Virus record (IMG/VR): IMGVR_UViG_3300048593_000456
Location: 1-26,513 of that record
Direction: 5' to 3' (one strand)
DNA length: 26,513 bases
Source of the DNA: a virus
Taxonomy: Duplodnaviria > Heunggongvirae > Uroviricota > Caudoviricetes
Part shown: positions 1 through 26,513 of the stretch, piece by piece
Layout of the letters: each line of letters begins with the position of its first letter
How positions within the stretch are numbered: the first letter of the stretch is position 1
Notes under the pieces: model-generated
Seen by the model: only the letters and a program-made list of their open reading frames with translations
What the model was told of the DNA's origin: nothing
Databases searched by the model: none
Position numbers and translations under genes: made by a program

Positions 1-1
1 T

Positions 2-535
2 AGCGGTAGGGGCCGAATGAATAGTGTTCAGCAAGCCCGTATTGCCCGCACAAAGTTTTTTTTCGAGAATAGAACTAAATTTATCGACCAACTATATGAT
101 GAAGTCGATACGTTTGTTCGTCGATGCAGCAAGCTACAACTAAAACCAGCCTTGCGTCTTAATGGCACAAGCGACCTATTTTGGGAAAAGCTTATTCCGA
201 GCTTGCATTCTGATTTTTCCAATGTACAATGGTATGACTATACCAAAGTGTACAACCGTATGCTACGATTTATCGACGGTGATTTTCCTAAGAATTATCA
301 CTTGACATTTTCACTATCCGAGGTAAACTTTGAGCAATCGCTAGACGTTATTCAACGTGGTGGCAATGTAGCAGTAGTTTTCCGCAATAAGGATATTCCT
401 ACGGGGTGGCTAGGATACAAAGTACACAACGCTGATAAAACCGATCTTCGTTTTCTTGATCCTCATGGCTGGCAAGGATTGTATGCCAAGGGTAAAGCTA
501 AACGTGAGACTAAAGGTTTTGTTGTGGAGAACTAA
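2..535 (+). CDS. Gp88-like phage protein, 5' truncated
   Basis: Frame is open from the window start (SGRGRMNS...). Motifs LRLNGTSD, WYDYTK, NYHLTFS, GGNVAVVF, DLRFLDP, GLYAKGKAK recalled from the phage Gp88-like family. Confidence 0.7.
   Translation, partial: SGRGRMNSVQQARIARTKFFFENRTKFIDQLYDEVDTFVRRCSKLQLKPALRLNGTSDLFWEKLIPSLHSDFSNVQWYDYTKVYNRMLRFIDGDFPKNYHLTFSLSEVNFEQSLDVIQRGGNVAVVFRNKDIPTGWLGYKVHNADKTDLRFLDPHGWQGLYAKGKAKRETKGFVVEN
302..329 (+). promoter_or_regulatory. possible sigma70-type promoter (inside CDS)
   Basis: TTGACA-N16-TAAACT. Confidence 0.4.
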
Positions 536-592
536 ATGATTATAATAATAATCGCGGTAGTTTTAATTCTTATCGAGGAAAGATAATACTTT

Positions 593-665
593 GGGAAGTT
601 AGCTCATTGGTTAGAGTACGGCTCTTATAAGGCTGCGGTAATTGGTTCGATTCCAATACTTCCTA
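593..665 (+). tRNA. tRNA-Ile(TAT)
   Basis: Acceptor GGGAAGT/ACTTCCT, D arm GCTC/GAGT, anticodon stem CGGCT/GGCTG with loop CT-TAT-AA, T arm ATTGG-TTCGATT-CCAAT. No encoded CCA. Confidence 0.9.
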
Positions 666-709
666 CTTGTTAGATAATTTTTTTGTTACTATTTTTTGGA
701 GTTTAAAAA

Positions 710-1207
710 ATGAAAATTCACGACGTATTGGCCAGCATTGATTCGGCAAAAATTGTTTCTTTGAGGACTAAAACTCAATGTAAGCTACTGGCAAAATCAA
801 AAGTGCAATTTCCGAAGGGTGTAAGCAAAATTTCCACACGCAATGGAATCATTGGTGCAAGCTACGAAAATGCCGTCAATAACGCACTCAAGCGAGAAGG
901 TGAAGTACCGGACTTCAAAGCCGAATCGCTCTGGAAAGGGCAAGGACGTAGAGTTAGTAAATTCATCGTCCAGCATATGGATACTCAAAAGCAGTATCTA
1001 GCGTTTATGCCTAAAACTAATGTTGACGGGCACAATGTTACAAAGTCGGTTTATATCGACAATGCTACGGGACTTGAAGTATCCTATGAGAATATCAAGG
1101 ATTATATGCCAAGCTACGGCACCAATTCATCCGGAGTAAATTGGCAAGTTATCGAGCTTACTAACGTTATCGGGCTGAAATCTGGCGATATCGAATTCAG
1201 TGTTTAG
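710..1207 (+). CDS. hypothetical phage protein (165 aa)
   Basis: Long ORF with GGAG RBS upstream. Confidence 0.8.
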   Translation: MKIHDVLASIDSAKIVSLRTKTQCKLLAKSKVQFPKGVSKISTRNGIIGASYENAVNNALKREGEVPDFKAESLWKGQGRRVSKFIVQHMDTQKQYLAFMPKTNVDGHNVTKSVYIDNATGLEVSYENIKDYMPSYGTNSSGVNWQVIELTNVIGLKSGDIEFSV

Positions 1208-1214
1208 AACAAAT

Positions 1215-1269
1215 GGCGCATTCGTATAGTGGTATTACACTATGATTTGCACCCATGCGTCTTTTTTTT
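1215..1269 (+). pseudogene. tRNA relic lacking the T arm, followed by T8 (possible terminator)
   Basis: GGCGCAT/ATGCGTC acceptor-like stem, D arm GTA-TAGTGGTAT-TAC, loop-like TT-TGC-AC, no T arm, then 8 T. Confidence 0.55.
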
Positions 1270-1270
1270 G

Positions 1271-1298
1271 TTGACAAGTACAAACATTCTGTTATAAT
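1271..1298 (+). promoter_or_regulatory. sigma70-type promoter
   Basis: TTGACA-N16-TATAAT, TG extended -10. Confidence 0.85.
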
Positions 1299-1314
1299 AT
1301 AGAAAGAAAAAATA

Positions 1315-1485
1315 ATGACCACAAGAATCATTTTGTCAAGCAAAAGAGTAATTAAAACACTCGAATATGCTTCTAGTTTTTTTGTATACGTAAAATCCGG
1401 TGCTGGTAATTCGGAAGTAGTTCATGGTCCTTATGATAAGGATGACAAAAGATTTTCTACTGTGATTAACAATAGTACCTTTTGA
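1315..1485 (+). CDS. small hypothetical protein (56 aa)
   Basis: Read by hand: MTTRIILSSKRV...; first ATG after the promoter. Confidence 0.55.
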   Translation: MTTRIILSSKRVIKTLEYASSFFVYVKSGAGNSEVVHGPYDKDDKRFSTVINNSTF

Positions 1486-1504
1486 GTATTAGGATGACTA
1501 AGCT

Positions 1505-1663
1505 ATGGATGATTACAAAAAAATTCTTCATTCTTGCGGTGTAGGCGGTATTAAATGCAAATGCTGTCAACCACGAAAGAAAAAAAATAAAAAGGATCGC
1601 AAACATAACCGATCAACGCGAAGAAAACTAAAACAGGTTTCCGAAAAACAAAATCCTTTATAG
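1505..1663 (+). CDS. small basic Cys-rich protein (52 aa)
   Basis: Read by hand: MDDYKKILHSCGVGGIKCKCCQPRKKK...; AGGA upstream. Confidence 0.6.
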   Translation: MDDYKKILHSCGVGGIKCKCCQPRKKKNKKDRKHNRSTRRKLKQVSEKQNPL

Positions 1664-1683
1664 AAAGGAAAGAGGACAGGAAA

Positions 1684-1875
1684 ATGAAACTCTACAACGT
1701 ATTGTATCGTCCGAAAAATGCTAAGCCTCTGGACGTTGAAATATTCCAATGCATGGCCGAGGATTATGACCACGCTGAGGAACAAGCAGAGGACGCTAAC
1801 GACGGTTGTGGCATTCTCTGGATAGATAATGAGCAAGATCCCGAGCAAACATTGCAGAACTGGCTATCATCATAG
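1684..1875 (+). CDS. hypothetical phage protein (63 aa)
   Basis: AGGA RBS; AEDYDHAEEQAEDA motif typical of small phage proteins. Confidence 0.75.
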   Translation: MKLYNVLYRPKNAKPLDVEIFQCMAEDYDHAEEQAEDANDGCGILWIDNEQDPEQTLQNWLSS

Positions 1876-1892
1876 TTCTGAAAACATAAGCT

Positions 1893-1927
1893 AGCCCGTT
1901 GCATTTAGTTGCTTCGGGCTTTTTTTA
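1893..1927 (+). terminator. Rho-independent terminator
   Basis: AGCCCG...CGGGCT hairpin followed by a T tract. Confidence 0.75.
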
Positions 1928-1943
1928 TTTCTACGTCTGAAAC

Positions 1944-2408
1944 GTCCGAATAATTCGGACTCGCACAATGTATTTTAACCACGGAACATCCGATGTACCC
2001 CGTGCAGTATTTACGCACCGCGAGTTTATCTGGTTGGATACCTGATCCTGCCAGATTGGGTAGACTTGGGGAACAAGGAATGTTTACCTTATTACTCTCT
2101 ATGGCTATACCTTTTATTCGGTATCCAACACAGCCGAGTCGTTCTCCAACGTTGCTCGGATTTTTTTGTTATAGCCTAGAAAGATTTAGCGTTTGCGAGA
2201 CGCTCTGGTTGTCACTGCCCGACGCAGCACTTTATTGGCACTACTAATGCCTCACCCCTCACTTACATTACTTTGTTATTTAACTTGGTTCCTTTTTGTT
2301 CTTGGACAGAACGGGCGAAAGCTCCAGCGAAACGCAACCCAGATCGTAATGTAGAATGAAAAAAGTAACAGTATGCCGGAAACCCATTCACATGCATACC
2401 TTTGTCCA
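1944..2408. other. non-coding, helix-rich region (candidate ncRNA or DNA structural element)
   Basis: Many inverted repeats (GTCCGAA/TTCGGAC, GTTGGATACC/GGTATCCAAC, CCGAG/CTCGG, AGCGT/ACGCT, GTATGC/GCATAC, TGGACA/TGTCCA); no convincing ORF. Confidence 0.45.
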
Positions 2409-2413
2409 GTTGT

Positions 2414-2441
2414 ATTATAGCATGAATTTGGGCGAATTCAA
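2414..2441 (-). promoter_or_regulatory. leftward sigma70-type promoter
   Basis: Minus strand TTGAAT-N16-TATAAT with TG extended -10. Confidence 0.6.
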
Positions 2442-2458
2442 CTGCTTTCGGGACTTTT

Positions 2459-2665
2459 TTAGAGAATTTCCCGCATTAATTTAACAAATTTTATAGAATT
2501 TAGGCATAAATCGCCCGCAGAAGCTTCAATTATAGATGTTTTACAGTCAAAACATATGTTAACTACCGGGCTTTTAGGTTTTTCTAGCCCGATTTGCCCC
2601 CAATTATATAAATTAGGGCGATATTTCTGTAGTTGTTTTTTCTCTCCACACAGTTCGCACTTCAT
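2459..2665 (-). CDS. small zinc-finger-like protein (68 aa)
   Basis: CxxC...CxxC (CELC, CFDC); minus-strand TGCTATAAT extended -10 just upstream (2672-2680). Confidence 0.65.
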   Translation of the reverse strand: MKCELCGEKKQLQKYRPNLYNWGQIGLEKPKSPVVNICFDCKTSIIEASAGDLCLNSIKFVKLMREIL

Positions 2666-2754
2666 GCTTATATTATAGCAACGACTGCTTAAAAATTAGG
2701 CAACCCTAGAAAAATTTATGCTGCACAATTTTTGAGCATTTGCCCGAATTCGAC

Positions 2755-2782
2755 TTGACATTTTTTTATGGCGATGTATACT
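2755..2782 (+). promoter_or_regulatory. sigma70-type promoter
   Basis: TTGACA-N16-TATACT. Confidence 0.8.
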
Positions 2783-2828
2783 TAGGGAGTAGAAATTTGC
2801 TTCGCTTAATTTTCAAGGGAGATTGATT

Positions 2829-2981
2829 ATGTTGTGGAAAGTATATGCTGATGGAAACCTAATAGATATAGTAGAAGCCAGTTCAAAAGAACATGCTATT
2901 GCAAAAGTAAAAGTAACTATGGTTGCTGAGGGTCAGTGCGATACTATCGAAGGATTAGTTTTTGGGGCTAGAATATACTAG
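2829..2981 (+). CDS. small hypothetical protein (50 aa)
   Basis: Read by hand: MLWKVYADGNLIDIVEASSKEHAIAKVK...; GGGAG RBS. Confidence 0.65.
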   Translation: MLWKVYADGNLIDIVEASSKEHAIAKVKVTMVAEGQCDTIEGLVFGARIY

Positions 2982-3012
2982 AATTTTTTCATTCTATATA
3001 AAGGAAATAACA

Positions 3013-3255
3013 ATGACTGATAACAAACTATATGATTTAATAGTGAAACAAAAGGATTTTATCTTAGAACTAATAAAACAAGGCAAAATCAATGAAGCTA
3101 CAGCATCTTATGAAACCGTTAAAGACTTATGGATATCAGGACAGTATTTCTCTGCATACATACAAATCCAAAAAAAGTTAGTTTCTTTGCATGATAAAAG
3201 AATGTCCGACGCTAAGAAATCTTTCGCGGAAGAAGTACTCATTACTGGTCGCTAA
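3013..3255 (+). CDS. hypothetical protein (80 aa)
   Basis: AAGGA RBS before ATG 3013 (track starts earlier at TTG). Confidence 0.7.
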   Translation: MTDNKLYDLIVKQKDFILELIKQGKINEATASYETVKDLWISGQYFSAYIQIQKKLVSLHDKRMSDAKKSFAEEVLITGR

Positions 3256-3489
3256 GTAACTATTTATAGGCCCGTATTTTTTAAACATAGCTTATGGCGG
3301 AATAATTCACATTAGCAGGCCCGCAAACTGTAAAATCGCCCGAGAGCAATATATGCAAAAACATTGGGTTTTTTGATTTTAGGTGTTTTTTTTGGAAGGG
3401 GGATATAAACCCTGACGGTATATTATTGAAAATGCATAATGGCGTAGATTCTGCCCATGACCTCTATTTTTTTTGTTTCCACACTAAAA

Positions 3490-3520
3490 TCGTAAGTCAT
3501 TACGCCGCAAGGAGTTACGA
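3490..3520. repeat. imperfect palindrome TCGTAAGTC...GAGTTACGA
   Basis: TCGTAA/TTACGA arms; resembles the CGTAAGTC..GACTTACG palindromes I recall from Planctomycetota and their phages (not searched). Confidence 0.4.
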
Positions 3521-3549
3521 AAAATGCCTAAAAAGTTTTTACTAAGCTC

Positions 3550-3577
3550 TTGCGTTTCGAATCTGCCGTGGTATAAT
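3550..3577 (+). promoter_or_regulatory. sigma70-type promoter
   Basis: TTGCGT-N16-TATAAT, TG extended -10. Confidence 0.6.
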
Positions 3578-3583
3578 GATGGC

Positions 3584-3817
3584 ATGAAAACAACGCTCAC
3601 AAAAACAACCAAGCCAACACTCAAAACACTACTGGAACACTTTTTCATTCCATATTTAGACTTCCAAAAGAGCAGAATACCAACGAAAAGACAGGGATTT
3701 TGTTTGTGGGGTGTGTTTGTAAGACTTACACAACACAACCACCCTCAACCGCCCCTTTTTATCCTTATTCTCTTATTGTTAGCGTTAGCTTACTATTTAT
3801 TTTGCTGGTTTTTTTGA
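3584..3817 (+). CDS. possible small protein with hydrophobic C-terminus
   Basis: ATG directly after the promoter, but low-complexity A/C and G/T tracts make it doubtful. Confidence 0.3.
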   Translation: MKTTLTKTTKPTLKTLLEHFFIPYLDFQKSRIPTKRQGFCLWGVFVRLTQHNHPQPPLFILILLLLALAYYLFCWFF

Positions 3818-3848
3818 TTTCTCGATAAAAAATTTTTTCACAAAAGAC

Positions 3849-3876
3849 TTGACAAGACGGTTTTAAGATATAAAAT
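3849..3876 (+). promoter_or_regulatory. sigma70-type promoter
   Basis: TTGACA-N16-TAAAAT. Confidence 0.75.
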
Positions 3877-3991
3877 GTTACTACAACACGAGAACATTAC
3901 TTTACCAATGTTTTCACTGATGAAACTTGTTGTTTCGTCAAACGATAGGTACGATTTTTTTACTTTTATTTAGTCTCAGGAGACTTAAATT

Positions 3992-4267
3992 ATGGCCAAG
4001 ACCAAGAACTCTGTTGGAATCGAAACGTTTGTTCAAAAGTGGATGGAGCATGTCCACAAGGGATCGAACATTGAATCGCTCGCCGTAGAGCTTCAACAAA
4101 AGCCCGCAAGCGTTTACCAACGTTCACGCGATGTATCGGAAAAGCTTGTGGACAAAGGACTTACGAAGCTTCCACACCTGCCTATGAGTGTCCGTAAGGA
4201 ACGTACTTTTGACGTAGACAAGCTGGCACAACTGCTTGGATGCTCACGAACTGAGCAGACTGCTTAA
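3992..4267 (+). CDS. hypothetical protein, possible helix-turn-helix (91 aa)
   Basis: AGGAG RBS; IESLAVELQQKPASVYQR has an HTH-like pattern. Confidence 0.75.
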   Translation: MAKTKNSVGIETFVQKWMEHVHKGSNIESLAVELQQKPASVYQRSRDVSEKLVDKGLTKLPHLPMSVRKERTFDVDKLAQLLGCSRTEQTA

Positions 4268-4402
4268 GTTATAGGCAATCGTTTGCATAATAACCCGGCA
4301 GCTAACCATGCTGTCGGGTGGAATGGCCGACTTACTACACAGTCATACCATATGGTTTTTTCCCTGAAAATGGAATGCTTCGCTTATATTAATACTAACA
4401 CT

Positions 4403-4609
4403 ATGTATGTTTTAAAAAGAGAAAATGTAGATGCAATTCATACTGAGGATGTATTTAAAAAACGTCCGACAAAGGAAGAGTTGTACGGATACATCATTCA
4501 GTATTTTGATCATCAAAAATCTTTAGATGCAGCACAAGAATTAGAAGATAGCGGATATGCCTCTATGAACGATATGTCTTGCACTCAATTTGAACTTTAT
4601 ATGGCGTGA
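4403..4609 (+). CDS. hypothetical protein (68 aa)
   Basis: In-frame ATG chosen within the track ORF 4283..4609; start uncertain. Confidence 0.55.
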   Translation: MYVLKRENVDAIHTEDVFKKRPTKEELYGYIIQYFDHQKSLDAAQELEDSGYASMNDMSCTQFELYMA

Positions 4610-4610
4610 A

Positions 4611-4916
4611 ATGGGTAACATAATCGGAGTCAGAGTATCACTTAACGAAGTCTACGAATACTTTGATGATTATAATCTCAAAGAATTAAAAAATTCATAC
4701 TTTGAAAGTGAATCTATCAAACCGTATATAGCTTTAGATGGAATTCAGGTTGAGATCTATCGTTTTTACAAAAAAGACGAACACACAAAGGCTAAATCTA
4801 AATCTATCCTGTTTTGTATTTCATATGCTGATTTAATTAACTCTGATTGTTACGTAAGTTTTCTTGAAGAAAAAATGAACTTGCACTTGACAAAGCTGAG
4901 AGAAGAGGTAAAATAA
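4611..4916 (+). CDS. hypothetical protein
   Basis: ATG 1 nt after the previous stop. Confidence 0.65.
   Translation: MGNIIGVRVSLNEVYEYFDDYNLKELKNSYFESESIKPYIALDGIQVEIYRFYKKDEHTKAKSKSILFCISYADLINSDCYVSFLEEKMNLHLTKLREEVK
4887..4914 (+). promoter_or_regulatory. sigma70-type promoter
   Basis: TTGACA-N16-TAAAAT at the end of the upstream CDS. Confidence 0.65.
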
Positions 4917-5033
4917 CACACGATATGGGAATTACCATATCGCAACTTGCCGTGGCAATTAAAGGCGGAAAACCTACAATTTGTGTTTGTATTGTTTTAA
5001 CAGTATTTATGGAAGAATAAGTATTAGACAAAA

Positions 5034-5240
5034 ATGAATATTAATACCATTAAAGAACTAAAAGATTTTATCAAAAACATTGATGACGACACAAAAGTTA
5101 GGATATACGTAGAAGTATATGGTGAGACTCGTAGTGTTTTAGCTTCAATTTTCTCAAAAGAAACACTTATTGAGGAAGAATACAATTTATGCGAAAATAA
5201 AGACGTACTTCCGATGTTAATGTTTTCTCCTAAATGGTGA
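5034..5240 (+). CDS. hypothetical protein (68 aa)
   Basis: ORF track; co-oriented gene string. Confidence 0.7.
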   Translation: MNINTIKELKDFIKNIDDDTKVRIYVEVYGETRSVLASIFSKETLIEEEYNLCENKDVLPMLMFSPKW

Positions 5241-5258
5241 AATAGAGTTTATAAAACT

Positions 5259-5666
5259 ATGAATACAACAGATAACATTTCTACTCGCGGTTTAAAACTT
5301 GCTAGGATTCTAGATAACGATCATGGTAAGCTAGAACTAATTCTAGGCTATATCGATCTTGAAAACGAAGTTGAAGAACTTCGCAAGAAACAGGTTTCAA
5401 ATGAGGATCTGTGGCCTACAATTGAATTTAACAATATCTGCCAGATTGAATTAGATTCAGACGATGAAGGTTTTTTACGCAAGCAGTTTGATGAAAAAAC
5501 TTTTATCGAATCTTTGTCTGCTTTAACAGGTTTTGATATCAGGATTATATGTAGTCCTATTCCTAAAGAATTAGGTTTATATATGGTAAAAATTGTATAT
5601 AAACAAGGAGACAATGCTTTACAAGGAACTATAAGACTATGGGTTGTTCCTATTATTAAAACTTAA
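5259..5666 (+). CDS. hypothetical protein (135 aa)
   Basis: ORF track; tight packing. Confidence 0.75.
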   Translation: MNTTDNISTRGLKLARILDNDHGKLELILGYIDLENEVEELRKKQVSNEDLWPTIEFNNICQIELDSDDEGFLRKQFDEKTFIESLSALTGFDIRIICSPIPKELGLYMVKIVYKQGDNALQGTIRLWVVPIIKT

Positions 5667-5675
5667 AGAGTTAAA

Positions 5676-5864
5676 ATGATTCGAAAAACAGACATTTTTA
5701 TAAATGCAATCGGTTGTGCAATCGGTCTAACATTATCTAATTTTACCATTCAATATTTTACAAGTGAAAATTATATTCTAGCAATTGACCGCAGCTTTTT
5801 TCAACTTGTCGCATTATTTACTATTTTTATTTTAAAGGCGTTAGACAATGAACAGAATAGATAG
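5676..5864 (+). CDS. small membrane protein (62 aa)
   Basis: Two hydrophobic stretches. Confidence 0.65.
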   Translation: MIRKTDIFINAIGCAIGLTLSNFTIQYFTSENYILAIDRSFFQLVALFTIFILKALDNEQNR

Positions 5865-6054
5865 AATTAAAAATAAAGAAGCGGCCCGTGTACTTTTAGT
5901 AACCGCCGACAATATGATACGCACGGCATTTGAAAAAATGTATGATACAGGAATGCTTGAAACAGGATATCATAACGAAATTCTTTCATGCATGTCTACT
6001 GTTATTTCTCTTAATACTCAATCCATGATTAATGATGAAAAGAAAAAACAATAG
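5848..6054 (+). CDS. hypothetical protein (68 aa)
   Basis: Overlaps the previous stop; ORF track. Confidence 0.65.
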   Translation: MNRIDRIKNKEAARVLLVTADNMIRTAFEKMYDTGMLETGYHNEILSCMSTVISLNTQSMINDEKKKQ

Positions 6055-6157
6055 TGATCTTTGGTTTCTGCTTGATATAGCGTTCATTCTAACGTTATTT
6101 TTCGGCCCGACTATCTATGTTCTAATAATGGTTTATATAACTAACTGGGGGATATAA
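6032..6157 (+). CDS. small membrane peptide (41 aa)
   Basis: Read by hand: MMKRKNNSDLWFLLDIAFILTLFFGPTIYVLIMVYITNWGI; TAATG coupling to the next gene. Confidence 0.5.
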   Translation: MMKRKNNSDLWFLLDIAFILTLFFGPTIYVLIMVYITNWGI

Positions 6158-6402
6158 TGGGTGTATCTATGAATGCTGAAAATTGTCCTCACTGTGGAAA
6201 AAAATGCCAATATGCAGAATATGCTTTTAATAATGCAGTTACTTACAGAAACGATGTAGTTGTTTTAACAACTTGCTGTGATAATTTTGTAAGACTTAGT
6301 CCTGTTTATTTTGTTTCTATATCTAAAAGTAACGGCAGGGACGACTTTGATGGCCCTGTTGATGATTGGGGTCTTTCTCGGAAAAATTCAGTTGACAGTT
6401 GA
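6157..6402 (+). CDS. small zinc-ribbon-like protein (81 aa)
   Basis: CPHC...TCC motifs. Confidence 0.7.
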   Translation: MGVSMNAENCPHCGKKCQYAEYAFNNAVTYRNDVVVLTTCCDNFVRLSPVYFVSISKSNGRDDFDGPVDDWGLSRKNSVDS

Positions 6403-6419
6403 GTTTTGTGTGGTATAAA
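6392..6419 (+). promoter_or_regulatory. sigma70-type promoter
   Basis: TTGACA-N16-TATAAA, TG extended. Confidence 0.65.
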
Positions 6420-6498
6420 TGGGATGTTCAGCCGCTGTATTTCAAGATGATAGTATTTGTAACTTGGATCAATTAATTCCTATGGAGAATAAAATAAC

Positions 6499-6861
6499 AT
6501 GATTGAAATTCCAGAAGATCCGCAATTAGTATTTGATAAAGTAGCCGAACATCTTCTAACTCAAAAAGAAAGAAGTGAATATTCTCCAAATTACCAGTGC
6601 TTATATCGTAGTCCGAAAGGTCTAAAATGTGCGGCTGGATGTTTAATTCCTGATAGTGATTATAAAGAAGAAATGGAAAAAAAACCTTGGAATATATTGG
6701 TGTCAAGTGGAATTGTTCCAGCTACTAATATGTATCTCATACGTAGATTACAGCGTATTCATGACGTTTTCTATCCTATCCAATGGCCTACTAAATTGCA
6801 TCAACTTGCTACGGAAATGAATCTATGTAAATCTATTCTTACTAAAGTACATAAAGGATAA
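6499..6861 (+). CDS. phage protein, paralog family A copy 1
   Basis: VFDKV..HLLxQ, CxYRxxxGxKCAAGCLIPD, LQxIHD, WP motifs shared with 10428 and 12536; GGAG RBS. Confidence 0.8.
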   Translation: MIEIPEDPQLVFDKVAEHLLTQKERSEYSPNYQCLYRSPKGLKCAAGCLIPDSDYKEEMEKKPWNILVSSGIVPATNMYLIRRLQRIHDVFYPIQWPTKLHQLATEMNLCKSILTKVHKG

Positions 6862-6865
6862 TATT

Positions 6866-7231
6866 ATGAATGATAACAATCTAGACAGATTCAAAAAAAC
6901 TTTTAGCTATAAGAGCTTAACTCTAACACATGATTTACAAGAAGTAGGTTTTTGGAATGTTCGTGGTGAAGATGCTAATGCCGATATGGGCGGAAGTCAT
7001 TACATGCCCGATTTAGGAACATACGAAGGAAAACTCGAAGATGTTTTAGCATATGCTGTTCTTTTGCCAAGATTTTGGACTTGGGGTGGTGGCGGCGATA
7101 TTACTAAAGTTGAAGTTATTAAAATTGATTCTTCCAGCAGTCCAAAGCTTATAGAAGCACAGAAAAAAGTAAAAGATCTTGAGGAAGAATTAAGAAAGGC
7201 AAAATTAGCACTTTCATATAAAAACGCTTGA
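6866..7231 (+). CDS. conserved phage hypothetical protein (121 aa)
   Basis: GEDxNADMGGSH.MPDLG.YEG.LEDV..YAV.LP.FW.WGGGG pattern recalled from tailed phages. Confidence 0.75.
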   Translation: MNDNNLDRFKKTFSYKSLTLTHDLQEVGFWNVRGEDANADMGGSHYMPDLGTYEGKLEDVLAYAVLLPRFWTWGGGGDITKVEVIKIDSSSSPKLIEAQKKVKDLEEELRKAKLALSYKNA

Positions 7232-7255
7232 CAAAAACGATTGATGCTGTAAAAT
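7228..7255 (+). promoter_or_regulatory. sigma70-type promoter
   Basis: TTGACA-N16-TAAAAT; the TGA stop of the upstream gene lies inside the -35. Confidence 0.8.
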
Positions 7256-7311
7256 AACCGTATCGGTTCTGATAACTTTTTAAGATAATCATTGTTTTTG
7301 AGGTTTTGAAA

Positions 7312-7653
7312 ATGATTGTTTATAGAATAGAAAAAAATGGTCTCGGGCCTTATCGCCTTTCCTCTGGAAATACGACTAAGCTTTACAATAAACTTCATAA
7401 ACATCATTGGTGCGATAGACATCCTACACCTATTAATGATGGCATAAAAGATTTTCGTCCTAACGATCATATCTTTGGATTTTCTTCCTTAGAGCAACTA
7501 AAAAAATGGTTTCTTGGATCAAGGGCGGAACTTCGAAGAAACGGATACCTTATGGTATCATATGATGTATCGCCTCAAGAAGTTTTACATGGAAATCTAC
7601 AGGTTGTATTTCCAAAAAATAGTTATAAACTTAAAACTACAAGGATTCCTTAA
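7312..7653 (+). CDS. conserved phage hypothetical protein
   Basis: GAGG RBS; YRIE..G.GPY...HP.P..D...FGFSS.EQL.KWF pattern. Confidence 0.75.
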   Translation: MIVYRIEKNGLGPYRLSSGNTTKLYNKLHKHHWCDRHPTPINDGIKDFRPNDHIFGFSSLEQLKKWFLGSRAELRRNGYLMVSYDVSPQEVLHGNLQVVFPKNSYKLKTTRIP

Positions 7654-7654
7654 A

Positions 7655-8002
7655 ATGACAACTTTTACAAAAGAAGAAGAACTACAATTTACTACAGCCA
7701 ATGCAATCGCTTATGATTTATTGCGATTCAATGATCCTGAAACTACTCATCCTTGCTGGCTTTGCATGAGCGATGAAGCTAAAAATCAAGCAAGACTTAA
7801 TACTGTAGAATGGCTAAATATAAATGACCCCCTATTTCCTGTAAATTATAAAACACTGGATGCTTTTTGCGAGCGAAAATTCAAGGATTCAACACAGCAT
7901 TTGGTTGAAAAATGGAAAGAGGTAGAGCTTGCTGCTAAAAAAGAAAGGGAATTAAATAATCCTCTGGCTTTTTTTATGTTCAATAAGCCGCATAAGGATT
8001 AA
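7655..8002 (+). CDS. hypothetical protein (115 aa)
   Basis: AAGGA RBS before ATG 7655 (track start 7514 overlaps the previous gene). Confidence 0.7.
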   Translation: MTTFTKEEELQFTTANAIAYDLLRFNDPETTHPCWLCMSDEAKNQARLNTVEWLNINDPLFPVNYKTLDAFCERKFKDSTQHLVEKWKEVELAAKKERELNNPLAFFMFNKPHKD

Positions 8003-8040
8003 TATAACAAAGAAAATTTTACCGCAAAGCCAAAATTGTC

Positions 8041-8068
8041 TTGACAAATATCCGAACCGTGTTAAAAT
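8041..8068 (+). promoter_or_regulatory. sigma70-type promoter
   Basis: TTGACA-N16-TAAAAT, TG extended. Confidence 0.85.
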
Positions 8069-8085
8069 GGTGACAAGGAGACAAA

Positions 8086-8361
8086 ATGATTACATCGATT
8101 TATTTTGAAGATGACCAAGTATTGATTCAATCAGCTATTGATTTAGTTAAAGATGTTGCATTTGTTTGCTGGCGAGTCAAGCCTTCGATAGAAATCAAAG
8201 AAATCTCCCTTCATGGCAGCCTCACTGAAGTAGCAATAGATTATTTTAATGATTCAGTTTCATCTGATGTATCTGCTACTCAATCTCATGAAGCGGTTGA
8301 AATAGTTTCTGCTTTTATACATGGGTACATTGCCGGGGCAAATCGTAATGGGGCGGCTTAG
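8086..8361 (+). CDS. hypothetical protein (91 aa)
   Basis: AAGGAG RBS. Confidence 0.75.
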   Translation: MITSIYFEDDQVLIQSAIDLVKDVAFVCWRVKPSIEIKEISLHGSLTEVAIDYFNDSVSSDVSATQSHEAVEIVSAFIHGYIAGANRNGAA

Positions 8362-8384
8362 CCGATATCGTCGGACTCATTAAT

Positions 8385-8630
8385 ATGGTACAAGCATCTT
8401 TAATTCAAAAGCTTCGAAGGCCCGAGGGATTAGCTGCTTCTATTCATAGAAGTGATCTAGAGAATTATGCAGTAATTTTAACTATTCTTAATGAATATAT
8501 CATTGGCGAAAAATTAGAATCACGCCCTAGAACTGGCGGCGATTGGACTAAATGTTCTGATCTTCCCGCTGATTTTGTCGGATATGCTTACAGAGTTGTT
8601 TATGAAGATACAGGAGATTCACATGAATGA
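8385..8630 (+). CDS. hypothetical protein (81 aa)
   Basis: ORF track; overlaps the next start. Confidence 0.65.
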   Translation: MVQASLIQKLRRPEGLAASIHRSDLENYAVILTILNEYIIGEKLESRPRTGGDWTKCSDLPADFVGYAYRVVYEDTGDSHE

Positions 8631-8991
8631 AAAAATCAAAGTAACAATTGATCGTAGTAAATGGAGAACTGGGGTTGGTTACCATAGTGCTACTGGGCTT
8701 GGCACGACCAAGCTTTTGAATAGTGAAGGATTTATGTGCTGTCTCGGGTTTTGTTGTAAAGCTTTGGGTTGTTCTGACGATGATATAATGAATATAATAT
8801 CGCCAGCAGTTGTTTATAGTTCTAATATTTACGGTAGTTCGCTTAAAGACTCACAGTTTACCCATAATGCTATACACATAAATGATAGCGATCTAACCAG
8901 AGAAGTTAAAGAACAAAGACTTCTAGAATTATTCAAAGATTCTAGTTTTGAAATAGAATTTACGGGCGAATATACGGACTTTCATTACTAA
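8623..8991 (+). CDS. conserved phage Cys-containing protein (122 aa)
   Basis: AGGAG RBS; IDRSKWR.G...TKLLN..G.MCCLGF motif recalled from large phages. Confidence 0.75.
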   Translation: MNEKIKVTIDRSKWRTGVGYHSATGLGTTKLLNSEGFMCCLGFCCKALGCSDDDIMNIISPAVVYSSNIYGSSLKDSQFTHNAIHINDSDLTREVKEQRLLELFKDSSFEIEFTGEYTDFHY

Positions 8992-9007
8992 AATAAGGAC
9001 TGAATCA

Positions 9008-9226
9008 ATGAATTATGCAGTTAAATTTGCTTATGATGTTATTGACATGCAAAAAGAAATTACTTTCTTAAGAAATGAAGTCGAGGAACTTAAAAAATAT
9101 AAAGAAATGTACGAAAAAGAACTCAATGCATCTCTTGAGCACGCAAGATATATGGCTGGCTCTCAATTGAAAATGCTTCTAACTCCGGGAGTTTTAGATA
9201 ATTTGCAGGAAGCCATTGTAAATTAA
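9008..9226 (+). CDS. small coiled-coil protein (72 aa)
   Basis: AAGGA RBS. Confidence 0.7.
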   Translation: MNYAVKFAYDVIDMQKEITFLRNEVEELKKYKEMYEKELNASLEHARYMAGSQLKMLLTPGVLDNLQEAIVN

Positions 9227-9254
9227 AGAATATACGAAAAAAGGATAAAAAATA

Positions 9255-9461
9255 ATGAAAACCATGACTGTATCTGACCTAATTAAGTTTCTCAATACTA
9301 TTCCTCATGATACTAAAATTAGTGTTTTGAAGGAAATACATTTGCCTTGGTCTGTTGAAACTGTTTTTTCTCATGTTGAAAATGAAAGCAGTTTTAGCCA
9401 TGTTGACGGAATTGATTACTTTTCAGATAATAAAACAATATATTTTGGAAAAAGGGGTTAA
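9255..9461 (+). CDS. hypothetical protein (68 aa)
   Basis: AAGGA RBS; MTVSDLIKFLNTIPHD N-terminus typical of small phage proteins. Confidence 0.7.
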   Translation: MKTMTVSDLIKFLNTIPHDTKISVLKEIHLPWSVETVFSHVENESSFSHVDGIDYFSDNKTIYFGKRG

Positions 9462-9503
9462 AAAATGTTTTATACTTTTAAGCAAAAAAAAATCCTGCGG
9501 GCC

Positions 9504-9531
9504 TTGACAAATTAATTTGTTTTGTTATAAT
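9504..9531 (+). promoter_or_regulatory. sigma70-type promoter
   Basis: TTGACA-N16-TATAAT, TG extended. Confidence 0.85.
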
Positions 9532-9574
9532 AATACGAAAGTAATATCTTCTTCATGAATTAAAAAGGTTATTT

Positions 9575-9817
9575 ATGATTATGAAATATTGCAAAATAAC
9601 AATTAGAACTCAAAAGGGCATCGCGACGATGTGGGGCAAGAACTTCCGCATGAATGGCGAGACGTTTGTTTTTACTCGCTGTCGCACCGATGGCGATGAA
9701 TGGATGGGCGATGGGTCTCGACTCAAGATCGTCTCAGGCAAGGGCGATGATCTAGTATCTATTAAAGAGACGGCAATTAATAATACCTATGGTACTTTAG
9801 AAATTGTTAGGATTTAA
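9575..9817 (+). CDS. hypothetical protein (80 aa)
   Basis: AAGG RBS; ORF track. Confidence 0.7.
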   Translation: MIMKYCKITIRTQKGIATMWGKNFRMNGETFVFTRCRTDGDEWMGDGSRLKIVSGKGDDLVSIKETAINNTYGTLEIVRI

Positions 9818-9820
9818 ATA

Positions 9821-10000
9821 ATGAAATACATATCAATATCGATACTAGATATATTTGAAGGTAATACAATAGATCAAGCTATAGAAGAACTAAAAAAGCT
9901 AAAAGAAAAACATCCTGATGATATTTTTTATGTTGAAATTGTAGATACAGATTCCTATGATTGGGAAAATGGCTACAAACTCTATTTGCCAGAAAAATAA
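9821..10000 (+). CDS. small acidic protein (59 aa)
   Basis: Read by hand: MKYISISILDIFEGNTIDQAIEELKKLKEKHPDD... Confidence 0.65.
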   Translation: MKYISISILDIFEGNTIDQAIEELKKLKEKHPDDIFYVEIVDTDSYDWENGYKLYLPEK

Positions 10001-10008
10001 AAAGTCTC

Positions 10009-10036
10009 TTGACAAGCAAAATCCTTCGGGTATAAT
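10009..10036 (+). promoter_or_regulatory. sigma70-type promoter
   Basis: TTGACA-N16-TATAAT. Confidence 0.85.
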
Positions 10037-10098
10037 AACATCATGCAAGTAATAAATGAAGATGTAACAATTAATTTTTCATAAAACAAGGATTTAAA

Positions 10099-10395
10099 AT
10101 GAATAAAGATAATTTTGATATTAAAACTTTTTCGGCTGAAAATATTAGGATTATGCAACAAAGAGAAATTTCTGATAGGTCTAATGAGCTTTACGAACAT
10201 TTAGCATTGGAAATTTATAAGGAAGCAAAAAATAAAATTTTTATTAATGAATATACTGCTACTACTTGTCTTTCTGTACAGCATGTAGAATATGTTTACA
10301 AAAAATTTCAGGAAAAAGGTTTTGTAGCCACTTTTATTGAGTTAGAAAATGACGATAGTGACTATAGAAGATTTCAAATCACTGTAAGTTGGTAA
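10099..10395 (+). CDS. hypothetical protein (98 aa)
   Basis: AAGGA RBS. Confidence 0.75.
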   Translation: MNKDNFDIKTFSAENIRIMQQREISDRSNELYEHLALEIYKEAKNKIFINEYTATTCLSVQHVEYVYKKFQEKGFVATFIELENDDSDYRRFQITVSW

Positions 10396-10427
10396 ATTTA
10401 TTTATTTAATTATTAGAAAGAAAAAAC

Positions 10428-10790
10428 ATGTTTAAACTTCCAAGAACAAAACAAGGAGTATTCAACAAAGTTGTTAGGCATTTGCTTAAACAGAATGAAC
10501 GATCTATCATTGATCATTCTTGTCAATATCGCGGATCTAACGGATTGATGTGTGCTGCGGGATGTTTAATTTCTGACGAATATTACCATAAGTCAATAGA
10601 GGGCCAAACATGGACTGCTCTTGTTAAAAATAAAGCTGTCCCTGCAAACCATGTCGATTTTATTCGTTATTTACAAAGAATCCATGATGGTGTAGGTGTT
10701 GACCGCTGGCCGGATAGACTTAAGGAACTCGGTCTAAAATACAATCTAGATGTATCGTGCGTTGAAAAACACAGAAAGGATAAATCTTGA
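10428..10790 (+). CDS. phage protein, paralog family A copy 2
   Basis: VFNKVVRHLLKQ, CQYRGSNGLMCAAGCLISD, LQRIHD, WP. Confidence 0.8.
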   Translation: MFKLPRTKQGVFNKVVRHLLKQNERSIIDHSCQYRGSNGLMCAAGCLISDEYYHKSIEGQTWTALVKNKAVPANHVDFIRYLQRIHDGVGVDRWPDRLKELGLKYNLDVSCVEKHRKDKS

Positions 10791-10972
10791 TTTTACCTAA
10801 ATATATTTTGTCTAAGATCACTCTTTATGTTGCTATGATTATGCTTGGGTATTCATTAATATATTTTTCGAGAAAAGAAAAAAGAGAATTTTACCAAGAC
10901 AGATTTTTTGCGTGTTCCACTGTATGTAGCATTGCACTAATTTGTTTTTCAGCAGAAATAAATCCCGAATAA
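10787..10972 (+). CDS. small membrane protein (61 aa)
   Basis: TTGA start/stop overlap; two hydrophobic segments. Confidence 0.55.
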   Translation: MILPKYILSKITLYVAMIMLGYSLIYFSRKEKREFYQDRFFACSTVCSIALICFSAEINPE

Positions 10973-10983
10973 AGATTACAAAC

Positions 10984-11223
10984 ATGGAATATTTTTCTAT
11001 TAAAAAGCTTGCGTTTTTTCCTTCTTATTTAGGAAAATATATCAATCAAAAGCTTGACTTAATCAAGTCAGATTTTGATATGGATCAACTTGAAAAATCT
11101 AAAGAATTTTATCGCGGGTATATTACTGCTTGCGATAATATTGCTCGTGCTACGGAAAATTATTTTACGGAAGCCGGGGACAAATTTGTTGACAAATCAG
11201 AAGATTCTGATACAATAAGGTGA
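10984..11223 (+). CDS. hypothetical protein (79 aa)
   Basis: In-frame ATG after the previous stop. Confidence 0.6.
   Translation: MEYFSIKKLAFFPSYLGKYINQKLDLIKSDFDMDQLEKSKEFYRGYITACDNIARATENYFTEAGDKFVDKSEDSDTIR
11189..11216 (+). promoter_or_regulatory. sigma70-type promoter with palindromic spacer
   Basis: TTGACA-N16-TACAAT; ATCAGAA-GA-TTCTGAT inverted repeat at 11196-11211. Confidence 0.65.
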
Positions 11224-11495
11224 CAAGTGGGACAAAGTGGTTCTTTGCACCTTTTTATCTTAAAGTAAAACTTATGATTCTATATCAAGACGAATTTCTT
11301 TTTATAAAACAAGACGACATTTTTAGGTTTAGTGTCATTTGCAAAAAACCGTATGGAAAGATAAAAATTTACGAAATGCCTCAAGAAAACGCTTTACAAA
11401 CGTTTCACGAAGAGTATAATGATCTTTTAGAATACATTATGAGCGATTTATATAACCAAGAAAAAAATATTTTTAGTGCAGGAGATGGGCTATAA
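11220..11495 (+). CDS. hypothetical protein (alternative start ATG 11274)
   Basis: ORF track; GTGA overlap with the previous stop. Confidence 0.6.
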   Translation: MTSGTKWFFAPFYLKVKLMILYQDEFLFIKQDDIFRFSVICKKPYGKIKIYEMPQENALQTFHEEYNDLLEYIMSDLYNQEKNIFSAGDGL

Positions 11496-12253
11496 AAAAG
11501 AAAAATTTAATATATGGCAGCACAGCACTTAAACACTGGTTGCCAGAACTAAAAAGAACTCCGAAAGATTTAGACTTCATCGGGTCGGGCGAAAACTCTA
11601 AAGGCATAGAATATTTTATGCATACGGGTCTACAATATGTTCTAGATAATAACATTGATGATACATACGTAGATCTAAATTTTTTATATACTATCAAATG
11701 TAGTCACCTGCATTATGATATTAATTGGGATAAACACTGTATAGACGTAATGTTTATGCAATCCCACGGAGCTACAATAGATAATACGCTGTATAGCTTG
11801 TTGATGAAGGATTGGGAAATTATTCACGGCCCGAAGAAACTAAATCTCAATCAAGACCCCAAGGACTTCTTCACTCCACACGTTGACCGAAAGATCGACC
11901 ATGATGAATTGCATCGTCTAATCGCGTTCTACGACGAGCCGATGTTCAAAAAAATCTTAATGGACGGAAAAAAAGTCTTGACAGATAAGCATAAGTGGGA
12001 TAGAATATCGGACGAAGACAAAATGATTTGCATTCTTGAGGAAGTATACGTTACTGCTTTCGAGAGATGGCCGAATTATCCGGAGCATATGCTAAAATCC
12101 AAGGGAATTAAATTATATTGTGTTTCACTTAGTAAGAATGAATATTTTAAATATGCTGTTTCGCATATGATAGAATTATTTAATCATTCTAGTAATAGTT
12201 ATTTCATTAATAAAATAAGGAGAATAAAAAATGATTACAATGCAGGAAATTGA
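11492..12253 (+). CDS. nucleotidyltransferase-like phage protein, probable ATA start
   Basis: Frame extends upstream of the track TTG: (M)KKKNLIYGSTALKHWLPELKRTPKDLDFI, a GS...DxD motif. C-terminal DHDELH...KW region recalled from large phages. AGGAG lies 7 nt before ATA 11492. Confidence 0.6.
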   Translation: MKKKNLIYGSTALKHWLPELKRTPKDLDFIGSGENSKGIEYFMHTGLQYVLDNNIDDTYVDLNFLYTIKCSHLHYDINWDKHCIDVMFMQSHGATIDNTLYSLLMKDWEIIHGPKKLNLNQDPKDFFTPHVDRKIDHDELHRLIAFYDEPMFKKILMDGKKVLTDKHKWDRISDEDKMICILEEVYVTAFERWPNYPEHMLKSKGIKLYCVSLSKNEYFKYAVSHMIELFNHSSNSYFINKIRRIKNDYNAGN

Positions 12254-12539
12254 AGGTCTTATTGAAGGTAGTATCAATGAATTTATTGGCGAATTTGATT
12301 ATAAGAATAATTCATTTGAAAACTTTAATTTCGAAGTCGTTGAAAAGTTCGGCGGTGAAGGAATGGGCGATCATTGTTACTACGTAATTAAGTTTACTAG
12401 AAAATTAGATCCGGAAGATTTTGTTTATGTACAATTTAACGGGTATTATTCATCTTACGATGGATCAGATTATTCCTATGGCAATAGATATATTGTAGAA
12501 CCATACGAAAAAACTATCAGAGCTTGGAGGCAGGTATGA
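12231..12539 (+). CDS. conserved large-phage acidic protein (102 aa)
   Basis: GGEGMGD...GYYSSYDGSDY motif. Confidence 0.75.
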   Translation: MITMQEIEGLIEGSINEFIGEFDYKNNSFENFNFEVVEKFGGEGMGDHCYYVIKFTRKLDPEDFVYVQFNGYYSSYDGSDYSYGNRYIVEPYEKTIRAWRQV

Positions 12540-12895
12540 TTCAAATCCCACAAGACCCGCAGGTTGTATTTGATATCGTTGTAGAACACGCCTTAAGGCA
12601 GAATTGTCGTTCTACCAGTCTTGATAATTCTAACGATTGTATGTATCGTAGTCCTAATGGTACAAAATGTTTTGCTGGAGCATTAATTCCTGATGATAAA
12701 TATTTACCTACTTTCGAAGGAAGAGGCTGGATAACACTGATTGCGAAGGGCTGTGTTGAAAGTCAAAACAGAGAACTTATTAGTGCGCTTCAAGAAATTC
12801 ATGACTACTACATTACTGAAAGATGGCCAGAAAAACTTCGAGAACTTGGCAAAGAAAAAGGTTTAAATGTTGACAAACTGCCTCCCGCAGAGTAA
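12536..12895 (+). CDS. phage protein, paralog family A copy 3
   Basis: ATGA overlap, GGAGG RBS; VFDIVVEHALRQ, CMYRSPNGTKCFAGALIPD, LQEIHD, WP. Confidence 0.8.
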   Translation: MIQIPQDPQVVFDIVVEHALRQNCRSTSLDNSNDCMYRSPNGTKCFAGALIPDDKYLPTFEGRGWITLIAKGCVESQNRELISALQEIHDYYITERWPEKLRELGKEKGLNVDKLPPAE

Positions 12896-12904
12896 AATAA
12901 TGCC

Positions 12905-13288
12905 ATGAAAGCAAAATATTATATCTACTGGAATATCCATTTAAAGTGTTTTTCGGTAAGATATCGAGGAAAAGTCATCGGGCATCATACCGCAATACTT
13001 GCAAAGAATGCTACTTTTAGTGTTTCGAAAAAGGGCCGCGAACGTGTGCTGCGTGAACAATCTAAAAACGTACATGCTTTTGTTGTTGCAGAAGAAATCC
13101 TTACGGGGTTCGATGCTTTTTCTTCTTACGAAGAACAAGTAGATCCTGTGGAGGTAAAATATAATCCATATAAGTATTCTACGTTTGTTGATTCTAATGG
13201 TAATGAAATCACTAACGCTGGAGCCGTATATATGGCGGCGGACTTAGGAAAACCACAACTTTTAGCTTTTGGAGCACAAGAAAGATAA
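12905..13288 (+). CDS. conserved phage hypothetical protein (127 aa)
   Basis: YWNIH..CFSV...V..H...F.VS..GRERVLREQSKNVHAFV...YNPYK motif recalled from many tailed phages. Confidence 0.8.
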   Translation: MKAKYYIYWNIHLKCFSVRYRGKVIGHHTAILAKNATFSVSKKGRERVLREQSKNVHAFVVAEEILTGFDAFSSYEEQVDPVEVKYNPYKYSTFVDSNGNEITNAGAVYMAADLGKPQLLAFGAQER

Positions 13289-13291
13289 AAA

Positions 13292-13510
13292 ATGAATGAA
13301 AGAACAAAACTATGCGTTCAATTAGCGAGCGAATGCGCAGAAATTTTAGATGATAAACTAAAAGAAATTGGACAGATATTAGAACCTCACATGGAAACAA
13401 GTCACTTTTTCTCTGTTTTGGATAATATTATGAAATTTCTGGTTTTAAGCTCTCAAATGAAAAAGTCTATAAATGAAAAAATCCAACTGATGAAAGGTGA
13501 AAATGAATAA
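13292..13510 (+). CDS. hypothetical protein (72 aa)
   Basis: ORF track, tight packing. Confidence 0.65.
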   Translation: MNERTKLCVQLASECAEILDDKLKEIGQILEPHMETSHFFSVLDNIMKFLVLSSQMKKSINEKIQLMKGENE

Positions 13511-13712
13511 ACTACATCAAAAAGATGATTTTGAATTTATGTTTTCTTTATTTTTTATTACATTAATGCTTACTAACGTTGTATCTGTATACTCTGCAAA
13601 ATATATGGGCGAAAAAGATATAAAAAAACAAGCAATAGAAAACAATGCAGCAGAATACGTAGTTGATAAAGACGGTAAAGTAAATTTTAAATGGAAGGGG
13701 CAAAATGAATAA
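13503..13712 (+). CDS. small membrane protein
   Basis: One hydrophobic segment; AAGG RBS. Confidence 0.65.
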   Translation: MNKLHQKDDFEFMFSLFFITLMLTNVVSVYSAKYMGEKDIKKQAIENNAAEYVVDKDGKVNFKWKGQNE

Positions 13713-13959
13713 ACTTGAAACTGAACTATCTTGTGAAGTCGATGATATGATTCGCTGTATCGCGAGAGATACAGGTAAAGACTATGCTGTAGTTGAATTC
13801 GCCATGTTCAAAGAATGTATTTATCCGGAAGGTAACAAAACTTTTGTATCAACTAAATTCCGAATAAAGGATGCAGAAAATAGCTGGCTTCGTGCTAGTA
13901 TCTATCGTATATTAGATGAAAACGAAATCGAGTCAATTTATATCACTAATGCTATTTAA
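13705..13959 (+). CDS. hypothetical protein (84 aa)
   Basis: GGGG RBS; overlaps the previous stop. Confidence 0.7.
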   Translation: MNKLETELSCEVDDMIRCIARDTGKDYAVVEFAMFKECIYPEGNKTFVSTKFRIKDAENSWLRASIYRILDENEIESIYITNAI

Positions 13960-13967
13960 GGTAAAAA

Positions 13968-14309
13968 ATGAAGATCACTCCAACAGAAAATTTTTCAAAA
14001 GAATTTTGGGCTTATAATCTTCCGCTTCAAATTTTTATAGATGAATCCGACGATGAATCCGACGAAGAATCTAAATTATATAGAATTGTAAACTATATGC
14101 CACGCAAAGATGGAGTTTGCGATATTGATGCATTAATGACAAAAGAAGAAATGCAGACTGTTTGCAAAAACTCTGCCGAGATACTTAGAAATCTAGCCAG
14201 CTTATTTGATGCTTTTGCAGAAGGTAAATTGGAACATATATACTATCCTGATAAGCCCGTCTCTAAGGCAATCGAAGAATTTAGCAAAAATAAAGGAAAA
14301 CTAACATGA
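13968..14309 (+). CDS. hypothetical protein (113 aa)
   Basis: AAGG RBS; contains a 12-nt tandem duplication (DESD-DESD). Confidence 0.7.
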   Translation: MKITPTENFSKEFWAYNLPLQIFIDESDDESDEESKLYRIVNYMPRKDGVCDIDALMTKEEMQTVCKNSAEILRNLASLFDAFAEGKLEHIYYPDKPVSKAIEEFSKNKGKLT

Positions 14310-14707
14310 CTTATGTATATAAAATTGGTAAAGAGTTTTTACTTCGTAATGGCATTACAGCTACGGTTATTGATACTGACTTTGGCGGTCATATACTTTT
14401 TAAGTATAATACCGAAGGCAATTGGTCTACTGTTAAAGCTAGACAAGACGGCAGGGAATATAGGGGTAATACAGACTATGATATAGTCTCAGAAAAACCT
14501 AAATTACTTAAAAAGACTACATATGCCTTTCTTTATCTAATGGAAAATGACAAATTAGAAATTTGGGGTTTGTATGATATTGACGATACCGATGAAGCCG
14601 ATATTGATGCAATAATGAATGCCATTATAAATAATGGATATAAGTTTTACGGTATTTCTAAGGTTTGTTTTGAATCAGACGGGACTAAGAAAAAGTTGAA
14701 TTTTTAA
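14306..14707 (+). CDS. phage protein, paralog family B copy 1
   Basis: ATGA overlap; GKEFLLRNG..D.DF.G..L.KY and FYGI..V..ESDGTK...NF shared with 16355. Confidence 0.75.
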   Translation: MTYVYKIGKEFLLRNGITATVIDTDFGGHILFKYNTEGNWSTVKARQDGREYRGNTDYDIVSEKPKLLKKTTYAFLYLMENDKLEIWGLYDIDDTDEADIDAIMNAIINNGYKFYGISKVCFESDGTKKKLNF

Positions 14708-14708
14708 C

Positions 14709-14736
14709 TTGACATTTTTACGTTATACGGTATAAT
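14709..14736 (+). promoter_or_regulatory. sigma70-type promoter (tRNA cluster)
   Basis: TTGACA-N16-TATAAT. Confidence 0.85.
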
Positions 14737-14746
14737 AATATATAAT

Positions 14747-14820
14747 GATGCTGTAACTCAATTGGTAAGAGTATTCGCCTTTTAAGCGAAAGGTTGTGAG
14801 TTCAAGTCTCACTGGCATCA
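14747..14820 (+). tRNA. tRNA-Lys(TTT)
   Basis: GATGCTG/TGGCATC, D ACTC/GAGT, TTCGC-CT-TTT-AA-GCGAA, GTGAG-TTCAAGT-CTCAC. Confidence 0.9.
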
Positions 14821-14823
14821 CTG

Positions 14824-14904
14824 GTCAATAATGCGGCGGGAGATTCTTAAAGACTCATAGAGTACATAAGAAAGTAGTCGCTAAATTAAAAACAGTTTAT
14901 TGAC
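14824..14904 (+). ncRNA. unidentified structured spacer between tRNAs
   Basis: Nested helices GTCAATAA/TTATTGAC, GCGGC/GTCGC, TTCTTA/TAAGAA, ACTC/GAGT. Confidence 0.35.
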
Positions 14905-14908
14905 ACAT

Positions 14909-14980
14909 GGCCTATTCGACTTCTGGTGAGGTCACTAGCCTTTCACGCTAGGCAGGCGGGATCGAAACCCGCATAGGTCA
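14909..14980 (+). tRNA. tRNA-Glu(TTC)
   Basis: GGCCTAT/ATAGGTC, CTAGC-CT-TTC-AC-GCTAG, T arm GCGGG-ATCGAAA-CCCGC (atypical A54). Confidence 0.85.
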
Positions 14981-14991
14981 CTAAAAAACGC

Positions 14992-15019
14992 TTGACATCG
15001 GGCGAATAGACGTTATAAT
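14992..15019 (+). promoter_or_regulatory. sigma70-type promoter
   Basis: TTGACA-N16-TATAAT. Confidence 0.85.
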
Positions 15020-15037
15020 TAAGCCAAAGGATAAAAA

Positions 15038-15328
15038 ATGAATCAGCCTGTTAAAATTAATAAAATTAAAGATTCTAAAGCATACCTGTTTTATAATTCA
15101 ACTGAAATTGGCCTTATTTCAAACCAGTTAGAATTAGATGACGTAAGACTGCAAATAGCAAAGCAGAAGCTTAGTGGCTATTATATTATTTTTGCTAACC
15201 ATGAAGGTTTGCAAGAGATAGCTATACGTCCAGACGGTTCTTTAAGTCATTGGCCAAGCGGATTTTTCGACACTCAGGGGAAAATACTTGCAGAAATTGT
15301 TAGGATGAAAAAGGTTTGCAACGATTAA
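15038..15328 (+). CDS. hypothetical protein (96 aa)
   Basis: AAGGA RBS; directly after the promoter. Confidence 0.75.
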   Translation: MNQPVKINKIKDSKAYLFYNSTEIGLISNQLELDDVRLQIAKQKLSGYYIIFANHEGLQEIAIRPDGSLSHWPSGFFDTQGKILAEIVRMKKVCND

Positions 15329-15363
15329 CTAACGTTATAAACTAGGTTTAAAAGGATAACATA

Positions 15364-15579
15364 ATGAACGAAATAGAACAAGCCGTGTTTGATAAGCTAG
15401 GTCAAGAAGCTCTAGACTATTTTAGAAGTAACTTTGACTCCGAAGAAATGTACGAATTTGACGGAATGAATTGTGATGATTGTGATGGTTGGGACGGAGT
15501 TTCTAGACGTTGCTCCTGCGGTAATCGTCGCGTTTATTGGATTTGGGACAAATCTGTTTTATATGCTGAGGCATGGTGA
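15364..15579 (+). CDS. small Cys-rich conserved phage protein (71 aa)
   Basis: CDDCDGWDGVSRRCSCGNRRVYW motif; AAGGA RBS. Confidence 0.75.
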   Translation: MNEIEQAVFDKLGQEALDYFRSNFDSEEMYEFDGMNCDDCDGWDGVSRRCSCGNRRVYWIWDKSVLYAEAW

Positions 15580-15629
15580 AGTTTTACTTCTGGAATTTTT
15601 AAATTCGTAGATTAATTTGCAAAACGTTG

Positions 15630-15657
15630 TTGACATTATTAAACCGCAAAGTACAAT
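15630..15657 (+). promoter_or_regulatory. sigma70-type promoter
   Basis: TTGACA-N16-TACAAT. Confidence 0.75.
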
Positions 15658-15680
15658 AGTTGAAACCAAAGGAAAAAATC

Positions 15681-15917
15681 ATGAGTATATACCGTGCAAA
15701 TAAAGAAACTTTAAGAAAAATGCTTTTTAAATGCATAACTGATGATAGTTTTAAAGGTTGCTCAACGGCTGTTGTAGAAACTTTCTACGAAACAGTATCA
15801 AACGAATCTTGGGACAGTGAATATATCATAGATTTTCTTGAATACGCCCGAGGAATTACAAAAGATGGCGATAAAGCAATAGAAGTATTTATCAAGCGAG
15901 AAAAAAATGAAAACTAA
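15681..15917 (+). CDS. hypothetical protein (78 aa)
   Basis: AAGGA RBS before ATG 15681. Confidence 0.7.
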   Translation: MSIYRANKETLRKMLFKCITDDSFKGCSTAVVETFYETVSNESWDSEYIIDFLEYARGITKDGDKAIEVFIKREKNEN

Positions 15918-16353
15918 AGCTTTAGAAGCTATCGAATTAGCTTTGGAAATTAAAGAAAGTATTTCGCTATCAGAACTAGCAAGTATTATAGGCGGTAAAA
16001 AACTAGATGTTCTAAAAGAAATTGCAAAAAACAAATCTTTGCTAAAGCTTGATAAAAACGGAAATATTACCGGCTTTGCAAACGTAAGAGATAAACAACT
16101 TAAGGATAAATTCCGGAACGGTGAAGTGTATAGTGTACACGGCATTAATTACGGAGCGGACCGAGAGTTGGTGTGGAATGATTCCAGAGCCGAAGAACTA
16201 AAAGTGGGCTATTGGGAGGGCGGTTTTGGCGACTGTAGAGAAATTAAAGTTGTACTAGACACAGAAGCTAATAGGAAATTACTGGAAAATTTAGGTGTTA
16301 TCGAAATAACATCTGCTAAGACGGAACCTATAGAATTTTTTTGGGAGAATTAA
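15907..16353 (+). CDS. hypothetical protein with possible N-terminal winged HTH (148 aa)
   Basis: ISLSELASIIGGKKLDVLKEI resembles an HTH. Confidence 0.7.
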   Translation: MKTKALEAIELALEIKESISLSELASIIGGKKLDVLKEIAKNKSLLKLDKNGNITGFANVRDKQLKDKFRNGEVYSVHGINYGADRELVWNDSRAEELKVGYWEGGFGDCREIKVVLDTEANRKLLENLGVIEITSAKTEPIEFFWEN

Positions 16354-16354
16354 T

Positions 16355-16747
16355 ATGAAGTTAGAACTTGGTAAGGAATATCTAAATCGTCGGGGTGATA
16401 CGTGCGTGGTTTTAGATCCTGACTTTAATGGTGTAGTCTTAACTAAATACTTAATTAATGATGAGTGGTTTATACGTCAACACGATATTTCCGGCCTTTC
16501 CATATCTCGTGATTGTCGTGAATATGACATCATCAAGGAAAAACCCCAAGAACTAACGCTTGTTCAATATGTTGTATTGTACACCTTAAAAAATAAACCG
16601 AACGATTTACTTTGTTGGGGCATCTACAGCGATCTATGCGATTTATCAATTGCAAAATCAAGAATAGTTTTTAACGGGCATAATTTTTACGGAATCCAAG
16701 AAGTAAGATTACAATCAGACGGAACAAAAGAATGCATAAATTTTTAA
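16355..16747 (+). CDS. phage protein, paralog family B copy 2
   Basis: GKEYLNRRG..D.DF.G..L.KY and FYGIQEVRLQSDGTKECINF. Confidence 0.75.
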   Translation: MKLELGKEYLNRRGDTCVVLDPDFNGVVLTKYLINDEWFIRQHDISGLSISRDCREYDIIKEKPQELTLVQYVVLYTLKNKPNDLLCWGIYSDLCDLSIAKSRIVFNGHNFYGIQEVRLQSDGTKECINF

Positions 16748-16748
16748 C

Positions 16749-16776
16749 TTGACAATCGCAAGCGGCAAGGTATAAT
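16749..16776 (+). promoter_or_regulatory. sigma70-type promoter
   Basis: TTGACA-N16-TATAAT. Confidence 0.85.
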
Positions 16777-16787
16777 AAAGGAATAAC

Positions 16788-17064
16788 ATGGTTGAATATT
16801 ATACAAGTAAAAAAAAATCCAAATTGTTTTTTTGCATCATTAGAAGGTGTGGTTGTAGCAATGTGGCATGAATCTGACGATCCGAAACAATTGACAGGGT
16901 GGATGGATCGTTGTATTTATCGTCCTTTGAGAGAACACTACACAAAAATTGAATGGTCTGGCCCTGCTTATGACCCCGCTCTTTTAGTCGATACCGAAGA
17001 ATTTGAAATTGTTAAATCTACAGGAGAAGAATCACCTCGTATACCATGCGTCAAAGACTTTTAA
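16788..17064 (+). CDS. hypothetical protein, apparent frameshift in an A9 run
   Basis: AAGGA RBS plus ATG 16788 join the long frame only if one A of 16809-16817 is removed. Confidence 0.5.
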
Positions 17065-17075
17065 ATAAAAATAAC

Positions 17076-17366
17076 ATGACAATACTGGAACTATTAAAAC
17101 AATACGCCGATACAATTGATGCAATATTTAAATCTTTCGGTATCGATAATTGTTACGGCGAAATAGATGATCGTACATCTGATTTTTTCAGTATAGACGA
17201 TAACACGGTTGAATATTCCGATAAAAAATTTGAGGACGAAGGAGTATACCTAAACAGTATTATAAAAAAATATGAGAACGATACACACTATTTATTGTAC
17301 ATAAACAATGGGCGCGGGGAAAGATTCTACCAAATATTTGACAAATCGAAAGAAATAATTTTTTAA
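17076..17366 (+). CDS. acidic hypothetical protein (96 aa)
   Basis: In-frame ATG after the previous stop. Confidence 0.7.
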   Translation: MTILELLKQYADTIDAIFKSFGIDNCYGEIDDRTSDFFSIDDNTVEYSDKKFEDEGVYLNSIIKKYENDTHYLLYINNGRGERFYQIFDKSKEIIF

Positions 17367-17374
17367 ATATTTTG

Positions 17375-17402
17375 TTGACAAACCCCAAAATGCCTGTATA
17401 AT
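17375..17402 (+). promoter_or_regulatory. sigma70-type promoter
   Basis: TTGACA-N16-TATAAT. Confidence 0.85.
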
Positions 17403-17413
17403 AAGGAAGTAAC

Positions 17414-17653
17414 ATGAAAACTTTTGCCAAAGTATTAGCTGAAAGACCAGAACCTTCAAAACGTATTGTTCTAATAGAAGTTATTTTATGTGATTCAAGT
17501 ATCTATTGGAGATATAGTTGTGAATCAACTGTTTATTTATACAAGCATGAATGCGAATATGTAATACATAGTCAATGTACTGCAAATGATGCTTTAATTA
17601 ATAATTTTGCTAGTAATTTTCAATTGAAACTTATATCATACGAACTACTTTAA
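17414..17653 (+). CDS. hypothetical protein (79 aa)
   Basis: AAGGA RBS. Confidence 0.7.
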   Translation: MKTFAKVLAERPEPSKRIVLIEVILCDSSIYWRYSCESTVYLYKHECEYVIHSQCTANDALINNFASNFQLKLISYELL

Positions 17654-17696
17654 CCAACGGATTTGCCGACTTTTCAGGGCTTTTTTATTATATTGC

Positions 17697-17724
17697 TTGA
17701 CAAAATCCCCGAAGCGATTATAAT
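17697..17724 (+). promoter_or_regulatory. sigma70-type promoter
   Basis: TTGACA-N16-TATAAT. Confidence 0.85.
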
Positions 17725-17763
17725 AACATGCGTTGAGATTACACTAATACAGAAGGAGATAAA

Positions 17764-17991
17764 ATGAACATAAAATTTAACTGGTTTAATGAAGCCGACA
17801 TTTCACGCTTATCTAATCTTGCATCTCGTTATTTTTTAGAAACTATGCATATACCAACAGAAGATTCTTTTATATACAAACATCATGAAGATATGTTGAA
17901 AGACGGTTATTATCAATTATTCGAAACTGACTTTCAATCATTTTCTAAATATGCCAAATACTTCGGGCTTGAACCTATAAGGGAAGATTAA
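17764..17991 (+). CDS. hypothetical protein (75 aa)
   Basis: AAGGAG RBS. Confidence 0.75.
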   Translation: MNIKFNWFNEADISRLSNLASRYFLETMHIPTEDSFIYKHHEDMLKDGYYQLFETDFQSFSKYAKYFGLEPIRED

Positions 17992-17992
17992 T

Positions 17993-18241
17993 ATGAAAAC
18001 TTTTATTGGTGTATTTTGTGTTGTTTTGTCTTCACTGTTTTTTATCGCGGCATTTCTTTCTTGTATTGTAATGCTCGGATATTCAGCAACGGGCTTTATA
18101 AGAGAAATTAAATCTGAAACTACAAGTTTCTACAATATTCTTTTTTATGTTGCTGGACTTTTGTTTTTTCAGATTCCCGGAGTTATTCTTTTTATTTTTG
18201 GCCTCATTTTCGGATTTATTGCTTCTCGCAAGCTATCATAG
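17993..18241 (+). CDS. two-TM membrane protein (82 aa)
   Basis: Two long hydrophobic segments. Confidence 0.7.
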   Translation: MKTFIGVFCVVLSSLFFIAAFLSCIVMLGYSATGFIREIKSETTSFYNILFYVAGLLFFQIPGVILFIFGLIFGFIASRKLS

Positions 18242-18245
18242 TTAC

Positions 18246-18319
18246 GCCCGCATAGCTCAGTTGTATAGAGCGTTCGCCTTCTAAGCGAAATGTCGCAGGT
18301 TAGAGTCCTGCTGTGGGTA
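18246..18319 (+). tRNA. tRNA-Arg(TCT) copy 1, atypical elbow
   Basis: GCCCGCA/TGTGGGT, TTCGC-CT-TCT-AA-GCGAA, D loop AGTTGTATA, T loop TTAGAGT. Confidence 0.8.
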
Positions 18320-18353
18320 CTTGGTGTATAAATAGTTCTAAAAATAATTAATA

Positions 18354-18647
18354 ATGAGCATATTGACGAAACTTCCTAAACACATACAAGATAGTATACT
18401 ATCTAAAGACCCCAAGCTACGATTAGATTTATTGATGATTTCATCCTTAGAGTGTAAGGGATGGGAAGTTAGTTTTCCGGATGATATTATAGATTGGAGA
18501 CACTCGGCTACATTCTCTAAAGGCCCTTACACAGTTTATAGATATAAAGGCGATTGGGTTTGCAGTGAAATGACTGATAAAGGCATCCAGAAAAAAACTT
18601 TTGATTTTTTAGAAGATGCTGTTGATTTTGCTGAAAAAGTTTGTTGA
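18354..18647 (+). CDS. hypothetical protein (97 aa)
   Basis: ORF track. Confidence 0.7.
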   Translation: MSILTKLPKHIQDSILSKDPKLRLDLLMISSLECKGWEVSFPDDIIDWRHSATFSKGPYTVYRYKGDWVCSEMTDKGIQKKTFDFLEDAVDFAEKVC

Positions 18648-18671
18648 CAAAGGCTATAATCATGTTAAAAT
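18644..18671 (+). promoter_or_regulatory. sigma70-type promoter abutting tRNA
   Basis: TTGACA-N16-TAAAAT, TG extended; second TATAAT inside the spacer (18655-18660). Confidence 0.65.
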
Positions 18672-18745
18672 ATCCCCGTAGCTCAGTTGGCTAGAGCAAC
18701 TGCCTTCTAAGCAGTAGATCGTAGGTTCGAGTCCTACTGGGGATG
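18672..18745 (+). tRNA. tRNA-Arg(TCT) copy 2
   Basis: ATCCCCG/TGGGGAT, GCTC/GAGC, ACTGC-CT-TCT-AA-GCAGT, GTAGG-TTCGAGT-CCTAC. Confidence 0.9.
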
Positions 18746-18778
18746 CTAATAATAACACTAATTTTATTTGGAGAAATT

Positions 18779-19078
18779 ATGGAAACTGTTCAGTCGTTGC
18801 GTGAAAATGGTTATAAAGTTTTTGTAAAGCATTTGCGTAGATATAAAAGTGTTGGCTATAATAAGGGCACACCATTTATTTTTGACGCATTTGAAACAAA
18901 GCATGAAATTCCCGCTGGAGTTAAAATGCTTGCTACTGGTGGTGTAACTACTGTGGAGGTTATCACACCTAACGGTGATTCTTATAATGCTGTTGCTCAA
19001 TGTCACAACAATGATGTTTTCGAGAAGAAGGCGGGATGCAGGCTTGCATTAGAGCGAGCATTGCGTCAAATTTTTTAA
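18779..19078 (+). CDS. phage protein with C-terminal A.C...D.F.KK.G..LAL.RA motif (T7 gp1.2-like tail)
   Basis: GGAG RBS; motif recalled from the gp1.2 dGTPase-inhibitor-like family, function not established. Confidence 0.55.
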   Translation: METVQSLRENGYKVFVKHLRRYKSVGYNKGTPFIFDAFETKHEIPAGVKMLATGGVTTVEVITPNGDSYNAVAQCHNNDVFEKKAGCRLALERALRQIF

Positions 19079-19101
19079 TTTTTATTTTTCAAGGATTTTT
19101 T

Positions 19102-19344
19102 ATGGATAGAACAAATTTGTTCTCTAGTATTGGTGTAGGTGATGCATATTTTGGAAAAGATGAAAATGATATGTCTGGAAAAGCTGCTTTTATCTTTTTT
19201 CCTATTGACCCCGAACATGATGATGCAGATCCGGAATTAAATCCGGAGCTTTTTCAGAAAGTTTACATGACAATACCATGCGTCAAAGAATTGATTATCG
19301 ATCTACAATCGGTTGTAGATGATTTTGTTAACGGTGTTATTTAA
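19102..19344 (+). CDS. acidic hypothetical protein (80 aa)
   Basis: AAGGA RBS before ATG 19102. Confidence 0.7.
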   Translation: MDRTNLFSSIGVGDAYFGKDENDMSGKAAFIFFPIDPEHDDADPELNPELFQKVYMTIPCVKELIIDLQSVVDDFVNGVI

Positions 19345-19363
19345 TATTTTAGAAAGGTTTACA

Positions 19364-19636
19364 ATGAAGAACATGTTTTTTGCTTTAGTTTTAGTTTTTA
19401 GTCTTGCGTCTTTTGGATTTGCTTCGGGCGGTGATTGTGCCTCCGGTCGATGTCTCAAGACTGTTGGTGCGGTCGCAGTAGCACCCGTCCGAGTTGCAGC
19501 CGTTGTTGTTGATGGTGCCGTTGAAACCACCACTGCCGTTGCACAGCGAACCGTAACAGCGACTCGCAATGTTGCCACGACCAGCACACGGGTTGCAGTA
19601 AGGCCCGTCCGACGTTTGCTTAGCGTATTCCGCTAA
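19364..19636 (+). CDS. secreted protein with signal peptide, CxxGxC and RPVRR tail (90 aa)
   Basis: MKNMFFALVLVFSLASFGFA signal-like segment; DCASGRC; Val/Thr/Ala-rich body; AAGG RBS. Confidence 0.75.
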   Translation: MKNMFFALVLVFSLASFGFASGGDCASGRCLKTVGAVAVAPVRVAAVVVDGAVETTTAVAQRTVTATRNVATTSTRVAVRPVRRLLSVFR

Positions 19637-19660
19637 GACATAAGTACCAACAAACATTTG

Positions 19661-19684
19661 GGGTGGCCGGTCCACCCTTTTTTT
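19661..19684 (+). terminator. Rho-independent terminator
   Basis: GGGTGG-CCGGT-CCACCC followed by T7. Confidence 0.85.
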
Positions 19685-19699
19685 ATAGAAAGAAAAAAA

Positions 19700-20077
19700 A
19701 TGAATATTGATAACTTAAAAGATTTAATACTACAGCACGTTAAAGCCAGATCAGATAAAGTCAGCGTGCTTAAATTTCTTGCGGGCGAATATGAAAGACT
19801 TAATTATAGTAATTCCGTCACAGTAGAACAGATAGTTCGCAAGGCAATAGATAATAACAACACATGTCTTGCGGCCCGCGAAGATGAAAATCTAAAAATT
19901 GAAAATGATTTTCTCAAAACACTATTGCCTAATTATCTAAGCGTTGCAGAATTAAAGTCTGCGGTCGGGCATCTTAATTTAGATAGTACGGGTGCTAGCG
20001 TTGGCAAGGCTATTAAGTATTTAAAGTCTAACGGGCTTGCGTTCTTACCCGAGGACGTAAAGAAAGCACTAGAATGA
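19700..20077 (+). CDS. yqeY: GatB/YqeY domain protein
   Basis: Pattern K.RSDKVSVLKFL.GE...IVRKAI..N...R..ENLKIENDFLKTLLPNYLS.AEL...GASVGKAIK.LK matches the YqeY fold. Confidence 0.75.
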   Translation: MNIDNLKDLILQHVKARSDKVSVLKFLAGEYERLNYSNSVTVEQIVRKAIDNNNTCLAAREDENLKIENDFLKTLLPNYLSVAELKSAVGHLNLDSTGASVGKAIKYLKSNGLAFLPEDVKKALE

Positions 20078-20712
20078 ATTATCTAAATGTAAACATACCT
20101 ACTTTTGCGGCTTATGTTGACGAAGGCTTTTTTTACAATAGTCCCGCAAGCAATGAAGCCCCAAGAGTATTAGTAGAGGTGTTTTCTTTTACTTCTATAC
20201 CGCAGAGATGCGGAATGTTTTCCGTTATGACAGAATGGGGCACACAACATGCCCGAGTGCCAATACATTATTTGCATACATGCGAGTCTGGCGGCAGTTT
20301 TTATCCGTTAGATTTTATACAGTTGTGGGATAGTTATAGTTATTACGTTTCATGTAGTATTGTAGAGTATACCAAAAACCGCAAAGTTGAAATTTTATTG
20401 AAAGATAAAAAGGTTACTACTGCTAAGTATTTATTTACTCTAGATTGGTGTTTGGGGCCTCAATACAATTATGGTTACGCAGAAATGGCTGGCGGGCATA
20501 AATGCGGCCACGTATTTGAGGGCGATGGACAATATTTTATACAGCCTAACAATAGAGTAATGTGGATGGATGGCGGGGCATTCATTAGTAAGAAACTTAC
20601 GAGGCCAGATTGGAAAGTATTTTCGCAAGAATTTAGTTGTGAAAACACTGGTTCTAAATGGGTTAGCGAATCAGACGAAGAACTTTTTTTCTATCAATTC
20701 AAAGAGAAATAA
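20074..20712 (+). CDS. conserved phage hypothetical protein (212 aa)
   Basis: YLNVNIP...ARVPIH...QLWDSYSY...YLFTLDW...HKCGH...QPNNRV.W motifs recalled from a widespread phage family. Confidence 0.8.
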   Translation: MNYLNVNIPTFAAYVDEGFFYNSPASNEAPRVLVEVFSFTSIPQRCGMFSVMTEWGTQHARVPIHYLHTCESGGSFYPLDFIQLWDSYSYYVSCSIVEYTKNRKVEILLKDKKVTTAKYLFTLDWCLGPQYNYGYAEMAGGHKCGHVFEGDGQYFIQPNNRVMWMDGGAFISKKLTRPDWKVFSQEFSCENTGSKWVSESDEELFFYQFKEK

Positions 20713-20713
20713 G

Positions 20714-20741
20714 TTGACACACCGCAATGCGGTGGTATAAT
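20714..20741 (+). promoter_or_regulatory. sigma70-type promoter with perfect palindromic spacer
   Basis: TTGACA-N16-TATAAT; CACCGCA-A-TGCGGTG at 20720-20734. Confidence 0.85.
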
Positions 20742-20750
20742 AATGACTCA

Positions 20751-20884
20751 GGCGGCAACAGCCTTGAGCCAAGAGGCTATGAAGTTGCAGGGATCGTGGG
20801 TGTGATGGTGCATTGCAGGTCAGCGGAGAAATCTGTACCGGAGAGGCGTTGCCGGGGGAGTAGGTTCAATTCCTACACGGTCCT
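20751..20884 (+). ncRNA. tRNA-shaped ncRNA with 5' hairpin, 12-nt anticodon-position loop and long variable arm
   Basis: GGATCGT/ACGGTCC acceptor, GTAGG-TTCAATT-CCTAC T arm, GCAGG/TCTGT stem, CCGG/CCGG arm; own promoter, followed by a T-rich tract. Confidence 0.6.
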
Positions 20885-20919
20885 TTTTACTTTTTATTTT
20901 TACTCAGGAGAATAAAACA

Positions 20920-21135
20920 ATGAGCAAACAATGGGCAAACAAGACGCTCGATGGAATCACGGGTAACAATGTAAGAAACATTCGCAGAAGCGAAAATTAC
21001 GGTACGCATCTTTTGCAGGGAGAAATCTTTTGGAAATTGCAATGGACCGTTGGAATTTGGTATCCCGATGGCATTTACGCAGGAATCCTAGTTACGCCAA
21101 ATGATCGGTCACTAGATTTGGTCGAGGTACTTTGA
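20920..21135 (+). CDS. hypothetical protein (71 aa)
   Basis: AGGAG RBS. Confidence 0.75.
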   Translation: MSKQWANKTLDGITGNNVRNIRRSENYGTHLLQGEIFWKLQWTVGIWYPDGIYAGILVTPNDRSLDLVEVL

Positions 21136-21320
21136 TGAAGCTACTACTCAATACCATTGGCGTTACTGCTTATTCTGCATTGTTGGCGATTATTTCTTAT
21201 GCAATAGCACCAACGGAATCAGCATTTGCCGATGCAGCGACCACGTTTGTTATTGCTATGATCTTGTGCGGTGTATTTATATATTTTCATCCCGACCCAA
21301 TTGTTACGAATGTTCCTTAA
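21135..21320 (+). CDS. two-TM small membrane protein
   Basis: TGATG coupling, GAGG RBS. Confidence 0.7.
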   Translation: MKLLLNTIGVTAYSALLAIISYAIAPTESAFADAATTFVIAMILCGVFIYFHPDPIVTNVP

Positions 21321-21354
21321 AAACCTATCTCAAATAAACGGAGTCTCATAAATA

Positions 21355-21591
21355 ATGCATCTAACCAGTTTTTTGCTCGGTGTATACCTTACTGGTTTTT
21401 TTATAACACTACCAGTCGTTGCCTTTTTTTGTATTCTCGGCGGTAAAGATTCTGATATATGGAAAATATTTGTTTATCCGATTTTTTGGCCGATTATTTT
21501 TTTATTTTGTGTTTTTAAGGCTAAAAACAATGTTTTCTCAATGCTTGCTATACGTGTAGCTAAACGAGTAAATCCAAAGATTTGGCAATAG
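21355..21591 (+). CDS. small membrane protein (78 aa)
   Basis: GGAG RBS; two hydrophobic segments (VYPIFWPII). Confidence 0.7.
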   Translation: MHLTSFLLGVYLTGFFITLPVVAFFCILGGKDSDIWKIFVYPIFWPIIFLFCVFKAKNNVFSMLAIRVAKRVNPKIWQ

Positions 21592-21613
21592 TTAATTTTA
21601 TAAATAAAAATCT

Positions 21614-21701
21614 GCGGCATTGGCGAAATGGTGAAACGCCTTGGACTTAAAATCCAAGACCCATCGGGTGAACACTACTGGTTCGAATCCAGTATGCCGT
21701 A
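21614..21701 (+). tRNA. tRNA-Leu(TAA)
   Basis: GCGGCAT/ATGCCGT, D GCG/CGC, TTGGA-CT-TAA-AA-TCCAA, variable arm ACCC/GGGT, ACTGG-TTCGAAT-CCAGT. Confidence 0.9.
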
Positions 21702-21755
21702 CTTTGTAATGTAGCTCAAAAAGATAAATTTTATATTTAAAGGATGTAAATAAAC

Positions 21756-22097
21756 ATGAATGAAAAATTAAGACAGACCGGAAGAACAACTAAACTTTTA
21801 TTTGAAGCGATTAAATTGTGGGTTAATCAAGAAAAAGTTTGTGTTGTCTTTGCTAATTTTCATGATCGCGAACGTTATGAAAAGAAAATAAATTTAATAA
21901 TTTCTAATATGAGATATTTATTTAATAATAATTTACAAAATATACAATTTGTTTGCTCAGATGATATATCTTGGAATTGGTTTAATATGACATACAGAGG
22001 TCTTTGTCCATCTACAAAATATTTGATAGATCATTCAGCGATAGAGAAAAGATTTGGAACGATATTAACTGAACTTCACCGATTTGACCCAAAATAA
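21756..22097 (+). CDS. hypothetical protein with short P-loop-like motif (113 aa)
   Basis: RQTGRTT near the N-terminus followed by a beta-strand VCVVF. Confidence 0.65.
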   Translation: MNEKLRQTGRTTKLLFEAIKLWVNQEKVCVVFANFHDRERYEKKINLIISNMRYLFNNNLQNIQFVCSDDISWNWFNMTYRGLCPSTKYLIDHSAIEKRFGTILTELHRFDPK

Positions 22098-22115
22098 AAA
22101 AGATAAAAATAAACT

Positions 22116-22304
22116 ATGAGTATGAATCCCTACGAACCCTTAAACGATTCGCAATTAGATCAAATGGAAAGCTTAGAACGCAAGGCGGAACAGACGCGAG
22201 AGGCTGGGCCTATTGAGTCCTTCTTGGTGCTCGCTTTTCTGTCTGGTTTTATTGTTGGTGCTTGGGAGCTTATTCAGTTTTTCGTTGCGAGAGTCGGTAA
22301 ATGA
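22116..22304 (+). CDS. small protein with C-terminal TM (62 aa)
   Basis: Hydrophobic C-terminal segment. Confidence 0.65.
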   Translation: MSMNPYEPLNDSQLDQMESLERKAEQTREAGPIESFLVLAFLSGFIVGAWELIQFFVARVGK

Positions 22305-22356
22305 AAGTTTAAAGTTTTAATTTTTGATCATCCCGAACATATAAAAAAAGGCTGCA

Positions 22357-23007
22357 ATGAATAGCTACCTCGAAGAATTTTATAATCTAGCTTGCCACAT
22401 TGATGTATTGCAATTTTTTAATAATTACAAGAGAACATCAAAAATACACAAAGAGCTTACCGAAAGTATCGGCTGCTACAAAGCAGCCGTAGAGATGATG
22501 AATTTAGATGTAAGCCAAGAAAGACTTGTATTTATAATCGGTGACGGTAAATTTGCTAGAACTGCATCTGTATTTGCACACATGACAAAATGGACATGCG
22601 TATCTATAGATCCTCAACTTGACATTGAATGGTTTAATAAGTATAGCTTATACAAGAATTCCGTAGGACAAAATATCCGCAGATTAGAATGTATAAACTC
22701 AAAAATAGAAGATGCAAATATTGATTATGAAAAATTTAAAAATTTTGATAATATTTTGCTTGTGTTTCCGCATTCCCATGCTACAATAAAGTCATCAGTA
22801 GCGAAATTGTCAACCGTCTTCACGGAAGACAGAACGTTCGATATGATTAACATACCTTGCTGTGTTGAAGTGCCTAGTAATTTTAGAGCACAAAGATTTG
22901 TGAAATACAGTGAATATATGTCGTACTGCGACACAAATGTTATTTCGCCAAAAAACACCGTTCATTGTTGGAAAAATTTAACAGCTAATATTTTAATGAG
23001 GAAATAA
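22357..23007 (+). CDS. putative SAM-dependent methyltransferase-like protein (216 aa)
   Basis: FIIGDG..ARTA..FA..TKWTCVSIDP (motif I/II-like), HSHA, IPCC; family call from memory. Confidence 0.5.
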   Translation: MNSYLEEFYNLACHIDVLQFFNNYKRTSKIHKELTESIGCYKAAVEMMNLDVSQERLVFIIGDGKFARTASVFAHMTKWTCVSIDPQLDIEWFNKYSLYKNSVGQNIRRLECINSKIEDANIDYEKFKNFDNILLVFPHSHATIKSSVAKLSTVFTEDRTFDMINIPCCVEVPSNFRAQRFVKYSEYMSYCDTNVISPKNTVHCWKNLTANILMRK

Positions 23008-23225
23008 TGAAAATTGATTGGACATTGATTAAAAACGCAGATGTTTACACTTTTGCTCACGGCCTTACGTCCGGGCGGTCTTTGTATCGCTTGTATGTAA
23101 ACACAGAGGCTGGCGGACAAGTGAGAAATCTCGTGCGTCAGGGTGTTGAAAGAGCCAGAGTGTTAGCTAAAAAGACCCTACGCAGAAGGATGTTAAAAGG
23201 ATCATTTACTTTAACCGATGTATAG
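23007..23225 (+). CDS. hypothetical protein (72 aa)
   Basis: TAATG coupling, GAGG RBS. Confidence 0.7.
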   Translation: MKIDWTLIKNADVYTFAHGLTSGRSLYRLYVNTEAGGQVRNLVRQGVERARVLAKKTLRRRMLKGSFTLTDV

Positions 23226-23290
23226 TTTAAGTGGTGCAGAACATGGTGGGAATCCATCAAAGTAGCGGTTCGAGTCCGCCAAATCGACCA
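23216..23290 (+). pseudogene. degenerate tRNA (Pro-type acceptor) with encoded CCA
   Basis: CGATGTA/CAAATCG (2 mismatches), A73-CCA, GTTT/GAAC D stem, GCGG-TTCGAGT-CCGC; anticodon arm shortened, loop TGGGAAT lacks U33. Confidence 0.55.
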
Positions 23291-23479
23291 AAAGTAAGTA
23301 AAAGAGATAGAGAAAGATTATCTAGATTAGATAGAAAGATACATAAACTTAAAGAATGTATGAAATTTGCTAAGAATTGTAACCTTCCTTTTTCAAGATA
23401 TGAAACTTCTATATTTAAATTTGATATACAAAGAAAACTACTAAGAAATAAAATGAAGGGCTATGCTAACAAAACATAA
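23231..23479 (+). CDS. basic hypothetical protein, start uncertain
   Basis: ORF track; 5' part overlaps the tRNA relic. Confidence 0.45.
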   Translation: MVQNMVGIHQSSGSSPPNRPKVSKRDRERLSRLDRKIHKLKECMKFAKNCNLPFSRYETSIFKFDIQRKLLRNKMKGYANKT

Positions 23480-23696
23480 AACTAAAAAGAAAAAGCTTCG
23501 GGAAAAATCTGTATATCAAAAAGTCCTAAAAAGACGACAGAAGATTCGGGAAGATAACAGGTTAAAATATGTTTTAGGAAAACTTGCAAAGGAAACTGAA
23601 AAGTTGTCTGCTCCTAAAACTATGCTAAGAAAATATAAAATGGAATTGCTTGAAGAACGTAAAACAATTCCTGAAAACGGAGAAAAAAATAGTTGA
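23463..23696 (+). CDS. basic hypothetical protein (77 aa)
   Basis: AAGGG RBS; Lys/Arg-rich. Confidence 0.6.
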   Translation: MLTKHKTKKKKLREKSVYQKVLKRRQKIREDNRLKYVLGKLAKETEKLSAPKTMLRKYKMELLEERKTIPENGEKNS

Positions 23697-23720
23697 CAAA
23701 TCAAATCTGTGAACTATAAT
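23693..23720 (+). promoter_or_regulatory. promoter of the ncRNA-Ro60 operon
   Basis: TTGACA-N16-TATAAT. Confidence 0.85.
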
Positions 23721-23800
23721 AAAACAAAACAGGGATGAATGAAAAAGATTAACTGAATGCTTATCAAAAAACTCTTTTTCAACTTTTTGCCCGTTTTTAT

Positions 23801-23918
23801 TGTGAGATAGCTTAATGGTAGAGCACGTAAAACTCTTGTATACTTTTTTACTATGTACGATAATACAAGATTAACCACTGTTAATGGCGTTGTGTAGGTT
23901 CGATTCCTGCTCTCACAG
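23801..23918 (+). ncRNA. tRNA-Asn(GTT)-shaped RNA with 47-nt hairpin insertion (candidate Y-like RNA 1)
   Basis: TGTGAGA/TCTCACA-G73, D GCTT/GAGC, T GTAGG-TTCGATT-CCTGC. Removing 23828-23874 gives CGCCA-CT-GTT-AA-TGGCG. Insert stem TCTTGTAT/ATACAAGA. Confidence 0.8.
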
Positions 23919-23921
23919 CTT

Positions 23922-24037
23922 CCGCCTATGTTGTAATGGTAGCACAATAACTCAAGCATTGTTTTTTACTATGTACGTTTGATGTTTGATTAACTTTTTG
24001 GTGTAAAGCGGTCTAGGTTCGATTCCTAGTAGGCGGG
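23922..24037 (+). ncRNA. tRNA-shaped RNA (Gln-like scaffold) with hairpin insertion (candidate Y-like RNA 2)
   Basis: CCGCCTA/TAGGCGG-G73, D TTG-TAATGGTAG-CAC, T CTAGG-TTCGATT-CCTAG. Insert stem TCAAGCATTG/TGATGTTTGA with the same 16-nt loop as RNA 1. Confidence 0.75.
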
Positions 24038-24063
24038 CTACTTTTATTTATTGGAGAAATATT

Positions 24064-25638
24064 ATGACTTTTAAGTATTTGAATCAAAAAACTTCTGTTC
24101 AAAATCCTATCGCTGGCCGTAAAGAAATGGTTCAAACCAACGGCGGCGGTTACGCTTTCAAGATTGACCATCTTCAAATGCTTGACAGATTTTTGAGTCT
24201 CGGGGCCACCTCCGGTACTTATTATATGTCGAAAGAAAAAGTACAGTATACTAATACTGAAAACATTGTTTTGTGTATACAGTCTACTCCTAATGAAACA
24301 TTAGATAGAATCGTTGAAGTTTCCAGTAAGGGTCTTGCACATAAGAACGATCACGCTATTTACGCACTTGCGTTAGTTTTTGTTCATGGAAACAACTCTA
24401 TTAAAACTAGGGCCGTTGCGGAATTCAGCAAGGTTGTACGAACTGCTACTCACCTGTTTATGTTTTGTGCTTTCATTAAAGAAATGCGTGGTTTTGGCAA
24501 GCTTGTGCGTCAAGCCATCAACAATTGGTATGTATCAAAAGATACTAAGTCTTTTGCATATCAGGTTTCTAAGTATCAGCAACGTGATGGTTGGTCTCAC
24601 AAAGACGTATTTTGCCTGACTCACCCAAAGTTTGGTAAGACCACTAATATGAATAAAATTGCTAAGTGGGCTATGGGTAACTTGGATACTTCCAACCTAA
24701 AGCCCTCTGATGAAGGACTTGTTCTATGCAAGGCAGTTGATGATGCAAAACACATCAAAAACGCTAAAGAATTAGTAGATCATATCTCGAAGTATAAACT
24801 ACAGAGAGAACATATTCCTACTGAATTTTTGAATAAGCCTGAAATTCAAGAAGCTTTGCTTCCGCATATGAACGCTACGGCACTTATCAGAAGTCTTTCG
24901 GTAATGACTGCCAGCGGGCTTATCTCGCCACTGTCTAGCTCAACAAAGTATATTGTCGGCAGGCTAAATGATAAGGATTGGCTTAGAGGTCAAAGAATTC
25001 ATCCACTTTCTATTCTAGTCGCGAATAGAATTTATGGACAAGGCAGGGGCTTGAAAGGTTCGCTTACTTGGAATACAGATAGAAATATTTTGGACGCACT
25101 AGAAAATGCTTTTTATAATGCTTTTGATGCTATCCAGCCTACTAATAAGAATTATATGTATGGAATTGATGTTTCGGGTTCCATGAGTTTTAGTTTTAGC
25201 GACACGCCATTGCAATTCTGTGAAGTTGCGGCTGTTCTTGCAATGGCTCATGTACGCACAGAGCCTTGGACATTCGTTGGCGGTTTTGCGAGCAACTTTG
25301 TAGATTTAAAAATATCTAGCAAAGATACATTGAAGTCTGCTACTGAAAAATGCCTTAAGAATAATTTCGGATCGACTAATCCTTCCGCAGTTCTTTCTTA
25401 TGCCAAGCAAAATAAAATGGATGTTGATTGTTTCATAATTATCACAGATAACGAAGTTAATTCTGGTAATCACGTTTCGTCCGAACTTAAATCTAACTTT
25501 CCTAAGTCTAAGATGATTGTTTGCGGGCTTGCGGTAAATAACTTTAGCATTGCAGATCCTAAAAATCCTAACATGCTAGATATCGCTGGATTTTCCCCGG
25601 AAATTACCTCTGCGATTTCTTCGTTCACACGCTCTTGA
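24064..25638 (+). CDS. rsr: Ro60 / TROVE-vWA RNA-binding protein (Rsr homolog)
   Basis: 524 aa; N-terminal NGGGYAF...LDRFL.LG..SGTYY, KYQQRDGWSHKD, HPL, vWA MIDAS DVSGSM, ITDNE, NNFSIADP..P.MLD.AGF; GGAG RBS. Confidence 0.93.
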   Translation: MTFKYLNQKTSVQNPIAGRKEMVQTNGGGYAFKIDHLQMLDRFLSLGATSGTYYMSKEKVQYTNTENIVLCIQSTPNETLDRIVEVSSKGLAHKNDHAIYALALVFVHGNNSIKTRAVAEFSKVVRTATHLFMFCAFIKEMRGFGKLVRQAINNWYVSKDTKSFAYQVSKYQQRDGWSHKDVFCLTHPKFGKTTNMNKIAKWAMGNLDTSNLKPSDEGLVLCKAVDDAKHIKNAKELVDHISKYKLQREHIPTEFLNKPEIQEALLPHMNATALIRSLSVMTASGLISPLSSSTKYIVGRLNDKDWLRGQRIHPLSILVANRIYGQGRGLKGSLTWNTDRNILDALENAFYNAFDAIQPTNKNYMYGIDVSGSMSFSFSDTPLQFCEVAAVLAMAHVRTEPWTFVGGFASNFVDLKISSKDTLKSATEKCLKNNFGSTNPSAVLSYAKQNKMDVDCFIIITDNEVNSGNHVSSELKSNFPKSKMIVCGLAVNNFSIADPKNPNMLDIAGFSPEITSAISSFTRS

Positions 25639-25662
25639 CAAATGCTGATCTCGTGTTAAAAT
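25635..25662 (+). promoter_or_regulatory. sigma70-type promoter
   Basis: TTGACA-N16-TAAAAT, TG extended; the -35 contains the Ro60 stop codon. Confidence 0.75.
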
Positions 25663-25694
25663 AGCCAGAGAACAACTCTCTGGCTTTATTTTTT
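25663..25694 (+). terminator. Rho-independent terminator of the Ro60 operon
   Basis: AGCCAGAGA-ACAAC-TCTCTGGCT followed by a T-rich tract. Confidence 0.75.
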
Positions 25695-25695
25695 T

Positions 25696-26166
25696 ATGGA
25701 GACTACTGTGGAACTAATTATTTTTTTTATTATTCTTTCTCCTGTTATAGCAGCTCTGTATGTATCGTATCAAGCGAAGGACGGAAAATCTCAAGGATTC
25801 ACACATAAACATGAGCCGGTAAAATATGTTACGCCAGAGCAGCTTATGCTTAGAAATACCTACATTCGTGCTTTAGATGGGGATTGGCGTGCCAGAGAAT
25901 GGCTGACAAAGAACTTTTTTGATGCGGATAAACTTAGGGAAGAAAACAAGAAAAAACCTCAAAAACCAAAACCTAAAAAGCAAAATACTCCCAAGAAAAA
26001 CACTACTCCGAGCGATAATAAGCAAAAGCTTATAGTTTCTGAGGCTGTATCGGCTTTAATTAGCCTTGGTCATTCTCCCACGCAAGCTAAAATAATTGTG
26101 CAAAACAAGCTATCGGAAAAAGTATATAAATCAACAGAGGAATTAATTACAGATGTATACGGATAG
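25696..26166 (+). CDS. membrane-anchored protein with RuvA C-terminal-like domain
   Basis: N-terminal TM, Lys/Pro linker, C-terminal EAVSALISLGHSPTQAK.IV...STEELI resembling RuvA domain III. Confidence 0.65.
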   Translation: METTVELIIFFIILSPVIAALYVSYQAKDGKSQGFTHKHEPVKYVTPEQLMLRNTYIRALDGDWRAREWLTKNFFDADKLREENKKKPQKPKPKKQNTPKKNTTPSDNKQKLIVSEAVSALISLGHSPTQAKIIVQNKLSEKVYKSTEELITDVYG

Positions 26167-26392
26167 AGAAGTAAATATAATACATGGATTATTTAGTACA
26201 TATTTTACAAATGTAAAAATAATCAACGAAGAAACCTCCCTAACAGTTTTTTTTGATGAAGTAGATTACGAAGAAATGAAAAGAAAAATTGAAGATCAAG
26301 AACTGTTGGATGCGATAGGAATAACTTTAAAAGTAAACGGAATTAAATTTAACACCTTTACTCTTGCTTTAAATTTTTGCCAAATAATATGA
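26153..26392 (+). CDS. hypothetical protein (79 aa)
   Basis: ORF track; overlaps the previous stop. Confidence 0.6.
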   Translation: MYTDREVNIIHGLFSTYFTNVKIINEETSLTVFFDEVDYEEMKRKIEDQELLDAIGITLKVNGIKFNTFTLALNFCQII

Positions 26393-26513
26393 AAACAGCA
26401 GATATTTTTATACTTAAATCTGGTCACGAAAATGAAACATCTTTTCACGAAGAAACTTCTTATTACAACGTTAATGATATTTATAAACAATCAGAGTCTT
26501 TAAAACTATCATG
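26389..26513 (+). CDS. hypothetical protein, 3' truncated
   Basis: ATGA overlap; MKTADIFILKSGHENE... open to the window end. Confidence 0.5.
   Translation, partial: MKTADIFILKSGHENETSFHEETSYYNVNDIYKQSESLKLS

What the first reader, a model, noticed from the sequence alone, without database searches (positions are those of the whole stretch)
23693..25638. Phage operon: two tRNA-shaped RNAs with an inserted arm, co-transcribed with Ro60 (candidate new Y RNA architecture)
Seen: one promoter, then two back-to-back 118/116-nt RNAs, then Ro60 26 nt later, then a terminator. Each RNA has normal acceptor, D and T arms closed by its own 5'/3' ends, plus an extra ~45-nt hairpin at the anticodon stem. 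Established: bacterial Ro60 (Rsr) binds Y RNAs encoded next to it. The YrlA class mimics tRNA but is circularly permuted (acceptor stem closed by a loop, ends at the anticodon-arm position). Inference: these RNAs are non-permuted and keep tRNA-like ends and anticodon loops. They could be a distinct Y RNA class or an intermediate between tRNA and Y RNA, for example decoys or tethers that protect phage translation from host anticodon nucleases.
Basis: partly seen in the sequence, partly recalled or inferred. Interest (0 to 1): 0.92.

Follow-up and report, generated by a model that had tools for sequence, protein, structure and literature searches.

The report
Phage Y RNAs built in tRNA order
Just upstream of its Ro60 gene, an uncultured phage encodes two complete tRNA-shaped RNAs that carry the Ro60-docking hairpin of Y RNAs inside the anticodon stem, a "right way round" version of the known back-to-front bacterial Y RNA (YrlA) that I could not find described anywhere.

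Summary
A 12/12 consensus promoter is followed by two RNAs (23801-23918 and 23922-24037), then Ro60 26 nt later, then a terminator. Both RNAs pass Rfam's tRNA threshold with a large insertion in the anticodon arm.

Comparison with 20 units from related phages shows each RNA closes its own 7-bp acceptor stem (100% paired, every pair covaries). They are therefore in tRNA order, not permuted like YrlA.

The insert is homologous to the Ro60-binding module of YrlA. It has the same blocks and spacing, at the same insertion point (anticodon stem nt 28/29 in RNA1), but is closed by a loop instead of by the RNA ends. A model built only from tRNA-order units finds classical permuted YrlAs full length (Catera, 46.9 bits).

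The 74-nt "leader" (23727-23800) looks like a third, small Y RNA in the classical order.

Strictly defined tRNA-order units occur in 11 of 81 phage Ro60 loci, with clear examples in bacteria. The anticodon loop drifts among near-identical relatives, so the RNAs probably do not decode.

Ro60 binding, processing and function are untested. No paper I could search describes this topology. The scan earlier noted a similar tRNA-shaped RNA beside a divergent Ro60-like gene on other DNA.

Verdict: a new variant of a known kind.

The parts
23693..23720 (+). Sigma-70-type promoter (TTGACA, 16-nt spacer, TATAAT)
   Evidence: 12/12 consensus match. Conserved in L002, L003 and L111.
23727..23800 (+). Small Y-like RNA in the classical order (the 'leader'). 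Its 5' GGG-A-UGA (23732-23738) pairs with 3' UUG-CCC (23787-23792). An inner 9-bp stem joins 23740-23748 to 23773-23781. The loop begins UUAAC and the 3' tail is U-rich.
   Evidence: 8 copies in 5 phages: 95% of cells paired against 48-63% when slid, 4 pairs changed on both sides. Thermodynamic folds agree. One L113 copy has the exact YrlA motif GNCGAANG, as GACGAAUG.
23801..23918 (+). tRNA-order Y RNA 1. Acceptor 23801-07/23911-17; D arm 23810-24; stem pairs 27-28 (CG) 23826-27; 47-nt insert 23828-23874; distal anticodon stem-loop 23875-23887 (loop CUGUUAA); CG 23888-89; T arm 23894-23910; discriminator G 23918.
   Evidence: Rfam tRNA 43.5 bits. Model R1 130 bits. Covariation. Split anticodon stem parsed. 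ARAGORN -i gives i(31,47).
23834..23875 (+). Inserted Ro60-module hairpin of RNA1. Covarying 8-bp stem 23834-41/23863-70; invariant apical element UUUUUUAC-UAU-GUACG 23844-59; GAUUAAC box 23869-75.
   Evidence: The stem differs from RNA2's but still pairs, while the apical 16 nt are identical. All 8 stem pairs change on both sides across 19 units. Block order and spacing match YrlA.
23922..24037 (+). tRNA-order Y RNA 2. Acceptor 23922-28/24030-36; 3-bp D stem; insert hairpin stem 23952-61/23980-89; apical element 23962-77; GAUUAAC 23988-94; 4-bp stem with 7-nt loop UUGGUGU 23994-24008; T arm 24013-29.
   Evidence: Rfam tRNA 31.9 bits. R1 110.7 bits. Acceptor CCGCCUA/UAGGCGG is self-complementary and does not pair with RNA1's strands.
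24064..25638 (+). Ro60 (TROVE ring plus vWA domain), 524 aa; RBS GGAG at 24053-24056.
   Evidence: Pfam. PDB matches: 1YVP Xenopus Ro60 5.5e-83, 2NVO Deinococcus Rsr 1.2e-72. KYxQRxGWSHKD...H187 block conserved.
25663..25695 (+). Intrinsic terminator (9-bp stem, 5 G-C pairs, T-run)

Best explanation
The stretch is a phage Ro60 ribonucleoprotein operon. One promoter drives three small RNAs and then Ro60.

The first RNA (about 74 nt) is a small classical Y RNA whose two ends pair to form the Ro60-binding helix. The next two are full tRNA cloverleaves with their own acceptor stem, D arm, T arm and elbow nucleotides. In each, a ~47-nt hairpin is grafted into the 5' strand of the anticodon stem. 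That hairpin is the Ro60-binding module of Y RNAs, closed by a small loop instead of by the RNA's termini. It is followed by the GGUUAUC-type box (here GAUUAAC) that YrlA also has.

These RNAs are therefore YrlA in unpermuted, tRNA order.

Inferred working:
1. Host RNase P cuts at the 5' end of each acceptor stem. This also frees the upstream RNA.
2. The 3' ends are trimmed and possibly CCA-tailed by the host. No tRNA of this phage encodes CCA.
3. Ro60 docks on the conserved apical element.
4. The tRNA body serves as the handle for a tRNA-binding effector, most likely a host exoribonuclease such as PNPase or RNA-repair enzymes, as proposed for YrlA and shown for other Y RNAs.

The RNAs probably do not decode.

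Shown here: topology, conservation, covariation, and module homology with YrlA. Inferred: transcription as one unit, processing, Ro60 binding and the effector.
For: Topology:
- Acceptor helix 100% paired, with all 7 pairs changed on both sides in 19 distinct units (11-unit MAFFT alignment).
- RNA1's 3' acceptor strand finds at most 4 of 7 pairs with any nearby downstream 7-mer, against 7 of 7 with its own 5' strand.
- Single-unit loci exist.
- In L002 a 192-nt insertion separates the two units without changing them.

Module homology:
- Relatives with Ro60 at 36-44% identity carry CUUG-helix-loop-helix-(C)-YGA and then GGUUAUC. This is the canonical Y RNA site (the GNCGAAN0-1G motif of PMC4201824) in reversed strand order and closed by a loop.
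- The (C/U)GA to GGUUAUC distance is 8-9 nt and GGUUAUC to T arm about 21-22 nt in the window's units and most others, of both topologies (range 14-32).
- Model R2, built only from tRNA-order 3' halves, matches permuted YrlAs full length at 37-57 bits (Catera 46.9 bits, E 7e-9). Ordinary tRNAs match only positions 30-67, at 20-32 bits.
- The insertion point is the same, between stem positions 28 and 29, in RNA1, in distant units and in Catera YrlA.

Leader: it has the classical helix GGG-A-UGA/UUG-CCC with covariation.

Protein: a bona fide Ro60 that keeps H187. The H187S mutant loses Y RNA binding according to PMC11277228.

Not decoding:
- The anticodon triplet reads GUU, GCU, an 8-nt loop or a mispaired stem in phages whose Ro60 is 83-96% identical.
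- The genome already has a normal tRNA-Asn(GTT).

Spread: 16 strict tRNA-order units in 11 of 81 phage loci. 18 T arms have the upstream acceptor and D arm, against a mean of 2.5 when acceptor strands are swapped among T arms.
Against: - No binding, transcript-end or processing data exist.
- The window's own apical element (UUUUUUAC-UAU-GUACG) is an AT-rich, degenerate version. It does not literally match GNCGAAN0-1G and lacks the bulged nucleotide of the canonical site, so Ro60 recognition is an inference from homologues.
- The Rfam YrlA model gives no hit here, even at E<=10.
- In L111 a terminator-like hairpin lies between RNA2 and Ro60, and L002 has a promoter-like site between the units. 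Strict co-transcription is therefore not conserved.
- In bacteria the enrichment statistic is weak: 18 observed against a control mean of 8.3 and maximum of 16. That claim rests on individually clear examples.
- The pair counts come from an alignment fitted to the model.
Confidence: 0.8

Rival explanations
1. They are real decoding tRNA genes (tRNA-Asn GUU and tRNA-Thr GGU) interrupted by a short intron. The intron is removed, for instance by cleavage plus the phage's own RNA ligase and repair enzymes.
For: Removing 23828-23874 leaves a perfect 71-nt cloverleaf with stem CGCCA/UGGCG and loop CUGUUAA.
Against: - The insert sits inside the stem (28/29 in RNA1, 26/27 in RNA2), not at the 37/38 position used by known short tRNA introns.
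- It is the most conserved part of the RNA and carries Y RNA blocks shared with YrlA.
- Close relatives have a different triplet (GCU), 8-nt loops or a mispaired stem.
- RNA2 has a U-C mismatch in its D stem.
- A normal tRNA-Asn(GTT) exists at genome position 49654-49727.
- No splicing enzyme for such a site is known in bacteria (general knowledge).
Confidence: 0.06
2. The functional RNA is a classical permuted YrlA that spans the RNA1-RNA2 junction: T arm of RNA1, a closed 'acceptor' hairpin, then the D arm of RNA2. Its ends would lie inside the two inserts.
For: Chen et al. (PMC4201824) warn that tandem tRNAs can mimic YrlA. In Magritte's tandem array both registers pair fairly well. The apical elements of RNA1 and RNA2 are identical, so cross-pairing there cannot be excluded by sequence alone.
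Against: - RNA1's 3' acceptor strand (UCUCACA) and RNA2's 5' strand (CCGCCUA) are not complementary.
- Cross-pairing of the lower insert stems gives 5 of 8 pairs, against 8 of 8 within a unit (read).
- Loci with a single unit (L034, L048, L052) and the 192-nt spacer in L002 are incompatible with this reading.
- The Rfam YrlA model gives no hit, although it detects actinophage YrlAs at 36 bits.
Confidence: 0.02
3. They are tRNA mimics whose conserved hairpin is read by some factor other than Ro60, such as a host anticodon nuclease, a modification enzyme or another phage protein. The linkage to Ro60 would then be only genomic.
For: The window's apical element departs from the canonical Ro60 site. 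The anticodon-like loop keeps U33 and A37-A38 while its triplet changes fast, as a decoy under an arms race might. The PhageMaP preprint links a phage Ro60-like gene to escape from the Ppl defence system (PMC11482910).
Against: The same module in GC-richer relatives is a textbook Ro60 site. It accompanies Ro60 on the same strand in phages and bacteria. The leader RNA of the same operon carries the classical helix.
Confidence: 0.1

Closest known systems
YrlA (Y RNA-like A; Rfam RF02553; Chen et al. 2014, PMC4201824; structure preprint 10.1101/312249)
   Same: - Encoded beside Ro60 on the same strand.
- tRNA D and T arms with elbow nucleotides and an A15-U48 Levitt pair.
- Ro60-strand motif, then 8-9 nt, then a GGUUAUC-type box, a small hairpin, then the T arm.
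- Module attached to the anticodon stem at the same point.
   Different: YrlA is circularly permuted: the T arm comes before the D arm, the acceptor stem is closed by a loop, and the RNA ends lie in the Ro60 helix. Here the order is that of a tRNA, the acceptor stem is open and the Ro60 helix is closed by a loop. The window's motif is GUACGA/GUACGU rather than GNCGAA. The Rfam model gives no hit.
Mycobacterium smegmatis YrlA (PMC4201824)
   Same: It has a 7-bp acceptor stem. It is cut by RNase P and CCA-tailed in vivo, which shows that a free tRNA-like end is compatible with a Y RNA.
   Different: It starts as a permuted RNA and becomes two pieces after cleavage. The RNAs here would be one piece with tRNA ends from the outset.
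Deinococcus radiodurans Yrn1
   Same: A Ro60-bound Y RNA with some tRNA-like features, in which the T-like arm lies 3' of the D-like region.
   Different: In Yrn1 the Ro60 helix is formed by the RNA ends and occupies the acceptor position (PMC4201824). Here it sits at the anticodon position and the acceptor stem is a normal one.
Phage Y RNAs already reported: mycobacteriophages, CcrColossus and Bacillus phage G (PMC4201824); Thermus phage phiLo Yrl1/Yrl2 (PMC12135203)
   Same: Small RNAs encoded just upstream of a phage Ro60 gene. phiLo Ro60-Yrl binds host PNPase in vitro.
   Different: All are described with a 5'/3' terminal stem. I confirmed this classical order in Catera and Magritte.
One-piece versus two-piece (permuted) tmRNA; permuted tRNA genes of algae and archaea
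   Same: The same RNA modules exist in nature in two circular orders.
   Different: They are different RNAs with different partners. This is an analogy only.

Membership tests
YrlA (RF02553) | Encoded next to, and on the same strand as, a Ro60/Rsr gene | tested here: met
   RNA2 ends 26 nt before the Ro60 start codon, same strand.
YrlA (RF02553) | tRNA-like D and T arms with conserved elbow nucleotides | tested here: met
   Rfam tRNA 43.5 and 31.9 bits. U8, A14, G18-G19, U54-U55-C56, A58 and A15/U48 are read directly from the sequence.
YrlA (RF02553) | Ro60-site motif GNCGAAN0-1G on the strand leading to the conserved UA-containing box | tested here: inconclusive
   The window units have GUACGAU and GUACGUU. 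The leader has GAUGAAUG (C to U). An L113 leader has the exact motif, GACGAAUG. Distant tRNA-order units have GCCGAAG.
YrlA (RF02553) | Circularly permuted order: T arm 5' of the D arm, acceptor stem closed by a loop, RNA ends in the Ro60 stem | tested here: not met
   The acceptor stem is closed by each unit's own ends (7/7, covarying). The Ro60 helix is closed by a 3-nt loop.
YrlA (RF02553) | Scores with the Rfam covariance model (gathering score 69 bits) | tested here: not met
   No RF02553 match at E<=10 in 23650-24150. As a control, Catera and Magritte YrlAs score 36 bits, also below threshold.
Y RNA (general: Ro60-bound small RNA) | Physically bound by Ro60 | not testable with these tools
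   The complex predictor takes no RNA. No pull-down data exist for this uncultured phage.
Canonical tRNA (RF00005) | Cloverleaf that passes the Rfam threshold | tested here: met
   43.5 and 31.9 bits against a threshold of 29.
Canonical tRNA (RF00005) | Continuous anticodon stem with a 7-nt loop and an anticodon held constant among orthologues | tested here: not met
   A 47-nt insert splits or displaces the stem. The triplet is GUU, GCU, an 8-nt loop or a mispaired stem among relatives with 83-96% Ro60 identity. Default ARAGORN rejects both RNAs.
Ro60 / TROVE protein | TROVE HEAT-repeat ring plus C-terminal vWA domain with MIDAS serines | tested here: met
   Pfam PF05731 and PF25045. Full-length match to 1YVP and 2NVO. 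DVSGSM is conserved.

The most novel reading that the evidence does not exclude
tRNA-order Y RNAs are the ancestral form: a tRNA that acquired a Ro60-binding hairpin in its anticodon stem. Classical permuted YrlA would then have arisen from tandem arrays of such units by a shift of transcript boundaries, rather than from two ordinary tRNAs as in the current model. Because these RNAs keep an open acceptor end and an anticodon-like loop, they could be CCA-tailed or even charged. In phages they might deliver Ro60 to tRNA-handling machines, or act as Ro60-guarded decoys for host anticodon nucleases.
Probability: 0.2. Interest if true: 0.85.

Novelty: new variant of a known kind. Interest (0 to 1): 0.68.

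Why it matters
Bacterial Y RNAs of the YrlA class are defined as circularly permuted tRNA mimics. Their origin is currently explained by a dimeric-tRNA model (10.1101/312249, citing Sim and Wolin 2018).

A widespread version in native tRNA order, with the Ro60 module grafted at the same stem position, bears on this in three ways:
- It gives a concrete candidate for the ancestor or an intermediate.
- It suggests why searches with permuted models, which also discarded tandem tRNA-like hits (PMC4201824), left some Ro60 genes without a partner RNA.
- It provides a one-piece RNA with free tRNA ends for asking what the tRNA half of a Y RNA binds.

For annotation, such genes pass tRNA models and risk being called tRNAs or pseudo-tRNAs. 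An annotated 'tRNA-Arg' in phage Magritte overlaps a YrlA.

Tried and rejected
- Megablast of the region against GenBank phages found no match. The nearest cultured-phage Ro60 is 36% identical. The phage's DnaE is under 30% identical to any GenBank phage, so lineage and host remain unknown.
- An exact scan for the 16-nt apical element in IMG/VR gave 27 stretches. Apart from the two known relatives I took these for chance AT-rich matches and did not follow them.
- RNA libraries: a freshwater metatranscriptome holds a 2439-nt contig covering 23600-25019, in the L002-like form with the 192-nt spacer. It also covers DNA upstream of the promoter and is a contig, so it shows neither transcription nor RNA ends. 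The other runs held only short or foreign pieces.
- RtcB (PF01139) and CCA-adding/PolyA_pol (PF01743) were not found in the 111.5-kb record, which is about 75% complete, so absence is not established. PNPase was not searched.
- MFE folding of single units is uninformative (z -0.8 and -1.3). The structure rests on comparison, not energy.
- I first read the small hairpin 3' of the insert as a variable-arm-like stem.
- I first took the 205-nt L035-type hits as tRNA-order units with two modules. The stricter script classes most of them as permuted tandem units.
- P0005's contig could not be fetched.
- The complex predictor was not used because it does not take RNA.
- The reviews PMC10870794 and PMC6047535 are not held, so a prior mention there cannot be excluded.
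Full report
**What is there.** The window is the first 26.5 kb of a 111.5-kb uncultured-virus contig.
- At 23693-23720 lies a perfect sigma-70 consensus promoter.
- At 23801-23918 and 23922-24037 lie two RNAs that both pass Rfam's tRNA gathering score, at 43.5 and 31.9 bits. In Rfam's alignment RNA1 has 60 nt where the model expects 13 in the anticodon arm, and RNA2 is similar.
- Default ARAGORN rejects both.
- Twenty-six nucleotides later starts a 524-aa ORF with TROVE and Ro60-type vWA domains. It aligns end to end with Xenopus Ro60 (1YVP, 5.5e-83) and Deinococcus Rsr (2NVO, 1.2e-72).
- A clean intrinsic terminator follows at 25663-25695.

**Topology.** The two RNAs share a hairpin whose stem differs in sequence but still pairs. 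Its 16-nt apical element, UUUUUUAC-UAU-GUACG, is identical in both.

I collected relatives through the Ro60 protein: L002/L003 (95-96% identity), L111 (83%), L113 (63%, three units) and L034 (53%, one unit after a normal tRNA-Val). On a MAFFT alignment of 11 units, 95.5% of cells pair against about 45% for slid controls, and all seven acceptor pairs change on both sides.

A covariance model (R1) then found 120-170-nt units upstream of Ro60 genes only 36-44% identical. On 19 distinct units the acceptor helix is 100% paired, and all eight pairs of the insert stem covary (that alignment is fitted to the model).

Three facts show that each unit is a self-contained RNA in tRNA order:
- RNA1's 3' acceptor strand does not pair with RNA2's 5' strand.
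- Single-unit loci exist.
- In L002 a 192-nt insertion separates the units.

**What the insert is.** In GC-richer relatives the insert reads CUUG, helix strand, short loop, helix strand, (C), YGA, 8-9 nt, then GGUUAUC. This is the conserved Ro60-binding helix of Y RNAs (motif GNCGAAN0-1G in YrlA, PMC4201824). Here its two strands are in the opposite order and joined by a loop.

As controls I read the Ro60 loci of mycobacteriophage Catera and Microbacterium phage Magritte. They carry tandem classical Y RNAs whose 5'/3' closing stems covary unit by unit. Their order is: Ro60 strand, GGUUAYC, small hairpin, T arm, acceptor hairpin, D arm, Ro60 strand.

The two topologies share the same blocks. 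The (C/U)GA to GGUUAUC gap is 8-9 nt throughout, and the gap from GGUUAUC to the T arm is about 21-22 nt in most units of both kinds. A model built only from the 3' halves of tRNA-order units (R2) matches permuted YrlAs over its full length at 37-57 bits (Catera 46.9 bits, E 7e-9). Ordinary tRNAs match only the T-arm half, at 20-32 bits.

Rfam's own YrlA model detects the actinophage RNAs sub-threshold (36 bits) but finds nothing in the window at E<=10. That is as expected if the order differs.

**Insertion point and anticodon loop.** ARAGORN with introns allowed agrees.

I checked this across units. RNA1-type and many distant units have a split anticodon stem: two pairs (27-28/42-43) outside the insert and three (29-31/39-41) inside, with a 7-nt loop of the form N-U-NNN-A-A. 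The outer pairs covary (CG/CG, CU/AG, GC/GU) (this is a best-of parse, so somewhat favourable). Catera's YrlA has the same arrangement. YrlA's so-called V hairpin therefore looks like the distal anticodon stem-loop. In RNA2 the insert sits one step earlier (26/27).

The triplet is not conserved. It reads GUU in the window, GCU in L002, an 8-nt loop in L003 and a mispaired stem in L111, although Ro60 is 83-96% identical. RNA2's loop is 7 or 8 nt. The genome also has a normal tRNA-Asn(GTT). Decoding is therefore unlikely, and the intron reading is disfavoured.

**A third RNA.** The 74 nt between the transcription start and RNA1 (23727-23800) fold so that 5' GGG-A-UGA pairs with 3' UUG-CCC around a 9-bp stem whose loop begins UUAAC. 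This is a small Y RNA in the classical order.

Eight copies in five phages are 95% paired with compensatory changes, and thermodynamic folds agree. One L113 copy carries the exact GNCGAANG motif. RNase P cleavage at RNA1's 5' end would create this RNA's U-rich 3' end.

**Spread.** A script found T arms preceded by a GGUUAUC-type box. It then asked whether the acceptor 3' strand pairs 7/7 with an upstream strand followed by a D arm (tRNA order), or with a downstream one (permuted).
- In 81 phage loci it found 16 tRNA-order units in 11 loci and 37 permuted units in 22 loci.
- In 80 bacterial Ro60 loci it found 12 tRNA-order units in 11 loci and 62 permuted units in 38 loci.
- Swapping acceptor strands among T arms gives a mean of 2.5 (maximum 7) against 18 observed in phages. 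In bacteria it gives 8.3 (maximum 16) against 18, where related loci inflate the control.

The bacterial case therefore rests on clear individual examples: Chloroflexota L129, L173 and L191, Thermoguttaceae L123 and Armatimonadota L142.

**Mechanism.** Committed, and mostly inferred:
1. One transcript is made.
2. RNase P cuts at each acceptor stem. The precedent is M. smegmatis YrlA, which is cleaved and CCA-tailed (PMC4201824).
3. Host enzymes trim the 3' ends and may add CCA. No tRNA of this phage encodes CCA.
4. Ro60, which keeps H187, binds the apical element of each RNA and the terminal helix of the leader.
5. The tRNA body recruits a tRNA-binding effector.

Precedents for the effector are PNPase tethering in Deinococcus and phiLo (PMC4201824, PMC12135203) and a Ro60-like phage gene that counters the Ppl defence system (PMC11482910). 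None of this was testable here.

**Novelty.** Full-text searches found:
- YrlA described only as permuted;
- phage Y RNAs described only with terminal stems;
- speculation that some phage tRNA genes might be Y RNAs (PMC11482910, PMC12282133).

No paper described a tRNA-order Y RNA. Two key reviews are not held, so this is not exhaustive. Earlier AI notes of this scan report a tRNA-shaped RNA with an expanded anticodon region beside a divergent Ro60-like gene in another phage (e1-1676901). I did not test that note.

I file the finding as a new variant of a known kind. It fails the defining topology of YrlA but shares its modules and very probably its way of working.

Noticed in passing
L034:2399-2500: In this related phage (Ro60 53% identical) a second leader-type Y-like RNA precedes Ro60. 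An isolated copy of the apical element (UUUUUUUAC-UUUU-GUACGAA) lies just before the AAGGAG ribosome-binding site. Ro60 might repress its own translation there.
   Followed up: no
L034:794-1083: Permuted (two-piece type) tmRNA gene, Rfam RF04321 at 66.6 bits, about 1.4 kb upstream of the Ro60 operon of the related phage. It may hint at the host group.
   Followed up: no
L002:2664-2858 (same as L031): A 192-nt insertion between RNA1 and RNA2 in a 96%-identical phage, containing a TTGCAG...TATAAT promoter-like site. The same form is present in a freshwater metatranscriptome contig.
   Followed up: partly
L111:2373-2500: In the 83%-identical relative, about 100 extra nt with a terminator-like hairpin and T-run lie between RNA2 and Ro60. 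The RNAs and Ro60 may therefore be partly uncoupled there.
   Followed up: no
L116:2437-2513 (Microbacterium phage Magritte, OR553905.1): The annotated tRNA-Arg(tct) overlaps the anticodon-like hairpin, T arm and acceptor hairpin of a permuted YrlA. It is probably a misannotation.
   Followed up: partly
L130:1973-2078; also L129:2190-2303, L150:2164-2268, L170:1475-1594, L140:2194-2314: Chloroflexota loci have, just upstream of rsr, an RNA with an acceptor stem, a T arm and a closed Ro60-type hairpin (CUUGACCGG...CCGGGCCGG, then GGUUAUC) but no D arm. This is a 'minihelix' variant of the tRNA-order design.
   Followed up: no
window 25635-25662: A second near-consensus promoter (TTGACA-16-TAAAAT with TG, 11/12) overlaps the Ro60 stop codon and ends exactly where the terminator hairpin begins. 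Transcripts started there would begin inside the hairpin and escape termination.
   Followed up: no
   Followed up: no

What the first reader, a model, noticed from the sequence alone, without database searches (positions are those of the whole stretch)
23801..23918. RNA 1 is a perfect tRNA-Asn once 47 nt are removed: intron or grafted arm?
Seen: deleting 23828-23874 leaves a 71-nt cloverleaf with a fully paired anticodon stem CGCCA/TGGCG, canonical loop CT-GTT-AA, U1-A72 and G73. Established: GUU and G73 are Asn identity elements, and bacterial tRNA introns are normally self-splicing group I/II introns in the anticodon loop. Inference: an insert at 28/29 with the anticodon arm still perfect suggests selection to keep a decodable tRNA. 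It is either spliced by an unknown nuclease/ligase route (RtcB is often linked to Ro60) or works as a 5-way-junction tRNA.
Basis: partly seen in the sequence, partly recalled or inferred. Interest (0 to 1): 0.75.

Follow-up and report, generated by a model that had tools for sequence, protein, structure and literature searches.

The report
Phage Ro60 partner RNA shaped like tRNA
The "tRNA-Asn with a 47-base insert" is most likely a partner RNA (Y RNA) of the phage's Ro60 protein: the insert looks like the Ro60-binding handle rather than an intron, and the Asn anticodon is not kept even in the closest relatives.

Summary
Removing 23828-23874 leaves a 71-nt cloverleaf that ARAGORN calls tRNA-Asn(GTT).

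The intron reading does not hold. The insert has the parts of a Y-RNA Ro60-binding module, closed into a hairpin:
- a bulged-C lower helix
- a covarying upper stem
- a UUAUC-like motif (here AUUAAC)

RNA1, RNA2 and Ro60 lie between one consensus promoter and one terminator. A covariance model finds the same design beside Ro60 in 20 of 80 phage loci and 23 of 80 bacterial or MAG loci. All seven helices covary.

The parts match the published YrlA Y RNA, but in normal tRNA order. The acceptor end is open and the Ro60 stem is closed.

The split anticodon arm keeps its shape: 2+3 bp and a 7-nt loop with U33, R37 and A38. Its triplet is free, with 22 different triplets in 31 members. In the window's own clade the loop reads GUU, GCU, an 8-nt loop, or a broken arm. 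It changes at about the neutral rate, while the rest of the RNA is 10-30 times more conserved.

The phage also has an ordinary tRNA-Asn elsewhere. No RNA data could be obtained. The scan has noted this architecture before on a close relative (e1-5373037).

The parts
23693..23720 (+). Sigma-70-type promoter TTGACA-16-TATAAT that would drive the leader, RNA1, RNA2 and Ro60
   Evidence: 12 of 12 consensus matches, the best site in the scanned region. It is conserved in L001 and L002. No transcription data.
23731..23796 (+). Leader that looks like a small conventional Y RNA. It has GGGAUGAAUG, a short stem, GAUUAAC, a loop, the returning stem, then CAACUUUUUGCCC. This is a candidate only.
   Evidence: It folds into a terminal stem plus an upper stem, like the Y-like unit at L004:1399-1470. 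The 3' part is conserved in L001 and L002. No Rfam match.
23801..23918 (+). RNA1: a tRNA-shaped Y RNA with acceptor 23801-23807/23911-23917, D arm 23810-23824, T arm 23894-23910 and G73 at 23918
   Evidence: Rfam tRNA 43.5 bits. Model R1 scores 123 bits. Acceptor, D and T helices are paired in 93-99% of cells across the family, with many double changes.
23826..23827 (+). 5' strand (CG) of the 2-bp helix that closes the three-way junction. It pairs with 23888-23889.
   Evidence: Helix 3 is 96.9% paired, with 19 and 29 sequences changed on both sides.
23828..23874 (+). The 47-nt "insert", read as a closed Ro60-binding module. It has a linker UAAAAC and an upper stem 23834-23841/23863-23870. The lower hairpin 23846-23860 carries a bulged C at 23858, followed by the AUUAAC motif (UUAUC equivalent).
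   Evidence: The upper stem covaries (85.7% paired, all 8 pairs with double changes) and the lower stem is 74.9% paired. Family consensus is CUUGCCC-loop-GGGCCGAAG-stem-GGUUAUC. Sister units in L013 match the nematode Y-RNA family RF01656. The motif corresponds to GNCGAAN0-1G of Chen 2014.
23875..23887 (+). Mini-hairpin CCA-CUGUUAA-UGG, the anticodon-like arm. The GUU triplet is at 23880-23882.
   Evidence: Helix 6 is 89.5% paired. In 7-nt loops U33 is present in 28/31, R37 in 31/31 and A38 in 27/31, with 22 different triplets. The loop differs in L001, L002, L179 and L180.
23922..24037 (+). RNA2: a second tRNA-shaped Y RNA. It has the same 16-nt lower-stem sequence, a different covarying upper stem and a mini-hairpin with loop UUGGUGU.
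   Evidence: Rfam tRNA 31.9 bits. R1 scores 90.3 bits. It is identical in L001 and differs from L002 only in the mini-hairpin loop.
24064..25638 (+). Ro60 (TROVE plus vWA) gene, 524 aa, the presumed protein partner
   Evidence: Pfam TROVE 7.8e-33 and vWA_Ro60 1.7e-36. PDB 1YVP Xenopus Ro60 5.5e-83 and 2NVO Deinococcus Rsr 1.2e-72. K170, R174 and H187 of Xenopus Ro60 align to identical residues.
25663..25695 (+). Intrinsic-terminator-like hairpin plus T run that would close the operon
   Evidence: 9-bp stem with 5 G-C pairs, followed by a T-rich tail.

Best explanation
RNA1 is a Y RNA of the YrlA kind, a non-coding partner of the phage's Ro60 protein, built in ordinary tRNA order.

**Shown by sequence and comparison**
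- One consensus promoter (23693-23720) precedes a leader, RNA1, RNA2 and the Ro60 gene, followed by a terminator.
- RNA1 has a complete tRNA core: a 7-bp open acceptor stem and D and T arms with the elbow nucleotides.
- Its anticodon stem is split after 2 bp by a three-way junction.
- One branch of the junction is the 47-nt module. This holds a covarying upper stem and a short lower helix with a bulged C, sequence-identical in RNA1 and RNA2. It ends in a UUAUC-like motif. These are the hallmarks of the Ro60-binding helix of Y RNAs.
- The other branch is a 3-bp hairpin with an anticodon-like 7-nt loop.

**Inferred**
- RNase P and 3' trimming release RNA1 and RNA2 from the operon transcript.
- Ro60 binds the bulged-C helix.
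- The tRNA-shaped body, possibly CCA-tailed, recruits a tRNA-binding effector or shields or gates Ro60.
- The particle acts in RNA quality control, RNA repair or counter-defence during infection.

The GUU triplet plus G73 in this phage would then be a lineage-specific state of a fast-changing loop, not a maintained Asn decoder. The 47 nt stay in the mature RNA.
For: 1. **Linkage.** RNA1 and RNA2 lie 146 nt and 27 nt upstream of a canonical Ro60 gene, within one promoter-terminator unit.
2. **Family.** Model R1 finds 102-207-nt tRNA-shaped RNAs on the Ro60 strand in 20 of 80 IMG/VR loci and 23 of 80 bacterial or MAG loci, often in tandem. In five whole phage records, all 7 long matches sit beside Ro60. 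Every other match is a 71-76-nt tRNA.
3. **Structure.** 91.5% of cells are paired, against 60% in shuffles and 39-45% in slid controls. All seven helices show double changes, including the insert's two stems and the 2-bp and 3-bp halves of the split anticodon stem.
4. **Motifs.**
   - Family consensus in the insert is CUUGCCC-loop-GGGCCGAAG-stem-GGUUAUC. This is the 3' and 5' strands of a Y-RNA terminal stem joined by a loop.
   - Free-standing sister units in L013 match the nematode Y-RNA family RF01656 at E = 4.7e-5.
   - GNCGAAN0-1G is the proposed Rsr-binding motif of YrlA (PMC4201824).
   - The window's GUA[C]GA paired with UUU-UAC keeps the helix, the bulged C, a G-U pair and an A-U pair through paired changes.
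5. **Same parts as published YrlA.** Mycobacteriophage ET08 YrlA carries the motif, upper stem, UUAC, a 3-bp hairpin with loop AUUGAAA, a 2-bp AG/CU helix, and T, acceptor and D arms. They are in permuted order.
6. **The anticodon is not conserved.**
   - The loop is CUGUUAA in the window, AUGCUAA in L001 and AUUGCUAA in L002.
   - L179 has a broken arm. L180/L181 have AUGCUAA.
   - Loop substitutions number 2/14 and 3/14, plus two single-base insertions (both in L002). Four-fold sites of Ro60 differ by 14.7% and 21.2%.
   - The other 220 nt of RNA1 plus RNA2 differ by 0.5% and 1.4%.
7. **Triplets do not fit identity rules.** There are 22 triplets in 31 loops. Ser-type triplets (GCU, UGA) occur with only 4-5-nt variable regions.
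8. **An ordinary tRNA-Asn(GTT)** exists at 49654-49727 of the same record.
Against: - No RNA, binding or processing data exist for this phage.
- The window's lower-stem motif (GUACGAU, GUACGUU) matches the published GNCGAAN0-1G only in its CGA core.
- Rfam YrlA (RF02553) does not match RNA1 or RNA2. It also scores the published ET08 YrlA at only 37 bits, against a cut-off of 69.
- GUU, G73 and U1-A72 together are the AsnRS identity set, so charging of this particular RNA is not excluded.
- The pair counts come from an alignment fitted to the model, which leans towards the structure.
- A closed loop at the end of the Ro60-binding helix has not been shown to be compatible with Ro60 binding.
Confidence: 0.85

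Rival explanations
1. RNA1 is an intron-containing tRNA-Asn. An unknown nuclease removes 23828-23874 and a ligase joins positions 28 and 29, giving a working decoder.
For: - The spliced product is a flawless tRNA-Asn(gtt) cloverleaf.
- The phage record encodes an RNA ligase (PF09414, 4.7e-14) followed by an RlaP RNA-repair nucleotidyltransferase, about 27 kb away.
Against: - At 47 nt the insert is far too small for a self-splicing intron, and no intron family matches at E <= 10.
- The unpaired stretches UAAAAC and UUAA face each other at one junction. They are not staggered by a 4-bp helix, so there is no bulge-helix-bulge motif.
- The record has no splicing endonuclease and no RtcB.
- The insert is the most conserved and covarying part of the RNA, and it carries protein-binding motifs. 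The anticodon is not conserved in relatives.
- Many family members have no anticodon hairpin to restore, for example L014 and L100:1115-1223.
- An ordinary tRNA-Asn is present.
Confidence: 0.03
2. The unspliced RNA1 keeps the arm but is still recognised by AsnRS through GUU and G73. It would be charged and used either in translation or, like tmRNA, as an aminoacylated non-decoding RNA.
For: - GUU, G73 and U1-A72 match the known bacterial Asn identity set. The loop CUGUUAA is identical to that of the phage's own tRNA-Asn.
- The 2+3 bp could stack into a normal-length anticodon stem.
- M. smegmatis YrlA receives CCA after RNase P cleavage (PMC4201824).
Against: - L001, L002, L179 and L180/L181 carry nearly the same body with GCU, an 8-nt loop or a broken arm. 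The conserved function therefore cannot depend on Asn identity.
- Across the family, triplet and discriminator do not follow identity rules. GAU comes with C73 and UUU with G73.
- A 47-nt arm, presumably carrying a 60-kDa protein and projecting from positions 28/29, should hinder entry to the ribosome. This last point is inference.
Confidence: 0.07
3. RNA1 is a decaying tRNA gene disrupted by an insertion, with no function.
For: ARAGORN default mode does not call it. The anticodon loop drifts at about the neutral rate.
Against: - Outside the loop, RNA1 and RNA2 change 10-30 times more slowly than four-fold sites of the adjacent gene.
- All helices covary across phages and bacteria.
- The position next to Ro60 is constant.
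Confidence: 0.02

Closest known systems
YrlA (Y RNA-like A) of Salmonella, Mycobacterium smegmatis and mycobacteriophages. Sources: Chen et al. 2014 (PMC4201824); structure in Wang et al. 2018 (10.1101/312249); Rfam RF02553.
   Same: - Encoded next to Ro60 on the same strand.
- Ro60-binding stem with a GNCGAA-type motif.
- tRNA-like T and D arms with the elbow nucleotides, and D stem GCUC/GAGC.
- In ET08, also the UUAC motif, a 3-bp hairpin with a 7-nt loop and the 2-bp helix.
   Different: - Published YrlA is a circularly permuted tRNA. Its 5' and 3' ends lie in the Ro60 stem, and its acceptor stem is closed by a loop.
- Here the acceptor stem is open and made by the RNA's own ends, 7 of 7 pairs. 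The Ro60 stem is closed by a 3-nt loop.
- RF02553 does not match RNA1 or RNA2.
Deinococcus radiodurans Yrn1
   Same: A Ro60 (Rsr) partner with tRNA-like features, including a possible anticodon-like arm with a 5-bp stem (PMC4201824).
   Different: In Yrn1 the Ro60-binding stem takes the place of the acceptor stem, the loop has 6 nt and no full D arm is evident. Here the Ro60 module branches from the anticodon stem and the acceptor end is free.
Metazoan Y RNAs and nematode stem-bulge RNAs (Rfam RF01656)
   Same: A bulged-C lower helix, an upper stem and a UUAUC motif at the start of the loop. Free-standing units in relative L013 match RF01656 at E = 4.7e-5.
   Different: Those RNAs have open termini at the lower helix and no tRNA module. 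The window's own RNAs do not reach any Y-RNA model in Rfam.
Thermus phage phiLo Yrl1 and Yrl2 with phage Ro60 (PMC12135203)
   Same: Two Y-like RNAs upstream of a phage Ro60 gene, identified through the CGAA motif. Binding was shown in vitro for that phage.
   Different: They are described as conventional stem-bulge-stem Y RNAs, not tRNA-shaped. That Ro60 is only distantly related to this one (E = 8.5e-4).
Intron-containing tRNAs: bacterial and phage group I introns in the anticodon loop, and archaeal bulge-helix-bulge introns at non-canonical positions
   Same: An insertion inside the anticodon arm whose removal restores a cloverleaf.
   Different: No ribozyme core, no bulge-helix-bulge motif and no endonuclease. 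The insert is the conserved, protein-binding part, and the anticodon is not conserved.

Membership tests
YrlA-type Y RNA | Encoded within about 4 kb of a Ro60 ortholog, on the same strand | tested here: met
   RNA1 ends 146 nt upstream of Ro60. All long R1 matches in 160 loci are on the Ro60 strand. In five whole phage records, all 7 long matches are beside Ro60.
YrlA-type Y RNA | GNCGAAN0-1G motif in a stem that binds Ro60 | tested here: inconclusive
   The family consensus GGGCCGAAG fits. The window has GUACGAU and GUACGUU, keeping the CGA core, the bulged C and the helix through paired changes. Binding was not tested.
YrlA-type Y RNA | tRNA-like T and D arms with conserved elbow nucleotides | tested here: met
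   Rfam tRNA scores 43.5 bits. The D loop carries GG, the T loop is UUCGAUU, and A15/U48 is possible. D and T helices are 97-99% paired.
YrlA-type Y RNA | Circularly permuted order: ends in the Ro60 stem and acceptor stem closed by a loop | tested here: not met
   The acceptor UGUGAGA/UCUCACA is formed by the RNA's own ends. The 3' acceptor strand of RNA1 is not complementary to the 5' strand of RNA2. The lower helix is closed by UAU. Acceptor pairing is 93% across the family.
YrlA-type Y RNA | Match to Rfam RF02553 at its gathering score | tested here: not met
   There is no match on RNA1 or RNA2 at E <= 10. This is a weak test, because the published ET08 YrlA reaches only 37 bits against a cut-off of 69.
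Decoding tRNA-Asn | Cloverleaf with a continuous 5-bp anticodon stem and a 7-nt loop | tested here: not met
   The feature appears only after 47 nt are removed in silico.
Decoding tRNA-Asn | Anticodon conserved among orthologs | tested here: not met
   Window GUU, L001 GCU, L002 8-nt loop, L179 broken arm, L180/L181 GCU.
Decoding tRNA-Asn | Aminoacylation by AsnRS (GUU plus G73) | not testable with these tools
   The identity nucleotides are present in the window's RNA1 only. No biochemical data.
Group I or II self-splicing intron in tRNA | Ribozyme core of at least about 200 nt, inserted in the anticodon loop | tested here: not met
   The insert is 47 nt and lies in the stem at positions 28/29. 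No intron family matches at E <= 10.
Archaeal-type spliced tRNA intron | Bulge-helix-bulge motif at the two junctions, plus a splicing endonuclease | tested here: not met
   The two single-stranded linkers sit at the same three-way junction. PF01974 is absent from the 75%-complete record, and the controls gave matches.

The most novel reading that the evidence does not exclude
The anticodon-like hairpin may be a functional, fast-evolving "display loop". In this reading, tRNA-order Y RNAs present a genuine anticodon-arm mimic on a Ro60 particle. Its triplet differs between close phages and between tandem paralogs in one genome.

The loop would then work as a decoy, sensor or guide for anticodon-directed enzymes, such as host anticodon nucleases or tRNA repair and modification enzymes. 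In this phage it would mimic tRNA-Asn.

A second novel point concerns origins. Tandem tRNA-order units already contain, across their junction, every part of canonical YrlA in the right order. They could therefore be the missing intermediate in the dimeric-tRNA origin proposed for YrlA by Sim and Wolin (cited).
Probability: 0.15. Interest if true: 0.75.

Novelty: new variant of a known kind. Interest (0 to 1): 0.55.

Why it matters
- **Annotation.** This settles an annotation trap. tRNA finders in intron mode call these RNAs intron-bearing tRNAs. One GenBank phage record annotates part of a YrlA unit as tRNA-Arg.
- **Y-RNA biology.** The published picture has YrlA as a circularly permuted tRNA without a free acceptor end or anticodon loop. 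These RNAs have both. They are common beside Ro60 in phages and in several bacterial phyla.
- **New testable questions.** An open 7-bp acceptor stem makes RNase P processing, CCA addition and perhaps charging plausible. That widens the range of possible effectors and bears on how Y RNAs arose from tRNAs.
- **Phage biology.** A Ro60-like protein of phage Bas63 was reported to counter a host defence. Its authors guessed that neighbouring "tRNA genes" might be Y RNAs (10.1101/2024.10.10.617714).

Tried and rejected
- **Close DNA relatives.** Megablast of the locus against GenBank phages found nothing.
- **Rfam.** No intron, Y_RNA or YrlA family matches the region at E <= 10.
- **Canonical YrlA across the RNA1-RNA2 junction** (T arm of RNA1 plus D arm of RNA2). 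Rejected because the two acceptor strands (UCUCACA and CCGCCUA) and the two upper-stem strands are not complementary. Each unit pairs perfectly within itself.
- **Alternative hairpin AUUAAC/GUUAAU** seen in the minimum-energy fold of RNA1. Rejected because the C35 in L001 breaks it and the family motif UUAUC cannot form it.
- **RNA1 as a copy of the phage's tRNA-Asn.** Rejected because the spliced RNA1 is no closer to it (47 identities) than to tRNA-Ile (50).
- **Diversifying selection on the loop.** Not supported. Loop divergence equals the four-fold-site rate, so relaxed constraint is enough to explain it.
- **RNA-splicing enzymes in the record.** RtcB and the splicing endonuclease are absent. 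The Rnl1 search was uninformative because its controls were silent.
- **Folding energy.** z-scores of RNA1 and RNA2 are unremarkable.

Full report
**Observation**

The region 23801-23918 matches the Rfam tRNA model end to end at 43.5 bits (cut-off 29), with about 60 nt inserted in the anticodon arm. A second unit at 23922-24037 scores 31.9 bits. ARAGORN misses both by default. In intron mode it calls 23801-23919 tRNA-Asn(gtt) with a 47-nt insert.

Joining 23801-23827 to 23875-23918 gives a 71-nt sequence that ARAGORN draws as a clean tRNA-Asn. It has U1-A72, G73, stem CGCCA/UGGCG and loop CUGUUAA.

Two corrections apply:
- The unspliced RNA is a four-way tRNA core plus a separate three-way junction in the anticodon stem, not a five-way junction.
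- The same 111.5-kb phage record, about 75% complete, already holds an ordinary tRNA-Asn(GTT) at 49654-49727.

**Context**

The ORF at 24064-25638, 27 nt after RNA2, is a canonical Ro60:
- Pfam TROVE 7.8e-33 and vWA_Ro60 1.7e-36.
- Xenopus Ro60 1YVP at 5.5e-83 and Deinococcus Rsr 2NVO at 1.2e-72.
- K170, R174 and H187 of the Xenopus protein align to identical residues. As I recall it, K170 and R174 are needed for Y-RNA binding. That is my recollection, not a test.

A perfect TTGACA-16-TATAAT promoter lies at 23693-23720 and a terminator at 25663-25685. The leader, RNA1, RNA2 and Ro60 therefore look like one operon.

**What the insert is**

RNA1 and RNA2 share the same 16 nt (UUUUUUACUAUGUACG), flanked by stems that differ between the two RNAs but pair within each. 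The shared stretch folds into a short helix with a bulged C (23858). It reads G-C, U-A, A-U, [C], G-U, A-U, and is closed by UAU. AUUAAC follows the upper stem.

Long tRNA matches with similar inserts lie upstream of Ro60 in other IMG/VR phages. Their inserts read CUUGCCC-loop-GGGCCGAAG-stem-GGUUAUC. This is the 3' strand and the 5' strand of the terminal stem of a Y RNA, joined by a loop. Three results support that reading:
- Free-standing units beside the tRNA-shaped one in L013 match the nematode stem-bulge (Y RNA) family RF01656 at E = 4.7e-5. They show the same GGCCGAAG, GGUUAUC and CAACUUGCCCC blocks.
- Chen et al. 2014 define GNCGAAN0-1G as the likely Rsr-binding motif of YrlA, related to the GGUCCGA contacted by Xenopus Ro60.
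- The window's GUACGA keeps the CGA core and the bulged C. The two pairs that differ from the consensus changed on both strands.

**Family and structure**

A covariance model was built from seven such RNAs.
- It finds 102-207-nt matches on the Ro60 strand in IMG/VR loci and in bacterial or MAG loci fetched through Ro60.
- After filtering for at least 6 of 7 acceptor pairs and at least 6 of 8 upper-stem pairs, 71 distinct RNAs remain. They come from 20 phage and 23 bacterial or MAG loci. The bacterial phyla are Chloroflexota, Myxococcota, Gemmatimonadota, Armatimonadota and Planctomycetota, and the set includes Polyangium sp. 6x1.
- Over five whole phage records, all 7 long matches lie beside Ro60. 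Every other match is a normal 71-76-nt tRNA.

On the phage alignment, 91.5% of cells are paired. This compares with 60% in shuffles and 39-45% when partners are slid.

| Helix | Cells paired |
|---|---|
| Acceptor | 93% |
| D | 97% |
| 2-bp junction helix | 97% |
| Upper stem of the insert | 86% |
| Lower stem of the insert | 75% |
| 3-bp mini-hairpin | 90% |
| T | 99% |

Each helix has pairs changed on both sides. The alignment was fitted to the model, which favours the structure. The slid controls argue that the signal is real.

**Relation to YrlA**

Published YrlA is described as a circularly permuted tRNA with a closed acceptor stem-loop, no free CCA end and, in Salmonella, no anticodon loop.

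The YrlA of mycobacteriophage ET08 (L083, about 1128-1290) reads in this order:
- GCCGAGAG motif, upper stem, UUAC
- a 3-bp hairpin with loop AUUGAAA, then AG
- variable region, T arm, closed acceptor hairpin, D arm
- CU, and the returning strands

Every part of RNA1 is there, including the mini-hairpin and the 2-bp helix. The break is simply in a different place. RNA1 is thus the same machine in unpermuted, tRNA order.

The topology in the window is not ambiguous. UGUGAGA pairs with UCUCACA within RNA1, and CCGCCUA pairs with UAGGCGG within RNA2. The strands that would have to pair across the RNA1-RNA2 junction are not complementary.

Rfam's YrlA model does not see RNA1 or RNA2. It also scores ET08's published YrlA below its cut-off. 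I found no paper in the held library that describes the unpermuted form. The library is incomplete, and two reviews could not be opened.

**Is the anticodon kept?**

It is not. In the window's own clade the RNA1 loop varies:

| Source | Ro60 identity to window | RNA1 loop |
|---|---|---|
| Window | - | CUGUUAA |
| L001 | 96% | AUGCUAA |
| L002 | 95% | AUUGCUAA (8 nt) |
| L179 | 83% | CCA-UGAUUAA-CGG, with an A-C closing mismatch and no U33 |
| L180/L181 | 64% | AUGCUAA |

Rates of change against the window:

| Sites compared | L001 | L002 |
|---|---|---|
| Four-fold sites of Ro60 | 14.7% | 21.2% |
| The 14 mini-hairpin loop positions of RNA1 plus RNA2 | 2 substitutions | 3 substitutions and two insertions |
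| The other 220 nt of RNA1 plus RNA2 | 1 substitution | 3 substitutions and one deletion |

The loop therefore drifts at about the neutral rate while the body is under strong purifying selection. A decoder would show the opposite pattern.

Across the family, 36 of 71 members have the 2+3-bp split stem, and 31 of those have a 7-nt loop.
- U33 is present in 28/31, a purine at 37 in 31/31 and A38 in 27/31. There are 22 different triplets.
- Ser-type triplets occur with 4-5-nt variable regions. Discriminators do not follow identity rules.
- The other members lack the hairpin altogether, for example L014 and L100:1115-1223.
- Tandem paralogs within one genome differ mainly in this loop, as in L127 and L115.

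The shape of an anticodon arm is favoured, but no particular codon reading is.

**Splicing**

- At 47 nt the insert cannot be a group I or II intron, and no intron family matches.
- The linkers UAAAAC and UUAA face each other at one junction rather than flanking a 4-bp helix, so there is no bulge-helix-bulge motif.
- The record lacks a splicing endonuclease and RtcB.
- It does encode an RNA ligase followed by an RlaP nucleotidyltransferase at 50966-53157, beside the second tRNA cluster. This fits an RNA-repair lifestyle but says nothing specific about RNA1.

**Mechanism proposed**

Shown:
- operon layout
- tRNA core
- covarying three-way junction
- Ro60-type motifs
- linkage to Ro60

Inferred:
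- RNase P and 3' trimming release RNA1 and RNA2.
- Ro60 binds the bulged-C helix.
- The tRNA-shaped body recruits or blocks a tRNA-binding factor.
- The particle acts in RNA surveillance, repair or counter-defence.

A Ro60-like protein of phage Bas63 was reported to counter the ppl defence system. The authors guessed that neighbouring "tRNA genes" might be Y RNAs.

Charging of this particular RNA by AsnRS remains possible, but it cannot be the conserved function.

**Earlier notes of this scan**

A follow-up on a close relative reached the same architectural reading (e1-5373037). I reached my reading before seeing these notes and re-tested the claims here.

**Verdict**

- "Grafted arm" is right. 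"Intron" and "maintained Asn decoder" are not supported.
- The RNA is a new topological variant of a known class, the YrlA-type Y RNAs. It is widespread beside Ro60.

Noticed in passing
window 23731-23796: The leader between the promoter and RNA1 looks like a small conventional Y RNA. It has GGGAUGAAUG, a stem, GAUUAAC, a loop, the returning stem and CAACUUUUUGCCC. RNase P cleavage at RNA1 would form its 3' end, so the operon may encode three Ro60 partner RNAs.
   Followed up: partly
L001:2664-2858: In the 96%-identical relative, about 195 nt are inserted between RNA1 and RNA2. The insertion includes a promoter-like TTGATT...TATAGAAT. In the window only 3 nt separate the two RNAs.
   Followed up: no
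G000:C1:50966-53157 (L086:904-3095), outside the window: An RNA ligase (PF09414 with a PHA02142 OB fold) is immediately followed by an RlaP RNA-repair nucleotidyltransferase (PF10127). They sit beside the second tRNA cluster and look like a phage RNA-repair module.
   Followed up: partly
L084:937-1013 (Microbacterium phage Magritte, OR553905.1 76028-76104): The annotated tRNA-Arg(tct) overlaps one unit of a tandem array of canonical permuted YrlA RNAs. Its "anticodon arm" is the YrlA mini-hairpin UCA-CUUCUAA-UGA, so this is probably a mis-annotation.
   Followed up: partly
L180:735-1164 and L181:736-1164: Relatives with 64%-identical Ro60 carry three tandem tRNA-order units. In L180 the middle unit has a 3-nt loop in place of the anticodon-like loop; in L181 it has no clear hairpin.
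   Followed up: partly
L127:53-688, L115:3352-4040, L100:970-1223: Bacterial or MAG Ro60 loci hold arrays of 2-4 paralogous tRNA-order Y RNAs. The paralogs are 65-87% identical and differ most in the mini-hairpin loop. One paralog, L100:1115-1223, has lost the hairpin entirely.
   Followed up: partly
window 20790-20885; G000:C1:49073-49161 and 49825-49895: ARAGORN gives three odd calls: a tRNA-Leu(caa) with a 7-nt "intron", an 89-nt tRNA-Val(tac) called with a 17-nt intron in intron mode, and a tRNA with an undetermined 2-nt anticodon. This phage may carry further non-standard tRNA-like RNAs.
   Followed up: no
window 25635-26166: A second strong promoter (TTGACA-16-TAAAAT with TG) overlaps the end of Ro60. 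The next ORF (25696-26166, weak RuvA_C match) keeps its position after Ro60 in L179-L182.
   Followed up: no

Follow-up and report, generated by a model that had tools for sequence, protein, structure and literature searches.

The window analysed here is a stretch of 26,513 nt, which corresponds to positions 1 to 26,513 of the 111.5-kb IMG/VR record IMGVR_UViG_3300048593_000456 of a Caudoviricetes virus. Positions 23801-24037 contain two tandem tRNA-shaped genes, designated tY1 and tY2, with a consensus promoter on their 5′ side and, directly on their 3′ side, a gene encoding Ro60 with its TROVE and vWA domains (Table 1). The end of tY2 is separated from the start codon of the Ro60 gene by 26 nt, on the same strand. 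Y RNAs accompany Ro60 as obligate partners in organisms ranging from bacteria to humans, and tY1 and tY2 show the proximity to a Ro60/TROVE gene, and the shared orientation, that are looked for in a Y RNA.

The promoter, in which 12 out of 12 consensus positions are matched, is directly followed by a leader hairpin, a candidate third Y RNA. This hairpin is composed of GGGAUGAAUG, an 8-bp stem (GAAAAAGA/UCUUUUUC), GAUUAAC and a return strand (UUUUUGCCC). Its layout matches two elements of a relative locus (L010:1130-1201 and L010:1399-1465), a homology judged by eye and without the model described below, and its bulge base is a U where the family has a C. The leader loop differs among strains at positions 23755, 23759, 23760, 23766 and 23772. 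It is also worth noting that about 190-200 extra bases are present between 23920 and 23921 in the relative L001/L007 (L001:~2660-2870) and in an RNA-library contig. At the other end of the operon, a promoter-like site that matches 11 out of 12 consensus positions and has an extended -10 TG is found at 25635-25662 on the plus strand, where it overlaps the stop codon of Ro60 and borders on the terminator-like hairpin.

Table 1. Features of the region encoding tY1, tY2 and Ro60; positions are those of the window.
Feature	Position	Strand	Basis or remark
Sigma-70-type promoter	23693..23720	+	TTGACA-16 nt-TATAAT, 12/12 consensus match
Leader hairpin, open-ended and Y-RNA-like, possible third Y RNA	23732..23792	+	Fold MFE -12.1, z -1.9
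tY1, putative tRNA-shaped Y RNA	23801..23918	+	Rfam tRNA 43.5 bits; R1 97.7 bits
tY1 acceptor stem, 7 bp	23801-07/23911-17	+	Read from sequence
tY1 D arm	23810-24	+	Read from sequence
tY1 anticodon-stem pairs	C23826-G23889, G23827-C23888	+	CU/AG replaces CG/CG in L019
tY1 47-nt insert, inside the 5′ side of the anticodon stem	23828..23874	+	Read from sequence
tY1 connecting stem around the tip	23834..23870 (23834-41/23863-70)	+	8/8 pairs
tY1 16-mer, copy 1	23844..23859	+	By alignment columns, helix 4 statistics
tY1 GAUUAAC, variant of the GGUUAUC (YUAY) motif	23869..23875	+	Alignment columns 203-207
tY1 anticodon-like hairpin CCA-CUGUUAA-UGG	23875..23887	+	Position equals that of the YrlA V arm
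tY1 rest of anticodon stem	CCA 23875-77/UGG 23885-87	+	Read from sequence
tY1 T arm, preceded by a 4-nt variable region	23894-23910	+	Read from sequence
tY1 discriminator G	23918	+	Read from sequence
tY2, putative tRNA-shaped Y RNA	23922..24037	+	Rfam tRNA 31.9 bits; R1 57.0 bits
tY2 acceptor stem	23922-28/24030-36	+	Read from sequence
tY2 connecting stem around the tip	23952..23989 (23952-61/23980-89)	+	Read from sequence, aligned to the model
tY2 16-mer, copy 2, same tip	23962..23977	+	Base after the G is U (23978)
tY2 GAUUAAC	23988..23994	+	Sequence, model alignment
tY2 anticodon-like hairpin, 4 bp	23994-24008	+	Directly 3′ of the insert
tY2 T arm	24013-29	+	Read from sequence
Ro60 orthologue, 524 aa	24064..25638	+	TROVE E 7.8e-33; vWA_Ro60 E 1.7e-36
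Terminator-like hairpin followed by a T run, at the operon end	25663..25685	+	Closes the operon

Both RNAs are matched by the Rfam tRNA model (RF00005) above its gathering threshold of 29 bits, with an insertion of 50-60 nt in the anticodon region, while ARAGORN called neither tY1 nor tY2 as a tRNA. They do not read as decoding tRNAs, as the anticodon arm is interrupted by the 47-nt insert and its loop is not kept among close relatives. The insert of tY1 consists, in order, of UAAAAC, a stem strand, the 16-mer region, the second stem strand and GAUUAA(C). The plan of tY2 is the same, its insert sitting between the D arm and the anticodon-like hairpin.

The sequence TTTTTTACTATGTACG is found exactly twice in the window, at the positions given for copies 1 and 2, as had been reported in the initial annotation of this DNA. 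Allowing up to 3 mismatches adds a single match in the window, at 22334-22349 on the minus strand and with 3 mismatches, where 0.71 is expected from shuffling. Similarly, a search of the whole 111.5-kb record with the 13-letter core and at most 1 mismatch gave 2 forward and 0 reverse sites, both of them already known. The stems around the two copies also pair as previously described, TCTTGTAT with ATACAAGA over 8 bp in tY1 and TCAAGCATTG with TGATGTTTGA over 10 bp, including 3 G-U pairs, in tY2, and the termini TAA(AA)CTC (5′) and GATTAA(C) (3′) are indeed common to both inserts. Between the two stems, positions 3, 4 and 6 are changed on both strands, in a compensatory manner.

A search of IMG/VR for exact or structured matches to the 16-mer with a T loop after it yielded only two relatives, in which Ro60 is 95-96% identical, and the comparative work was consequently carried out via Ro60 homologues. 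The Ro60 protein search gave more than 1000 relatives at E ≤ 1e-10, and 80 viral and 80 metagenomic Ro60 loci were fetched using an alignment of 40 relatives. For the metagenomic loci, no Ro60 relative closer than 42% was present among the matches listed, and Ro60 relatives at 83% and 64% were left out of the locus set. An over-long Rfam tRNA match is also present 5′ of Ro60 in the loci L010, L011, L016 and L019, the inserts of which bear a clear Y-RNA signature, GGNCGA(A/U)G-N7-GGUUAUC. A regular expression for this signature matched 98 of 166 loci, a crude count used as a lead only, in which duplicate contigs are counted and matches inside ORFs are included. In plain MAFFT alignments of 17 and 15 elements, UUUUAC..UAUGUACGA of the window falls under CUU-ACCC..GGGU-C-GA (or CUU-GCCC..GGGC-C-GA(A)G) of the relatives, the window stem falls under the next helix of the family and GAUUAAC falls under GGUUAUC. 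In the raw MAFFT alignment, which was not fitted to a structure, 85 of 90 tip cells are paired.

A covariance model, R1, was built from a 15-sequence alignment with five helices, i.e., acceptor, D, connecting stem, tip and T. The seed of this model did not contain tY2, which is nevertheless recovered (Table 1); ordinary tRNAs score at most 49 bits under R1 in the window and the viral loci, and 50-51 bits elsewhere. Besides those of the window, long R1 elements (about 53 bits or more) were detected in 22 of 80 viral and 19 of 80 metagenome loci, two sets that have some contigs in common. Five phage records were scanned in full (554 kb); each of the 11 long matches (at least 69 bits) is located within 2.2 kb of Ro60 and on the same strand, and the remaining two R1 matches are tRNA-sized. 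On the 111.5-kb record of the window itself, R1 detects only tY1 and tY2. Tandem arrays of up to four copies are present in relatives, and four Y RNAs of tRNA order in a row can be seen at L030:3611-4223, downstream of Ro60, as well as at L111:1-700 and L106:195-866. Separately, canonical Y-type hairpins located just upstream of phage or metagenome Ro60 genes at L140:1057-1126 and L118:1055-1124 pass the threshold of RF01656 (39.4 and 39.2 bits, respectively, versus 38); the nematode ceN72-3/ceN74-2 RNAs of this family are stem-bulge RNAs, a group regarded as homologous to Y RNAs.

Base pairs were counted in 50 elements (E ≤ 1e-11) from 36 selected sources. In this alignment, which was fitted to R1 and is hence biased towards the structure, standard pairs fill 92.0% of the cells, compared with 65.3% after shuffling and 34-50% when the partners are slid by 1-3 columns. 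Both sides change in 28 of the 30 pairs, and the covariation score reaches 0.740 against 0.221 for the control. For the individual helices, the values are 96.5% pairing and covariation of 7/7 pairs in the acceptor stem, 79.5% and 8/8 in the connecting stem (helix 3), 92.3% and 5/6 in the tip helix, and 99-100% pairing in the T and D helices of the family. When the window family is compared with L010 and L011, its closest relatives whose tip differs, the tip shows conservation and no covariation.

Several columns of the 16-mer region are conserved across the 50 elements. The two U preceding the helix are found in 48 and 47 of the 50 elements, the U.G in 47, the bulged C in 45 and the G that follows it in all 50. 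The UUAYC columns (203-207) are nearly as constant, with T in 50, T in 48, A in 45, T or C in 46 and C in 48 elements; the fourth of these columns is an A in 4 sequences, the window family among them.

These alignments modify two earlier statements about the repeated sequence. The 16-mer had been described as a loop on a covarying stem; the covarying stem is confirmed, whereas by homology the loop itself is not a simple one and would comprise the two strands of a short helix that contains a bulge and ends in a UAU triloop. In copy 1, the predicted pairs are U23847-A23860, U23848.G23859 and UAC 23849-51 with GUA 23855-57, leaving 23852-54 as the triloop and C23858 as the bulge. In tY2, the base that follows the G is a U, so that a U.U stands in place of the final U-A pair of copy 1. 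It had also been stated that no GNCGAA-type motif is present, but the 3′ end of the 16-mer (GUACG followed by A or U) occupies the columns of GGNC-C-GA(A)G in the 50 homologues. In these columns, the window reads UACGAU (tY1) and UACGUU (tY2) where GNCGAA is the reference, so that the bulged C and the next G are kept while both RNAs lack its first G and its second A, tY2 having neither A.

The window tip can pair UU+UAC with GUA+C+GA, but the isolated 19-nt tip has an MFE of 0 in the energy model, i.e., the tip helix is thermodynamically negligible in this AT-rich phage. Likewise, folds of the whole elements and of the inserts are indistinguishable from those of shuffled sequences (z about -0.8 to -1.6; -0.8 and -1.3 for the whole elements), and the MFE structure of tY2 is an alternative fold. 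Thermodynamic folding was thus not relied on.

Comparison of tY1 with tY2 in the model alignment reveals a very uneven divergence. The acceptor stems are identical at 2 of 14 positions, and the connecting stems at 5 of 8 (5′ strand) and 4 of 8 (3′ strand), versus 17 of 22 positions in the tip region, 16 of them consecutive, and 7 of 7 in GAUUAAC. Both tips are also kept in the relatives with 95-96% identical Ro60, the two 16-mers being unchanged in L007, while L008 carries one change, at the first base of copy 1, which is unpaired. In two related contigs spanning the region, both 16-mers are invariant and the Ro60 ORF contains many substitutions. This strain comparison concerns assembled contigs, two of them from RNA libraries, from which neither transcription nor RNA ends or processing can be deduced; one RNA-library contig of 229 nt that stops at 23823 is not interpretable. 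The anticodon-like loop of tY1 (23878-23884) is a variation hotspot, with CUGUUAA in the window, AUGCUAA in L007 and one RNA-library contig, the 8-nt AUUGCUAA in L008 and CUUUUAA in one DNA contig. The tY2 loop (23998-24004) reads UUGGUGU in the window and UUGGUAAU in L008. Among the near-identical relatives, the rest of tY1 shows 3-4 changes, one of which converts a T-stem G.U into an A-U at 23909.

Judging from these sequence comparisons, the two copies of the 16-mer are most likely the sites bound by Ro60 on two tandem phage Y RNAs that have the architecture of un-permuted tRNAs. In each RNA, an open acceptor stem of 7 bp would be combined with D and T arms, an anticodon-like hairpin and an extra arm, which is inserted at the anticodon stem or within its 5′ side. 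This arm would include a 5′ junction (UAAAAC or AUAAC), the covarying 8-10 bp connecting stem, the tip and the 3′ junction GAUUAAC. In the tip, UU+UAC would pair with GUA, the bulged C and G(A) across the UAU triloop, forming a hairpin-closed counterpart of the bulged Y-RNA helix GGNC-C-GA that is recognised by Ro60. As the 16-mer aligns column for column with the Ro60 module of Y RNAs, it would represent a degenerate, hairpin-closed Ro60 site. A single transcript initiated at the consensus promoter may carry the leader Y RNA, tY1, tY2 and the ro60 mRNA. Given the 7-bp acceptor stems, RNase P and 3′ processing would then probably release both tRNA-shaped RNAs. Ro60 could dock on the tip, leaving the tRNA-like body to recruit a tRNA-binding partner or a nuclease, as in other Y RNAs. 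Reading of both RNAs by one protein would account for the identity of the tips, and a stem that needs only to pair would be free to drift by compensatory change. The proposal that the repeat is a recognition module is thus retained, with Ro60 as its likely reader.

The tRNA bodies could also be explained if tY1 and tY2 were intron-bearing genes for decoding tRNAs (Asn-GUU and Thr-GGU), from which the 47-nt module is excised with the 16-mer acting as a signal for splicing or processing. Each insert is indeed followed by a stem that carries an intact anticodon-like loop of 7 nt, a full tRNA body is present in both and tY1 has a discriminator G. However, no intron family was detected in the Rfam scans, 47 nt is far below the size of group I or group II introns, and on inspection the junctions are single strands of 6 and 4 nt around an 8-bp helix rather than a bulge-helix-bulge. 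Furthermore, four different anticodon-like loops occur among relatives with 95-96% identical Ro60. In the family, an anticodon-like hairpin was recognised in at least 9 of the 50 elements by script and in about 20 by eye, and many members (e.g., L016 and L030:3611) have no anticodon loop at all. As the module moreover bears Y-RNA motifs and tracks Ro60, we regard intron-bearing tRNA genes as improbable. A still less probable possibility is that both RNAs are tRNA-shaped decoys or regulators without a role for Ro60, which have inherited the neighbourhood and a degenerate motif that no longer binds. The departure of the motif from the consensus, the instability of the tip helix and the lack of an Rfam Y-RNA match would be in line with such a loss, but an intact, co-oriented Ro60 gene lies immediately downstream, the family-invariant UU, bulged C and G are all kept and the constraint on the tip is visible.

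Two further explanations are each held to be highly improbable. The shared 16-mer might be a functionless remnant of a recent duplication, or of gene conversion between the inserts, since the two genes are adjacent paralogues and relatives contain tandem arrays. As was argued in the initial annotation, the covariation of the stems speaks against a duplication that is recent and neutral: outside the shared sequence, the two RNAs are old and diverged, in the acceptor and both strands of the connecting stem, including three double changes, compared with 16 consecutive identical positions in the tip. In addition, the positions conserved in 50 distant elements coincide with the 16-mer, which is unchanged in strains with many substitutions in the Ro60 gene. 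Alternatively, the tip could mediate an RNA-RNA contact instead of forming a protein site, either as a guide or through kissing of the self-complementary GUAC, two copies of which would be present on one transcript. Both variants had been raised previously and neither is supported by the comparison, as no complementary site exists within the 111.5-kb phage record, the GUAC palindrome is not conserved because homologues carry GGGCC or GGGUC at this position, and by homology these bases fall in the predicted helix and bulge.

Among known RNAs, tY1 and tY2 are closest to YrlA (RF02553), which is likewise encoded beside Ro60 and on the same strand, and with which they share tRNA-like D and T arms. 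YrlA of S. Typhimurium was described as a circularly permuted tRNA in a crystal-structure paper, in which the origin of YrlA is presented as debated and a dimeric tRNA as one proposal (bioRxiv 10.1101/312249). YrlA is ordered, from the 5′ end, as the GNCGAA motif, YUAY, the V arm, the T arm, a closed acceptor-like stem-loop, the D arm and the return strand (PMC4201824). According to the published seed alignment (PMC4201824, supplementary text 1), YrlA and tY1/tY2 contain the same modules in the same cyclic order: a GNCGAA-type motif (degenerate in tY1 and tY2), a helix, G(G)UUAYC, a CCA-CUNNNAA-UGG hairpin, the T arm, the acceptor-like stem, the D arm, (U)AAAAC and the return strand. The difference resides in the place where the chain is open. 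YrlA ends at the Ro helix and its acceptor-like stem is closed, whereas in tY1 and tY2 the 7-bp acceptor is open and a loop would close the Ro helix, the two strands of which are recognisable, resulting in the order acceptor 5′, D, Ro module, T, acceptor 3′. The motifs of tY1/tY2 are also degenerate compared with those of YrlA, which has GNCGAA for UACGAU and YUAY for UUAA. RF02553 (gathering threshold 69 bits) has no match at 23801-24037 at E ≤ 10, its best match in the record reaching 17.1 bits elsewhere, and the Rfam Y_RNA and sbRNA models have no listed match at tY1/tY2 at E ≤ 10, overlapping matches of the same clan being hidden; on canonical Y hairpins of two related loci, the sbRNA family does reach its threshold.

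A YrlA-order reading across the junction of tY1 and tY2 was also considered. By inspection, the strands of each insert pair in cis at 8 of 8 positions, compared with 5 of 8 for the 3′ strand of tY1 with the 5′ strand of tY2, so that the compensatory stem changes exclude this reading; the sequence between the first T arm and the second D arm is not self-complementary. Published V arms, such as CCA-CUCAUAA-UGG and CCA-CUUCUAA-UGG (PMC4201824), have the same form as the anticodon-like hairpin of tY1, which suggests that the V arm of YrlA may be the old anticodon hairpin.

The YrlA of M. smegmatis, which has a 7-bp stem, is cleaved by RNase P and receives a CCA tail (PMC4201824). It thus resembles the window RNAs in its 7-bp acceptor, in being handled as a tRNA by processing enzymes and in having free acceptor ends once cleaved. 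The cut M. smegmatis RNA consists of two paired pieces, whereas closure of the Ro helix would make tY1 and tY2 each a single unbroken chain. Concerning the binding site, GNCGAAN0-1G was noted to resemble the GGUCCGA contacted by Xenopus Ro60, and the vertebrate motif forms a bulged helix with 3′ residues, of which Ro60 touches mainly the 5′ strand (PMC4201824). In the Thermus phage phiLo, Ro60 was shown by EMSA and cryo-EM to bind upstream-encoded CGAA RNAs and to join the host PNPase (PMC12135203). The CGAA-bearing phiLo RNAs Yrl1 and Yrl2 are, as in the window, small RNAs encoded just upstream of a phage Ro60, but they are described as stem-bulge-stem hairpins and not as tRNA-shaped (PMC12135203), and are nearer to the leader hairpin than to tY1 and tY2. 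Yrn1 of D. radiodurans resembles the window RNAs in keeping the two strands of the Ro helix and in having a T-arm-like element (PMC4201824). It differs by a stem-loop between the D and T elements at the position of the anticodon arm and by arms that are oriented otherwise relative to the ends, and it lacks a full cloverleaf (PMC4201824).

The Y RNA of tRNA order, with a hairpin-closed Ro60 helix, is best read as a new topology of the known Y-RNA class. This form is present in about a quarter of the 160 Ro60 loci at the scores used, and so widespread a phage form in plain tRNA order would offer a simple evolutionary intermediate for the permuted YrlA, as it combines an open acceptor stem with a hairpin-closed Ro60 helix that keeps its two strands, to which the window and some members of the family add an anticodon-like hairpin. 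It would also provide a one-piece, easily made substrate for finding the partner of the tRNA-like half. In addition, such genes are mishandled by tRNA finders, Rfam assigning them to tRNA and ARAGORN skipping them. A more far-reaching and rather unlikely extension is that tY1 and tY2 are dual-purpose RNAs, whose tRNA bodies continue to undergo processing and CCA tailing and might also be charged, or be recognised by anticodon-directed enzymes, with a Ro60 handle added to what would be an un-permuted ancestor of YrlA. If this were true, the phage would bring Ro60, together with a recruited nuclease or repair enzyme, to the tRNA-binding factors of the host, and the fast-changing loop would reflect an arms race, e.g., with anticodon nucleases. 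The tRNA-order form would then be the ancestor of YrlA, with the V arm as the old anticodon hairpin.

In the parts of PMC4201824, 10.1101/312249, PMC12135203 and PMC7824862 covered by a search of the full-text literature, no hairpin-closed Y RNA of tRNA order is described. Chen et al. (2014) treated candidates that overlapped tandem tRNA genes of the annotation as potential false positives and dropped them (PMC4201824), a filter that could have hidden the tRNA-order form. The published phage examples that were scored with R1 do not have this form, on account of their low scores or their YrlA order. The Caulobacter phage CcrColossus, for which three YrlAs are given in Table S2 of PMC4201824, yields 35, 30, 20, 19 and 17 bits with poor acceptor pairing, and phage ET08 yields about 25 bits. 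The Gordonia phage Cashline reaches 49.6 bits and by eye contains a tandem array in YrlA order, with an acceptor-like stem closed by UUCG. These tandem YrlA-type units of Cashline (MW534378.1, L174:1130-1400) are unannotated and lie upstream of a Ro-like gene; the array is readable in either register, since both the UUCG acceptor-like stem and the inter-unit Ro helix can close. In the Microbacterium phage Magritte (OR553905.1, L171:937-1013), a Y motif of the GGCUGAAGCAGUUCGGUUAUC type directly precedes an annotated tRNA-Arg(tct), and several unannotated CUGAAG..GUUAUC motifs are located between this tRNA and the Ro-like gene.
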